A DNA stretch of 54,179 nucleotides from contig JAGHRX010000099.1 of NCBI GenBank assembly GCA_018066165.1, positions 1 through 54,179 of the forward strand. Direction: 5' to 3'. Numbering within the stretch: position 1 is the first letter of the stretch; the number at the start of each line of letters is the position of its first letter. The position numbers were made by a program, and so were the translations under genes. Shown in pieces: positions 1 to 54,179 of the stretch. The DNA comes from Candidatus Scybalocola fimicaballi (GTDB lineage: Bacteria; Bacteroidota; Bacteroidia; Bacteroidales; Paludibacteraceae). The notes under the pieces were generated by a model that worked only from the letters and a program-made list of their open reading frames with translations, was not told the DNA's origin and made no database searches.

Positions 1-88
1 TGGTTTTATTAAAGCTCGCCCTTACGGGCTCGCATTTGTGGGTGGGTTAGGGCGTTCCGCCCTTAACAATCCTCGCTTTTGACAACCG
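1..88 (+). repeat. GC-hairpin MITE-like element R1, copy cut by the window edge
   Basis: Contains GCTCGCCCTTACGGGCTCGC, then the GGGTTAGGGCGTTCCGCCCTTAACAATCCTC hairpin, then the TTTTGACAAC end. The same architecture recurs at 20383-20485 (reverse), 36551-36652, 36759-36830 and 40468-40551. Confidence 0.7.
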
Positions 89-109
89 CAGATTTAATTC
101 GACAGATTT

Positions 110-1318
110 TTAGTCGTCAAGCAATGCTTTGATGAATTCGTCGCCGACTAATGTGCCGTAAGCACCGTCTGCACATGAGAATTCGTCATATTTCTTCACA
201 TTGTCACCGTCGACTCCTGGTTTGTAGATCAAGAATGGGATTGGTGCTGAAATGTGAGTCTTGATTCGACATGGAGTAGGGTGGTCTGGAAGGATTGCGA
301 TTGCCACTGGCTCGTTCCAGTTCTTGACTTCCTCGTAGATTGGCTTTACGATTCTGTTCTCAAGGTATTCCACCGTTTTCAATTTCAAATCCACATTGCC
401 TTCATGTCCTGCCTCGTCGCTTGCCTCGATATGAAGATAAACGAAATCAGATTTCTTCAAGGCGTCGATTGTGGCTTGTGCCTTTCCTTCGTAGTTGGTG
501 TCGAACAAACCTGTCGCACCTTCTACCTCGATGATGTCAAGACCTGCGTATTTGCCGATTCCACGGATCAAGTCGACGGCTGAGATCACAGCTCCACTCT
601 TGACTCCGTACTCCTCTTTCAAGGTCTTCATCTGTGGCTTGTAGCCTGCCGACCATGGCCAGATGCTGTTGGCTGGATCTTTACCTGCTGCGACGCGGGC
701 TTTGTTGATCGGATGCTCAGAAAGGATCTCCTGCGACTTGATGATCAACTCATTAAGCAAGTCGGCTGTCTTCTGTGCTTCTGGCACCTCTGCCTTTACA
801 AGCACATCTTTGTATGGTGTGCCTGGCACGTCGTGAGGAGGTGTACACTTCACTCTTTTATCTCCACCCTTGATTTTCAAAAGGTGACGGTATGAGATTC
901 CTGGGAAGAAACGAGTGATCTCGTCGCCAAGTTTCTCATTTAGATAATCGATAAGCACGTATGCCTCTTCGTCGGAGATGTGGCCTGCTGAGTGGTTTTT
1001 GATAATGCCGTTCTCAATACAGATGATATTGCAACGCATTGCCATCTCACCTGGCTCGATATCCACACCCATGCTGGCTGCTTCCAATGAACCACGGCCT
1101 TCAAACACCTTGCGGACATCGTAACCCAACACTTCAAGGTTGGCGATCTCACTGCCTGGGTGGAATCCCTCTGGCACTGTCTCCAATAGACCACAGCGTC
1201 CTTTTGCTGCCAACAAGTCTATAGTAGGGATGTTGGCTGCCTCAAGTATTGTTTTGTTTCCCAACGACGGAATACGCTCGTCCGCCATTCCGTCGCCAAG
1301 GATAATCAAATGCTTCAT
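110..1318 (-). CDS. Cofactor-independent phosphoglycerate mutase homolog (ApgM-like metalloenzyme), the thr-operon type proposed to act as homoserine kinase
   Basis: N-terminus MKHLIILGDGMAD and the HIEASDEAGHEG / PDHPTP metal-site motifs. It lies 13 nt downstream of thrA. I prefer the ATG at 1318; the ORF-track start at 1372 would overlap thrA by 41 nt. Confidence 0.8.
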   Translation of the reverse strand: MKHLIILGDGMADERIPSLGNKTILEAANIPTIDLLAAKGRCGLLETVPEGFHPGSEIANLEVLGYDVRKVFEGRGSLEAASMGVDIEPGEMAMRCNIICIENGIIKNHSAGHISDEEAYVLIDYLNEKLGDEITRFFPGISYRHLLKIKGGDKRVKCTPPHDVPGTPYKDVLVKAEVPEAQKTADLLNELIIKSQEILSEHPINKARVAAGKDPANSIWPWSAGYKPQMKTLKEEYGVKSGAVISAVDLIRGIGKYAGLDIIEVEGATGLFDTNYEGKAQATIDALKKSDFVYLHIEASDEAGHEGNVDLKLKTVEYLENRIVKPIYEEVKNWNEPVAIAILPDHPTPCRIKTHISAPIPFLIYKPGVDGDNVKKYDEFSCADGAYGTLVGDEFIKALLDD

Positions 1319-1331
1319 AATCGTAGAATCA

Positions 1332-3737
1332 TTATCGGATGTTTGCGATGCTGATGATGTCGGCGAATACACCGGCAGCAGTTACAGCAGCACCTGCACC
1401 ATAACCACGGATCATCATTGGATCCTTGTATCTTGCAGTGTTGATGATGATCAAGTTGTTGCTTCCCTCAAGATCGTAGAATGGGTGGCGTGAGTCTACA
1501 GCCTGTAGACCTACCTTACACTTGCCCTCGTCAAGAGTAGCGACGAATCTCCAACGCTTGCCCTCTGCAGCGATAACCTTTCTCTTCTCCTCGAACTCAG
1601 CGTCGAATTTCTCAACCTTGCCCCAGAAGTCGTCAAGTGTACCCTCGAAGAAGTCGTTAGGGATGAATAGGTTCTTCTCCACGTCGTCCTGGCTTACCTT
1701 CAAACCGCTCTCACGCGCAAGAATAACCAACTTTCTGATCACGTCCTTACCGCTCAAGTCGATACGTGGATCTGGCTCAGCGAAACGTGCCTCCATAGCC
1801 ATCTTGATTGCCTTGCTCAAAGGAATCTCCTCGCTGATTGTGTTGAAGATGAAGTTCAATGTTCCTGAAAGAACTGCCTCAAGCTTCACGATTCTATCGC
1901 CAGAGTAGATCAAATCACCGATTGTGTTGATGATTGGTAGACCTGCACCTACGTTAGTCTCGAATAGATATTTGATACCTCTCTTACGAGCTGTATTCTT
2001 CAAATTGATGTAGTTGTCGTAGTCGCCAGAAGCTGCGATCTTGTTAGCACAAACGACTGAGATGTTGTGCTGTAGCAAATCTGAGTACATTGCTGCGATT
2101 GCTGGCGCAGCTGTACAGTCTACGAATACGCAGTTGAATGCGTTAAGCTCGAACAATGCCTTTTTCAACGACTCTGGAGTTGACTCCTTACCCTCTGTCT
2201 TCAAAAGCTCGTTGTACTTAGTCAAGTCGACGCCGTTACGGTCCAAGATGAATTTTGAAACGTCGGCAACACCCATCACGTTAAGCTTAACACCGTTCTG
2301 GTTCATGATAAGCTCCTTCTGTGAGTGAAGCTGCTCAAGCAAGCTTCCTCCTACTGTACCTGTACCAACTACGAAGATGTTCAACTCCTGGTACTCAGTC
2401 AAGAAGAATGACTCGTGGATTGCGTTCAACGCCTTCTTGATGTTCTTCTTCTCAAGCACTACAGTGATGCTAGTCTCAGATGAACCCTGGTTCATTGCGA
2501 CGATGTTGATGTTGTTTCTGCCAAGAGCATTGAATAGCTTGCCAGCTGTACCAGTTGCGTTCTTCATGTTCTCACCTACGATGACAACTGAAGCAAGATC
2601 ACGCATTGCCTGCACCTTGCAAGCGTTCATGTTTGTTAGACTCTGGCTCAACGAGTTGAAGTAACCTTCGTATTCCACTGGAACGCAAACTGAGAATGAA
2701 CCTCCAGCTGCAGAAAGTGAGAATACTGTATATGGCACGTGGTCGCTCTCAAGCACCATAGCTGCCTCAGAGACCATACGTGGAAGATAGTCTGATGGAA
2801 GACCAGAGAATGTGAACATCACACAGTCGTCCTGACTTGCGATTCCCTTGATCACCTTGTCCTCTGGATTTGGTGTAGAAGAGATCACAGTTGTGTTTCC
2901 ATTGCAGATATTCTTCATTGATAGAGGAATGTTAGCCTCTGCAAGTGGAGTAAGAGCGTCAGAGAACAATGTTCCGACACCGTTTATAGAAAGCTCTCTT
3001 GCCTCCTCGTAGCTCATGTGCTCGATTAGGTAAGCCGACGAGATCTTGTTAGGATCAGCGCTCATAAACTCGTCGTTTGGCTTCCACACCTGCATCTCCT
3101 GTGCTCCCAATACCTTAGCGATTGTAGCGGCAGTTAGATCAGATGAACCACGACCTAGAGTTGCAACCTCGTCGTCGTTTGTTCCTGCGATGAATCCCTG
3201 GCAAACCACAGCACCCTTGATCTTAGAGAAAGCAGCCTTGATCTTCTCAGTTGTGCTCTCCTCGTCGATTGTGTATCCGCAATCCGCGTCGCCCTCAGCG
3301 ATGATGAAACGAGTAGAGTCAAGCACTCTTGCACCGATCATCTCACCAACGATAACGGAAACAAGACGCTCACCGTAAGAAAGGAATGTAGCTAGGATAT
3401 TGTCTGTCCAGTCACGGAAAATGGTTAGAGCCTGCAACATGCTATCCATCTCTGCGTAAAGACGGTTAAGTTCGCTAAGAGCAGCCGACTGACTGTCTGC
3501 AGGCACCACCTGACGTGCCAATTCGGTGTGACGGGTCTTCAAATCCTCATATCTGCTGATTATAGACTTAGAGTCGCCAGTAGACGCCTCTTCAACGATC
3601 TCCTCTAGGAGGTCAGTCACTCCGTCCATAGCTGAAACCACCACGATAGGGTTCTTTTCTGCCTCAACTATGCTCTTCACCTTCTTTAAATGTTCAGCGG
3701 AACCTACGATTGCACCGCCAAATTTTAGCACTTTCAT
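1332..3737 (-). CDS. thrA: Bifunctional aspartokinase / homoserine dehydrogenase
   Basis: 801 aa. N-terminal amino-acid kinase start MKVLKFGGAIVGS, central ACT-like region, and a C-terminal homoserine dehydrogenase with VVGTGTVGG Rossmann motif. Confidence 0.9.
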   Translation of the reverse strand: MKVLKFGGAIVGSAEHLKKVKSIVEAEKNPIVVVSAMDGVTDLLEEIVEEASTGDSKSIISRYEDLKTRHTELARQVVPADSQSAALSELNRLYAEMDSMLQALTIFRDWTDNILATFLSYGERLVSVIVGEMIGARVLDSTRFIIAEGDADCGYTIDEESTTEKIKAAFSKIKGAVVCQGFIAGTNDDEVATLGRGSSDLTAATIAKVLGAQEMQVWKPNDEFMSADPNKISSAYLIEHMSYEEARELSINGVGTLFSDALTPLAEANIPLSMKNICNGNTTVISSTPNPEDKVIKGIASQDDCVMFTFSGLPSDYLPRMVSEAAMVLESDHVPYTVFSLSAAGGSFSVCVPVEYEGYFNSLSQSLTNMNACKVQAMRDLASVVIVGENMKNATGTAGKLFNALGRNNINIVAMNQGSSETSITVVLEKKNIKKALNAIHESFFLTEYQELNIFVVGTGTVGGSLLEQLHSQKELIMNQNGVKLNVMGVADVSKFILDRNGVDLTKYNELLKTEGKESTPESLKKALFELNAFNCVFVDCTAAPAIAAMYSDLLQHNISVVCANKIAASGDYDNYINLKNTARKRGIKYLFETNVGAGLPIINTIGDLIYSGDRIVKLEAVLSGTLNFIFNTISEEIPLSKAIKMAMEARFAEPDPRIDLSGKDVIRKLVILARESGLKVSQDDVEKNLFIPNDFFEGTLDDFWGKVEKFDAEFEEKRKVIAAEGKRWRFVATLDEGKCKVGLQAVDSRHPFYDLEGSNNLIIINTARYKDPMMIRGYGAGAAVTAAGVFADIISIANIR

Positions 3738-3792
3738 ATATGTTGTATTGTATATTATTTACGACTACGAATGTATATTCTTTATCAATTTG

Positions 3793-3800
3793 CAAAGATA
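3793..3800 (-). promoter_or_regulatory. Bacteroidetes -7 box (TATCTTTG on the minus strand) upstream of thrA
   Basis: Perfect TAnnTTTG match about 55 nt upstream of the thrA ATG. Confidence 0.45.
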
Positions 3801-3963
3801 CAAAGATTTTTGAAATTCGTAATTCATAAATCGTAAATCATGATGAGAATGGCTGTATTTGTGTGGCAATTGTTTGCTAAGCAATCTTATTTGGACGTTT
3901 TTTTCTTAGTCGCATTAATTTTATAGATGTTTAAGTGCTTCATAAAACGGATGGCATCTTAAA

Positions 3964-3992
3964 CCAAAAAAAGACGGGGACATGCCCCGTCT
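3964..3992 (-). terminator. Rho-independent terminator after the LPS-kinase paralogs
   Basis: AGACGGGG / CCCCGTCT stem followed on the minus strand by a T-run (A-run 3964-3971 on plus). Confidence 0.7.
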
Positions 3993-4007
3993 CTACAATG
4001 TATGATT

Positions 4008-4748
4008 TTATTTTTTCTGAGTTTTCTTCTTCTGCTCGTATTCGTCTCTGATTTCCGAAGCCTCTTGCGCAGCCAACTTCTTATCCAATCCTAAGACTTC
4101 AGCGTAGCAACTTACCAACTGCAAGTAGATGTCTTTGTCTCCAAACTTGCATATATTCTGAAGTCTCTCGCGAACCGAAAGGTCTCTCTCTGTGAACTCG
4201 ATTGTGTTGTTGTCCACCAAAACGAAATGGTAGTTGGTGTCGGCGTCTTTATAGTATAGAATATTGCCTTCTTTCAAATTGTGGTGCAAAATACCTTTTG
4301 TGTGTAGAGTGACCATGTATCTTGCAAGTGCCATAGCTAAATCATAATCAAGCAATCTGCCATAATGAACCAATGTGTCGACGCATTGAGCTGAAGATTT
4401 CTCTGAAGCGAAATAGCAGTAGTCCATCAAACCGATTTTTGTAAGCTTCACGAATCCGATTGGCTTAGGCGTCTCGACTCCCAACTCAAGAAGCTTGATG
4501 GCATTGTAGTATGCCTTCTCTGCCTGGCAAGTCTTGAATAGAGCATAGATCAAACGTTGCATTTTGACGTTCTTCTGATATCTCTTGACTACGATTTCTC
4601 TGCCAAGCTCTGTGATAGCGAAACTTCTTACTGCGTTGTTGTCAACGTGTAGAGTTCTGCCTTTCTTCTTGTAACGTGTGTCAAGACTCTCCAAAAAGTT
4701 GGCAAGGTCTCTATAATTCTTATATTCGTCGTTGATTACTACTTTCAT
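4008..4748 (-). CDS. Lipopolysaccharide kinase (Kdo/WaaP/InaA) family protein, catalytic-loop variant
   Basis: Paralog of the next gene and shares MKVVINDEYK. The catalytic loop reads GILHHNLKEGNILY, so Asn replaces the usual Asp. The VLVDNN metal-binding Asp is retained. Confidence 0.7.
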   Translation of the reverse strand: MKVVINDEYKNYRDLANFLESLDTRYKKKGRTLHVDNNAVRSFAITELGREIVVKRYQKNVKMQRLIYALFKTCQAEKAYYNAIKLLELGVETPKPIGFVKLTKIGLMDYCYFASEKSSAQCVDTLVHYGRLLDYDLAMALARYMVTLHTKGILHHNLKEGNILYYKDADTNYHFVLVDNNTIEFTERDLSVRERLQNICKFGDKDIYLQLVSCYAEVLGLDKKLAAQEASEIRDEYEQKKKTQKK

Positions 4749-4764
4749 CGTATTATGTTTTTTG

Positions 4765-4772
4765 CAAAGATA
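4765..4772 (-). promoter_or_regulatory. -7 box TATCTTTG (minus strand)
   Basis: Perfect TAnnTTTG about 17 nt upstream of the ATG at 4748. Confidence 0.4.
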
Positions 4773-4791
4773 ATCAAATTATTAATTCTCG

Positions 4792-5568
4792 TTATCCTTT
4801 TTTCTTAAACTTGCCCCAGAATGCTCTACGTTTTGCTCTCGCCTCAAAGAATTCTTGGCGTACTTCTTTGGCAATTTTTTTTGTCTCTTCGACGTCGATA
4901 CCTAATGTTTTCGCATAGCATTCCACCACTTGAAGGTAGATTGTCTCACTGCTGAATTTGCAGAAATTCGACATCCTTTCACGAATAGGAATCTCACTGC
5001 TTCTAAATTCCATCCTGTTGTTGTCGATCAACGAGAAATGGAAACGTGAATCCGCGTCTTGATGATAGAGAATATTTCCGCCGTTCAAATCATTGTGGAT
5101 GATTCCTTTAGAATGAAGATCAATGAAGAATTCAGCAAGCGACGTCGCCAGGTCCTGATCAAGAGGTTTGTCGAGGAGAATCAATGGTTCGAGGCTGTCA
5201 TCCGTCGACTTTTCGCATACGAAATAGCAATAATCCATCAAACCGGAATCTTTATGCTCTATGTAAGCAACGGGGGTAGGGGTGTGGATGCCCAACTCAA
5301 GAAGTTTTTTTCCATTCAAATACGCTCTTTCAGCCTTGCTCTTTCTGAAAAAAGAGTAGACAACGCGTTGAATAGCAATCGGTTTCTTGTATCTCTTGGC
5401 CACCAGCGACGCAACTCCTCGCGTCTCCACAGGAATTTCGAAGCATTTTATCGCATTTCTGGCAATATGCATGTCGGAGCCTTCCTGATTGAAACGAGTA
5501 TCCAAATTTTCCAGGAAAGACACCAAGTCATTGCTGCTCTTATATTCGTCGTTGATTACTACTTTCAT
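4792..5568 (-). CDS. Lipopolysaccharide kinase (Kdo/WaaP/InaA) family protein
   Basis: Canonical kinase catalytic loop GIIHNDLNGGNILY and SLIDNN. Confidence 0.75.
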   Translation of the reverse strand: MKVVINDEYKSSNDLVSFLENLDTRFNQEGSDMHIARNAIKCFEIPVETRGVASLVAKRYKKPIAIQRVVYSFFRKSKAERAYLNGKKLLELGIHTPTPVAYIEHKDSGLMDYCYFVCEKSTDDSLEPLILLDKPLDQDLATSLAEFFIDLHSKGIIHNDLNGGNILYHQDADSRFHFSLIDNNRMEFRSSEIPIRERMSNFCKFSSETIYLQVVECYAKTLGIDVEETKKIAKEVRQEFFEARAKRRAFWGKFKKKG

Positions 5569-5589
5569 CCTGATTCTTAATTTCTACTG

Positions 5590-5597
5590 CAAAAATA
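5590..5597 (-). promoter_or_regulatory. -7 box TATTTTTG (minus strand)
   Basis: Perfect TAnnTTTG about 22 nt upstream of the ATG at 5568. Confidence 0.4.
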
Positions 5598-5663
5598 ATA
5601 TTTTGGGGAGATTGTCGAAAATGATTCGAACATGAATAAGCATAAATACACCTCGAATTTCTC

Positions 5664-5700
5664 AAAAAAAAAGTAGAGACGCCGCACGCGACGTCTCTAC
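5664..5700 (-). terminator. Rho-independent terminator of typA
   Basis: GTAGAGACG / CGTCTCTAC stem with a 9-nt T-run on the minus strand. Confidence 0.7.
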
Positions 5701-5784
5701 GAATATATCCATCGTCGGATTACCCACCAAAGTAGGCTTACCCCGACAATTATGAATTATGCATTACTAATTACGCATTCAAGC

Positions 5785-7587
5785 TTACTGTCTGCTTGCC
5801 TTCTTACGCTCAGTCTCATCAAGGATGATCTTACGAAGACGCATGTGGTTTGGAGTAACCTCAACATACTCGTCCTCCTTGATGTACTCAAGAGCCTCCT
5901 CAAGTGAGAATACGATAGGAGGGATGATCTTAGCCTTCTCATCCGAACTCTTAGAACGCATGTTTGTAAGCTGCTTTGCCTTAGTTACATTGACTACCAA
6001 GTCGTTGTCCTTAGCGTGCTCACCTACAACCTGTCCGGCGTAAACCTCATCCTGTGGGAAGATGAAGAACTTACCACGATCCTGAAGCTTATCGATAGCG
6101 TATGCGAATGCAGTACCGCTCTCCATTGCAATCATTGAACCGTTAGTTCTCTTCTCGATATCTCCCTTATATGGCTGATACTCAAGGAATCTGTGTGCCA
6201 TGATTGCCTCACCTGCAGAAGCAGTAAGTACATTTGTACGAAGACCGATGATACCGCGTGAAGGAATCTGGAATACCAAGTGAACACGGTCACCCTTCTT
6301 CTCCATTGAGACCATCTCTCCCTTACGGACAGAAACCATCTCGATGATCTTACCTGAAACATCCTCTGGAGTGTTGATTGTCAACTCCTCGATTGGTTCG
6401 CACTTCTTTCCGCTGATCTCTTTGAAAAGCACCTGTGGCTGACCAACCTGTAGCTCGTATCCCTCACGACGCATTGTTTCGATAAGCACAGACAAGTGAA
6501 GCACACCACGACCGTATACTGTCCAAACGTCCTCAGTCTCTGACTTCTTAACGCGTAGGGCCAAGTTGCGGTCAAGCTCCTTGATCAAACGATCGTTGAT
6601 ATGGCGAGATGTCACAAACTTACCATCCTTACCGAAGAAAGGAGAGTCGTTGATTGTGAACACCATTGACATTGTAGGCTCGTCGATAGCGATTGGTGGA
6701 AGTGGCTCTGGATTCTCGAAATCACAGATTGAATCACCGATCTCGAAGTTCTCAATTCCGATGACAGCTACGATCTCGCCGCACTCTGCCTCATATACTT
6801 TCGACTGAGAGAATCCCTCGAATACTCTCAACTCCTTGATTCTGTTCTTCTGGATTGAACCGTCTCTCTTGACAAGAGCGATATCCTGACCCTCACGGAT
6901 CTTACCTCTGTGGACACGTCCTACAGCGATACGTCCTACAAATGAAGAGTAGTCAAGAGGTGTGATCAACATCTGAGTTGGACCCTCATTGTAGTGAGGC
7001 TCTGGGATGTGCTCGATGATAGCGTCAAGCACTGGAGTGATATCGTCAACTCTTGGAGCCTTCCAGTCTGTACTCATCCAGTTGTTCTTAGCTGAACCGT
7101 AGATAGTAGGGAAGTCAAGCTGCTCCTCTGTAGCGTCAAGATTGAACATAAGGTCGAAAACCTCCTCCTGAACCTCTTCTGGACGACAGTTAGGCTTGTC
7201 AACCTTGTTGATGACTACGATTGGCTTCAAACCAATCTCGATAGCCTTCTGTAGCACGAAACGAGTCTGAGGCATTGGGCCTTCAAACGCGTCGACAAGA
7301 AGAAGCACACCATCAGCCATGTTAAGCACACGCTCAACCTCACCACCGAAATCGGAGTGTCCTGGAGTATCAATGATGTTGATCTTGTAACCCTTGTAAC
7401 GGATTGATACATTCTTAGATACGATCGTTATACCTCGCTCTCTTTCAAGATCGTTGTTATCCAAAATCAACTCTTGCGGTTTCTCGCGATCAGAGAAAAG
7501 CTGTCCTGCAAGGAGCATCTTGTCTACTAGTGTTGTCTTACCGTGGTCAACGTGGGCAATGATTGCCACATTTCTTACTTTTTGCAT
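5785..7587 (-). CDS. typA: Translational GTPase TypA/BipA
   Basis: 600 aa. G1 motif [10 protein letters not shown]3 motif DTPGH, NKVD, and an EF-G-like domain order. Confidence 0.95.
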
Positions 7588-7608
7588 ACTAACAAATTAA
7601 ATTTGGTG

Positions 7609-7616
7609 CAAAATTA
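7609..7616 (-). promoter_or_regulatory. -7 box TAATTTTG (minus strand) for typA
   Basis: Perfect TAnnTTTG 22 nt upstream of the typA ATG. Confidence 0.45.
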
Positions 7617-7733
7617 GTTTAAACCACATTTTTACGCAAACAAAATGCCGATTATTTATGTTATAGAGCAACAAAAATCAAAATTTGGACACGAATAATG
7701 CCTATATAGTATGTGAAAAACAAAAATAATGAG

Positions 7734-7741
7734 TATTTTTG
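7734..7741 (+). promoter_or_regulatory. -7 box TATTTTTG for the first FKBP gene
   Basis: Perfect TAnnTTTG. It lies inside the ORF-track N-terminal extension, which argues for the ATG at 7768 as the true start. Confidence 0.45.
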
Positions 7742-7767
7742 CCAAAATTAATGAAAGAATAATTACT

Positions 7768-8352
7768 ATGGATAAATTGAGTTACGCACTTGGCATGTCT
7801 ATGGCTTCTAACATGAAGCAGAGCGGTTTGGATTGTATTAATGTTGACGATTTTGCTAGTGCAATCAAGTCTGTATTCAACGGTGAGAAGATGCAGATGA
7901 CAGCCGATGAGGCTCAGAGCGCAATCAATGAGTTCTTTGCAAAGCAGAAGACTGAAGTTATGTCTAAGAACAAGAAGGCAGGCGAGGAGTTTTTGGCGAA
8001 AAATAAGAATAACGAGGGTGTCGTAACAACAGCAAGCGGACTTCAGTATAAGATTTTGGTTGCAGGTACAGGTGCAAAACCAAAAGAGACAGATACAGTA
8101 GATTGTCACTACGAGGGTCGTTTGATCGACGGTACAATATTCGACAGCAGCTACAAGCGTGGCCAGTCGGCTCAGTTCCCAGTCAACGGTGTTATCCCAG
8201 GATGGGTTGAGGCTTTGCAGTTGATGCCTGTTGGCTCAAAGTGGCAGCTTTACATTCCGTCGGATTTGGCATACGGTGAATACGGTGCAGGTGAGACTAT
8301 CGAACCTAATTCTACATTGATTTTCGATGTTGAGTTGTTAGCTATTAAATAA
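7768..8352 (+). CDS. FKBP-type peptidyl-prolyl cis-trans isomerase (FklB-like, cytoplasmic)
   Basis: MDKLSYALG N-terminal dimerisation domain plus an FKBP core (YEGRLIDGTIFDSS, VIPGW, LIFDVELL). Confidence 0.85.
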   Translation: MDKLSYALGMSMASNMKQSGLDCINVDDFASAIKSVFNGEKMQMTADEAQSAINEFFAKQKTEVMSKNKKAGEEFLAKNKNNEGVVTTASGLQYKILVAGTGAKPKETDTVDCHYEGRLIDGTIFDSSYKRGQSAQFPVNGVIPGWVEALQLMPVGSKWQLYIPSDLAYGEYGAGETIEPNSTLIFDVELLAIK

Positions 8353-8360
8353 GAGTAATT

Positions 8361-9110
8361 ATGAAAAAATTATTTTTGGCGGTAATGTCATTATCGCTTG
8401 CAATAGGTTCAGTTTCCGCAAAGGGAGCTAAGAAGGATGCCAGTGGCTTGGCTAATTCAGTCGACTCTGTGAGCTATGCTCTTGGTATCAATATCGGAAT
8501 GAGCCTTCAGGAGCAGTTTAAGCAGCTTCCTATCGAAAATATCAACACTGCAGCATTCTGTGAGGCGTTGAAGAATACACTTAACAAGGATACTGCACTT
8601 TTGAAGATCAAGGCCGCTGAGTCTGGCAATGTTATTCAGAATGTGATGCAGAGAGCTGAGCAGGAGAAGACAATGAAGGATTTGGCTGCTAACAAGATCT
8701 GGATGGCAAACAACAAAACTAAGCCAGGTATTAAGGAGACAGCTTCTGGTTTGCAATATCAGGTAATATTCGAGGGTGCTGGCGACAAACCAAAGGCTAC
8801 TGATAAGGTTTCTGTGACATATACTGGTACATTGACTGATGGCACTATCTTCGACAGCTCTGCGTCACCTATCTCTTTCGAGCTTAACAAGGTGATCCCA
8901 GGTTGGACTGAAGGAATCCAGTTGATGCCTGTAGGAAGTAAGTACAAGCTATTTATTCCGTCGGAGCTTGCATACGGCAATCGTGCTATGGGTGCAAAGA
9001 TCAAGCCAAACTCAATCTTGATTTTCGACGTTGAACTTCTTGGCATCGAGAAGGCTCAGGCTCGTAGCTCGGCAAAATTCCAGTTTAAGCCTTACCAGCG
9101 TACTATGTAA
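8361..9110 (+). CDS. FKBP-type peptidyl-prolyl isomerase (FkpA-like, secreted)
   Basis: Signal peptide MKKLFLAVMSLSLAIGSVSA and an FKBP core (YTGTLTDGTIFDSS, VIPGW, LIFDVELL). Confidence 0.85.
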   Translation: MKKLFLAVMSLSLAIGSVSAKGAKKDASGLANSVDSVSYALGINIGMSLQEQFKQLPIENINTAAFCEALKNTLNKDTALLKIKAAESGNVIQNVMQRAEQEKTMKDLAANKIWMANNKTKPGIKETASGLQYQVIFEGAGDKPKATDKVSVTYTGTLTDGTIFDSSASPISFELNKVIPGWTEGIQLMPVGSKYKLFIPSELAYGNRAMGAKIKPNSILIFDVELLGIEKAQARSSAKFQFKPYQRTM

Positions 9111-9180
9111 ACGTTGACGTTGACGAAAACGAAGACGAAAACGAAGACGAAAACGAAGACGAAAACGAAAATCAAAACGA
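9109..9180. repeat. Hexamer-phased NACGWW array (12 hexamers)
   Basis: AACGTT GACGTT GACGAA (AACGAA GACGAA)x3 AACGAA AATCAA AACGAA. It starts inside the TAA stop of the preceding gene. Confidence 0.9.
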
Positions 9181-9202
9181 AAAAAGAAAAATACAATATA
9201 TA

Positions 9203-9946
9203 ATGAGAAAGCAGTTAATGACAGCAGTGTCTGTAATGGCACTACTTGCAGCGACATCTTGCCAGAAGCAGGCAACTTCGATGTCAGCGAAAGATTTGAA
9301 GACAGATGTTGATTCTGTATCTTACGCTCTTGGTATTAACGTAGGAGATGGATTCAAGCACGATTTGGAGAGATTCCCGGGTGACACAATCAATAAGGAC
9401 GCTCTAATTGCAGGTTTCACTGAGGCTTTGAAGGCAGTGGATGAGGATAAGCTTCCAATGTCTATCGAGGATGCAAGAAACGTAATGCAGGAGTACGTCA
9501 CTAAGGTCCGTGACGCTCAGATCACAAAGAACAGAGCAGAAGAGGAGGCTTTCTTGGAGGCTAACAAGACTAAGGAGGGCGTTCAGGTAACAACTTCTGG
9601 CTTGCACTTCAAGTCAATCGTTGAGGGTACAGGCAAGCAGGCTTCAGATACTTCATTCGTAAAGGTTAACTATACTGGTAAGTTGATCGACGGTACTGTA
9701 TTCGATAGCTCAATCGAACGTGGTGAGCCAGCTGTATTCAACGTGAGAGGCGTTATCCCTGGATTTGCAGAGGGTATCAAGATGATGAAGGAAGGTGGTA
9801 AGGCAGAGCTTGTTATTCCAGCTCGTTTGGCTTACGGTGATGGCGAGGCCGGATCTATTCCACCAGCTTCTTGTATCACATTCGAGGTTGAGCTTGTCCA
9901 GGTTGATCCTGAGATGCCAAAGCGTCCAGGCATGCCACGCAGATAA
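9203..9946 (+). CDS. FKBP-type peptidyl-prolyl isomerase, lipoprotein
   Basis: Lipobox LLAATSC and an FKBP core (YTGKLIDGTVFDSS, VIPGF, ITFEVELV). Confidence 0.85.
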   Translation: MRKQLMTAVSVMALLAATSCQKQATSMSAKDLKTDVDSVSYALGINVGDGFKHDLERFPGDTINKDALIAGFTEALKAVDEDKLPMSIEDARNVMQEYVTKVRDAQITKNRAEEEAFLEANKTKEGVQVTTSGLHFKSIVEGTGKQASDTSFVKVNYTGKLIDGTVFDSSIERGEPAVFNVRGVIPGFAEGIKMMKEGGKAELVIPARLAYGDGEAGSIPPASCITFEVELVQVDPEMPKRPGMPRR

Positions 9947-9973
9947 TTTGAATAAAAGTTCAAGCATTATATA

Positions 9974-10004
9974 GGAGACGTGAGAAATCGCGTCTCCTTT
10001 TTTT
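9974..10004 (+). terminator. Rho-independent terminator of the FKBP cluster
   Basis: GGAGACG / CGTCTCC stem followed by TTTTTTT. Confidence 0.75.
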
Positions 10005-10078
10005 ATTTATCTGATTCCTTTTTTGTGGATTGGTGATATTTTTAAATTGTTTTTGACATAGGGTATTTAAAAATAATT

Positions 10079-10086
10079 TACCTTTG
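10079..10086 (+). promoter_or_regulatory. -7 box TACCTTTG
   Basis: Perfect TAnnTTTG. It is only 9 nt from the ATG at 10095 and 30 nt from the ATG at 10116, which favours 10116. Confidence 0.4.
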
Positions 10087-10115
10087 CTATGTAAATGGTT
10101 AAATTAGGTAATGTA

Positions 10116-11213
10116 ATGACTAAATCGCAGATCTATTTCATAAAATTAATAGTGTTGATGTTTTTCTCTTTCTTTAGCGTTTCGTGTGGAAGAGACGGAG
10201 GAAATAACGCAGAAGCGAGAGAACCTGAGACAGTGTCGTCTAAGGCAATGACAGAATATCATGCTGAAGATATCATCAAGATGGTCAAGAAAGGAAAGCC
10301 TGTCCAGCTGATGAATTGTATGATATGGGATGATTTGGATTTCACTCAGTGTGGCGATCCAAGAATCACATCTGGTATTGCTGTTGAGGTAGACGTTGAG
10401 GTCCCTTTGTACTTCAACCACTGTTTGTTTATGGGAAATGTGGTTGGAAAGTCTAAGTATAAAGATAAATTCTCATGCAGCACGAATTTCCGTCGTTCGG
10501 TGACTTTCTCGGATTGTGATTTCCGTGGAGAGGTTGATTTCACAAAGGTTATCGTTGCTGACAATATCGATTTCAGTAAGTCTACTTTCGGAGAGAACGC
10601 TAAGTTTGATTTGCTTGAGCTTCGTGGAGGTATCAACAGATTCTATGAGATTACTGCTGAGAAGAATTTCTCATTCACGTCGAGCTACTCAAACGGAAAC
10701 ATTTCATTCATGGATGCCTCATTCAAAGGCGACGCGAATTTTCACAAGTTGATCTGCTCCGAGTTGATGATGAACAACACTACATTCGAGGGAGACGCTA
10801 TCTTCTCAAACATGACTGTCCGAGGTTCAGCTTTGTTCAACTATGCTAAATTCAACCACGATTGTGATTTGTCTTACTCTAAATTCTTGGCTCCTGTTAT
10901 CATGACTCATGCTGAGATTTTCGGTAAAATCACATTTAACTATTGTGTGTTCAACTCACCAAGCCGTTTCTCAAACTCTACAGCAAATATAATGGATATG
11001 AACGAGTCTTTGTTCTTCTTCTATCCAGATTTGTCTAACGTGAAGATTGATAAGGTCGCTAATGACGAATGTACTTATTCTGCTCTTAAGAGAGAGAAGC
11101 ATATTTTCTCTTTAGGAAAGATGAGAGATAACCAAGCAGCTAAAGAACAAAATAATCCGAGTAACATCCAGATAAGAGATAAATCTACGAATAAGGATGT
11201 TGCGAAGGAATAA
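10116..11213 (+). CDS. Pentapeptide-repeat lipoprotein
   Basis: Lipobox FFSVSC. The central region has a 5-residue periodicity (FSDCDFRGEVDFTKVIVADNIDFSKSTFGENAKFDLLELRG...). Confidence 0.6.
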   Translation: MTKSQIYFIKLIVLMFFSFFSVSCGRDGGNNAEAREPETVSSKAMTEYHAEDIIKMVKKGKPVQLMNCMIWDDLDFTQCGDPRITSGIAVEVDVEVPLYFNHCLFMGNVVGKSKYKDKFSCSTNFRRSVTFSDCDFRGEVDFTKVIVADNIDFSKSTFGENAKFDLLELRGGINRFYEITAEKNFSFTSSYSNGNISFMDASFKGDANFHKLICSELMMNNTTFEGDAIFSNMTVRGSALFNYAKFNHDCDLSYSKFLAPVIMTHAEIFGKITFNYCVFNSPSRFSNSTANIMDMNESLFFFYPDLSNVKIDKVANDECTYSALKREKHIFSLGKMRDNQAAKEQNNPSNIQIRDKSTNKDVAKE

Positions 11214-11229
11214 CCAAAAATAAGAAGAT

Positions 11230-12723
11230 ATGAATATAAAAAATCTACGCAGCCGAGTTGGCAAGTTGTTTGTTGGAGGAGCTATTGCAGCGATGCCTCT
11301 TTCTTTGACATCGTGTGACGAGAGTACTGTAAATGCTGTATTTGATATTTTGGAGGCTCTTCTTGATAGTATGGGTTATATTCCCCAGAACGAGGATATC
11401 GACGACGAGAATGTAGATGGTCTGGATAATGACGACTCAAATCTACCTCCTTCAAAAGATTGGACTGCATATTCGCCAGCTGTAGGAAACCAGGGCTCAT
11501 ACGGAACATGTGTGGCTTGGGCTACAGGTTACGGATTGAAGACTACTCTTGATAATATCGACGCTAAGCGTACAAATGCTAAGACCACTGCGTCTTACCA
11601 GACTTCGCCAATCGACCTTTGGCATGGTATGAGATCTCAGTATAGCGGCGCCACATCAAACCAGTGTGGTGGAGCAAGCTTTGATCCTGCGTTCAAGGTG
11701 TTGATCTCTAACGGAGCAACAACAATGGCGAACAAACCATTTACTGGTCAGAAGATGACTTGTGATGGCGCTACTCTTACTGGAAATGCAAGCAATAAGC
11801 TTGGAGTTTACCGTATGGTCGCTTATACAAGAGAATTGTCTGGTTCTGGCTCTTACGGTATGACACTAACCAACTTAAAGTCAAAGTTAAAAGTGGGTCC
11901 ACTTGTGGTAGGTGCTAAACTTGGAGAGAATTTTATGCGTTGGAATTCAAGCGCCACTATCACAGCTGATGATCCGGATTCATATAACGGAGGTCATGCT
12001 TACCACGCTATGTTGGTGGTAGGTTACGATGATTCAAGAAAGGCATTCCGTATTCAGAACTCATGGGGTGCGTCTGATTGGGGTGATAACGGATATATCT
12101 GGGTTGGTTACAACCATTTCATCAATAACTTTGCATTCGGCGTTTGGTCTGCATCCAACAATGCAAATGCCTACGCTGACAACACTGCCGCAACAAGAGG
12201 CATCACAGGTGTTGATTTGAAGCTTGAGGTTATCGCAGACGAGGCTCTAATAAATGGCTCACGTAAGTTGACTTTCGATATCGTTAATAATGGTTCAAGC
12301 AATGTCAACTTGTCTGACTGCGACGTTGTTTACACTCTATTCAAGAAGAAGCATTTCCACACAAAGTCTACTTTGGGTGAGGCTAAGGTAAACGCTGTTA
12401 TTCCTGCGGGTGCTAAGGCATCAGATATTTTAGGCAAGACTTTGACTATCGAGTATAAGTTGCCATCACAGTTCTGCGACGGTCTTTCTACAGATGCAGA
12501 CTGCTACATGTTCTTGGCTCTTGATCCAAAGAATGAGTCTGGCGATGATAACCTTGGCAACAACTTCGCTTTCATCACATCTGCAGATGCCAAGCCATTG
12601 AAGGTGTTCAACAACGAGATCACAAACGGGGTTAAGATCCTAACTTCTGATTTGAGAGACAAGATAGTGAATGATTACACAGGTGCTGAGTTGCTCGGTC
12701 GCTTGGCAAACGAATCTAAGTAA
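11230..12723 (+). CDS. C1 (papain) family cysteine peptidase lipoprotein with an extra C-terminal domain
   Basis: Lipobox LSLTSC. Catalytic NQGSYGTCVAWA (Gln/Cys), GGHAYHAMLVVGYD (His) and IQNSWG..WGDNGYIW (Asn-Ser-Trp). Confidence 0.8.
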   Translation: MNIKNLRSRVGKLFVGGAIAAMPLSLTSCDESTVNAVFDILEALLDSMGYIPQNEDIDDENVDGLDNDDSNLPPSKDWTAYSPAVGNQGSYGTCVAWATGYGLKTTLDNIDAKRTNAKTTASYQTSPIDLWHGMRSQYSGATSNQCGGASFDPAFKVLISNGATTMANKPFTGQKMTCDGATLTGNASNKLGVYRMVAYTRELSGSGSYGMTLTNLKSKLKVGPLVVGAKLGENFMRWNSSATITADDPDSYNGGHAYHAMLVVGYDDSRKAFRIQNSWGASDWGDNGYIWVGYNHFINNFAFGVWSASNNANAYADNTAATRGITGVDLKLEVIADEALINGSRKLTFDIVNNGSSNVNLSDCDVVYTLFKKKHFHTKSTLGEAKVNAVIPAGAKASDILGKTLTIEYKLPSQFCDGLSTDADCYMFLALDPKNESGDDNLGNNFAFITSADAKPLKVFNNEITNGVKILTSDLRDKIVNDYTGAELLGRLANESK

Positions 12724-12743
12724 TCAGTTTTGATTCATAAAGG

Positions 12744-12780
12744 CAAGGTCGGGATTTCATCTCGGCCTTGTTTGTTTTTG
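12744..12780 (+). terminator. Rho-independent terminator
   Basis: CAAGGTCGGG / CTCGGCCTTG stem (two G-U pairs) followed by TTTGTTTTTG. Confidence 0.65.
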
Positions 12781-12944
12781 GCTCTGTCCTAAAGATTATA
12801 AGCAAAGCTCATTTTGAACAACCACAAAGTTTTCTTATGTTTCTTTTTCCGCGTTAAGCGTTTTCAAGACATTTGAATGTCTGTTTTCCAGTGCCACAAC
12901 GAAGTTGTTATTTATCGGGCACGTTTTCTGTTCTATATAGGTTT

Positions 12945-12979
12945 TGCAAAGGGCGGAAGCCCTTGCTCCTCCTCCAACG
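12945..12979 (-). repeat. Fragment related to R1 (hairpin part only)
   Basis: The reverse complement reads CGTTGGAGGAGGAGCAAGGGCTTCCGCCCTTTGC. Compare CGTTGGAGGAGGGGTTAGGGCTACCGCCCTTAAC at 36774-36810. Confidence 0.5.
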
Positions 12980-13013
12980 TATAATAATTTATAGAGAATA
13001 AATTTTGAAATAG

Positions 13014-13979
13014 ATGTCAACGAAAGAGAAAATAAATCATTTCATCAACCAGTATATTCTGATGATCGCTATGGTGCTCGGCATCACTGCATACCTGATC
13101 TATCATAATCTGGATTTGTCGAGTACTACTCGTGGTGCTGTAAATTCTTTAGTGAATTTCCTTATTCCGACGATGGTGCTTGTGATGCTTTACGTGACAT
13201 TCTGCAAAGTGAATCTCCGTAAGTTGAAATTCACTCGTTGGCATCTGATGCTGTTTCTGTTTCAAATATCGGTGATGACGGTGATTACTGTCATCGCGTC
13301 GCTACTGCAGGATACAAAGTTCGTGGTGTTGGCTGAAGCCGCCTTCATCTGCGTCGCCAGCCCAACCGCAACAGGAAGCGTCGTCGTGCTGACACAACGC
13401 TGGGGAGGCAATAGCGAGACCACAACCACCTATACTTTGATTTCTAACCTTATTACAGCCTTTTTCGTGCCTGTGATGATTCCTTTTATGTCGACGAAGG
13501 ATTATTCCCTCTGCGACAGCTTTTTGATGATTTTAAGACGTGTCACGCCGCTCCTTGTCATTCCGATTTTGGCGGCTTTGGCAACGCAGATATTTTTCCC
13601 TAAGGTGATTGACACTGTAAAGAAGTGGCGAGATCTGCCTTTATACCTTTGGGCTGTGGCGATGTGCCTGGCGATCTCGTTGACTTTACGATATCTGATT
13701 TCGAGTGAGTTTGGAATACCGATTGAGATAGCGGTTGCGTTTGTCTCTATGGTGGTATGTGCCTTTTTGTTTTTCTTTGGCAAAAAGATAGGCAGAAAAT
13801 ATGGTGAACATATCGGTGCAGGGCAAGGTTTGGCCCAGCGTAACACGGTCTTCATCATCTGGCTTGGCTCCACATTCCTTCATCCGTCGTGTGCGATTGC
13901 TGGAGGTTTTTATAGCCTATGGCAGAATCTATTCAATACTTATCAAATGGCGAAATTTGAGAAAGAAGGGAAAATATGA
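13014..13979 (+). CDS. Polytopic membrane transporter, possibly SBF-like/BASS superfamily
   Basis: 321 aa with about 9-10 hydrophobic helices. The segment CVASPTATGSVVVLTQRWGGNSETT resembles the BASS signature region. The family call is tentative. Confidence 0.45.
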   Translation: MSTKEKINHFINQYILMIAMVLGITAYLIYHNLDLSSTTRGAVNSLVNFLIPTMVLVMLYVTFCKVNLRKLKFTRWHLMLFLFQISVMTVITVIASLLQDTKFVVLAEAAFICVASPTATGSVVVLTQRWGGNSETTTTYTLISNLITAFFVPVMIPFMSTKDYSLCDSFLMILRRVTPLLVIPILAALATQIFFPKVIDTVKKWRDLPLYLWAVAMCLAISLTLRYLISSEFGIPIEIAVAFVSMVVCAFLFFFGKKIGRKYGEHIGAGQGLAQRNTVFIIWLGSTFLHPSCAIAGGFYSLWQNLFNTYQMAKFEKEGKI

Positions 13980-14007
13980 CGTTAACGTTGACGTTAACGT
14001 TGACATT
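13978..14007. repeat. Hexamer-phased array GACGTT AACGTT GACGTT AACGTT GACATT
   Basis: Self-complementary. It fills essentially the whole space between two convergent stop codons and starts inside the TGA stop at 13977-13979. Confidence 0.9.
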
Positions 14008-14693
14008 TAGAATAATCTCTTTCTTAATGCGTAGTTCATCCAGATTATTGCCATTAGGAAAACAGAGCCATTTGTAAATCCTAATATACTCATCAATGTG
14101 ACGGAACCTATATGGTCTAATATTGTTTTGTCTATGTCTTCTTTTGTTGAAATAAAATAGAAGAGGAAAAAGAAAATCATCATAGTCGCTGTGAGTATAA
14201 ATGATTTTTTTGTCCAGTTGTCCATTTTACAAAGAATAGGATATTGCAGAATGATAAGAGTCGTGGATGTAATGTAACACAGAATATCTTTACTCTCAAA
14301 CGTAATACAAAGGATACTATTAACCACAACTCCATTTAATAACACATAGCAAAACCATTTTAGAGGAGTTGGTTTAGTAATTCTGTTTTCGTTAGGTATG
14401 TTTGTCGCTCCTAAAAGACAAGCAATAGAAAAGAATACGATGGTGAAAACTAGTGCTATAGGATAAGTGAAAAATGAAACGAATACTATCCCCTTTGGTA
14501 TAAATTCAAAAAACTCGGCAAAATTTTCGATCTCAATTCTTGACAAAAATAGAGTGAAACAGACAATTGGAATTAGTGCACAAGTATAGGATATAGCAAG
14601 AAAGTATCGCTTTCCTCCTCTTTGGTGAATCGCCCATAAAAAAACTGCGATAGTGGCAAGGATAGCTAAAGTGATAAGAATTGCAAGATTCAT
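14007..14693 (-). CDS. Hypothetical polytopic membrane protein (AT-rich gene)
   Basis: 228 aa with about 6-7 hydrophobic helices and no recognisable motif. Its start overlaps the tamB stop (ATGA). Confidence 0.6.
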   Translation of the reverse strand: MNLAILITLAILATIAVFLWAIHQRGGKRYFLAISYTCALIPIVCFTLFLSRIEIENFAEFFEFIPKGIVFVSFFTYPIALVFTIVFFSIACLLGATNIPNENRITKPTPLKWFCYVLLNGVVVNSILCITFESKDILCYITSTTLIILQYPILCKMDNWTKKSFILTATMMIFFFLFYFISTKEDIDKTILDHIGSVTLMSILGFTNGSVFLMAIIWMNYALRKRLF

Positions 14694-17600
14694 TTGTCCT
14701 TCTTTTGGCTTTCGTTTTTGTTTTCGTTATCGTCAACGTTAACGTTATCGTTTTTCCTACGCTTCTTTCCAAACATTTTCTTGAATGGAGAGATGTATGT
14801 GCTAATCAACTCCTCAGCATCGTCGTAATCGTGACGATACAATAATCCTAATCCTTGGGTTTGCGAGCCTATATTACGAAGGTAACTATTGGATGAACGG
14901 TTGAATGCCTTTCCTCTGAATCTTCCGTTTGAAGAAATCTTATATTCCACATCGAAATCGACAATCGCACTACTGCTTATTTCGTTTTGCAATGCCGACA
15001 AACCTTCACGTCGGCCGAAATTTCCGTTTAGGAGCAATCGGTCGTTGAATAATCCAGTGGATAAAGCGACCTCAAATTCTGTGTTTTGGGTAAACTGGTC
15101 CGGACGCACGTTGACGCCGACATTGACATCATTGTTGATCTTTGAAAGCAAACCACTGATTTCCGAAGACAATGCGGCGAATCCCATTGCCGACATGTTG
15201 TTGTTGGTTGTTCCGATATCAGATGTGTTGAATGTTCCGAATGCAAGAAGACTGGCGACGTTTCTGTTCATCGCTTCATCGGTGTTGATCACACTTTTCA
15301 CCTTACGCATCATATCGTCGTCGATGTTTGGCATGTCAAGGTCAAACTTTACTGTTGGCTTTGAGATCGTACCGGAGATATCCATCAGACAGTTGACCTG
15401 TGTGGTGGTGACATTATTTTCAGCTAAGATATCTCCGACGTAAGCACTCAACGTGTATTTGGCGTCAATATCGACGATTGCGGCTGTAGGGTCTCCATTC
15501 CAGCGGACTGTACTTCCGTCGAGCAATTCAAACTTTCTTGCGATGATACTCTGGATAGTAAACAGATAGTCTCCCTTTGTGATCTGGTATTGTCCATACA
15601 TTTTGAAAAGGTCGTCTCTTCCATCATAGTTGAATGTCAGGTTTCCATTTCCTCTCGCGCGTATGGCGTCTCCAAGTTTCTGATCCAAAATCAACGATAC
15701 CTGGGCATCTGGTGTCGCCTCCAACGCGGCATTGACATTCACGATAATTGGAGTCTCAGCCTCCTCCTCACGTATCTTTTGAATCTTTTGCCTTCTTGCT
15801 CTACGTAGCTCCTGCGTCGTCATCTTTGAATTCTTCTTGAATGTGATGAATCCTGCGTCGTCCACGCCTTTCGCACCGTCGAGAGGCACTATCAGTTTGC
15901 TGTCTTTCTTAGTCTTTGCCTTGATGTCGATATTCAACTCGTCTCCGCTTCCCGACACTCCGACCTTTCCACCGATGTATGCCTTTCCATAGAACAAGTC
16001 GTTGTCGGTCTCATTGGTGTTGAGAGCAAGCAGATGGTCGGAATCAAGGTTGACGGCATATTTCCAGTGTAGGAATCCTTCGCAGAGAATAAGGGCAGAA
16101 AGCAGACCGTTGTTGCCTTCCTGATCTTTGATGTTTATTCCGTCCAATCTGAATGAGTTATGTCTCATCCACACTGTATCTGAGAATGTGTATTTGACGT
16201 TTGTGTAGTCGATGTTGAAATCGAAGTCACGCACAAGTCCTATTCCTTCAAGTCCGATGTCGTCGAACTTGCCGTATGCCAAGACGTCGGTGTTGAGCAC
16301 TCCTGTATTGTTGCTCAACACTCCGTCGAGCCAGATACGTAGGAATTTCATATCAATATCGCGAAGTTTGCCGTCGATAAACAATGAGTCGTTGTCGAAA
16401 TATACAGCTCCGTCGATCTCGCTCTTTTCATGAGTCTCCCATGCAGTCACCACATCTGTTCCGAAGATGAGTGTGTTGTTCTTCTTGTCGTAGCCAAATT
16501 CAGCCTGCATATCTCCAAATGGATAGTTGTTGAGGTAGGCGTCGAACAAACCAAGTTTTCCCTCTATCGTTGGATTGCTGAACAGTTTTGTCAAATAGAA
16601 ATCACCGTCTCCGATTCCTCCGAAGGTGATATACTTGTTGTCGAGAATCTTGCTGAACTGAGTGACGTCGAGATCGGTGAACCAGATTCTCAAACTGTCG
16701 TCTTTCAAATCCGTCGTCTTTCCTTGTGCATGGAATTTCTGGTAGCTGTTCTCGATTTCGAATTTCTTGACGTCGAGTAGTTTCGGACGCAACTCGATCT
16801 CTCCGGCTCCGATGCTCCACACCGAATCCTTTATCACCACTTTCGACGGAATGATTGAGATGTCTGCCGACAATCCATCTTTGGTGTAGCCTTTCAACGC
16901 CGTCTTCAACGATAGATTTCCACTATAAGTGACATCCTCCGAATTGCTGAACGACAGACGCAAATCGAGATTGTCGTTCTTAGCGTTGGAATTAAGACTG
17001 ATATAGTATGGATATCTACGCTTGTCGGGATCGGAGTAGGTTGAGCGGCAGACAACCTTGAGATCTTCATGTGGGTTTTCCACCAAAAGCAAGGCATCCT
17101 CCACAATGTTGTCGTTGTAGATGAATAGTGGAGCCTCGAATCTCAACTGGAATTTCTTGGTGCTGTCGTTGATGAATCCTTTCAGTGTGCTTTTCTGCTG
17201 AATCACGACAGGAAGCTCAACGATATCGTTGATTGGCTCTGTGTTCTCAATCGCAAAGCTGAAGGTAAAATCGTTGGCACTCTCCGACGTCGATGGCTCC
17301 ACATACTTAGGATCCATTTCTTTCAACGTCGGCAGATATGAGTATGCGATCTGCTTCATGTTGTCGACCAGCGTCGCAAAAGAGTATTTTCCCTCTACAT
17401 TTCCATTGATGTAGTCGGAGATGATGTTGATTCTTTTCTTCCCGTTTTTCGATGGTACGGTGTTGAGTGTGAAAAGGTTGAGATACAAGTATCTGTCGCC
17501 ACGTGTGCATAGGAAATTGTCGAGAGTGACCGAGCCAGACAAGTCGTCGATGGTTTTTCCTGTGCAGTTTGTTGTGATGTCAAATGAAACGGTGACAGGA

Positions 17601-19204
17601 TCTTCCGATTCAATCCAGTTCAACTTGTCGATATTGGCGTCTTTGATGCTTGCGGTGAAATTCATCACAGGCATATCCCTGTGTTTCATGTTGACATTTC
17701 CCTCAAACTCACAAGAGATGTTGTCATCCTTGAGTGAGAAATTACCGGTGTAGCTTCTGTCGTTCAGCTTTCCATTCAGCGTCACACCCTGGTAGAGATA
17801 GTCTTTGAAGTAGAAAGTGTCGATCTTTCCGGCAAGCTCCATATCAAACTTTTCAGCCTCGACTTTCTGGATGTCCACCTCAAGTTCAAATGCAGTTTTG
17901 CCCAGACCGCTCTCTTTTCCGAACAGTTTGGTAAGATCGAAATTCCTTGCGGAGGACGCTCCGATGATGCCGAATTTCTCGTATTTGTTGTCGTTGGCTT
18001 TGATCATGACGTCTGTTGATATGTTTCCTCCATCGGTAGCAAGTTCTCCTTCCGCATACAGTTCTTTGAATTTGCCATAGACATTTCCTGCGAATCTGAT
18101 CAAACCGAGAGAGTCGGCAACAGGAGGAAGGTAGACCGGACGGTCGATGATCAACTGACCGATTTTTTTTGCGTCATTGGCAGTCAAAGTGATGGAGTTG
18201 AATTTAGCGTCAATGCCTATAGAGTCGATGCTGAAAATATTGGTGAATTTGAAATCCGCGTCGAACGTCATCGTTTCGCTCATGTCCATCTGGATGGATT
18301 TGAGGTTCATCTCTTGTTTTGAACCAATGATGCTTCCGCTTAGTCTGATATCGTCTTTTGAATTGCGGAACGAGTGGAATAGTGAAGAGAAATCGGCAAG
18401 ATGGATGTTAGACGGCTTTAAGGCGATGTCAATCCTACTGTCGGTATACCGGTGTAAATTCTCTTTGATTTTAGGAAGTTGGATCGACGCGTGCGACAAT
18501 GCCAACTGGCTGTTTTGCGTCTGCGTAACGAATTCGTCGAATTTGATTTCATCATCAGTGACAGTCATGGTTGTGGAAAGATTGCTCAATTCCAATCCCG
18601 ATCTCTCTTTGAAGTGCAGACGGTGCAATTTGTATTCCTGTTCGTTGTTGAACATTGATTCCTTGATGAACAAGGCTCCGTTGATATCGTTTAGCATGAT
18701 ATGTTGCGGACAGAAGATACTGTCGACGTAAGAGACATCTTCGTCGGCAACAAATTCCATTTTGCAATCAGTAAAAGCAAGCGACTCAAGGTCGAAATTC
18801 CAGTCGAATGAAGTGGTGTCGTTAGGGTTGGAGAACGAGTCCACAATAAAATCGTAGTTGTATTTCTGACGATTCTTCAGATATTTTATTCTCGCGTCGG
18901 CTTCGGTAAGCTGGATAGTACGGAAGCTGATGCACGACTTGAAAAGAGGCAGCACATTAAGTGTCACCTTGGCTCTGTCAACGTAAAACAAGGTGTCCTT
19001 TTCTTCGTCTGATATATATAACTGATTGATGATAAATGCGTTGGGAAAGTTCCAATCAATGCGTTCCAAAGATACATCTGCTCCAGTACGCGCTTCGAGA
19101 TCCCTCGTTACTTTGCGTACGACCTTACTTTGTAGTTGCTCATTTTGCAATACAAAATACGCCGCCGTAAATAAGGAGAAAACAAGTGCGGCAAGAATAA
19201 GCAC
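14690..19204 (-). CDS. tamB: Translocation and assembly module protein TamB (DUF490 family)
   Basis: 1504 aa with an N-terminal membrane anchor LILAALVFSLFTAAYFV, a long beta-rich body and a DUF490-like C-terminal region. The only start in frame is GTG at 19204, so the N-terminus is uncertain. Confidence 0.8.
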   Translation of the reverse strand: MLILAALVFSLFTAAYFVLQNEQLQSKVVRKVTRDLEARTGADVSLERIDWNFPNAFIINQLYISDEEKDTLFYVDRAKVTLNVLPLFKSCISFRTIQLTEADARIKYLKNRQKYNYDFIVDSFSNPNDTTSFDWNFDLESLAFTDCKMEFVADEDVSYVDSIFCPQHIMLNDINGALFIKESMFNNEQEYKLHRLHFKERSGLELSNLSTTMTVTDDEIKFDEFVTQTQNSQLALSHASIQLPKIKENLHRYTDSRIDIALKPSNIHLADFSSLFHSFRNSKDDIRLSGSIIGSKQEMNLKSIQMDMSETMTFDADFKFTNIFSIDSIGIDAKFNSITLTANDAKKIGQLIIDRPVYLPPVADSLGLIRFAGNVYGKFKELYAEGELATDGGNISTDVMIKANDNKYEKFGIIGASSARNFDLTKLFGKESGLGKTAFELEVDIQKVEAEKFDMELAGKIDTFYFKDYLYQGVTLNGKLNDRSYTGNFSLKDDNISCEFEGNVNMKHRDMPVMNFTASIKDANIDKLNWIESEDPVTVSFDITTNCTGKTIDDLSGSVTLDNFLCTRGDRYLYLNLFTLNTVPSKNGKKRINIISDYINGNVEGKYSFATLVDNMKQIAYSYLPTLKEMDPKYVEPSTSESANDFTFSFAIENTEPINDIVELPVVIQQKSTLKGFINDSTKKFQLRFEAPLFIYNDNIVEDALLLVENPHEDLKVVCRSTYSDPDKRRYPYYISLNSNAKNDNLDLRLSFSNSEDVTYSGNLSLKTALKGYTKDGLSADISIIPSKVVIKDSVWSIGAGEIELRPKLLDVKKFEIENSYQKFHAQGKTTDLKDDSLRIWFTDLDVTQFSKILDNKYITFGGIGDGDFYLTKLFSNPTIEGKLGLFDAYLNNYPFGDMQAEFGYDKKNNTLIFGTDVVTAWETHEKSEIDGAVYFDNDSLFIDGKLRDIDMKFLRIWLDGVLSNNTGVLNTDVLAYGKFDDIGLEGIGLVRDFDFNIDYTNVKYTFSDTVWMRHNSFRLDGINIKDQEGNNGLLSALILCEGFLHWKYAVNLDSDHLLALNTNETDNDLFYGKAYIGGKVGVSGSGDELNIDIKAKTKKDSKLIVPLDGAKGVDDAGFITFKKNSKMTTQELRRARRQKIQKIREEEAETPIIVNVNAALEATPDAQVSLILDQKLGDAIRARGNGNLTFNYDGRDDLFKMYGQYQITKGDYLFTIQSIIARKFELLDGSTVRWNGDPTAAIVDIDAKYTLSAYVGDILAENNVTTTQVNCLMDISGTISKPTVKFDLDMPNIDDDMMRKVKSVINTDEAMNRNVASLLAFGTFNTSDIGTTNNNMSAMGFAALSSEISGLLSKINNDVNVGVNVRPDQFTQNTEFEVALSTGLFNDRLLLNGNFGRREGLSALQNEISSSAIVDFDVEYKISSNGRFRGKAFNRSSNSYLRNIGSQTQGLGLLYRHDYDDAEELISTYISPFKKMFGKKRRKNDNVNVDDNENKNESQKKDK
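14711..14752. repeat. Hexamer-phased NACGWW array embedded in the tamB 3' end
   Basis: TTCGTT TTTGTT TTCGTT ATCGTC AACGTT AACGTT ATCGTT. It encodes the NDNVNVDDNENKNE tail of TamB. Confidence 0.85.
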
Positions 19205-19222
19205 TATGTAAGTAAGTTTTTT

Positions 19223-19230
19223 TATCTTTG
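19223..19230 (+). promoter_or_regulatory. -7 box TATCTTTG for tsaD
   Basis: Perfect TAnnTTTG 62 nt upstream of the ATG at 19292. Confidence 0.4.
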
Positions 19231-19291
19231 TATAAATTTTGCAGTCATTGAATAATGCTACAAAGTTAATGATAATTAAAAAGATTTGAAA

Positions 19292-20311
19292 ATGTCAATA
19301 AACATTTTAGCGATAGAATCTTCGTGCGACGACACTTCTGCTGCCGTTTTGCAGGACAATATCCTTTTGTCCAATGTGATTGCGAGCCAAAAGGTGCATG
19401 AAAGTTACGGTGGAGTGGTGCCAGAGTTGGCTTCACGAGCTCATCAGCAGAACATTGTCCCTGTGGTGAGTGAGGCGATCAAGCGTTCTGGATTGAAGAA
19501 GGAGGACCTTAACGCTGTAGCTTACACTCGTGGTCCGGGATTGATGGGTAGCCTTATGGTCGGCACTTCGTTTGCTAAGGGTTTCTCATTGTCGTTGGGA
19601 ATTCCGTTGATTGATGTCAACCATCTTCAGGCTCATATTTTAGCCCATTTCATCGAGGAAAAGGGTGAAGACCATAAGTGTCCGCCATTCCCATTCCTAT
19701 GCCTTCTTGTGTCAGGAGGAAACTCACAGATTGTGTTGGTGGAAAACTACAACAAGATGAATATCATCGGTCAGACTATCGACGACGCTGCTGGTGAGGC
19801 ATTCGACAAATGCGCTAAGGTGATGGGCTTGCCTTATCCAGGAGGCCCAGTTGTGGACAAGTTGGCTAAAGAGGGAAATCCAGAGGCATTCAAGTTCTGC
19901 AAACCACATATTCCTGGTTTGGATTATAGCTTCAGTGGATTAAAGACATCTTTCCTTTACACTTTGCGAGACGAGATCGCTAAGAATGAAAACTTTGTTG
20001 CGGAGAATGTCAACGACTTATGCGCGTCATTGCAGACAACTGTGGTGGATATTTTGATGGACAAGCTTCGTAAGGCTGTAAAGCAGACAGGAATCAACCA
20101 CGTCGCTGTGGCAGGTGGAGTGTCGGCAAATTCAGCGTTGAGAGCCGCATTCGAGGATCACGCCCGTCGCTACAAGTGGAACATCTACATTCCAAAGTTT
20201 GGCTACACTACTGATAACGCAGCTATGGTCGGCATCACTGGTTATTTCAAATACAAAGATGGCGATTTCAGCGACGTCTCGCTACCACCATTCGCAAAAG
20301 TCACAATTTGA
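19292..20311 (+). CDS. tsaD: tRNA N6-adenosine threonylcarbamoyltransferase
   Basis: ILAIESSCDDTS N-terminus, SGGNS and VAGGVSAN motifs. The ORF-track start at 19286 is TTG, so I prefer the ATG at 19292. Confidence 0.95.
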   Translation: MSINILAIESSCDDTSAAVLQDNILLSNVIASQKVHESYGGVVPELASRAHQQNIVPVVSEAIKRSGLKKEDLNAVAYTRGPGLMGSLMVGTSFAKGFSLSLGIPLIDVNHLQAHILAHFIEEKGEDHKCPPFPFLCLLVSGGNSQIVLVENYNKMNIIGQTIDDAAGEAFDKCAKVMGLPYPGGPVVDKLAKEGNPEAFKFCKPHIPGLDYSFSGLKTSFLYTLRDEIAKNENFVAENVNDLCASLQTTVVDILMDKLRKAVKQTGINHVAVAGGVSANSALRAAFEDHARRYKWNIYIPKFGYTTDNAAMVGITGYFKYKDGDFSDVSLPPFAKVTI

Positions 20312-20336
20312 TAGAAATTATAAATTCGAAATGCTG

Positions 20337-20372
20337 AATGCGGAATTAAGATTGAATTCTAATTCCGCATTT
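20337..20372 (+). terminator. tsaD terminator hairpin (first copy)
   Basis: 11-bp stem AATGCGGAATT / AATTCCGCATT followed by a T-rich tail. Confidence 0.6.
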
Positions 20373-20382
20373 ATTATGGGCT

Positions 20383-20485
20383 GTTGTTTCAAACGAGGAT
20401 TGTTAAGGGCGGGACGCCCTAACCCTCTCTCCAACGCGAGCCCGTAGGGCGAGCGTGTAAAAAATAAGCGTGTTTGAACAACTCG
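20383..20485 (-). mobile_element. Complete R1 MITE-like element (reverse orientation)
   Basis: Terminal inverted repeats GTTGTTTCAAAC (20383-20394) and GTTTGAACAAC (20472-20482) enclose the GGGCG..CGCCC hairpin and the GCTCGCCCTACGGGCTCGC box. No coding capacity. Confidence 0.65.
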
Positions 20486-20510
20486 TGTATAATTGCCATT
20501 ATAAATTAGA

Positions 20511-20545
20511 AATGCGGAATTAAGATTGAATTTTAATTCCGCATT
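20511..20545 (+). repeat. Second copy of the tsaD terminator hairpin
   Basis: AATGCGGAATTAAGATTGAATTTTAATTCCGCATT, nearly identical to 20337-20371. The flanks ATTATAAATT..GAAATG and TTATTAT are also duplicated. Confidence 0.8.
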
Positions 20546-20796
20546 TATTATTGACAAATAATTGACAATTCGATTTTCGTATGTATTATCAATGTGTATA
20601 ATACAACAGAAAACAGCGTTTTATAATATATTTCACGCTTGGAAAACCCACAAACTCGTTTGTTCTGGAAAACCCCAAAACGGGGAAAACATTAACAAAT
20701 GAAAACCATGTTCGAAGTTGTTTATTTGTTAGGCACGTTTTCTGTTCTAAACTACTCGCGAAACTTGATTGACATAGTTTTATTTAGAAAAATACA

Positions 20797-21270
20797 ATGA
20801 AGAAAGTAAGAAGTCCTTGGCTTGGTCAAGAAGGATATGATTGCATTGCTTGCTCCCCAACAAACCCCATCGGATTGAAGATGGAGTTTTACGTTGAAGG
20901 AGAAGAGATGATCGGAATATGGAAGAGTAAACCACATTACGACGGATGGAGTGGAGTAGTGCACGGAGGAATCCAGTCGTTGATGCTCGATGAGGTCGGA
21001 GCATGGTGGGTTCACTATTTCAAGCAGGCTGCAACAGTCACTGCTAAATTGGAAGTGAAGTTCATTAAAAGTGTGAAATCATCTTGGCCAGAAATAAAAC
21101 TTAAGGCCACAAAGGTCAAAGACTTACGCAAGTTTGTAGCACTGCATATCGAACTCTTGTCACCAGAAGGAGAAGTGTGTGGATCAGCAGAAGGCACATA
21201 CTATATTGTGCCAAAAGAAGAGTCGGAAAAAGACTACGGCTTCCACGGATGCTTCTTGGAGGAAGAATAG
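20797..21270 (+). CDS. PaaI-family (hotdog fold) thioesterase
   Basis: 157 aa with the VVHGGIQSLMLDEVG motif typical of PaaI/YbgC-type thioesterases. Confidence 0.65.
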   Translation: MKKVRSPWLGQEGYDCIACSPTNPIGLKMEFYVEGEEMIGIWKSKPHYDGWSGVVHGGIQSLMLDEVGAWWVHYFKQAATVTAKLEVKFIKSVKSSWPEIKLKATKVKDLRKFVALHIELLSPEGEVCGSAEGTYYIVPKEESEKDYGFHGCFLEEE

Positions 21271-21475
21271 TGTGTCGGATTCGGGTGTCGGGAATAATCC
21301 GGAAATCAATGAAACCGACACCATGTATTCAGTCTTCGACCGAACACATGGAATCGGCTATCGTCGCAAGCGAACCAGGTCCGCTGGACCTGATTGCGTG
21401 GTTAATCTCAGCTAATTTGGTGGATGGTAAGCGTGTGTCGATTCCTGCACGGCAGGTGTCGGTTGCGTTCATTCC

Positions 21476-21952
21476 TCAATACTTCACCAATTCCTTGATG
21501 ATTGATTTGATCTCTCCCTTAGAGATGTAGCCGATGCTCAAATATGGATCTCCCTCTTTCGGAATGAACATAAGTGTCGGAAGCGACTGCACGTTGAATG
21601 CTATGGCAAGACGTGACTCCTCTTCCGCGTTGACCTTGTAGAAATCCACGTCGCCTTTATATTCTTTCGACAATGCCTCCAAACTTGGGGCTATCTTCTT
21701 GCATGGAGCGCACCAAGAGGCATAGAAATCAATCACGATCGGACGGTTGGATTTGTTTGTCCACTTCTGTAGCGTATCGTGCTCGAAATCATAGATTTTG
21801 CTGATAAACTGTTCGTATGATATTGATGGGATAGTATGCTCGTCCGACGACTCCTTCACATCTTTCATTTTTGCCTGTGTCTCGACTCCGTTCTTTGGTG
21901 TGCAGCACGAAAGGGATAGCATAGCTATTATTGCTCGTAGAAAGTTTTTCAT
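21476..21952 (-). CDS. Thioredoxin-family lipoprotein
   Basis: Lipobox LSLSCC and the WCAPCK active site. Confidence 0.85.
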   Translation of the reverse strand: MKNFLRAIIAMLSLSCCTPKNGVETQAKMKDVKESSDEHTIPSISYEQFISKIYDFEHDTLQKWTNKSNRPIVIDFYASWCAPCKKIAPSLEALSKEYKGDVDFYKVNAEEESRLAIAFNVQSLPTLMFIPKEGDPYLSIGYISKGEIKSIIKELVKY

Positions 21953-23037
21953 TTTGCGAATTTTTTAGTTTTTAAATTTGGACAATCGTAGAATGAGAAC
22001 TCTGCCTCAGATTCCACGTTTTCTCCTGTTATCTCTATCAATGAATGGCAGCTCATGAAGGTGCCGTCCTCTATTTTCTTAATTCCATTTGGCAGTGCGA
22101 CGCGGGTTAGCGATTCGCATCCTGAAAACGCTGCCTCTCTGATCGTGAGTAGCGACGCGAGGTCTTGAAGATTTATGTTGGCCAAACTATTGCATCCGTC
22201 AAACGCGTTCACGCCAATCTCCATCAATGATGCTGGGAGTGTGATGCTTGCCAGTTTCTTGCAGTCGGAGAAGGCTCCGTAGGCGATGGCGTTCATCGTG
22301 CCTTTTAACGACAATTCTGACATGTTCTCACATCCGTGGAATGTCATCTTAGGTAGAGTGTCGAAATTGGCCTCTATTGTGGCTGATTTTAAGGCACTAC
22401 AGCCGTTGAAAACGTATTCGCCAAGGGAATCCACGAAAGATGGAATTACCAGCGTCTCCAATCCGCTACGGTCGAAAGCATGGTCGCCGATGGATAGGCG
22501 AGTGTTGCCTGGCTCAAACACTACTGATTTAAGAGCAAGGTTTTCGCCGAATGCCCATGATTTGATATGGCTGACGCTCTTTGGAATGCGTATCGTCTGC
22601 AATGCTCTGCACGCGATAAAAGCGTCGTGATCGATCATTTTTAGCGTAGACGGTAGGGTTGCCGACTCAAGTGATGTGCAGAGGAAGAAACAGTGGTGAG
22701 GCACAACCTCCACTCCCTCAGGAATGGCAATCGATTTCAGTTTGGCGCACTCAGCAAAAGCAGTCGGACCAATTGCCTTGAGTCTCGACGGAAGTTTAAC
22801 CGTCTCCACCTTTCCACATTTAGCGAAAGCCTGTTTGGCAATTTTTGTCACGGCATAATATTTCCCCTCATTCTCCACTGAGTCTGGAATCACCACCGCT
22901 TTCGAGATGGATTTGTTGGCAGACAGAAGCGTCGCCTCTCCCGTCGTCTCATCAAAAGAGAAGGAAAAGGGTGCTGCAGCCCATAGCATGACACTATTGA
23001 GCAATACGGATAGAGTGAGAATGATAAGTCTTTTCAT
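21949..23037 (-). CDS. BspA-type leucine-rich repeat protein (secreted)
   Basis: Signal peptide MKRLIILTLSVLL. Repeated ~23-aa units of the form IP.SV..I...AF..C..L. The stop overlaps the thioredoxin start (ATGA). The track start at 23061 is TTG, so I prefer the ATG at 23037. Confidence 0.75.
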   Translation of the reverse strand: MKRLIILTLSVLLNSVMLWAAAPFSFSFDETTGEATLLSANKSISKAVVIPDSVENEGKYYAVTKIAKQAFAKCGKVETVKLPSRLKAIGPTAFAECAKLKSIAIPEGVEVVPHHCFFLCTSLESATLPSTLKMIDHDAFIACRALQTIRIPKSVSHIKSWAFGENLALKSVVFEPGNTRLSIGDHAFDRSGLETLVIPSFVDSLGEYVFNGCSALKSATIEANFDTLPKMTFHGCENMSELSLKGTMNAIAYGAFSDCKKLASITLPASLMEIGVNAFDGCNSLANINLQDLASLLTIREAAFSGCESLTRVALPNGIKKIEDGTFMSCHSLIEITGENVESEAEFSFYDCPNLKTKKFAK

Positions 23038-23123
23038 CTGACTGCTTTTTAATAAACACAAAGGTAGGATAGTAGACGAATATTTACAACAAAATAGGTT
23101 AAACTTTTGATTCTTAAATGGAA

Positions 23124-23156
23124 AATAAAAAAGAGGAGGGCAAAATGCTCTCCTCT
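23124..23156 (-). terminator. Rho-independent terminator
   Basis: AGAGGAG / CTCCTCT stem with a T-run on the minus strand. Confidence 0.6.
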
Positions 23157-23180
23157 GATATGAAAACTTGGGTTATTCAA

Positions 23181-23900
23181 TTACTTTCTGTTGAAAACCA
23201 TTTTGTCCTCAGTAGTATATCCGAATTCTTTAAGCTCATCTGGAGAAACCATGTTTGCCAATGCTCCTAACTTGCTTGCATCAATAGACATAGACACCTT
23301 CATGTTGACAGTCAACTTGTCTCCATCTACAGTGGCGCTGAATTCATCTATATTTGTAACCATGGCATTGATAATCATATCCATAAAAATAGCCATCTCT
23401 GCCATTTCTCCTAATCCTTCCTTTATCTCTTCAATGGCATCTTCATCCATAGGGACTGGACCCTTCTTTAAAGTGACTGCCTTGCCATCTTCTGTGTACT
23501 CTAAAGTTAAATCAGTTCCATTCAGAGAATACTTTCCTGCCAATCCCTCATTATCAGCAAATGTTCCGTTTTCGTTGAAAATGACTGTGTTATCGAACAA
23601 AAACTCGGATTCATCAGCCTGGCCATTTGTTAGAGATGAACTTGCATTAGCGTCTAATACCCATGTGCCAACGATTCCTTTTTGCTCGTTCTGGTTCTGA
23701 TCGTTACCGCCGTTCTGGTTCTGATCGTTACCGCCGTTCTGGTTCTGATCATTACCGCCGTTCTGGTTCTGATCGTTGCCGCCGTTGTCTACGTTCTCCT
23801 GCTTAGGTTCCTCTTCGTCGTCATCTTCACAAGATGTCATAGAGACTGCTCCGAAGAATAGCATTGACCAAGAAAGCAATGCAAGCAAATGTTTTTTCAT
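23181..23900 (-). CDS. Lipoprotein with an (NGGNDQNQ)x4 linker, unknown function
   Basis: Lipobox VSMTSC, an acidic DDDEEE stretch, then four octapeptide repeats and a ~160 aa globular C-terminal part. Confidence 0.6.
   Translation of the reverse strand: MKKHLLALLSWSMLFFGAVSMTSCEDDDEEEPKQENVDNGGNDQNQNGGNDQNQNGGNDQNQNGGNDQNQNEQKGIVGTWVLDANASSSLTNGQADESEFLFDNTVIFNENGTFADNEGLAGKYSLNGTDLTLEYTEDGKAVTLKKGPVPMDEDAIEEIKEGLGEMAEMAIFMDMIINAMVTNIDEFSATVDGDKLTVNMKVSMSIDASKLGALANMVSPDELKEFGYTTEDKMVFNRK
23688..23783. repeat. Four tandem 24-bp repeats inside the lipoprotein gene
   Basis: GTTCTGGTTCTGATCGTTACCGCC x4. Units 1 and 2 are identical; units 3 and 4 each differ by one base. Confidence 0.95.
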
Positions 23901-23939
23901 TTTTTGAAATTTTGTAGTTAGTTATTTGAATTTAATTCT

Positions 23940-25331
23940 TTATTTCTTAGTGATTTTAGCCACAGCGTCCATGATCTCCTTAGCTACCTTCTCTGCCTCA
24001 GCCTCAGTTGCTGCCTCAGAATAGATACGGATGATTGGCTCTGTGTTAGACTTTCTCAAGTGAACCCAGCTCTCAGCGAAGTCGATCTTAACGCCGTCGA
24101 TGTCGTTAACCTCTTCGTTCTTGTAAGCCTCCTTGATAGATGCAAGCACCTTGTCGACGTCGATGTCTGGAGTAAGCTGGATCTTGTTCTTAGAGATGAA
24201 GTATAGAGGGTACTCCTTCTTCAACTCGCTGACCTTGATAGCCTTATTAGCAAGGTGAGTCAAGAATAATGCGATACCGACCAAAGCGTCACGGCCGTAG
24301 TGGCTCTCTGGATAGATGACTCCTCCGTTACCCTCACCACCGATGACTGCGTTTGTAGCCTTCATCTTAGTTGTTACGTTAACCTCACCTACAGCTGCAG
24401 CGTTGTAAACACCACCACGCTTCTTAGTAACGTCACGTAGAGCACGAGTTGAGCTTAGGTTAGAAACTGTGTTACCTGGAGTCTTGCTCAATACATAGTC
24501 GGCAACTGATACCAATGTGTACTCCTCACCGAACATGTCTCCGTTCTCAGTGATGATAGCCAAACGGTCAACGTCTGGGTCAACAACGAAACCGACGTCT
24601 ACCTTCTCCTTCTTGCAAAGGTCAGCGATGCCAGTCAAGTTTGCTGGAATTGGCTCTGGGTTGTGTGCGAAGTGTCCTGTAGCCTCACAGTTCAAGCCCT
24701 TAACGTTCTTAACGCCAAGACGCTCAAGAAGCTTAGGCAAAATATTTCCACCTACTGAGTTGACACAGTCGATAGCAACAGTGAAGTTAGCCTTCTTGAT
24801 TGCCTCAACGTCAACAAGCTTCAAAGCCAATACCTTGTCGATATGGATATCATCGTAGTTGTTTACGTTCTTTACCTGTCCAAGATTGTCAACCTCAGCG
24901 AATGTGTATTCGTCGTTGTCGGCCATCTTCAACACCTCTTTTCCGTCAGCGTCAGAAAGGAACTCACCTCTCTCGTTAAGAAGCTTCAATGCGTTCCACT
25001 GCTTAGGGTTGTGGCTTGCAGTAAGGATGATACCACCGTCTGCCTTCTCGTTTACAACTGCGATCTCAGTTGTTGGAGTAGATGCAAGACCGATATTTAC
25101 AACGTTGACTCCAAGACCTACAAGCGTACCAGTAACGATTGAGTCTACCATTGGACCAGAGATTCTCGCGTCGCGACCTACAACGATAGTTGCTGCCTTC
25201 TTGCCACATCTCTTTGAGATCCAAGTGCCGAATGCTGCTGTGAATTTTACTACGTCAAGTGGAGTAAGGTTGTCACCTGTTCCGCCACCAATTGTTCCTC
25301 TAATTCCGGAAATTGATTTTATAAGTGTCAT
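23940..25331 (-). CDS. glmM: Phosphoglucosamine mutase
   Basis: MTLIKSISGIRGTIGG N-terminus, phosphoserine loop TASHNP and metal site DPDVDR. Confidence 0.85.
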   Translation of the reverse strand: MTLIKSISGIRGTIGGGTGDNLTPLDVVKFTAAFGTWISKRCGKKAATIVVGRDARISGPMVDSIVTGTLVGLGVNVVNIGLASTPTTEIAVVNEKADGGIILTASHNPKQWNALKLLNERGEFLSDADGKEVLKMADNDEYTFAEVDNLGQVKNVNNYDDIHIDKVLALKLVDVEAIKKANFTVAIDCVNSVGGNILPKLLERLGVKNVKGLNCEATGHFAHNPEPIPANLTGIADLCKKEKVDVGFVVDPDVDRLAIITENGDMFGEEYTLVSVADYVLSKTPGNTVSNLSSTRALRDVTKKRGGVYNAAAVGEVNVTTKMKATNAVIGGEGNGGVIYPESHYGRDALVGIALFLTHLANKAIKVSELKKEYPLYFISKNKIQLTPDIDVDKVLASIKEAYKNEEVNDIDGVKIDFAESWVHLRKSNTEPIIRIYSEAATEAEAEKVAKEIMDAVAKITKK

Positions 25332-25401
25332 TTCTTGTTGTTTTTTTCGTTCAATCCATTATAAATGCAAATCTATAACAAAATTTTAGTGATAAAAAGA
25401 A

Positions 25402-25409
25402 TATATTTG
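25402..25409 (+). promoter_or_regulatory. -7 box TATATTTG
   Basis: Perfect TAnnTTTG 29 nt upstream of the ATG at 25438. Confidence 0.45.
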
Positions 25410-25437
25410 CAAAACCTTTGCTGAAAGGTTAAAATAT

Positions 25438-27789
25438 ATGAAAAAAGCGTATTTTTTAATATTTGCATTATATATAGTCCTTTTCTCCGCTTGTTCGCCC
25501 GTGAAGTACGTGGCGGATGGCGACTATTTGCTCGATGATGTGAGGATGGACATTAAGAATACGCAGCTGAAAAACAACGACGCGGAGTCGTATGTCCGTC
25601 AGCAGCCTAACCTTAAAATCTTCGGACTTTTCCGTGCTCACCTCCGTCTCTATAGCCTTTCCAGAAAAGATTCTATTAAGAGCAACGGTCGTGTCAGACA
25701 TCTGGGACGTGCTCTTCGTAAGATGGGTGAGCCGCCTGTGATCTACAATTCGATGATGCGTATCCAGTCGGAACGACAGATTGAAAAGTACTATCGAGCC
25801 AAGGGCTTCATGAATGCCAAGGCTTCTTCCGACGTGGAATATAAAAAGAAACGTGCGGTGGTGACTTATCATGTCGACGAGGGTGTGCCGTTCGTTATCA
25901 ATAATATAGACTATGACTACCGTGGCGATACTGCGATTAAAAAAATTGTGGAGACGGATAGGTTCTATGAGTCGAAACTGAAGAATGGTATGCTCTTCGA
26001 TAGTGATGAACTTGATGCTGAGCGTAACAATATGTCGAGCCTGTTGCGACGTCGCGGATATTTCTATTTTACCAAGGATTATATTTCCTACACTGCCGAC
26101 ACTACCGTCGGCGACCATAAGGTGGATATTACTTTGGAACTGAAGCCATTTTCGAAAACTCAGTCGGATGGCTCACGCGTCGACGTGCCTCACGCGCAAT
26201 ATAAGATTGCGGATATCTCCGTCGTCACTCTTGATAAGCCGATAGTGTCGCAAACGGAACTCTTGCAGTACGACAGTGTAAGGTCGGAGGAGGGTATCTT
26301 GATTAAGTATATGTACAAACCGTTCCTAAGATCATCTGTGATTGAAGACAATATTATTTTTGGGGCAGGTGATATGTACAACTCCTACCGCTCCGATTTC
26401 ACATTGTCGAAATTCAACTCTTTGGGAATCGTCCGTGCCGCTTATGTCAATTTTGTCGACAAACACAACGATGAGAATGAGGTTGATTGCCAGATCACAC
26501 TGTCTCCTACAAAGACAAAGTCTGTTTCTGCCAATGTCGAGGCTACAATCACGTCGCTGCACGATTTCGGATTTGGAGGTACGCTTGGCTGGAGCCATCA
26601 TAACATTTTCCGTGGTTCGGAGAGGCTCTCTTTTAAATTGAGCTATTCACAGGAGGCTGTCAGTGGAATTATTCTGACGAGTGACAGCACCAATAAAATC
26701 CGTGATTATGGGGCAAGTGTCACTCTTACTATCCCACGAGTGATGTTCCCATTCCTAAGCCGCGATTTCAAACGTCGTATCAATGCGAGCACAGAGCTCG
26801 ACGCCTCCTTCAATATCCAGAGAATGGGTTACAAGCGCGATCAGCTAAGTTTTGGTTGGAAGTATATGTGGCAGCGACGTCGCTTCTATAATTATACTAT
26901 CGACTTCCTCGACTATAATCTTGTGAGGATGGCTGAGGCTGATTCTTTCCGCGCAAGATATTTCAATGATCACTCCAATCCGATTTTGCTTTACAACTAT
27001 ACCGACCACCAGATTCTTTGCACGGGTTTCACCTATACGTTTGACAACATGTTGAGCCAACGAGTGTTAGACAAGAAACTCTTTAAGGCAAGTTTTGAGA
27101 CAGGAGGAAATATGTTCCGTCTGTTCCGTAATGTCTTCAACTACGACAGGGATTCGATTGGAGGTCAGGATTTGATTTTTGGTGTCCCTTATTCCCAGTA
27201 TGTCAAAACAGAGTTGGAATATGCTTTCAACCAGTATATCAACGAGAAATGCCGAATGGCCTACCATGCCAAGGCTGGTGTGGCTGTCCCGTATGGCAAT
27301 TCCAAAGGTGTGCCATTTGAGAAACGTTTCTACGGAGGCGGTGCGAGTGGCGTGAGAGGTTGGGCTGTCCGCACACTCGGACCTGGAAAATATTCCAATG
27401 AAGACTATTTGGCTCAGACTGGAGATATCAACCTTTTGCTGAATCTCGAGTATAGAATCAAATTGTTCTGGAAACTTGAACTTGCCACATTCTTGGACGG
27501 TGGAAATGTCTGGACGATTGATGATTATCCAGACCAGCAGGGAGGAGTGTTCGATATCAAAGAGTTTTATAAGCAGATTGCGTTGGCTGGTGGAGCCGGA
27601 TTGAGACTTGATTTCTCATATTTCTTGATTCGTTTCGATTTGGGAATGAAAATACATGATCCAAGCCGAATCGACGATGGCTCAGAGTGGCGTATAAACC
27701 ATCACAGGTGTGATGAATCGAAATGTCCTGTGAGAATGAATTGGAAAGACGATTTCGCCTTCCATTTCGCTGTCGGATACCCATTTTAA
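25438..27789 (+). CDS. Omp85 (BamA/TamA) family outer-membrane protein with a lipoprotein signal (TamL-like)
   Basis: 783 aa with lipobox LFSAC, POTRA-like N-terminal region, a C-terminal surface-antigen barrel (FYGGGASGVRGW) and a terminal aromatic YPF. Confidence 0.75.
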   Translation: MKKAYFLIFALYIVLFSACSPVKYVADGDYLLDDVRMDIKNTQLKNNDAESYVRQQPNLKIFGLFRAHLRLYSLSRKDSIKSNGRVRHLGRALRKMGEPPVIYNSMMRIQSERQIEKYYRAKGFMNAKASSDVEYKKKRAVVTYHVDEGVPFVINNIDYDYRGDTAIKKIVETDRFYESKLKNGMLFDSDELDAERNNMSSLLRRRGYFYFTKDYISYTADTTVGDHKVDITLELKPFSKTQSDGSRVDVPHAQYKIADISVVTLDKPIVSQTELLQYDSVRSEEGILIKYMYKPFLRSSVIEDNIIFGAGDMYNSYRSDFTLSKFNSLGIVRAAYVNFVDKHNDENEVDCQITLSPTKTKSVSANVEATITSLHDFGFGGTLGWSHHNIFRGSERLSFKLSYSQEAVSGIILTSDSTNKIRDYGASVTLTIPRVMFPFLSRDFKRRINASTELDASFNIQRMGYKRDQLSFGWKYMWQRRRFYNYTIDFLDYNLVRMAEADSFRARYFNDHSNPILLYNYTDHQILCTGFTYTFDNMLSQRVLDKKLFKASFETGGNMFRLFRNVFNYDRDSIGGQDLIFGVPYSQYVKTELEYAFNQYINEKCRMAYHAKAGVAVPYGNSKGVPFEKRFYGGGASGVRGWAVRTLGPGKYSNEDYLAQTGDINLLLNLEYRIKLFWKLELATFLDGGNVWTIDDYPDQQGGVFDIKEFYKQIALAGGAGLRLDFSYFLIRFDLGMKIHDPSRIDDGSEWRINHHRCDESKCPVRMNWKDDFAFHFAVGYPF

Positions 27790-27871
27790 ATGCTAAATGC
27801 TGAATTGGAAATTCTACAATTGTTGGCATGTCCCGACAATTACGAATTATGAATTACGAATTATGAATTAT

Positions 27872-28549
27872 ATGCAAAAGGTAAATAAGACATTGGATCT
27901 CCATGAGAGAGTCCGTAGAGTGAAAGAGATGCTTCGTCTGTCGATGGACGGAAGCACAGCGGCAAGATTGCGTCATTTGGGATATAAGTTGGTTTTCGGC
28001 GTCACATATCCTCGTTTGAGAGAGTTGACGGTGGAGATCGAGCCAGATGCTGACCTTGCAGACAAATTGTGGGGATTGCGTCAGCGTGAGACAATGCTTA
28101 TTGCTACAATAATCATGCCGACGGAATGCTGCACACCTGAGATTGCAGACAAGTGGGTAGGGGAGGCATTCAACGAAGAGATTGCCGAGTATTTGTCTCG
28201 CAATCTGTTGATCCGCCTTGATTTTGCCGATGCTATTGTAGAAAAATTAGCGGGTGCGACGGAATGGCAGCAGACTCTTATCGGATATTCTCTACACTCC
28301 CGTCTGCTTATGAATGATAAGGAGAGCGACGCAATGATAGACAAGTATCTGTCGAAAGTCGTAGCTGATGTCCAGAAGACGGACACAAAAGCATTGGCAT
28401 CTATCGCTTTCTTCTTGAAGCAGGTGTCTCGACGCGAGTCATATCTCGACAGAGTTAAAACCCTCGTCGCAGAACTAAAAGAGTCGGAATCAATGTCGGC
28501 TAAATGGGTTGCGGAAGAAGTTGACACTTATATTGAGTATAGCTTGTAG
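27872..28549 (+). CDS. DNA alkylation repair (AlkD-like HEAT-repeat) family protein, tentative
   Basis: All-helical ~225 aa with LWGLRQRETMLIATII-type repeats. The start is ambiguous (27863 or 27872). The track start at 27797 runs through an AT-rich repeat. Confidence 0.45.
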   Translation: MQKVNKTLDLHERVRRVKEMLRLSMDGSTAARLRHLGYKLVFGVTYPRLRELTVEIEPDADLADKLWGLRQRETMLIATIIMPTECCTPEIADKWVGEAFNEEIAEYLSRNLLIRLDFADAIVEKLAGATEWQQTLIGYSLHSRLLMNDKESDAMIDKYLSKVVADVQKTDTKALASIAFFLKQVSRRESYLDRVKTLVAELKESESMSAKWVAEEVDTYIEYSL

Positions 28550-28640
28550 GGAAGATAAATAATTTGCTATCTTGGGTTGTCGTGTAAAACGAGAAGTGTC
28601 AGAGTTAAGGTTCAAAACATTTTATCAGATAATGGAAATA

Positions 28641-28675
28641 AGAGGGAATATCGATTTTAATATTCCCTCTTTTTT
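28641..28675 (+). terminator. Terminator hairpin marking the left island boundary
   Basis: AGAGGGAATAT / ATATTCCCTCT stem followed by TTTTT. Confidence 0.7.
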
Positions 28676-28688
28676 AATTGCTCAATGA

Positions 28689-29126
28689 TTAGTCCATAGT
28701 CATGATAAACGAATTCTGAATGACTTCTCCAATAGGAGTGTCATCAATAAAAAGTTCATCCCAGATTTTAGTTGGATCATCAAATAATGCGATTATATCC
28801 CCTGCAGAGCAAGAAGATGGAAGACCATCTATTCCGGATTTTTCCATCTCTATTATACCATCCCAATATGGATTTGGGAAAATACGTCTGACTTCAATTG
28901 GAAATTTTTCTGTTTCAATTGTGTAGAATTGACGATCTTTAACATAATAGAATAGAATGTTGAATCCGACTATTTCAACAAAATATCTAAAAATTGATTC
29001 AGGATAATCAGATTGAGCATCTCGTTTTGATGATTCTGACCATCCTAAGTCATTTTTTCTGATTGATTTGTCTCCATTAATTCCGACTCGAAAAAAATTA
29101 GGAACTATGATTTCGTTTTCCATCAT
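28689..29126 (-). CDS. Acidic 145 aa protein, unknown function (candidate immunity or antitoxin partner)
   Basis: By my count about 26 Asp/Glu versus 14 Lys/Arg. Its start overlaps the upstream stop (ATGA). No recognisable motif. Confidence 0.6.
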   Translation of the reverse strand: MMENEIIVPNFFRVGINGDKSIRKNDLGWSESSKRDAQSDYPESIFRYFVEIVGFNILFYYVKDRQFYTIETEKFPIEVRRIFPNPYWDGIIEMEKSGIDGLPSSCSAGDIIALFDDPTKIWDELFIDDTPIGEVIQNSFIMTMD

Positions 29127-29524
29127 TTTTTGTTTTTAGAGTTATACATTAATGCTTTCTGAACTAATCTATTATCTCGACCGTTAAGAGCATGAAAATT
29201 TCTTGGATCGTGAGATTTTCGTCCTACTTGTCCGGTATGCCAGTAATGAACATGTGGAATTTCATTTGATTTGAAATCCACACTTTTTACCAATCTATGG
29301 TTACGAAAATAATAGATGTGCTCAATACACTTACTTTCTTTAGAGTATGCGTAATAGGTAGTGTTCGCTGTGTTGGAGTAAGTCGTAGTTGGATTATTAC
29401 TCTTTGTGTCGCATTGAATAATTTTGATCTTACCCAACATTCCTATGCAAGAATACTCTCGTTTTTCTGATGGAATTCCACCAGTGCGACCGTATTTTGG
29501 GTCAAAAGCTCCTCTACCTCCCAT
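29123..29524 (-). CDS. Basic, His-rich 133 aa protein starting MGGRGAFDP, unknown function (candidate toxin or effector)
   Basis: About 23 Lys/Arg and 8 His versus 10 Asp/Glu. His cluster IPHVHYWHTGQVGRKSHDPRNFH. It overlaps the upstream gene by 11 nt. Confidence 0.6.
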   Translation of the reverse strand: MGGRGAFDPKYGRTGGIPSEKREYSCIGMLGKIKIIQCDTKSNNPTTTYSNTANTTYYAYSKESKCIEHIYYFRNHRLVKSVDFKSNEIPHVHYWHTGQVGRKSHDPRNFHALNGRDNRLVQKALMYNSKNKK

Positions 29525-30248
29525 TTCTCATTCTATTAAAGCGTTCATGATTAAAATGATGTATATCAAGTTGGTCTGGAAATATTCCCATTATCCATTC
29601 GTTGATATCTCCGTAAAGAATAATAGCTTCTGGAGCTATTATTCTAAGCATTTCCTTTATGCCGTTCTTAAAATAGAAATGAGAACGTTCGTCTCTTAAT
29701 ACACCTATTGTAGATAGCATTACAACGCCGCCTTTTTCATAACCATCAAAACAAACTTCATAAGAATCGTTTGTAGACCATTTCATGACAGGCATTACCT
29801 TACAACCATGCTCTTGATAATAGAATGCGGTAGAATGACTTCTTAACGTATTTGCAATGACAAGGGATAAAGGGTCGGTTACCTTCATAGAAAAATCAGG
29901 TTCGGCGATAAAGGCGTACCTTGAAAACTTGTCTTGGTATTTTTCAGGATTGTCCGCAACGTCATCCAGTATGTAATCAAAAACAAATGTTGTAATTCCT
30001 GTAGTGTTAGAACCTATGTTGTTAACCTTATCAAGCGTTATCAACTTGTCTGGGATTGGACCAGTGTATTTTTTGATTTGTGGAATTCCATACTTCCCCT
30101 GAAAAAAAGCATTCGAGCAATGCTCCATGCCGAAATTTCGACTTTTTTTACGAACCCATATTTCATGGGATTTTTCAATTTTGATGTTTGAGACCGTCTC
30201 ATTTTCATATTCAGGAAACAAACTCAAATAATTATGATTCATTCGCAT
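29514..30248 (-). CDS. DUF4417-like protein
   Basis: Motifs match my recollection of DUF4417: FVFDYILDD, EPDFSM, YYQEHGCKVMPVMKWS, CFDGYEKGGVVMLST, PEAIILYG. The family assignment is from memory and was not searched. Confidence 0.55.
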   Translation of the reverse strand: MRMNHNYLSLFPEYENETVSNIKIEKSHEIWVRKKSRNFGMEHCSNAFFQGKYGIPQIKKYTGPIPDKLITLDKVNNIGSNTTGITTFVFDYILDDVADNPEKYQDKFSRYAFIAEPDFSMKVTDPLSLVIANTLRSHSTAFYYQEHGCKVMPVMKWSTNDSYEVCFDGYEKGGVVMLSTIGVLRDERSHFYFKNGIKEMLRIIAPEAIILYGDINEWIMGIFPDQLDIHHFNHERFNRMRNGR

Positions 30249-30351
30249 ATTCTTTTATTTAAATGCGATTAATTACTGGTTATTGTTCTTTTTAGGAATA
30301 ATAACGTTAATTATTCAGCGATTATTTCACGATATATGCGACGATATGATG

Positions 30352-30359
30352 CAAAAATA
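30352..30359 (-). promoter_or_regulatory. -7 box TATTTTTG (minus strand) for the three-gene operon
   Basis: Perfect TAnnTTTG about 104 nt upstream of the ATG at 30248. The surrounding GATGCAAAAATATA..ATTTT also occurs at the ATPase promoter (36402-36420). Confidence 0.4.
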
Positions 30360-30515
30360 TATAATTTTGCATTGATTATTTGGTTTGTCACATTGTCGTG
30401 TTCTAAGGAATGACGTTCAATCGCTGTACAAACGTATTGCCCATTTGTCTGCCAGGACGAATGGGTATTTTCATTCCATAATTAGTATCATTTTGTCATA
30501 AAACCTCCTTTCTTT

Positions 30516-31586
30516 TTAGTGGATTTCTCTTGATGAATCCGATTTAAACATAAATATATTAGTTTCAAAACTAACTCTTCCTAACACAATCCATTTGTTT
30601 ATGTGATATTTGTTGGCAAATTTTGTGAACTCTCTTTGTATTTCTTGTGGATTGTTCAACCTAACCATTGGCTGATCATCCCAAATTAATTCAGGAATCA
30701 ATACGTTGGCAGCAAAAGAATTCGCTTCGATTTCCTCTTTTGAGATTTTCTCTTCATCTGGATCTATGACATTGACTTTGCCAATTCTATTTTCCTGTAG
30801 ATGTAATTTCAGGTGTCCTACTTCATGAAGTATGGCAAAGGCAAGATTATCTATCCTATTAAAACGTTTAGTGACAACAATACATGGAATTCCATCTGAA
30901 TAAAATGAAAAACCATCAATAGAAGCATGAGGAACTTTTTCGACGATGCAAAATTTCACACCATAAGACGACAAAATTCTTGTGACTCTATTTATGGTGT
31001 TTTGATTGTCATTAAAAGCCAAACTTAATTCTCCAGCAAGAGTGTCACATGCAGACTTGTCGAATTTCCCATTCGGCATTGGAAGTTGAGATGCTTCATA
31101 CATGGCAATCAAAGACCATGTCGCAATCATTCTTTTGTCCAAACCTGTCTTTTCTGAGCGATGAAAATATCCTTGTACAGCTTTCCTCTGAATACTAATA
31201 GAATCAAAATTCAAATCGTTTTTGCAAAAATGCAATCGCTCTGTTGCTGACAATGTATTCACACCTAACTTCTTAAATAATAATTTTAAGTCATATAGCT
31301 CCTCATACGCCACAAGTTCAAGTTCTGCTTTATGATTCTCATCTTCTTCAATTGTTTTTGTTGCAACTTCAAAATCATATTCAGCTTGCAACTGAATCCA
31401 TTTAGAAGCAGGAATATCCAAAACGGACTCCAATTTCTCTGCCACTAATAGGCTGATGCTCCTTTTCCCTTTTATGATTTCAGAAAGATGTGATGGTTGC
31501 ATATCTATCATGCTAGCAAGATTTTTTTGAGTTGTCTTGCGAGCTATCAGTGCTTCCTTTAATATAAGACCTGGATGCTTAACCAT
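30516..31586 (-). CDS. Fusion of a HigA-type XRE HTH domain and an ImmA/IrrE (COG2856) zinc metallopeptidase
   Basis: N-terminus MVKHPGLILKEAL...SHLSEIIKGKRSISLLVAEKL (HigA antidote pattern). HEXXH in AILHEVGHLKLH. The track start at 31643 is TTG, so I prefer the ATG at 31586. Confidence 0.8.
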   Translation of the reverse strand: MVKHPGLILKEALIARKTTQKNLASMIDMQPSHLSEIIKGKRSISLLVAEKLESVLDIPASKWIQLQAEYDFEVATKTIEEDENHKAELELVAYEELYDLKLLFKKLGVNTLSATERLHFCKNDLNFDSISIQRKAVQGYFHRSEKTGLDKRMIATWSLIAMYEASQLPMPNGKFDKSACDTLAGELSLAFNDNQNTINRVTRILSSYGVKFCIVEKVPHASIDGFSFYSDGIPCIVVTKRFNRIDNLAFAILHEVGHLKLHLQENRIGKVNVIDPDEEKISKEEIEANSFAANVLIPELIWDDQPMVRLNNPQEIQREFTKFANKYHINKWIVLGRVSFETNIFMFKSDSSREIH

Positions 31587-31627
31587 TATGATATCTTTAC
31601 TTGTCAATGACAATCGTTCTTTGCCAA

Positions 31628-31635
31628 CAAAAATA
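31628..31635 (-). promoter_or_regulatory. -7 box TATTTTTG (minus strand) for the HTH-peptidase gene
   Basis: Perfect TAnnTTTG 42 nt upstream of the ATG at 31586. A second match, TAGATTTG, lies at 31641-31648. Confidence 0.4.
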
Positions 31636-31692
31636 ATTATCAAATCTAATATTCACAAGTTTTTGAAAATAATTGTTTGAAATTTCTTAAAA

Positions 31693-31715
31693 AAATTCCC
31701 GATATGTGGGAATTT
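31693..31715. promoter_or_regulatory. Perfect 8-bp inverted repeat AAATTCCC-N7-GGGAATTT, candidate operator
   Basis: Lies in the divergent promoter region between the HTH-peptidase and the R-M gene. Direct AATTTCTT copies flank it at 31681 and 31711. Confidence 0.4.
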
Positions 31716-31807
31716 CTTGCTGCCTGATATGCGATTTTATTTGTATAGAATAATAAATATTTGATATTCGTATGGTGGATTTCCAACAATAAAATCAATA
31801 ATTTCTA

Positions 31808-31815
31808 TATCTTTG
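31808..31815 (+). promoter_or_regulatory. -7 box TATCTTTG for the R-M gene
   Basis: Perfect TAnnTTTG 28 nt upstream of the ATG at 31843. It overlaps the TTG start used by the ORF track, which supports 31843. Confidence 0.45.
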
Positions 31816-31842
31816 CCCACAAAGTATAATTCAAGAACTGCC

Positions 31843-34800
31843 ATGATTAATACATACGCGCAGAATGTCTCCGCACTTTTCAAGACGGGAGTCACTACCG
31901 AACACTCGTTTCGTGGATATCTGCAAACTCTCCTTGAATCTTTGTTGCCAAATTATATGGCTGTGAATGAGCCAAAGCGTTCGGCTTGTGGTGCTCCTGA
32001 CTATGCACTGATTGACAAGAAAAATAAGATTCCATACGCTTACGTAGAGGCAAAAGATTTGTTTGATAATGATCTTCGTGGTGTGAATCCAAAGATCCAT
32101 AAGGAGCAATTCGACCGTTACAAAAAAGCACTCTCACATGTTTGTTTCACCGACTATCTTGAATTCCATTTTTATGTCGACGGTGAGGCTGTCGACTCTG
32201 TATGTTTGCTTGAACCAAATTCGAAGGGTGGATTCAACGTCGTCAACGAGGATAAATTCATCAGTGTGCTTCAGTCGTGGGCTGATTGCCCGATGCAGAA
32301 GATTACGTCGGCTTCACGTCTCGCTGAAATCATGGCCCATAAAGCCCAACTTCTTAAAGAGTCTACTCTAAAGACTTTGGAAACGGAAGAAAACTCTGAA
32401 ATCCATGATCAGTTCGCCACTTTTAAGCAGGTCTTAATTAATGACCTCACTGAAGCAAGTTTTGCCGATATCTATGCCCAGACCATTGCCTACGGAATGT
32501 TTGCCGCTCGTCTGCATGACAAAACTCCTGAAGATTTCAGCAGACAAGAGGCAGCGACTCTAATTCCAACGTCGAACCCATTTTTGAGGAGGATTTTCCA
32601 AAATATCGCAGGTTTCGACCTCGACTCTCGTGTCGCATGGATTGTAGATGATCTTGCCAAAGCTTTTGCCGCTACGGATATGGATAAAGTGATGGGAAGA
32701 TACCGTCAGAATGCGTTACACGAAGATCCGCTTATCCATTTCTATGAGGATTTCCTGGCCGCTTACGATAAAAATTTAAGAAAATCATGCGGAGTCTACT
32801 ATACGCCCCAATCTGTGGTTCGCTTTATAGTTCGTGCCGTCGACAATATTCTTATTAGAGATTTTGATTTTCCAGACGGGTTGGCTGACGACAAACAAGA
32901 GATTTATAAACTTAAGGATGCTATAGATAAGGAGTATACTAAGAAACTACACCGTGTGCAGATTCTTGATCCAGCCACTGGTACTGGCACATTTCTTGCT
33001 GAGACGGTGCGACAGATCTATAAGAAATTTGAGGGAAACGAAGGAATGTGGCCAAGCTATGTGGAGAGCGGATTACGTCCACGATTGAATGGTTTTGAAC
33101 TTCTTATGGCTCCGTACACCATCGCTCATCTTAAATTGGATATGCTGATGAATGGCGACGAGAATGCTCCGACGTCAAATAACAGAACAAGAATATTCCT
33201 TACCAACTCGCTTGAAGAGCATCATCGTGATGCGAACACATTGTTTGCAGCATGGTTGAGTGATGAGAGCAGACAGGCGGACAGCGTCAAGAGAGACTGC
33301 CCTGTGATGGTGATGATGGGAAATCCACCTTATTCTGTCTCTTCTCATAATGATGGAGATTGGATTAGAAATCTATTGTCGCATTATAAGAAAGATTTGA
33401 ATGAAAGAAATATTCAGCCTTTGAGCGACGATTATATCAAATTCATTCGTCTTGGCCAGCATTTTATAGAGAAGAACGGACAAGGAGTGCTTGGATATAT
33501 CAGCAACAATTCCTATTTGGATGGTTTGATTCATCGCCAGATGCGAAAGACACTGCTTGATGTGTTTGATGATATTTATATTGTGAATCTTCACGGCAAC
33601 AGCAAAAGAAAGGAGACTGCTCCAGATGGAGGAAAAGACGAGAATGTTTTCGATATTATGGTTGGCACAAACATTGGTATTTTTGTGAAGAGACCGAATA
33701 AATCATCAAAGAAAAAGAACGAGCCAGCCACAGTGCATTATCTTGACCTATATGGAGCAAGAAAGGATAAATACGATGAATTAGACAATTTGTCGTTGCC
33801 TGCTCTCGTAGAGACGCACGGACGTGCGTGTCAAGAAAAACATGCGTCTAATGAATGTCCTCAATGGAAGATTCTTGATTGTCCAGCCCCAAATTATTTC
33901 TTTGTTCCAAAAGACTTCGGTGCTCAGGAAGAATATGAGAAAGGATTGAAGATTGATGAATTGTTTAAGAATTTTAATTCGGGAATAAAAACACAAAGAG
34001 ATGATGCGTCGATATTCATTGATGAAAAATCTTGTTCTGATATGTTTTTAGATTGGCAAAATCTTTCAGTTGATGAATTAAAATATAAATATGGATTTAA
34101 TGATGTGAGGGATTGGCAAGTTGCTCTTGCTAAAAATGATGTCCTATCAAATAAAAGATTGTCTGATAAAATTACTTATAGACCTTTTGACAACAGAGTT
34201 TGTATTTATACAGGCAAAACAAAAGGGATAATGGGATATCCTAGATATAACTTTATGAAGCATATGTTTAACAGTAACATTTGCTTGACAATAACTCGTC
34301 AAACTTCAACAGATTGGAGACATTGTTTGATTATTGATTGTATTGCAGATATGTGCACCATTTCTGCTCGGTCAAAAGAAGGCTCTTATCTTTTCCCTCT
34401 CTACCTCTACGATGAGGCTGGTGGACGTCATTTGAATATCAAGGAAGAGATGTTAGGCGGACGAAACGCAGAGGAGTTTTTTGCTTATATCTATGCTGTG
34501 CTTCACTCTCCAAGCTACAGGGAGAAGTATAAAGAGTTTTTGAAGATAGATTTTCCCCGTATTCCTCAGCCTACGGATGAAAAAGAGTATAAGAGACTTG
34601 TGGATTTGGGAAATGAACTGATCGATCTGCATCTGATGCGAGCAAGTTTGCCAATGGCATCACTGCCTAAATTCCCAAAAGCAGGAAGCAACGAAGTGGA
34701 GATCCCGAAATATGTGGATGGATGCGTTTGGATAAACAATGAGCAATATTTCTCTGGAGTAAGTGAGACAGCGTGGGGCTTTTATGTAGGAGGTTATCAG

Positions 34801-34923
34801 CCAGCGCAGAAATGGTTGAAAGACCGTAAGAGTCGCACACTGTCGTTGGATGACATTCGTCATTATCAGAAAATTATCGCGATATTGGATAAGACGGCGG
34901 AGATAATGAAGACGATAGGGTAG
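31843..34923 (+). CDS. Single-polypeptide type IIG-like restriction-modification enzyme (PD-ExK nuclease motif, N6-adenine methylase, type-ISP-like C-terminal specificity domain, no helicase)
   Basis: GAPDYALID..YAYVEAKD (PD...ExK). SAM motif ILDPATGTGTFL precedes the catalytic MMGNPPYS. The C-terminus YIYAVLHSPSYREKYKEFLKIDFPRIP ... GGYQPAQKWLKDRKSRTLS is typical of the type ISP/IIG C-terminal domain. Confidence 0.8.
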   Translation: MINTYAQNVSALFKTGVTTEHSFRGYLQTLLESLLPNYMAVNEPKRSACGAPDYALIDKKNKIPYAYVEAKDLFDNDLRGVNPKIHKEQFDRYKKALSHVCFTDYLEFHFYVDGEAVDSVCLLEPNSKGGFNVVNEDKFISVLQSWADCPMQKITSASRLAEIMAHKAQLLKESTLKTLETEENSEIHDQFATFKQVLINDLTEASFADIYAQTIAYGMFAARLHDKTPEDFSRQEAATLIPTSNPFLRRIFQNIAGFDLDSRVAWIVDDLAKAFAATDMDKVMGRYRQNALHEDPLIHFYEDFLAAYDKNLRKSCGVYYTPQSVVRFIVRAVDNILIRDFDFPDGLADDKQEIYKLKDAIDKEYTKKLHRVQILDPATGTGTFLAETVRQIYKKFEGNEGMWPSYVESGLRPRLNGFELLMAPYTIAHLKLDMLMNGDENAPTSNNRTRIFLTNSLEEHHRDANTLFAAWLSDESRQADSVKRDCPVMVMMGNPPYSVSSHNDGDWIRNLLSHYKKDLNERNIQPLSDDYIKFIRLGQHFIEKNGQGVLGYISNNSYLDGLIHRQMRKTLLDVFDDIYIVNLHGNSKRKETAPDGGKDENVFDIMVGTNIGIFVKRPNKSSKKKNEPATVHYLDLYGARKDKYDELDNLSLPALVETHGRACQEKHASNECPQWKILDCPAPNYFFVPKDFGAQEEYEKGLKIDELFKNFNSGIKTQRDDASIFIDEKSCSDMFLDWQNLSVDELKYKYGFNDVRDWQVALAKNDVLSNKRLSDKITYRPFDNRVCIYTGKTKGIMGYPRYNFMKHMFNSNICLTITRQTSTDWRHCLIIDCIADMCTISARSKEGSYLFPLYLYDEAGGRHLNIKEEMLGGRNAEEFFAYIYAVLHSPSYREKYKEFLKIDFPRIPQPTDEKEYKRLVDLGNELIDLHLMRASLPMASLPKFPKAGSNEVEIPKYVDGCVWINNEQYFSGVSETAWGFYVGGYQPAQKWLKDRKSRTLSLDDIRHYQKIIAILDKTAEIMKTIG

Positions 34924-34947
34924 GGAGAAAAATACATAAACGGCCGA

Positions 34948-35095
34948 TTTTATTTATTGCCAGTAAATAAAATTGGCCGTTTTTGTTTATTGCCAATAAA
35001 TAAAACTCTCTAAACAACTCCGGATAATCTTTTCTCCTCATAGAAACGTCGTAGAGTTTCTATGTGCTCTTTGTGTCTCTGTGGTGATAATACGA
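34948..35095. repeat. Copy A of a ~145-bp repeat flanking the DUF4143 ATPase gene
   Basis: TTTTATTTATTGCCAGTAAATAAAATTGGCCGTTTTTGTTTATTGCCAATAAATAAAACTCTC ... GTCGTAGAGTTTCTATGTGCTCTTTGTGTCTCTGTGGTGATAA. The first ~65 nt are nearly identical to 36417-36480. Confidence 0.85.
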
Positions 35096-35104
35096 GGCTG
35101 CTTT

Positions 35105-36370
35105 TTATCTTAACAACCATTTCCAAATTGGGATGACTTCAATAGTCAAATTTGATTCTTCGATAATCTCCTCTTCATCGTAAGTGATGATTATTGCTCT
35201 TTTCAATGGATATAATTTGTTAAGTGCGATCAATGCAGAAATTTCGCGAACTCTGGTCTCTGTATTCTGAATACTATATGACGCTTGAATGGCAATGGCG
35301 TCATCCGGTATATAGAAATCCACTTCGACATTCTTGTTATAATAGTATAATTGGGGTGCACTTTCTGTCTTGTTGTATTGCTTGTAAAGAGTTATGGCAC
35401 ATAGATTTTCAAGCAGAGAAGTATCCTCGTAGGTTAAAAAGATGGATAGCAACCCGTTGTCTGTGAAATAATGTTTTTTAGTGCTTTCTCTCTCTGCAAA
35501 TTTTGAAGCATAGTTTTCAATAGTGAATATCAGACATGCATCCTTTACATGGTTGATATAATCGATGATGGATGCTGTATTTGTAGATGTTCCCGTACTC
35601 TTAATCATGTTTGCAAGACGATTGTATGAAGTCGGCTGTTTTACATTCTCCGCAAGTCTTTTTATTGCTAAGCGAATTGCATGCTCGTTTTTTATGTTGT
35701 TACGTTGAATTATATCGCCAAGTAGGATTTTCTCATACAAACCATTGAGCCAATGACGCTTGTTCCGATATAACAACAACTCAGGAAACCCTCCCCATTT
35801 GAAATAATCAGAGAAGTAGAGTTGGACACTATTCTTTTGTTTGGAAAATTCCCAATCGTCATCCAGTTTGATATCGTTAGCTATTAAAAATTCCTCAAAT
35901 GAATAAGGAAAAACCTTCTCGTCGAAATATCGTGCACCTAATGTAGTCGCGATATCTCGGCTTAACATTTTCGCGTTGGATCCAGTTATAAAAACCATAT
36001 ATTTTTGGTTTGCTAATCTTCTTGCAAAATGTTCCCAGCCATCAATATTTTGTATTTCATCAAAAAATAAGATTGGCTTATAATTATATGTCGACGAGTA
36101 TGCTTGTAGAATCAGATCAAAATCATCTGATGTCATCCCTAAAAGACGCTCGTCGTCGAAATTTATATAGACAAATTCTTTTATGTTGTGTCCTTTCTCC
36201 AAATAATCTTTGGCACGCTGATATAGCAAATATGATTTTCCCGCTTGTCTGATGCCGACAAGGACGTATCTGCCTTCCTCTTCAAATTCAAAAGGTCGTT
36301 TTACTAATTCTATATTCTCTATATCTTCTTGTCCTTCTTTGATAAGGGTTCTAAAAATATCTTTTTGCAT
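35105..36370 (-). CDS. AAA ATPase of the COG1373 type (ATPase domain plus DUF4143)
   Basis: Walker A GIRQAGKS and Walker B ILFFDEIQ. The size and C-terminal region are typical of the Bacteroidales DUF4143 ATPases. Confidence 0.75.
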   Translation of the reverse strand: MQKDIFRTLIKEGQEDIENIELVKRPFEFEEEGRYVLVGIRQAGKSYLLYQRAKDYLEKGHNIKEFVYINFDDERLLGMTSDDFDLILQAYSSTYNYKPILFFDEIQNIDGWEHFARRLANQKYMVFITGSNAKMLSRDIATTLGARYFDEKVFPYSFEEFLIANDIKLDDDWEFSKQKNSVQLYFSDYFKWGGFPELLLYRNKRHWLNGLYEKILLGDIIQRNNIKNEHAIRLAIKRLAENVKQPTSYNRLANMIKSTGTSTNTASIIDYINHVKDACLIFTIENYASKFAERESTKKHYFTDNGLLSIFLTYEDTSLLENLCAITLYKQYNKTESAPQLYYYNKNVEVDFYIPDDAIAIQASYSIQNTETRVREISALIALNKLYPLKRAIIITYDEEEIIEESNLTIEVIPIWKWLLR

Positions 36371-36405
36371 AGTGCTATTTTGTATAAGTTGTCGTCTATC
36401 TGATG

Positions 36406-36413
36406 CAAAAATA
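36406..36413 (-). promoter_or_regulatory. -7 box TATTTTTG (minus strand) for the DUF4143 ATPase
   Basis: Perfect TAnnTTTG 36 nt upstream of the ATG at 36370. Confidence 0.45.
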
Positions 36414-36416
36414 TAA

Positions 36417-36560
36417 TTTTATTTATTGCCAGTAAATAAAATTGGCTGTTTTTATTTATTGCCAATAAATAAAACTCTCAAATCAACTCATTCCCTCTTA
36501 GAAAAGTCGTAGCCTTTCTCTGTGAACTTTGTGTCTTTGTGGTGATAATTCGAGTTGTCA
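36417..36560. repeat. Copy B of the ~145-bp repeat (upstream of the DUF4143 ATPase)
   Basis: Same order of blocks as 34948-35095. It contains two related palindromes, TTTTATTTA-N7-TAAATAAAA and TTTATTG-C-CAATAAA. Confidence 0.85.
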
Positions 36561-36652
36561 ACACGCTTTTCTTTATACGCTCGTCCTACGGACTCGCGTT
36601 GGATGAGGGGTTAGGGCTACTGCCCTTAACAATCCTCATTTTGGGACAGCAC
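36551..36652 (+). mobile_element. R1 MITE-like element, full-length copy
   Basis: CGAGTTGTCAACACGC ... CGCTCGTCCTACGGACTCGCGTTGGATGAGGGGTTAGGGCTACTGCCCTTAACAATCCTCATTTTGGGACAGC. Confidence 0.65.
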
Positions 36653-36758
36653 TATATAATCTCCCAAAAACTCTCAAATCAACTCTCAAATCAACTCATT
36701 CCCTCTTAGAAAAGTCGTAGCCTTTCTCTGTGAACTTTGTGTCTTTGTGGTGATAATT

Positions 36759-36830
36759 CGAGTTGTCAAACACGCGTTGGAGGAGGGGTTAGGGCTACCG
36801 CCCTTAACAATCCTCATTTTTGGACAGCAA
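36759..36830 (+). mobile_element. R1 MITE-like element, internally deleted copy
   Basis: CGAGTTGTCAAACACGCGTTGGAGGAGGGGTTAGGGCTACCGCCCTTAACAATCCTCATTTTTGGACAGC. It lacks the ~30-nt GCTCG..CTCG box. Confidence 0.6.
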
Positions 36831-36981
36831 CTATATAATCTCCCAAAAACTCTCAAATCAACTCCAAATCAACTCTTTTCCTCATATAAAAGTCGTAGAC
36901 TCTCTCTGTGATCTTTGTGTCTCTGTGGTGATTTATAGCACCGTTTTGATGTTTGTTGAAAAAAACGGAAATGTGAGATTC

Positions 36982-37095
36982 CGTGAGATATGAGGTTAAA
37001 AAGTGCTTATATTTCACGGAATGTGGCAAAAAAATATGAGATTCCGTGAATTATAAGGGTGTTTTTGCTATTTTTGCATAAAAATAAGCGGATAT
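36982..37095. repeat. Upstream copy of a ~112-bp repeat flanking the DUF234 ATPase gene
   Basis: CGTGAGATATGAGGTTAAAAAGTGCTTATATTTCACGGAATGTGGC...ATGAGATTCCGTGAATTATAAGGGTGTTTTTGCTATTTTTGCA...GGATAT. It contains the inverted pair TTCACGGAAT / ATTCCGTGAA. Confidence 0.9.
37069..37076 (+). promoter_or_regulatory. -7 box TATTTTTG for the DUF234 ATPase
   Basis: Perfect TAnnTTTG 18 nt upstream of the ATG at 37094. Confidence 0.45.
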
Positions 37096-38521
37096 GTTAA
37101 TAGGAAGAAATAAAGAGAAACAGACGTTGATGGATCTTGTTAAGAAAGAGGAATCCCAATTTTGCGTTGTATATGGACGTCGCAGAGTGGGAAAAACGTT
37201 TCTTATCAGAGAATCTTTTAATTATAACTTCACATTCCAACATACTGGTGTGGCTAATGGGTCTACCAAACAACAACTTGCTGCTTTTCGTGATTCTTTA
37301 AGGGAATCAGGATTGACTAATTGTCGATTGCCTAAAGATTGGATGGAAGCGTTTGATTTTCTATTTGACCTCATCAAACAGTCGAATGATAGCAAAAAAG
37401 TGATTTTTATTGATGAATTGCCGTGGATGGATACTCCAAGATCAGGATTAGTATCTGCGTTAGAATATTTTTGGAATGCAAGAGCCACCGCACGTATAGA
37501 AAAAGATATATGTCTTATTATTTGTGGTAGTGCTACATCTTGGATCTCAAAAAATATATTTCATAATCACGGTGGATTATACGGAAGAATCACTGAAAAA
37601 ATCTTTTTACAACCGTTTTCACTGCTTGAATGCGAACAGTATGCAAAGGTGAGTGGTCTTGCAATGGAACGTATAGATATTGCCATTGCTTACATGGTGT
37701 TTGGAGGAATCCCATATTATTGGAATTTTTTGGATAGATCTTTAAGTTTGGCTCAAAATATCGACCGTATTTTTTTCGCTTCGGATGCAAAGTTGAATAG
37801 TGAGTTTAATGCATTATATAGCTCTCTTTTCAAGAATCCAGAAACGTATATGGCTGTGGTTACCGCTTTGGGCAAAAAGAAGGTTGGAATGCTTAGAGAA
37901 GAGATTATTGAGTCGGCGCGATTGAGGGATAGTGGCGAACTGACGAAGGTGTTGGATGACTTGGAACTATGTGGTTTCATCCGTCATTATTCGTCATTTG
38001 GGAAAAAGACAAAAGGCACAATTTTTCAGTTAATCGATAATTTTACATTGTTTTACTTCCATTTTATCGAAAAGAATTTTACTCAAGATCCAAATTTTTG
38101 GTCAAATAAGTATTCAACAGCAGAGATGTCGACGTGGATGGGATTAGCATTCGAACGTTTATGCTTGCTCCACATACAACAAATAAAGATGGCTCTTGGT
38201 ATTTCTGGCGTTTCTTCTGAAGTATATTCATGGTCGACAAAAGCGACAAGTGAACACAAGGGATGTCAAATAGATCTTCTAATTAATAGAAGTGACAATG
38301 TGATCAATCTTTGTGAAATGAAATTCTCAATGGGGCAATATAATGTGGGCAAGGATTTGATTGATTCTATGCAGTCGAAAATGGAGATTTTTAAGCAAGA
38401 AACAAAGAGTCGTCATGCCGTACATTTGACTCTCGTTACAACTTATGGAGTGGATAGAGAAGGTCCGTTCTGGGGAAATTTGCAAAGAGTCCTTTGTCTT
38501 GATGATTTGTTTTTGTGCTGA
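37094..38521 (+). CDS. AAA ATPase of the COG1672 type (archaeal-ATPase domain plus DUF234)
   Basis: Walker A VYGRRRVGKT and Walker B VIFIDELPW. The C-terminal region matches DUF234-type ATPases common in Bacteroidales. Confidence 0.75.
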   Translation: MLIGRNKEKQTLMDLVKKEESQFCVVYGRRRVGKTFLIRESFNYNFTFQHTGVANGSTKQQLAAFRDSLRESGLTNCRLPKDWMEAFDFLFDLIKQSNDSKKVIFIDELPWMDTPRSGLVSALEYFWNARATARIEKDICLIICGSATSWISKNIFHNHGGLYGRITEKIFLQPFSLLECEQYAKVSGLAMERIDIAIAYMVFGGIPYYWNFLDRSLSLAQNIDRIFFASDAKLNSEFNALYSSLFKNPETYMAVVTALGKKKVGMLREEIIESARLRDSGELTKVLDDLELCGFIRHYSSFGKKTKGTIFQLIDNFTLFYFHFIEKNFTQDPNFWSNKYSTAEMSTWMGLAFERLCLLHIQQIKMALGISGVSSEVYSWSTKATSEHKGCQIDLLINRSDNVINLCEMKFSMGQYNVGKDLIDSMQSKMEIFKQETKSRHAVHLTLVTTYGVDREGPFWGNLQRVLCLDDLFLC

Positions 38522-38524
38522 AAA

Positions 38525-38636
38525 CGTGAGATATAAGGCTAAAAAGTGCTTATATTTCACGGAATGTGGCAATAATTATGAGATTCCGTGAATTATAAGG
38601 GTGTTTTTGCTATTTTTGTAAAAAATAGATGGATAT
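38525..38636. repeat. Downstream copy of the ~112-bp repeat (orphan promoter copy)
   Basis: Near-identical to 36982-37095, including the -7 box (TATTTTTG at 38611-38618). It ends GGATATAAAA where the upstream copy has GGATATGTTA (the start codon). Confidence 0.9.
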
Positions 38637-38644
38637 AAAACACA

Positions 38645-38672
38645 AAAGGCTGCCTCGTTTGAGACAGCCTTT
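38645..38672. terminator. Bidirectional terminator hairpin marking the right island boundary
   Basis: AAAGGCTG / CAGCCTTT stem with T-rich sequence on both strands. Confidence 0.6.
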
Positions 38673-38693
38673 GTTTTGTTTGTTAAAATCAGA

Positions 38694-39395
38694 TTAGTCT
38701 TTGTTGCAGCTTCCTGAAATGCAGTTGTAAACTACTGCTGAAATTGCAGCTCCAACGAATGGACCTACGATGAAGATCCAAAGCTGTGACAATGCCTCTC
38801 CACCCTGGAATACAGCTGGAGCGATTGAACGAGCTGGGTTAACTGATGTTCCTGTGTAGCGGATACATGCCAAGTGAACCAAAATCAATGATAGTCCGAT
38901 AGCAAGACCTGCAAAGTTTCCTGCTCCCTTCTTTGAATCTGTAGAGAATAGCACTACTGATACAAATACAAATGTGAAGATGATCTCAGCAAGAAGACCA
39001 CCAACTACAGAAACTCCTTCCTGACATGCGTTTGCTCCTGTTCCTGCAAGACCTTCAACGTTTGAAGTCAACGCAAGAAGAAGACCGCTTCCGATGAATG
39101 CTCCGATTGTCTGGAATACCATATACATACCAGCGTCTTTACCTGACATACGCTTTGACATCAAGCAAGCAAGTGTGATTGCTGGGTTGATGTGGCAACC
39201 GCTGATTCCACCGATAGCGTATGCCATCGCTACAACTGCCAAACCGAATGCCATTGATGTACCAATAACTGATGCTGCATTGACTACGCCTAAACCAGCA
39301 CAGTTAGATGAACAACCTAGTGCTACTGCAGCACCACATCCCATGAGAACAAGCACCATTGTGCCTAACATCTCTGCTAAATACTCCTTTTTCAT
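38694..39395 (-). CDS. aqpZ: Aquaporin (MIP family)
   Basis: Two NPA boxes: HINPAITLA and SVNPARS. Confidence 0.9.
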   Translation of the reverse strand: MKKEYLAEMLGTMVLVLMGCGAAVALGCSSNCAGLGVVNAASVIGTSMAFGLAVVAMAYAIGGISGCHINPAITLACLMSKRMSGKDAGMYMVFQTIGAFIGSGLLLALTSNVEGLAGTGANACQEGVSVVGGLLAEIIFTFVFVSVVLFSTDSKKGAGNFAGLAIGLSLILVHLACIRYTGTSVNPARSIAPAVFQGGEALSQLWIFIVGPFVGAAISAVVYNCISGSCNKD

Positions 39396-39415
39396 TTTCC
39401 TTTTGTTTTTATTTA

Positions 39416-40372
39416 TTAAAATTCAGTCTCTAATATTCTCTTCAATACTACCTCTGCAGAGATCTCTCTGTTGGCTGCCTCTGGAATAACCAATGAACGT
39501 GGGCTCTCGATCACGTCGTCTGTAACGATCATGTTACGACGTACTGGCAAACAGTGCATGAAGTGTCCGTTGTTTGTCAACGCCATCTTCTCTGTTGTGA
39601 TTGTCCACGACATATCCTTGCTCAAAATCTGTCCGTAGTTAGGATCCTGGTATGCACTCCAGTTCTTTGCATATACGAAATCAGCTCCGGCAAGCGCCTT
39701 ATCCTGATCATACTCTACCTTTGCTCCTCTTACGAACTGCTCTGCCAACTCGTATCCCTTTGGATGTGTGATTACGAAGTCGACGTCGGCCTCATTCATG
39801 AAATCAGCGAATGAGTTTGGCACAGCCTGTGGAAGGGCTTTTGGATGTGGTGCCCATGTCAACACTACCTTTGGACGCTTAACCTTCTTAAACTCCTCGA
39901 TTGTGATTAGGTCTGCGAATGCCTGTAGTGGGTGGCAAGTGGCTGACTCCATTGAGAAAACTGGTTTGCCAGAGTATTTGATAAACTGGTTGATGATTGT
40001 CTCCTCGTAGTCGAACTGCTTGCTCTCGAAACGCGCGAAGCTTCTTACTCCGATGATGTCGCAGAATGATGCCATCACAGGGATTGCCTCAAGCAAGTGT
40101 TCGCTCTTGTCTCCGTCCATGATGACGCCACGCTCTGTCTCAAGCTTCCAAGCACCCTGGTTTACGTCTAGAACCATTGTGTTCATTCCAAGGTTCATAC
40201 CTGCCTTCTGTGTAGACAAGCGTGTACGCAAACTGTTGTTGAAGAATACCATAAGCAATGTCTTGTTCTTTCCAAGATGCTGGTATCCAAATCTGTTCTT
40301 CTTTACTTCCAATGCCTCCTTAACGGCTGCGTTCAAATCGCCAAGATCCTTGACCCCTGTATAATATCTCAT
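39416..40372 (-). CDS. argF: N-succinylornithine carbamoyltransferase (Bacteroides ArgF'-type)
   Basis: 318 aa. SLRTRLS carbamoyl-phosphate motif and HCLP. Strong resemblance throughout to the B. fragilis ArgF' sequence as I recall it. Confidence 0.8.
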   Translation of the reverse strand: MRYYTGVKDLGDLNAAVKEALEVKKNRFGYQHLGKNKTLLMVFFNNSLRTRLSTQKAGMNLGMNTMVLDVNQGAWKLETERGVIMDGDKSEHLLEAIPVMASFCDIIGVRSFARFESKQFDYEETIINQFIKYSGKPVFSMESATCHPLQAFADLITIEEFKKVKRPKVVLTWAPHPKALPQAVPNSFADFMNEADVDFVITHPKGYELAEQFVRGAKVEYDQDKALAGADFVYAKNWSAYQDPNYGQILSKDMSWTITTEKMALTNNGHFMHCLPVRRNMIVTDDVIESPRSLVIPEAANREISAEVVLKRILETEF

Positions 40373-40467
40373 CTTTTTTTAAATTATAAATGCGAAATGA
40401 GGAATGCAAAATTAATTCGAAATGCGTATTCCTATTTGCATTATTTGTTATTCGTTTTTTTGTTAAT

Positions 40468-40551
40468 GTCGCTCGCCCTACGGGCTCGCGTTGGTGGAGG
40501 GGGTTAAGGGCCCCAAAAATCAGACATGGGCCCTTAACAATCCTCTTTTTT
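40468..40551 (+). repeat. R1-related element with an expanded hairpin
   Basis: GTCGCTCGCCCTACGGGCTCGCGTTGGTGGAGGGGG, then TTAAGGGCCC-N14-GGGCCCTTAA, then CAATCCTC TTTTTT. Confidence 0.6.
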
Positions 40552-40566
40552 ATCCAAGCTCAGCAT

Positions 40567-41820
40567 TTACTTTCTTACCTGTCCGTTGCCTTCGATGATC
40601 CACTTGTAGGTAGTGATCTCCTCAAGTGCCATAGGTCCACGGGCATGAAGCTTCTGAGTGGAGATTCCGATTTCAGCACCAAGGCCAAACTGAGCTCCGT
40701 CTGTGAAGCTTGTTGGGGCATTCTGGTAGACGCAGGCAGCATCCACCATCTTGACGAATTTGGCAAGAGTCTCCTTGTTCTCGCTGATTATTGCTTCTGA
40801 GTGCTTAGACGAATATTTTGAGATGTGGTCGATTGCACAGTTCACACAACCAACAGTCTTGATGGCCATCTTATAGTCCTGGAACTCACAACCGAAATGC
40901 TCTTCTGTGGCTTTCTCAATCAGATGTTTTGGATAGACACCGTCTTTGATAAGCTGGTCGTATGCCTGCTCGTCTGCGTATAGAATCACATTCTTTTCAC
41001 TCATGTCGATACATAGAGCAGTAAGATCTGATAGTCTGCTCTGGTTGATAAGCAGGCAGTCAAGAGCATTACATACGCTCACGCGGCGAGTCTTGCCGTT
41101 GTTGATGATTGCTCTTCCTTTCTCTAAATCTCCGTCCTTGTCGAAATATGTGTGGACCACTCCGGCTCCTGTCTCAATGACATTCACCTTAGCGTTCTCT
41201 CTAACAAACTTGATCAAACCTGCGCTTCCACGTGGGATAAGCAGGTCGACGTAATCGCGTGCGGCAAGCAAATCGGCTGTAGCCTCGCGTCCAGCTGGCA
41301 TCAAAGCCACGATGTCTGGGTTTACGTTGTGCTGCTTCAATACATTGTGGATGATATTGACGATAGCTGAGTTGCTGTCGAATGCGTCTGTTCCTCCCTT
41401 TAGCACACAAGCGTTACCCGACTTCAAGCATAGGCTGAACACGTCGAAAGTTACGTTTGGACGAGCCTCATAGATGATTCCGATCACACCGAATGGCACA
41501 CTCACACGCTTGATCTTCAAACCGTTTGGAAGAGTGTTCTCCTTAGATGATTTGCCAAGTGGCGACGGTAGGGTAGCGACGTTGCGGATGTCTGACGCAA
41601 TTCCGTCGATACGCTCCTTTGTAAGTTTCAACCGGTCGTACATTGGGTTGGCTGGATCCATCTTAGCCAAGTCTTTCTCGTTGGCTGATAGAATCTCAGC
41701 GCAGTTGCTTTCTGCGGCGTCTGCCAAAGCACGAAGGATCTCGTTGATCTTGCTCTCTGATAGAAGGTTCAATTCAGATGATGCCTTCTGTACCTTTTTG
41801 AAAATATCTATATTGCTCAT
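40567..41820 (-). CDS. proA: Glutamate-5-semialdehyde dehydrogenase
   Basis: 417 aa aldehyde dehydrogenase fold. [10 protein letters not shown] catalytic Cys region and the typical C-terminus LTTYKWII.GNGQVR. Confidence 0.9.
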
Positions 41821-41865
41821 AATTCTTATCTATATGCTGTTAGATGTTATATCACATCTAACATT

Positions 41866-43374
41866 TTATTCCCATTTGAAAATATCCTCTTTAGACAAAG
41901 GTCTTTCCTTTTCTCTCCAGTTGAAACCTCTTAGTGTCTTTTCCTTCTCTGGTATTCTTCCCGGAGGATACATTGTGCCTTTTGATTCCGGAGTCATCTT
42001 GATCCTATCCATTTTTTTGTTGTTCAAGAAAATCGATAGCATCTGTCCTTCACACTTATTGATTCCGATTAGTTTGTTGTAGTCGTCTTGAGCATAGTAA
42101 ACGGATGTCGCGTTGCCCATCATATCAAGGTGGTCGAGATAACTCTTCTCGAAATAGCCTTTGGCTTCGCGTCCGTTAAGCTGGTCGAAACAGTCGATGG
42201 CCTGCTGCTGGATCACGAATGCGTTGCCACGGATATGCATCCAGTTAGGCTTGTTGTTTTTCGTGAAGATCTTGATGGTATCGCCTGTTATCTGGCTCTC
42301 ATCCGACCATAGCACTGGATTGCCGTCGAGACGGATCAAAGAATCCAATTCTATATACGACATGGAATCTCCCTTTGCCTGCATATCGTTGCTGAATAGC
42401 TTGACGTGGTGGAAAGCATAAAGCTCTCTCTTTGTTGTGTCGACGGGGGATTGATGGTACTTGATGGTGTCTCCGTGAACGAACATTGTGTCGTCTGGGT
42501 TAGAGAAGTCCATCATGCATGCTTTGCCCACTACGAGTCCGCTGTTTGGATTGTTCTGCATCCACGCGTAATCGCCGGAAAAACCGGTATGCGATGAGTC
42601 GTCGAGTGCCAACGCGTCGCCCCACATCTCCACTATGTTAGTCAAACTTGAGAAGTGGATGGAGTCGGCTGTCATCTTGGATCCTTTCTTGCTTGTCAAG
42701 ACGGAATGGTTGTAAAGTCTACCATATCTGTCGACGGTGTTTGTCCAGGCGTGGGTTGTCTCAATCGTATAGTCGGTGTGGTAGATTGTCGACGGTCCGA
42801 ACACGGATGAGATATTCTGTTTCTGGTCAAACTTCAACGAGTCTGTCAGAATCTTAGTCTCTCCGCTTACCATTGTGACGTTGCCTTTGAAGAACGACAC
42901 CTTGCTATTAGGGTAGTAGTAGCCTACTTTTGATACGATATCAAACTGTGGATCGACGAGATGGCCGCCGTCTGCGTAATAGCCGTAGTTGGCGTCACGG
43001 TAGTAGTCGAGCCAGTCGGTAGTCAGTGTCATGCCACCGTTGTGAAGCTCCGCCCCACCACGCACTTTGATTATTCGTGTGTTGCCATCGTAATACATCG
43101 AGTTGGATGTCATCGTCATGGTGTCCTGCACCACACGACAGTTGCCGAAAGCGTCAAACGAATTGTTGGTGTCGTAGAAATACGCACTGTCGCAGTACAT
43201 CACAGCGTCGTCGTGGCGGAATCTTACGTTTCCACGCAGAATCTGATAGTCACGCCCGTGCTCCTTGTCGAAGGATAGCTCCTCGCTATTCTCAAGGATC
43301 ACATTGGTTGCCGCATTTGCTGAAACTGCAAAAATGCAGAGTAAATATAAATATGTCTTTTTTAATAGACTCAT
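41866..43374 (-). CDS. OstA/LptA-like beta-jellyroll repeat protein
   Basis: Signal peptide followed by repeated LptA/OstA-like segments (RGNVRFRHDDAVMYCDSAYFY...). Confidence 0.6.
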   Translation of the reverse strand: MSLLKKTYLYLLCIFAVSANAATNVILENSEELSFDKEHGRDYQILRGNVRFRHDDAVMYCDSAYFYDTNNSFDAFGNCRVVQDTMTMTSNSMYYDGNTRIIKVRGGAELHNGGMTLTTDWLDYYRDANYGYYADGGHLVDPQFDIVSKVGYYYPNSKVSFFKGNVTMVSGETKILTDSLKFDQKQNISSVFGPSTIYHTDYTIETTHAWTNTVDRYGRLYNHSVLTSKKGSKMTADSIHFSSLTNIVEMWGDALALDDSSHTGFSGDYAWMQNNPNSGLVVGKACMMDFSNPDDTMFVHGDTIKYHQSPVDTTKRELYAFHHVKLFSNDMQAKGDSMSYIELDSLIRLDGNPVLWSDESQITGDTIKIFTKNNKPNWMHIRGNAFVIQQQAIDCFDQLNGREAKGYFEKSYLDHLDMMGNATSVYYAQDDYNKLIGINKCEGQMLSIFLNNKKMDRIKMTPESKGTMYPPGRIPEKEKTLRGFNWREKERPLSKEDIFKWE

Positions 43375-43394
43375 ATTATTATCTATCGGATCTT

Positions 43395-44744
43395 TTATTT
43401 AATCCAACCTTCATGCTGGAAGTCACATTTCTTCCAATTCTCATCGATACGGACGTAAGTCTTCTTCTGCTTCTTCGCAATCCAGTTGTCCAATTTCTCC
43501 TGCTTCTTATGTGCCTCATACATGTTCTTAAGAAGCGCGAAGTCGTGGCTCATGTCGGCCTTGTGCGCTTTTGTCTTGCTCTTTAGTTTGGCGATACAAT
43601 AAACCTGCTTTCCCGAACGGTCAACCATTAGGAATGGCTTTGATATCTCACCCTCTTCCAAAGAGTAGACTGCTCTGCCGACCTCCTGAGGAAGCTCCTG
43701 CATCTGATGCTTAGTCGAGCCTGTCTGCATGTTAGTAAGGATACCCGAACAGTTGCGAGTGTTCTTGTCTGTAGAGTAGAGCGCCACACACTGCTCGAAT
43801 GTGAATTTCTTTTCGTTGATCACGTTGGCGATACTGTCGATACGCTCTTTCGCCTTGTTCATATTCTCCAAAGATGCTTTAGGCTTAAGAAGGATATGTC
43901 GTGTGTTCACTTTCTCGTCTTTTCTTTCGATAAGCTGGATAAGGTGGAATCCAAACTCACTCTCTACAATCTTAGAGATTTTGCCTGGCTCGTACATTGC
44001 AAATGCGACGTCGGCAAATTCTTTTACCAACTGACCTCTTCCCATGAATCCAAGTTCACCGCCTCTCTTTGCACTCTCTGTGTCTTCAGAGTAGAAGATA
44101 GCCAATGTAGAGAATGAAGTGCTGCCGTCGTCACAACGTTTCTGGAAATCACGTAGCTTATCCTTCACCTCCTCAATCTCTTCTTTAGTGATGAATGGCT
44201 CGACTGTCAGAATCTGCACCTCCACCTGATTAGGAATGTTAGGTAGGCTGTCTTCTGGAAGATTGTTGACGAACTTGCGGATTTCTGCAGGAGTGGACTG
44301 AACGTGGCCGACGATCTTGTTCTGCACCTGCTGCACCAACTGCTGAGTGCGGACCATATCTTTCAACTCTGTGCGGATATCCTCGTAGTCTTTCATGAAA
44401 TACTCAGCGAGTTTTTCCTTTGAGCCGATCTGTCCCACCATATAGCTTAGACGCATCTCCACCTGTTGGTCGACCTGTTTCTCGTCTGCCTCGATACTGT
44501 CGATTTTAGCCTGGTCGAGGAACAGTTTTGTAAGGGCCATCTGTTCTGGAATATAGCAGTAGGGATCACCGTTGATTTTCTCTCCCTCCATCTGCATGCG
44601 GACTTTCTGCTCCTCCACGTCTGATTTAAGGATAATCTCGTCGCCGACAATCCATGCAATCTCATCTACGATGTTGCTTTGTGAAAATGCTGACACTGCA
44701 AGGTTCAGCCAAAACAATATGGAAATAAATTTTATCTTTTTCAT
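43395..44744 (-). CDS. SurA-like periplasmic chaperone / parvulin-type PPIase
   Basis: Signal peptide and a parvulin domain (GGELGFMGRGQLVKEFADVAF ... ESEFGFHLIQLIERK). Confidence 0.8.
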   Translation of the reverse strand: MKKIKFISILFWLNLAVSAFSQSNIVDEIAWIVGDEIILKSDVEEQKVRMQMEGEKINGDPYCYIPEQMALTKLFLDQAKIDSIEADEKQVDQQVEMRLSYMVGQIGSKEKLAEYFMKDYEDIRTELKDMVRTQQLVQQVQNKIVGHVQSTPAEIRKFVNNLPEDSLPNIPNQVEVQILTVEPFITKEEIEEVKDKLRDFQKRCDDGSTSFSTLAIFYSEDTESAKRGGELGFMGRGQLVKEFADVAFAMYEPGKISKIVESEFGFHLIQLIERKDEKVNTRHILLKPKASLENMNKAKERIDSIANVINEKKFTFEQCVALYSTDKNTRNCSGILTNMQTGSTKHQMQELPQEVGRAVYSLEEGEISKPFLMVDRSGKQVYCIAKLKSKTKAHKADMSHDFALLKNMYEAHKKQEKLDNWIAKKQKKTYVRIDENWKKCDFQHEGWIK

Positions 44745-45604
44745 TTTTTCTCGTTTCTGATCAAAGCTTTCGACTTGATAGCTTCGTTGTAAGCGTCGTC
44801 TGCAAGTTTACGTAAGAAATTAGCTTTCTTCTGCTCAATCATCATGTTTTCGATTCTCTCCTTCACGTAGACGAAAGGCTGTTTGTCTCCGACCTTGATG
44901 TGGTCCTGAACCACAAGGATATAGATGTTTTCCTCATCAGTACTCTCGAAATGGTTCTTCTGCTCAAAAGAGTGAGTACGAGAGATATCGGACATTCCAA
45001 GACGCTGGACAGCTGCGATAGGAGTCCATTCGCTGTCGAAATATTTGACCTTCAGGCTATATTTGGTTGCGATGGGCTCAATGGCACTGATGCTGATTTC
45101 TGCGAACTTAAGCAATGGGTTGATTTCTGCCTTTGCCTGCGACTTCACTGGCATAGTGATGAAGATTCCGTTGAACAGAGTCTCGTGAGCGGTGTAAAGG
45201 TCTGCGTTGTTATTGTAGAATTCAATAAGGTCAGCTTCTTTGATAGGGTTGCTTAGTTTCTCACGTATCAAATGCTGCTGATATTCGTAGATCATCAACG
45301 ACTTACGGTATTTCTCAACAAGCAGATCAACCTCTTCTGTCTCTGTGATGTTTTCTTCCGCTTTTTGGTATAGAAGTTCCTCCACCGCCCAGTTGCGGAT
45401 GTAGTTGTCGATGCTCTTTATACTGTCCTCGTACGACATGTCTGGAGAAAGGACACTTTTGACATCGTCCTCGTATAAAGGTTTGCCGTTCAACTCTGCA
45501 ATAGGCGCAACTCCTTTACCGAAGTATTTACATGACGAAAAGCAGCACATAGAAGTAAGTGCTGCTATTCCGATCATTTCAAATATTTTTTTTGTGTTTG
45601 CCAT
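44741..45604 (-). CDS. SurA N-terminal-domain-like chaperone lipoprotein (no clear rotamase signature)
   Basis: Lipobox CFSSC and a helical SurA-N-like composition. It is sandwiched between two parvulin genes, with an ATGA overlap to the downstream gene. Confidence 0.45.
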   Translation of the reverse strand: MANTKKIFEMIGIAALTSMCCFSSCKYFGKGVAPIAELNGKPLYEDDVKSVLSPDMSYEDSIKSIDNYIRNWAVEELLYQKAEENITETEEVDLLVEKYRKSLMIYEYQQHLIREKLSNPIKEADLIEFYNNNADLYTAHETLFNGIFITMPVKSQAKAEINPLLKFAEISISAIEPIATKYSLKVKYFDSEWTPIAAVQRLGMSDISRTHSFEQKNHFESTDEENIYILVVQDHIKVGDKQPFVYVKERIENMMIEQKKANFLRKLADDAYNEAIKSKALIRNEKK

Positions 45605-45606
45605 AT

Positions 45607-47604
45607 TTAATGGTTATTCACTGTTTTGTAAACGTCTTCTTTAATGATCACTGGATAGATTCGTCGGTTTCTGTTGATCCAATTCTTCTCTAATTCTTTC
45701 TGGTAGTCGGCGATTACCTTACCCTTCACCAAAGTATGCCACTGTGGAATCTTCGACTCGTTTCCGTATAGGTAGACGATTGGGTATTTCTCAACCTCTA
45801 CTGTAGAGTCGGCTGGAATTGTCTTGAAGTAATACTTGTCAAGGATGGCGTTCTCGCCGGCTTTCCAAGCTCCCTTCTTGGCCATAAATCCGCTCCAAAC
45901 GTTTTCTCTGACAAGCTCATAGAAGTTGAAAGCGTCCATGTTAGGGTTCTTTGCCGCATAATTCTTGATCTTCTTTAAAGTATCTTTGTTTGCGACCGAG
46001 TAGATGATTCCTACCCATTTTGGCTCGTCATACTGGTAATTCTCTTTTCTTGCGCGGAAGAACTTAGACAAACTGTCTGGCTTTGTCGACTTGTGTCCCC
46101 AGATGTTGTGCTCGCTTGCTGCGTACACTAACAGACCATCGCTGTACTCCTTCAAAGCGTAGACGAATTCCTTGTTCTTCTTCGCAATGTTCAACAACTC
46201 GCTGTTCAATGCGTCTCCGTCTACTCTGCTATAGATATAGTTGAGCATGTTCTGCTTGTACGATAGGTTTGTGTCGATAGGAATGGAAGTCTTAATGTAT
46301 CTGTCAATAGTCTTTTCTCTATATGAAGCCTGGAACTTTATAAGATCATCTCTGAAAATCTCTGTTGTGACATCATCGCCATTGTAGACGTACCATGTTC
46401 CGTCGATTTTGTTCAAAGAGTCTTTCATGTCATTTGAGTCTGTGAACTCATATTTTGTGACAAGATTAAGAATTGAGTCGTTGACTGCAAATCCGCGTCT
46501 TTCACGAAGGTTGACTGCGACTTTTCCCTTTACTGCCTCGTAGCGGTCTCCGCTCATGACTCTTTTCTTCAAAGCCTCATATTTGGCACTGTCAAGAGGC
46601 ACTGCTGTCTCCATCTTGTTTACCTTGAAAATATGGTGTCCGAACTGGCTCTTGAATTTCTGGATGTCTCCTACAGGCATCTTGAATAGCTTGTCCACAA
46701 CTTCCTGAGGATACATTCCGTTGTCCTTCACAACCATGTGCCCTTTGTCTTTCTTCGCGTTGCCCTTCATGGAATATTTTGTGACAACCTTGTCGAATTT
46801 TTTGCTCTTCTTAGCACTTGCGAACACGGAATCAACGTATGTCTCACGTGTTTCTATAGGGAAGAAGATTTCTTGTGCCTCTACACTTATCGCTCTTGGA
46901 CGACGGTCGTGAATGTAGACGATGTGATATCCGAACTGAGTTGTGAATGGCTCGCTGAACTCTCCGACTGGAGTGGTGTATGCCACTGTCTCGAAATCGT
47001 AGACCATGTCAAAAACAGAGAACTCTCCCAAGAATCCTCCTCTTGCGGCACTACCGCAATCTGAGTTGGCCTTCGCCAAATCGAAAAACTTCTCGCCTTT
47101 CTTTAGACGGGCGTATATGTCCTCAATCTTCTTTCTTGATTTCTCGTTGACTCCCTTGATAAGGATATGGCTTGCTGTCACGTACTCCTGCTCACGTCTG
47201 TAAGCCTCGTTGACGAACTGCTTCTCCAAAGTCTTGTCGATCATATATGGGTAAGCCAAATGCTTTGCGTACGACTCAAGCTCATTTGTATATGTGTTAA
47301 GCTTCAATTCTGGGAATGTCTTTGTCGCGTCAAATGCTTTCAACTTGTAGTTGATGAACAACTCTTTGTATTCATCCACGCTCATAGGACCATCAAGCGA
47401 GATATTGTTGTTCTTGTTGTACATGTACTCGAATTCTCCTCGTGTGATAGTGTCGTGTCTGTACGCGTCATTTCCGATGACCATAAGGACTGGATCGTCC
47501 GACTTGTTTAGAGTTTTCATCAATGATGGAAGATTGATGTCTACCGCAGATGCATTGACGCTTGCAAGCACACAAGCCGAAACCATGTATTTTGCTATAC
47601 TCAT
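45607..47604 (-). CDS. Parvulin-type peptidyl-prolyl isomerase (PpiD/SurA-like, 665 aa)
   Basis: Signal peptide and a parvulin domain (ASHILIKG...GGFLGEFSVFDMVYDFE...QFGYHIVYIHDRR). Confidence 0.75.
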   Translation of the reverse strand: MSIAKYMVSACVLASVNASAVDINLPSLMKTLNKSDDPVLMVIGNDAYRHDTITRGEFEYMYNKNNNISLDGPMSVDEYKELFINYKLKAFDATKTFPELKLNTYTNELESYAKHLAYPYMIDKTLEKQFVNEAYRREQEYVTASHILIKGVNEKSRKKIEDIYARLKKGEKFFDLAKANSDCGSAARGGFLGEFSVFDMVYDFETVAYTTPVGEFSEPFTTQFGYHIVYIHDRRPRAISVEAQEIFFPIETRETYVDSVFASAKKSKKFDKVVTKYSMKGNAKKDKGHMVVKDNGMYPQEVVDKLFKMPVGDIQKFKSQFGHHIFKVNKMETAVPLDSAKYEALKKRVMSGDRYEAVKGKVAVNLRERRGFAVNDSILNLVTKYEFTDSNDMKDSLNKIDGTWYVYNGDDVTTEIFRDDLIKFQASYREKTIDRYIKTSIPIDTNLSYKQNMLNYIYSRVDGDALNSELLNIAKKNKEFVYALKEYSDGLLVYAASEHNIWGHKSTKPDSLSKFFRARKENYQYDEPKWVGIIYSVANKDTLKKIKNYAAKNPNMDAFNFYELVRENVWSGFMAKKGAWKAGENAILDKYYFKTIPADSTVEVEKYPIVYLYGNESKIPQWHTLVKGKVIADYQKELEKNWINRNRRIYPVIIKEDVYKTVNNH

Positions 47605-47627
47605 TTCTCGTAAGTTTTATTATTTTG

Positions 47628-47635
47628 CAAATTTA
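47628..47635 (-). promoter_or_regulatory. -7 box TAAATTTG (minus strand) for the PPIase operon
   Basis: Perfect TAnnTTTG 24 nt upstream of the ATG at 47604. Confidence 0.45.
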
Positions 47636-47880
47636 TCATTTTTTTTCTCTTTAATCATAATTAAAAGCTAAATTGAGCCTTAAAGAAGTGCTCTTTTTGT
47701 AATAACGTTGAAAATTGCTTCTTTATTTTATGCTATTTTGTGCTATTCAACATTATTTGTAAACTTTTTTTCTTACATTTGTCGCCGATAATATTTATGC
47801 TAAATGGTTTATGGCGAGGTATGTATCACTGTTGTAAAAGGGGGTGAGGATGTTTCGGCCATGAATATAATCCTTTTTTG

Positions 47881-49752
47881 ATGGCAACATTCGAAGAATT
47901 GGGTTTCAAAAATGAAATCCTAAAGGCTGTCTCCGACATGGGTTTTGTCGAGGCTATGCCGATCCAGGAGAAGGTTACTCCTTTTTTGCTAAGTGATGAC
48001 GACAGAGACTTGGTGGCTCTGGCCCAAACCGGAACTGGTAAGACCGCAGGTTTTGGTCTGCCGGTACTTCAACTTACTGATGATTCCCGCAATCAGATCC
48101 AAACATTGATTCTTGCTCCTACACGTGAGCTATGCGTACAGATCAGCAACGATCTGAAAAATTTCGCAAAGTACACTAAGGTTAAGGTTGTCCCTGTATA
48201 CGGTGGTGAAAGCATCATCCGCCAGTTTAAGGACCTTGATGTGCAGCCGCAGATCCTTGTGGCTACACCTGGTCGTCTTATCGACCTTATCGACCGTAAG
48301 AAAGTGCATCTTGAAAATGTGAAGTTCCTTGTTCTCGACGAGGCTGACGAGATGCTCAACATGGGTTTCAAGGACGATATAGAAAGAATCTTCAGCGAGA
48401 TTCCTGAGGATCACCGTACTCTTCTTTTCTCGGCTACTATGCCGAAAGAGATTGCCAATATCGCCAAAAACTACATGAAGAACCATGTGGAGATCGCTAT
48501 TGGTAAGAAAAACTCTGGCTCGGAAAACGTCAGCCATATTTACTATATGGTTGCTGCAAAAAACCGTTACGCTTGTCTGAAGCGTGTAGTCGACCTTAAT
48601 CCGGATATCTACGGAATTGTGTTCTGCCGCACTCGTCAGGAGACTAAAGATATTGCTGAGGCTTTGATGAAGGACGGCTACAATGCCGACGCTCTTCATG
48701 GCGATTTGTCGCAGGCTCAGCGTGACGCTGTGATGCAGAAGTTCAGAATCAAGAATCTTCAGCTTTTGGTTGCTACCGACGTGGCTGCCCGTGGATTGGA
48801 CGTGAATAATCTTACTCACGTTATCAACTACTGTTTGCCTGACGACGTGGAGAGCTACACTCACCGAAGCGGCCGTACTGGTAGAGCTGGACGTACAGGC
48901 GTCTCAATCAGTATCCTTCATTTGCGTGAGAAGGGCAAGATCCGTGAGATTGAGAAGATCATAGGCAAGGAGTTCGAGAAGAAGGATGTCCCTTCTGGAA
49001 TCGAGGTTTGCTCTGCTCAGTTGAAGTCTATCCTAAATAAATTGAAGACAGTTGAGATCAACGAGGATCAGGTGTCCCAATACCTTGATATGGCTTACAC
49101 AGAACTTGATGGTATGAGCCGTGAGGATATCATCAAGCATTTCGTATCATTGCAGTTCAACCAGTTTATCGAGTACTACAAGGATGCTGAGGATATCAAC
49201 ATCTCTGAGCGTCCGGAGCGTGGTGAGCGTGGCGGACGTGACAGAAAGGGTAGACGTGGAGGTGACGATTTCGAAGGCAAGGAGAAGAAGGGATTGCGTG
49301 GCGGATATACACGTCCTGACTTCACTCGCTTGAAAATAAATAAGGGAGAGAACGTAGGATTCACTCCAAAGAAAGTGCTTGGCTTGATCAACGACACGGT
49401 CAACGACAAGCAGATCAGCATCCGTGATATCGAGATCACTCCTCGTTATACATTCTTCGATGTGCCAAACTCACATGTCCAGAAGATGTTCAAGGCATTC
49501 AACGAGGTTCACCGTGGCAGCGATATTGTTTTGGCTGAGGTGCAGGGAGAGCAGCGTGGACGCAGCCGCAACAGCGAAAGACGCAACAAAGATTTTGGAG
49601 ACAAGGAGTTCGGCGGAAAGCGCAAGCGTGAGGAACGCAAGCACGACGATGACGAATGGGCTTACAAGAAACCAAGACACGAAAGACGAGGTGCTCCTTC
49701 CGACAACAGAAAAAGAAAGAAGGAAGGACAGCGTCGTAATAAGTATAATTAA
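47881..49752 (+). CDS. DEAD-box ATP-dependent RNA helicase (DeaD/CsdA-like) with a DbpA-type RNA-binding domain and a basic tail
   Basis: AQTGTGKT, VLDEADEM, SAT and HRSGRTGRAG motifs, plus an Arg/Lys-rich C-terminus. The track start at 47878 is TTG, so I prefer the ATG at 47881. Confidence 0.9.
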   Translation: MATFEELGFKNEILKAVSDMGFVEAMPIQEKVTPFLLSDDDRDLVALAQTGTGKTAGFGLPVLQLTDDSRNQIQTLILAPTRELCVQISNDLKNFAKYTKVKVVPVYGGESIIRQFKDLDVQPQILVATPGRLIDLIDRKKVHLENVKFLVLDEADEMLNMGFKDDIERIFSEIPEDHRTLLFSATMPKEIANIAKNYMKNHVEIAIGKKNSGSENVSHIYYMVAAKNRYACLKRVVDLNPDIYGIVFCRTRQETKDIAEALMKDGYNADALHGDLSQAQRDAVMQKFRIKNLQLLVATDVAARGLDVNNLTHVINYCLPDDVESYTHRSGRTGRAGRTGVSISILHLREKGKIREIEKIIGKEFEKKDVPSGIEVCSAQLKSILNKLKTVEINEDQVSQYLDMAYTELDGMSREDIIKHFVSLQFNQFIEYYKDAEDINISERPERGERGGRDRKGRRGGDDFEGKEKKGLRGGYTRPDFTRLKINKGENVGFTPKKVLGLINDTVNDKQISIRDIEITPRYTFFDVPNSHVQKMFKAFNEVHRGSDIVLAEVQGEQRGRSRNSERRNKDFGDKEFGGKRKREERKHDDDEWAYKKPRHERRGAPSDNRKRKKEGQRRNKYN

Positions 49753-49816
49753 CGAAAACGAAAACGAAGACGAAAATCGTTTTGGTTATCGTTTTCGTTT
49801 TGGTTATCGTTTTCGT
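49751..49816. repeat. Hexamer-phased NACGWW array in inverted configuration
   Basis: AACGAA AACGAA AACGAA GACGAA AATCGT TTTGGT TATCGT TTTCGT TTTGGT TATCGT TTTCGT. The two arms are imperfectly complementary. It starts inside the TAA stop of the helicase gene. Confidence 0.9.
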
Positions 49817-49827
49817 CAAATTAATAA

Positions 49828-50424
49828 ATGGAAGACAAGTATCTGACAATCAGTGGCCCGGCGGAGGGATTGTACAAAGAAAAGGGTAGTAAGTTTATTG
49901 CCTTTGCAATTCCTGTATCAAACGTCGAACAGATTAAGGCGATACTTGAGGAGAAACGTAAGGAGCATCACGACGCACGCCACGTCTGCTATGCCTATAT
50001 CTTAGGTGTGGATAAGGCGGATTATCGCAGCAATGATGATGGAGAACCGTCGGGTACGGCTGGGCGTCCGATACTTGGATCACTTCTTTCGGCAGGAGTG
50101 ACGAATGTGTTGATTGCTGTGGTGCGATATTTCGGCGGGACAAAACTTGGCACGAGTGGTTTGATCAACGCCTACAAAGTGGCGTCGGCTGACGCTTTGG
50201 AGAATGCTGAGATCATAGAGAAGACTGTGGATGTGGAGATTCATGTCACTTTTGATTATCTGGTGATGAATGATGTGATGAAGATAATAAAGGATGTCGC
50301 TCCACAGGTGTTGTCGCAACAGTTTGACAACGACTGCAAAATGGTGCTTTCCATTCGTCAGGGTGACGCTCCCAACTTGATTGAGAGACTGAAAAAAGTT
50401 GAATCACTCATGATTGAAGACTGA
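49828..50424 (+). CDS. yigZ: YigZ / IMPACT family protein
   Basis: KGSKFIAFAIPV, HVCYAY and GEPSGTAGRPIL motifs. Confidence 0.85.
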   Translation: MEDKYLTISGPAEGLYKEKGSKFIAFAIPVSNVEQIKAILEEKRKEHHDARHVCYAYILGVDKADYRSNDDGEPSGTAGRPILGSLLSAGVTNVLIAVVRYFGGTKLGTSGLINAYKVASADALENAEIIEKTVDVEIHVTFDYLVMNDVMKIIKDVAPQVLSQQFDNDCKMVLSIRQGDAPNLIERLKKVESLMIED

Positions 50425-50440
50425 CATAATTAATACTGAT

Positions 50441-50998
50441 ATGAAAAAATTTATTCTTTTGACATTAGTCTCTTTGATTGCGTCTTTCGCAATGGGAGAA
50501 GAGAAAAAGAAATCCAGCACGGCTGATATTCTTTCCAATATCTTGTCGAACACAGGAGGTGGTTATTCCTACGACACAGATGGCAACGGAAAATCACAGG
50601 GTTTTTGGCTGACAACTGGATATACATTCAGAGTAGATAACAAATTGTCGGTATCTCCACGTTTCGTCTACAACTGGGATAAATACAGCTGCAAGGACGG
50701 ATACTCCGCTGATTACAAGTCTGTCCGTATTCCGGTCAGAGCCGACTACAGCCTTCTCAGCAATAGCAGTATTTCTCTTGGAGCTTACGGAGGAGTGGAT
50801 GCTGAGAAAATCTTAAGAGTGTCGAACAACACTTATGGATACGACGTCCGACCATTCCAATGCTCTGTTTTTGCGGGAGCTTCAGGACGAATCGCCAATG
50901 TTGTGTCGGTAAATGTCGGCTATAGAATAGGTTTGCTTTCCTTCTATGAGGATGGCGTTGGAAGAAACAAAGGTTTTGAGTTTTCATTCAATTTCTAA
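50441..50998 (+). CDS. Small outer-membrane beta-barrel protein
   Basis: Signal peptide MKKFILLTLVSLIASFA, alternating beta-strand pattern and a C-terminal aromatic (FSFNF). I prefer the start at 50441 over the track start at 50414. Confidence 0.5.
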   Translation: MKKFILLTLVSLIASFAMGEEKKKSSTADILSNILSNTGGGYSYDTDGNGKSQGFWLTTGYTFRVDNKLSVSPRFVYNWDKYSCKDGYSADYKSVRIPVRADYSLLSNSSISLGAYGGVDAEKILRVSNNTYGYDVRPFQCSVFAGASGRIANVVSVNVGYRIGLLSFYEDGVGRNKGFEFSFNF

Positions 50999-51065
50999 CG
51001 ATAAAGAATCAGTTTTTGAAATAAAAAAACTAATTTTGACGGAGATTTTAATAAAATTAGATATA

Positions 51066-51674
51066 ATGAGCTTTAGTTCAGACGCAAACAAAATATTTAA
51101 TCAGGTTGTCGCAGACTATCACAAGAGCGACGACGTTGATGCTCAGATGAAGAATCCGTATCAGGCAGGTACGATTGAGGCGGTGTTATATTTGAAGAAT
51201 TGGATCGATTCAGTACAATGGCATTTGGAGGATATCATACGTGATCCGCAGATCGATCCAGTTGAGGCGTTGAAGATCAAGCGTCGTATTGATAAGTCGA
51301 ATCAGGATCGTACGGACCTTGTGGAGAGAATCGACAGTTATTTCTTGGAGAAATATCAGTCGGTGAATGTCAAGCCTACAGCTGTAATCAACACAGAGTC
51401 GCCAGCTTGGGCAATCGATCGTCTATCAATCCTGGCGTTGAAGATTTATCATATGCAGGCTGAGGTAGACCGTAAGGATGTCGACGCTGCTCATATCGAG
51501 GCATGTCAGAAAAAGCTGAATGTTCTTCTTGAGCAGAGAGTTGATTTGTCGTCGGCTATCGATCAGTTGATTTTAGACATTGAAAACGGAGATCGCTACA
51601 TGAAGGTCTACAAGCAGATGAAAATGTACAACGATCCAAATCTTAACCCTGTGCTTTACGCAGCAGGCAAGTAG
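51066..51674 (+). CDS. DUF4254-like protein
   Basis: About 200 aa and helical. It lies directly upstream of a GT9 heptosyltransferase, as is typical for DUF4254 in Bacteroidetes. The family call is from memory. Confidence 0.5.
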   Translation: MSFSSDANKIFNQVVADYHKSDDVDAQMKNPYQAGTIEAVLYLKNWIDSVQWHLEDIIRDPQIDPVEALKIKRRIDKSNQDRTDLVERIDSYFLEKYQSVNVKPTAVINTESPAWAIDRLSILALKIYHMQAEVDRKDVDAAHIEACQKKLNVLLEQRVDLSSAIDQLILDIENGDRYMKVYKQMKMYNDPNLNPVLYAAGK

Positions 51675-51682
51675 GCAATATA

Positions 51683-52705
51683 ATGGCGAAGAGAGTATTG
51701 TTGATGAGATTGTCGGCGATGGGCGACGTTGCGATGACAGTGCCTGTCGTGGCTTCGTTTGCAAAAGCTTATCCCGACGTCGCTATCACTATGCTTTCTG
51801 CTCCACGTTTGCTGCCATTGTTCGCCAACATTCCCAACCTCACTTTTGTCGGAGTTGACAAAGGTGGCGCACATAAAGGAATCAAGGGGCTTCTTAAACT
51901 AAGCAAGGAGATTACCGCCGACGGCAAGTTTGATCAGATGGTCGATCTTCATGATGTCCTACGCAGCAAACTGCTTCGTACATTCATGAGATTAAAGGGA
52001 ACAAAGATCACTGTTGTTGACAAGGGCAGGGCAGAGAAGAAGGCATTGGTCAACGGGAAAAACAAGTCTCAGTTGAAACCGATGATCCAGCGCTACAAAG
52101 AAGCGTTTGAGAAAGCCGGATATACGTTTGAGATCGATTATCCTGGTTTCAATCCAAACTCAGGAATTGATTTTAATGCGGAGTTGAATCTACAGTCCCA
52201 CGTCGCCAACATAGGAATTGCTCCATTTGCTCAGCATGAAGGCAAAATCTATCCGTTGGATAAGATGGAGAAAGTGGTTGGGACATTGTCTGGCCGCAAT
52301 ATAGGAATCTACCTTTTCGGTGGCGGGCAGAAAGAGGAAGCGGTTTTCAATTCATGGGTGGAGAAATATCCCAACGTCGCATCGCTTTCGGGAAAATACA
52401 AACTGCAGGAAGAGATGGCGGCGATGAAGCAGATGGACCTTATGGTCACGATGGATTCGGCAAATATGCATCTCGCTTCTTTGTGCGGAGTCAAGGTCGT
52501 TTCTATTTGGGGGGCGACACATCCATATATGGGCTTTTATGGTTTTGGCCAGAATAAGGAAGACGCGATAGTCGCCAACTTGGATTGCCAGCCATGTTCG
52601 GCCTACGGAAATAAACCATGCAAACACGGAGACCGACGCTGCATGATGCAGATCACACCGGAGATGGTTTGCAAGAAACTTCTGAACATTCTAAAAATTG
52701 ATTAA
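51683..52705 (+). CDS. Glycosyltransferase family 9 (LPS heptosyltransferase-like)
   Basis: N-terminus RVLLMRLSAMGDVAMTVPV and a GT-B C-terminal half (MVTMDSANMHLASL). Confidence 0.8.
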   Translation: MAKRVLLMRLSAMGDVAMTVPVVASFAKAYPDVAITMLSAPRLLPLFANIPNLTFVGVDKGGAHKGIKGLLKLSKEITADGKFDQMVDLHDVLRSKLLRTFMRLKGTKITVVDKGRAEKKALVNGKNKSQLKPMIQRYKEAFEKAGYTFEIDYPGFNPNSGIDFNAELNLQSHVANIGIAPFAQHEGKIYPLDKMEKVVGTLSGRNIGIYLFGGGQKEEAVFNSWVEKYPNVASLSGKYKLQEEMAAMKQMDLMVTMDSANMHLASLCGVKVVSIWGATHPYMGFYGFGQNKEDAIVANLDCQPCSAYGNKPCKHGDRRCMMQITPEMVCKKLLNILKID

Positions 52706-52747
52706 TAGATAATTATCGTTTGCATAAAACGAAAACTAAGATAAATA

Positions 52748-53839
52748 ATGGAAAAAATCATATTAACAGGAGACAGACCAACTGGTAAGTTGCACCTTGG
52801 ACACTATGTAGGCTCATTGAAGAGACGTGTCGAGTTGCAGAATTCAGGATTGTATGACAAGATTTTCATCATGATCGCCGACGCACAGGCGTTGACTGAT
52901 AACGCAGATAATCCAGAGAAGGTTCGCCAGAACATCATTGAGGTGGCTCTTGACTATCTTTCTGTAGGTTTGGATCCGACAAAGTCGACAATCTTCATTC
53001 AGAGCCAGGTGGCTGAGCTATGTGAGTTGGCTTTCTATTATATGAATCTTGTGACTGTCTCACGTTTGCAGAGAAATCCAACAGTAAAGACAGAGATCAA
53101 GTTGAGAAACTTCGAGGCTAACATTCCTGTCGGCTTCTTCTGTTATCCAATCTCACAGGCGGCTGATATCACAGCGTTCAAGGCGACAACAGTGCCAGTA
53201 GGAGAGGACCAGGCTCCAATGATCGAGCAGACACGTGAGATCGTAAACAGATTCAACCACATCTACGGAGAGACATTGGTTGAGCCAAATATCCTATTGC
53301 CAGACAATGCGGCTTGCTTGCGTTTGCCAGGAACAGACGGAAAGGCAAAGATGAGTAAGTCTCTTGGCAACTGTATCTACCTTTCTGATTCAGAAGCAGA
53401 CGTACAGAAGAAGGTTAAGTCGATGTTTACTGATCCAACACACTTGAAGGTGTCTGATCCAGGTAAACTTGAGGGAAATGCCGTCTTCACATATCTTGAC
53501 GCGTTCAGCCGTGACGAGCACTTCGCGGAGTTCCTTCCTGAGTATGCTAATCTGCAGGAGTTGAAGGACCACTACACAAGAGGTGGACTTGGCGACATGA
53601 AGGTCAAAATGTTCTTGAACTCAATTCTTCAGGAAGAGTTGAATCCAATCCGAGCAAGAAGAAAAGAGCTTGAGAAAGATATCGAGGAAATTTACAGAAT
53701 CTTGAAGAAGGGTTCTGATATCGCGAGAGAAAAAGCCGCACAGACATTGTCAGAGGTTCGCGCATCAATGAAGATTAATTATTTCGACGACGCCGAACTA
53801 ATCAAGGCACAAGCAGCAAAGTACTCAAGCGCAGAGTAA
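52748..53839 (+). CDS. trpS: Tryptophan--tRNA ligase
   Basis: HIGH-type motif KLHLGHY and KMSKS. Confidence 0.95.
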
Positions 53840-53853
53840 TTTGTCAACATATA

Positions 53854-53898
53854 AGAGTCAAGAATTTGAATTAATTTGGATTCTTGACTCTTTTTTTT
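53854..53898 (+). terminator. Rho-independent terminator of trpS
   Basis: 12-bp stem AGAGTCAAGAAT / ATTCTTGACTCT followed by TTTTTTTT. Confidence 0.85.
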
Positions 53899-54179
53899 AA
53901 TTTTGCCGAAAAGTATATTACCATCCGGCTAGAGAAAGGAGGAATTTTAACAGTCGGTTAGTCCTTATGTAGAGAAGAAACGGCAGTTTGAGGATTTTTG
54001 AAGAGAGCAGAATCTCAAAGGCAGGTTTTTTCTACTAACAACACTATTAATTCTATATGCCAAACACTAATGCCCATGAAACAATTCAACAGAAGTTAAC
54101 ATTAACTGTGAAAATGTGTTAAATAACATTTTTACTACATTCTTTGTGCAAACAAGCGAATGTTTTTGCTCTATTATGC

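Follow-up and report, generated by a model that had tools for sequence, protein, structure and literature searches.

What kind of system is formed by three overlapping genes on the minus strand of a Candidatus Scybalocola fimicaballi chromosome, none of which matches a named defence system? The genes, here called A, B and C, lie in a 54,179-nt stretch of DNA that was analysed as a whole (contig JAGHRX010000099.1 of assembly GCA_018066165.1, hereafter the window), and an initial annotation had read them as a candidate toxin-immunity or defence module.

A compact operon in a low-GC island

A, B and C make up a conserved operon whose genes are tightly coupled. The three overlapping ORFs of the initial annotation were reproduced with their exact coordinates (Table 1) and both overlaps, A and B sharing 11 nt (29514-29524) and B and C an ATGA (29123-29126). 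A recount of the charges gave values identical to those reported before: B contains 23 Lys and Arg, 10 Asp and Glu and 7 His (net +13, pI 9.8), and C contains 14 Lys and Arg and 26 Asp and Glu (net -12, pI 4.35). The operon had also been described as AT-richer than its surroundings, and the GC content is indeed 0.33-0.36 over 29-32 kb versus 0.43-0.48 in the flanks, the triad being located within a low-GC island that runs from ~28.6 to 39 kb. The two neighbours that had been named, an HTH-ImmA/IrrE regulator and a restriction-modification (R-M) enzyme, were both found, the former as a gene with HTH_3 and Peptidase_M78 domains and the latter as a type ISP/IIG enzyme at 31813-34923. In agreement with the proposed absence of mobility genes, Pfam scans of the large ORFs at 21.9-28.5 kb and 30.5-41.8 kb detected no integrase or transposase family, and there is no tRNA gene in the window. 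A search of PADLOC-DB v2.0.0 at E ≤ 0.1 returned zero families for A, B and C, in line with the earlier failure to connect them to a named system.

Table 1. Features of the operon and its regulatory surroundings (window coordinates).
Feature	Position	Strand	Basis or remark
Gene C, 145 aa, acidic, candidate immunity/neutralising protein	28689..29126	-	Family, retention, orphans
Gene B, 133 aa, basic, His-rich, MGGRGAF start	29123..29524	-	Family alignment, model
Gene A, DUF4417 protein, 244 aa	29514..30248	-	Pfam PF14386, AlphaFold model, phrogs
Terminator-like hairpin closing the operon	28640..28671	-	13-pair stem, then T-rich tail, 3' of C
Palindrome ATGCAAAATTATATATTTTTGCAT, likely operator	30349..30372		Overlaps a TAnnTTTG-like box that precedes the start codon of A by ~100 nt
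Conserved three-helix RNA-like element	30408..30476	-	Directly 3' of the regulator gene
HTH_3 + Peptidase_M78 (ImmA/IrrE-like) regulator gene	30516..31643	-	Pfam HTH_3 2e-10, Peptidase_M78 9e-8

Proteins A and B

The assignment of the first gene to DUF4417, made from sequence motifs, was confirmed by Pfam (PF14386, E 5.4e-34, score 117.7 bits, cut-off 28.9; the match covers positions 4-170 of the 183-position profile), and the quoted motifs are present. DUF4417 is the only Pfam family that A matches, and it also matches phrog_8680 and phrog_940. Throughout the DUF4417 family, residues D91, Q145, W157, C166, F167 and G169 are invariant. Foldseek comparison of the AlphaFold model of A (pLDDT 87.5) with the PDB gave no match at E ≤ 0.001 (best E 0.056, TM ≤ 0.35), and the weak resemblances were to mixed alpha/beta folds, including many TIM-barrel enzymes. 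Nor did sequence and profile searches of the PDB, run with the three proteins and their alignments, yield a match. A is predicted to be an alpha/beta enzyme-like partner of the N-terminal tag described below. A literature search for a function of DUF4417 found nothing. The domain occurs in ~490 deposited phage genomes, of which 384 are mycobacteriophages, and the protein that contains it has, in many phages, a ParB-like domain at its N-terminus.

Neither B nor C belongs to a Pfam family. In the model of B (pLDDT 85.6), a beta-meander leads into a C-terminal helix, a fold for which Foldseek found no PDB match at E ≤ 0.001, only a weak beta-sheet resemblance. The MGGRGAF start of B is encoded by the codons at 29504-29524, and in the B family (~120 clusters) M1, G2 and R4 are invariant and G5 is nearly so (≥90%). 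The arrangement of residues PHxH...H-D...N raised the option of an HNH-like nuclease; this was set aside as speculative, as Pfam gave no member match up to E ≤ 10 and the fold search found no match. With a probability of 95% in hhalign, B is homologous to the product of the gene that follows DUF4417 in Streptococcus phages, a relationship that surfaced by profile comparison only, with tblastn of B against deposited phages giving no match.

An N-terminal GGRG tag accompanies DUF4417 in phages

The initial annotation had loosely associated the MGGRG start with toxin or nuclease modules, and had left DUF4417 without a role. Both points look different when phage genomes are considered. In a forward sample of 80 DUF4417-bearing phage contigs or loci, an ORF starting with MG[GSA]RG was located directly downstream of DUF4417 in 54, most commonly with a spacing of -1 or -11 nt, and such tagged genes can form tandem arrays of up to 5 behind one DUF4417. 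For the reverse test, ORFs were chosen solely by a DNA pattern for MGGRGASSG, and 97 of the 102 evaluable ones had a same-strand DUF4417 gene within 2.5 kb. DUF4417 is thus the obligate partner of the tag. The window cassette follows the same rule, with B starting with MGGRGAF and overlapping A by 11 nt, so the A-B pair exemplifies a rule widespread among phages; this is the main new result of this analysis. The rule also holds in Streptococcus phages and in cluster-A mycobacteriophages, and the tag-DUF4417 cassette was found in phages of Bacteroidota, Bacillota and Actinomycetota. In phiNJ2, A25 and PackMan, the tag is hidden by the public start codons. A literature search for MGGRG found nothing.

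The codons for G2, G3, R4 and G5 vary synonymously, and therefore the constraint acts on the peptide; a nucleotide-level signal, such as an SD-like GGAGG, is ruled out by the same variation. In three tagged proteins, GGRG is directly preceded by a Prp-type leader, NLQ(F/L)F. Cleavage by Prp between F and A has been described (PMC5744158), and these leaders would yield the same mature GGRG end.

The tag is followed by a Gly/Ser-rich linker and then by an interchangeable body, of which we found 27 unrelated ones. Some bodies are toxin domains: Pfam matches to ADPrib_exo_Tox (E 2e-16) and Gln_amidase (E 2e-14) were both above the cut-offs, a CdiA_C match (E 1e-5) fell just below its own, and there was a weak PARP/ART-PolyVal match. 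The loose association made initially proved to be the key one, in that MGGRG is a conserved N-terminal tag on swappable bodies, some of them ADPrib_exo_Tox, Gln_amidase or CdiA_C-like. PackMan gp2, CicholasNage gp108 and several other tagged bodies matched no Pfam family. Small acidic ORFs follow the bodies with toxin domains (ART, deamidase).

The home of the system is not a classical defence island but the packaging and head gene block of phages. The cassette precedes terS in Streptococcus phages and TerL in Bacteroidales prophages, comes after TerL and a portal-position gene in three other loci, and constitutes gp1/gp2 of mycobacteriophage PackMan. From gene position, an association of the tagged proteins with the virion or capsid may be inferred.

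The triad in Bacteroidales, and the case for C as an immunity-like protein

The search for the three-gene cassette across Bacteroidales revealed co-occurrence in more than 30 syntenic loci, with the gene order A-B-C or B-C-A. Each of A, B and C forms a family of 60 to ~160 clusters at 90% identity, and the dN/dS of the triad is ~0.13-0.27, with saturated dS. Intact triads of 40-80% identity occupy many unrelated places in chromosomes where phage structural genes are absent, whereas in three prophages the triad genes adjoin terminase; truncated and frameshifted copies were found as well. R-M, MADS-like, AriA-like, PDC-S01/S02 and Cas9 genes are among the neighbours across loci, in a census without background control.

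C has no Pfam or PDB match and is restricted to Bacteroidales. Its family (162 clusters, mean column identity 69%) is more conserved than that of B, and C follows B in all Bacteroidales loci. It is never lost where A or B persists, stands intact beside a truncated A or B in five loci and occurs as an orphan in three others. Because it is kept when A or B decays and is found as an orphan, C reads as immunity-like, although deletions advancing from one side could also produce the observed order of decay, in which A goes first and C last. The charge pairing is not a general requirement: in Firmicutes phages, the homologues of B come without a C-like protein, so B may not be toxic. Of all tagged bodies, B is the commonest, and it is conserved rather than variable; its role could be structural, or that of a core component, instead of that of an effector.

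A linked regulator, a palindrome and an RNA-like element

The HTH-M78 gene is more than the mere neighbour it had been taken for, as it adjoins the triad in ~12 of ~20 non-redundant loci, permuted gene orders included, and is thus a linked part of the module. In some loci the regulator is fused and co-directional and in others split and divergent, and two triad loci have none. The true start of the window copy is likely the ATG at 31586. In PADLOC, this protein matched PD-Lambda-2_B (E 7e-35 over 332 residues), RmrA, capP (2.4e-8) and capH (3e-4), and it carries a HigA-like HTH.

A perfect or near-perfect TGCAAAA-N-TTTTGCA palindrome is found at the equivalent place in 6 loci, the window included, and is degenerate in two more; we infer that it is an operator. 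The RNA-like element was detected by nhmmer once per locus in 16/16 fused-regulator loci and in 0 phage loci, and has no Rfam match. RNAalifold run on a MAFFT alignment of the intergenic regions reported no pairs because the helices were misaligned; in single-sequence and constrained folds, the pairing of helices P1 and P2 is kept despite differing sequences.

Discussion

Our preferred interpretation, which we hold tentatively and at a little less than even confidence, is that the triad together with the HTH-M78 gene is an effector/immunity cassette that came from a phage, was domesticated and is controlled by a repressor. In phages, the DUF4417 protein would serve the one to five tagged proteins encoded beside it. 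These would acquire a mature GGRG(A/S) N-terminus from MGGRG by Met removal or, in the three cases with a Prp-type leader, by cleavage between NLQ(F/L)F and GGRG. The most likely role of DUF4417 would be that of an enzyme or adaptor for the free GGRG end: having recognised it, DUF4417 would process or activate the tagged protein or load it, a step probably connected with the phage head. Because it is basic and His-rich, B is possibly a nucleic-acid-binding or metal-dependent effector, and the acidic C, whose translation is coupled to that of B, would most likely act in an immunity-like manner by binding B and neutralising it. In the window, the HTH-M78 protein would repress the cassette at the palindromic operator over the promoter, and stress or infection could trigger self- or trans-cleavage by the M78 domain and hence expression of the cassette, which would make it an inducible conflict module.

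The view of the initial annotation, a plain type II toxin-antitoxin or toxin-immunity pair in which B is the toxin and C the antidote of an abortive-infection defence, with DUF4417 accessory or unrelated, accounts for the opposite charges, the start/stop overlap, the retention of C and its orphan copies, the defence-type neighbours, and the resemblance of the adjoining HTH-M78 protein, with its HigA-like HTH, to PD-Lambda-2_B. However, it leaves out that DUF4417 and the tag are almost obligately coupled, B and C matched no type II toxin-antitoxin family in Pfam, NCBIfam or PADLOC (the HigA-like HTH is on the regulator only), B occurs without C in Firmicutes phages, and a C more conserved than B is unusual for an antidote; we consider this view unlikely. 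That the genes are the neutral remains of a decaying prophage, a leftover head/packaging cassette functionless in the chromosome, seems rather improbable. The terminase-adjoining copies, the truncated and frameshifted copies and the low-GC island are what such a remnant would leave, but the intact and diverged triads at many unrelated chromosomal sites devoid of phage structural genes, the dN/dS values given above and the dedicated regulator with its conserved operator-like palindrome argue against it.

We regard it as improbable that the locus encodes a DNA- or RNA-modifying system, in which DUF4417 would be a TGT/DpdA-like base exchanger, its ParB-like fusion would mirror DpdB, and B and C would be accessories, the whole cooperating with the neighbouring R-M enzyme. 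Foldseek against BFVD did pair the model of A with phage 'queuine tRNA-ribosyltransferases' (E 1.7e-3 to 0.1, probability 0.8-1.0, TM 0.39-0.45), the PDB fold matches of A, all weak, include many TIM-barrel enzymes, phage ParB-CTPase folds are fused to DUF4417 or to DNA methyltransferases, and two Asp and one Cys were counted as invariant in DUF4417. Set against this, hhalign of a broad DUF4417 profile with phage 9g DpdA gave a probability of 0.2%, no TGT appeared in the top 50 PDB fold matches or in the PDB profile searches, deazaguanine synthesis genes are lacking nearby, and base exchange alone leaves the tag and the toxin bodies unexplained. With such low TM values, the 9g DpdA result and no PDB match, identity of A as a TGT or DpdA was not supported. 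A related idea, which we mention as a long shot, is that DUF4417 joins tagged proteins covalently, through the free alpha-amino group of their N-terminal Gly-Gly, to a head component or to phage DNA, by a TGT-like glycosyl transfer with the amine as nucleophile and the ParB-like domain in the place of DpdB; the chromosomal triad would then be a host-captured version that, once induced, loads B onto the DNA or heads of an infecting phage and so sabotages it. If true, a single loader could send any GGRG-tagged effector into the next host along with the genome.

Among known systems, the closest parallels to the preferred interpretation, a captured effector/immunity cassette, concern its phage part and its switch. 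MuF polymorphic toxins are encoded by temperate phages (Jamet et al. 2017, PMC5576092), with the Bxa family as an example in Bacteroidales (PMC11699363). Like these, the tagged genes belong to the phage head/packaging block, combine a conserved N-terminal part with variable toxin domains (ADP-ribosyltransferase, glutamine deamidase, nuclease) and are followed by small ORFs of putative immunity function. Unlike MuF toxins, they have a GGRG tag of 5-9 residues plus linker instead of a MuF domain (Phage_Mu_F was absent from A, B and C in Pfam), the conserved DUF4417 protein has its own gene, several tagged genes can follow one DUF4417, the commonest body, B, is not among the recognised toxins, and the window copy lies outside any prophage. 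In phage T4, internal proteins and Alt carry capsid-targeting sequences. The tag is comparable to these and to the Prp-processed N-termini of phage 80alpha head proteins in being a short N-terminal stretch on proteins encoded among head genes, and the NLQFF leader before GGRG in three tagged proteins is of the L27/80alpha type (PMC5744158). It differs in that GGRG stays at the mature N-terminus rather than being removed, and neither T4 nor 80alpha has an equivalent of the dedicated DUF4417 partner.

HTH and M78 proteins act as switches on immune operons, as in CapH/CapP and ImmR/ImmA-type pairs, and in CapH/CapP the peptidase cleaves the repressor upon ssDNA or DNA damage (10.1101/2022.04.27.489752; PMC13228613). 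In our case, the HTH and M78 parts likewise adjoin the operon, the window regulator matches the capP and capH models, and the palindrome overlaps the promoter region of the operon; what differs is that the domains are usually fused in one protein of 356-375 aa and that a conserved RNA-like element follows the regulator gene. PD-Lambda-2 consists of a HigB-like A, an HTH-M78 B and a P4-antitoxin-like C (Vassallo et al. 2022, PMC9519451). The regulator matches its B component, but membership was rejected, since the HTH-M78 protein alone matches, PADLOC gave no match for the triad and 31644-31812 offers no room for a HigB gene.

For DUF4417, these results provide a testable role, in which the family is the obligate companion of a universal GGRG tag at the N-terminus. 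The tagged proteins would represent a second phage-borne polymorphic effector system beside the MuF toxins, spread over three bacterial phyla, and so simple a tag can be exploited for effector discovery and possibly for cargo loading. It also brought annotation errors to light, namely the public start codons of phiNJ2, A25 and PackMan that miss the tag. For the gut and rumen Bacteroidales that carry the cassette, the findings suggest the capture of a phage effector/immunity unit under the control of an ImmA-like switch.

A conserved three-gene operon beside an HTH-M78 regulator gene

The operon described in the initial annotation was recovered exactly: the three ORFs, here named A (DUF4417), B (basic, His-rich and starting with MGGRG) and C (acidic), lie where they had been placed, A and B share 11 nt, and B and C have an ATGA in common. 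The proposed family of A was confirmed by its Pfam profile, the opposite charges of B and C were reproduced by computation (see table), and the AT-rich impression is borne out by a GC content of 0.33-0.36 at the triad versus 0.43-0.48 in the flanks. The ImmA/IrrE-like regulator and the R-M enzyme that had been noticed nearby also matched the expected families, and the same low-GC island (within 31813-38521) encodes an AAA_14/DUF4143 ATPase that matches PADLOC PDC-S01 (E 2e-90) and a 475-aa ATPase_2 protein. As anticipated, no mobility family was matched in Pfam among the large ORFs scanned between 21.9 and 41.8 kb, and no tRNA was found in the window.

Positions of the features discussed (L numbers denote compared loci or contigs; all other coordinates are those of the window)
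Feature	Position	Strand	Remarks
A	29514-30248	minus	244 aa; DUF4417 (Pfam E 5.4e-34)
B	29123-29524	minus	133 aa; net charge +13, 7 His
C	28689-29126	minus	145 aa; net charge -12
Terminator-like hairpin	28640-28671		after C
Regulator, HTH_3 + Peptidase_M78	30516-31643		upstream side of triad
Type ISP/IIG R-M enzyme	31813-34923		Type_ISP_C E 6e-75
Palindrome (predicted operator)	30349-30372		overlaps TAnnTTTG-like box ~100 nt before A start codon
RNA-like element	30408-30476	minus	directly 3' of fused HTH-M78 stop codon; ~70-85 nt
RNA-like element, other copies	L004:7041-7151, L016:9056-9165, L014:2503-2619, L007:7599-7703
Orphan C	L241:7001-7435, L242:7001-7435, L243:3484-3918		intact; 63% identity to window C
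Leader-bearing tagged proteins	L040:2652-3368, L043:7378-8082, L044:4069-4734		NLQ(F/L)F directly before GGRGAG

At the cluster level, the families of B, A and C comprise ~121, 62 and 162 clusters, respectively, nearly all from Bacteroidales metagenomes and none of them named. Whether the cassette recurs across Bacteroidales had been left as a question. Loci were taken from the encoding contigs and from a scan covering a single genome for each species, and in local HMM searches virtually all of them carried A, B and C together. The majority have the order A-B-C with the identical 11-nt A/B overlap, and the order is B-C-A in L007-L009, L027, L028 and L031. Pairwise dN/dS values were 0.13-0.27, with dS saturated.

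An HTH-M78 gene adjoins the triad at roughly 12 of some 20 non-redundant loci, either fused and co-directional (the window, L004, L007, L012-L017, L020 and L029) or as two divergent split genes (L001, L025), and L019 and L024 carry the triad without a regulator. In L021 (8604-8990) and L023 (8600-8824), where HTH-M78 is absent, another small ORF (128 aa, MKLLSVKRYGVKLKA...) precedes the triad; it has no Pfam match and may be an alternative regulator. The regulator in the window has a HigA-type HTH and matches the PADLOC models PD-Lambda-2_B (E 7e-35), RmrA and capP. PD-Lambda-2 requires a HigB-like and a P4-antitoxin-like protein (PMC9519451), but both are absent at this locus. HTH and M78 pairs are known to switch immune operons in response to DNA damage or ssDNA (10.1101/2022.04.27.489752; PMC13228613). 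Of note, the regulator ORF as called opens at a TTG (31643), and the ATG at 31586 (MVKHPGLILKEAL...) is the likelier start since it agrees better with the HTH beginning at residue 22-28.

A TGCAAAA-N-TTTTGCA palindrome recurs at a fixed position in the gap that separates the regulator gene from A. Six loci have it in perfect or near-perfect form and two more in degenerate form, and it is a predicted operator. The RNA-like element folds into three helices with a conserved CGAUU in the P3 loop. Its P1 pairs through differing sequences (GAAC/GUUC, GAGAC/GUCUC, GGGCG/CGUCC), as does P2 (CCCAU/AUGGG, CCUCGUG/CACGAGG, UCUCCUGU/ACAGGAGA). One copy is present in each of the 16 fused-regulator loci and none in the phage loci, and Rfam returned no match.

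Regarding the surroundings, a PADLOC census of 113 neighbouring proteins from 16 loci matched seven regulators, MADS-like proteins (mad3, mad8), and AriA-like, PDC-S01 and PDC-S02 proteins. These counts stand without a background comparison, so the defence-type setting is suggestive only; several triad loci sit among housekeeping genes. SNF2, Eco57I and YoeB genes neighbour the triad in L001, and KilA-N, methyltransferase and AAA_14/DUF4143 genes in L007. By eye, we take genes beside the triad in L021 and L023 to be AAA_14/DUF4143 as well, and the 294-aa and 1153-aa ORFs directly beside it in L034 (1914-6256) presumably resemble Cas1 and Cas9.

DUF4417 is coupled to an N-terminal GGRG tag

We found no described function for DUF4417 in the literature; the single informative paper lists it among the frequent fusion partners of the ParB-CTPase fold in phages. 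The domain occurs in 492 deposited phage genomes, including 384 of Mycobacterium, 57 of Streptococcus and 28 of Gordonia. In Streptococcus phages phiNJ2 and A25, it is encoded just ahead of the small terminase gene and followed by a 127-aa protein homologous to B (hhalign probability 95%, E 4e-8). In the Bacteroidales prophages L027, L028 and L031, B-C-A immediately precedes a 572-602-aa ORF that we take to be a candidate large terminase, based on its position and a sub-threshold Terminase_6N match (E 0.012). In three other loci (L140, L142, L153) the order is TerL (matching PDB 5oe8, E 2e-125), a 462-476-aa gene at the portal position, a tagged protein, a B-family protein and DUF4417, followed in L140 and L142 by a 392-399-aa gene.

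The three Bacteroidales prophages contain a second DUF4417, which has an 11-nt overlap with the gene for a further protein starting with MGGRGAF, whose C-terminal domain resembles CdiA_C (E 1e-5, just under the Pfam cut-off). Therefore, we tested the tag systematically. When IMG/VR was scanned with a DUF4417 profile, 213 relatives were confirmed and 80 loci kept. In 54 of these loci the ORF directly 3' of DUF4417 starts with MG[GSA]RG, most commonly at a spacing of -1 nt (18 cases) or -11 nt (16 cases). Behind this first ORF, 39 more tagged ORFs form arrays of up to five genes. Such arrays, with up to five MG[GS]RG genes per DUF4417 in successive 1-nt overlaps, are present in L074, L083, L049 and L198; in L074 and L083 the first tagged gene is immediately followed by a B-family member, and in L049 the array ends with one. 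For the reverse test, IMG/VR was scanned with a DNA pattern encoding MGGRGASSG alone, and 95% of the 102 evaluable ORFs had a same-strand DUF4417 no further than 2.5 kb away, 78 of them with it upstream and 19 with it downstream.

The codons for G2, G3, R4 and G5 of the tag vary synonymously, so the constraint acts on the peptide. Methionine aminopeptidase removes Met before Gly. In ribosomal protein L27 and phage 80alpha head proteins, the host protease Prp cleaves its motif directly after F (PMC5744158). The NLQ(F/L)F leader of three tagged proteins resembles this motif. Taken together, the synonymous codons, the Prp-type leaders and Met removal point to a free N-terminal Gly-Gly-Arg-Gly as the feature that matters for function.

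Behind the tag and a Gly/Ser-rich linker, 27 mutually unrelated bodies were found, including ADPrib_exo_Tox (E 2e-16), Gln_amidase (E 2e-14) and one with a weak PARP/ART-PolyVal match. Acidic ORFs of 66-78 aa follow the ART-like and deamidase bodies. Mycobacteriophage PackMan gp1 is a DUF4417 protein (E 3e-64), and the gp2 frame (L117:1050-2114) opens with MGGRGGASG at 1050, 103 codons ahead of the annotated start at 1359; these include a Gly-rich stretch of ~85 residues, and an HExxH body follows. Likewise, the true start of the phiNJ2 B homologue (L010/L079) is MGGRGASSGMS, upstream of the annotated one. In phiNJ2, A25 (L011) and PackMan gp2, the tag was missed by start sites annotated too far downstream. 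In Mycobacterium phage CicholasNage, gp108 (L118:3084-3428) overlaps the end of DUF4417 and carries a variant tag, MGRGRHSG; it has no Pfam match, and we take the TLYHRTS motif in its body to be reminiscent of ADP-ribosyltransferases.

Possible roles of A, B and C

The model of A has an alpha/beta fold (pLDDT 87.5) with weak and mixed matches to PDB folds (TM <=0.35), many of them TIM-barrel enzymes. In BFVD, the true homologues were followed by several models of phage queuine tRNA-ribosyltransferases (DpdA-like; E 1.7e-3 to 0.1, TM 0.39-0.45). Comparing a broad DUF4417 profile with phage 9g DpdA brought out no relationship in sequence (hhalign probability 0.2%), so a TGT-like enzyme is only a lead. 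Across the family, D91, Q145, W157, C166, F167 and G169 are invariant, and the PDFS motif, N133, R136 and S179 nearly so, a pattern that favours a putative enzyme over a passive adaptor. B is modelled as a beta-meander with a C-terminal helix (pLDDT 85.6) without a PDB fold match; its invariant residues include S50, N51, N54, T55, Y57, D83, H91, H93, R102 and N109.

C has no match of any kind in Pfam, PDB or profile searches, and is the most conserved of the triad. None of the Bacteroidales loci examined has A or B without C. A is truncated next to intact B and C in L030 and L033, and frameshifted in L240; L035 and L036 have lost all of A and the N-terminus of B but keep a full-length C. Orphan C genes belong to a cluster found on at least 24 contigs, and no trace of A or B was detected within 7 kb of those in L241-L243, which adjoin a Transpeptidase-family gene and unannotated ORFs. 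Orphan immunity genes of polymorphic toxin systems show the same pattern. One-sided deletions could also have produced this order of decay, and the B homologues of Firmicutes phages come without C, which is a caveat. Nevertheless, its retention while A and B decay, and its orphan copies, suggest that C behaves like an immunity gene. The toxin/immunity pairing proposed in the initial annotation is thus partly upheld: it agrees with the retained and orphaned C genes and the toxin domains on some tagged bodies, and disagrees with the Firmicutes phages that encode B homologues without C.

Of wider reach is the result that DUF4417 and the GGRG tag are coupled in both directions, over three phyla; the available literature yielded no account of this coupling. 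We have filed the cassette in the window as a putative polymorphic effector/immunity system of phage origin under an ImmA-like switch.
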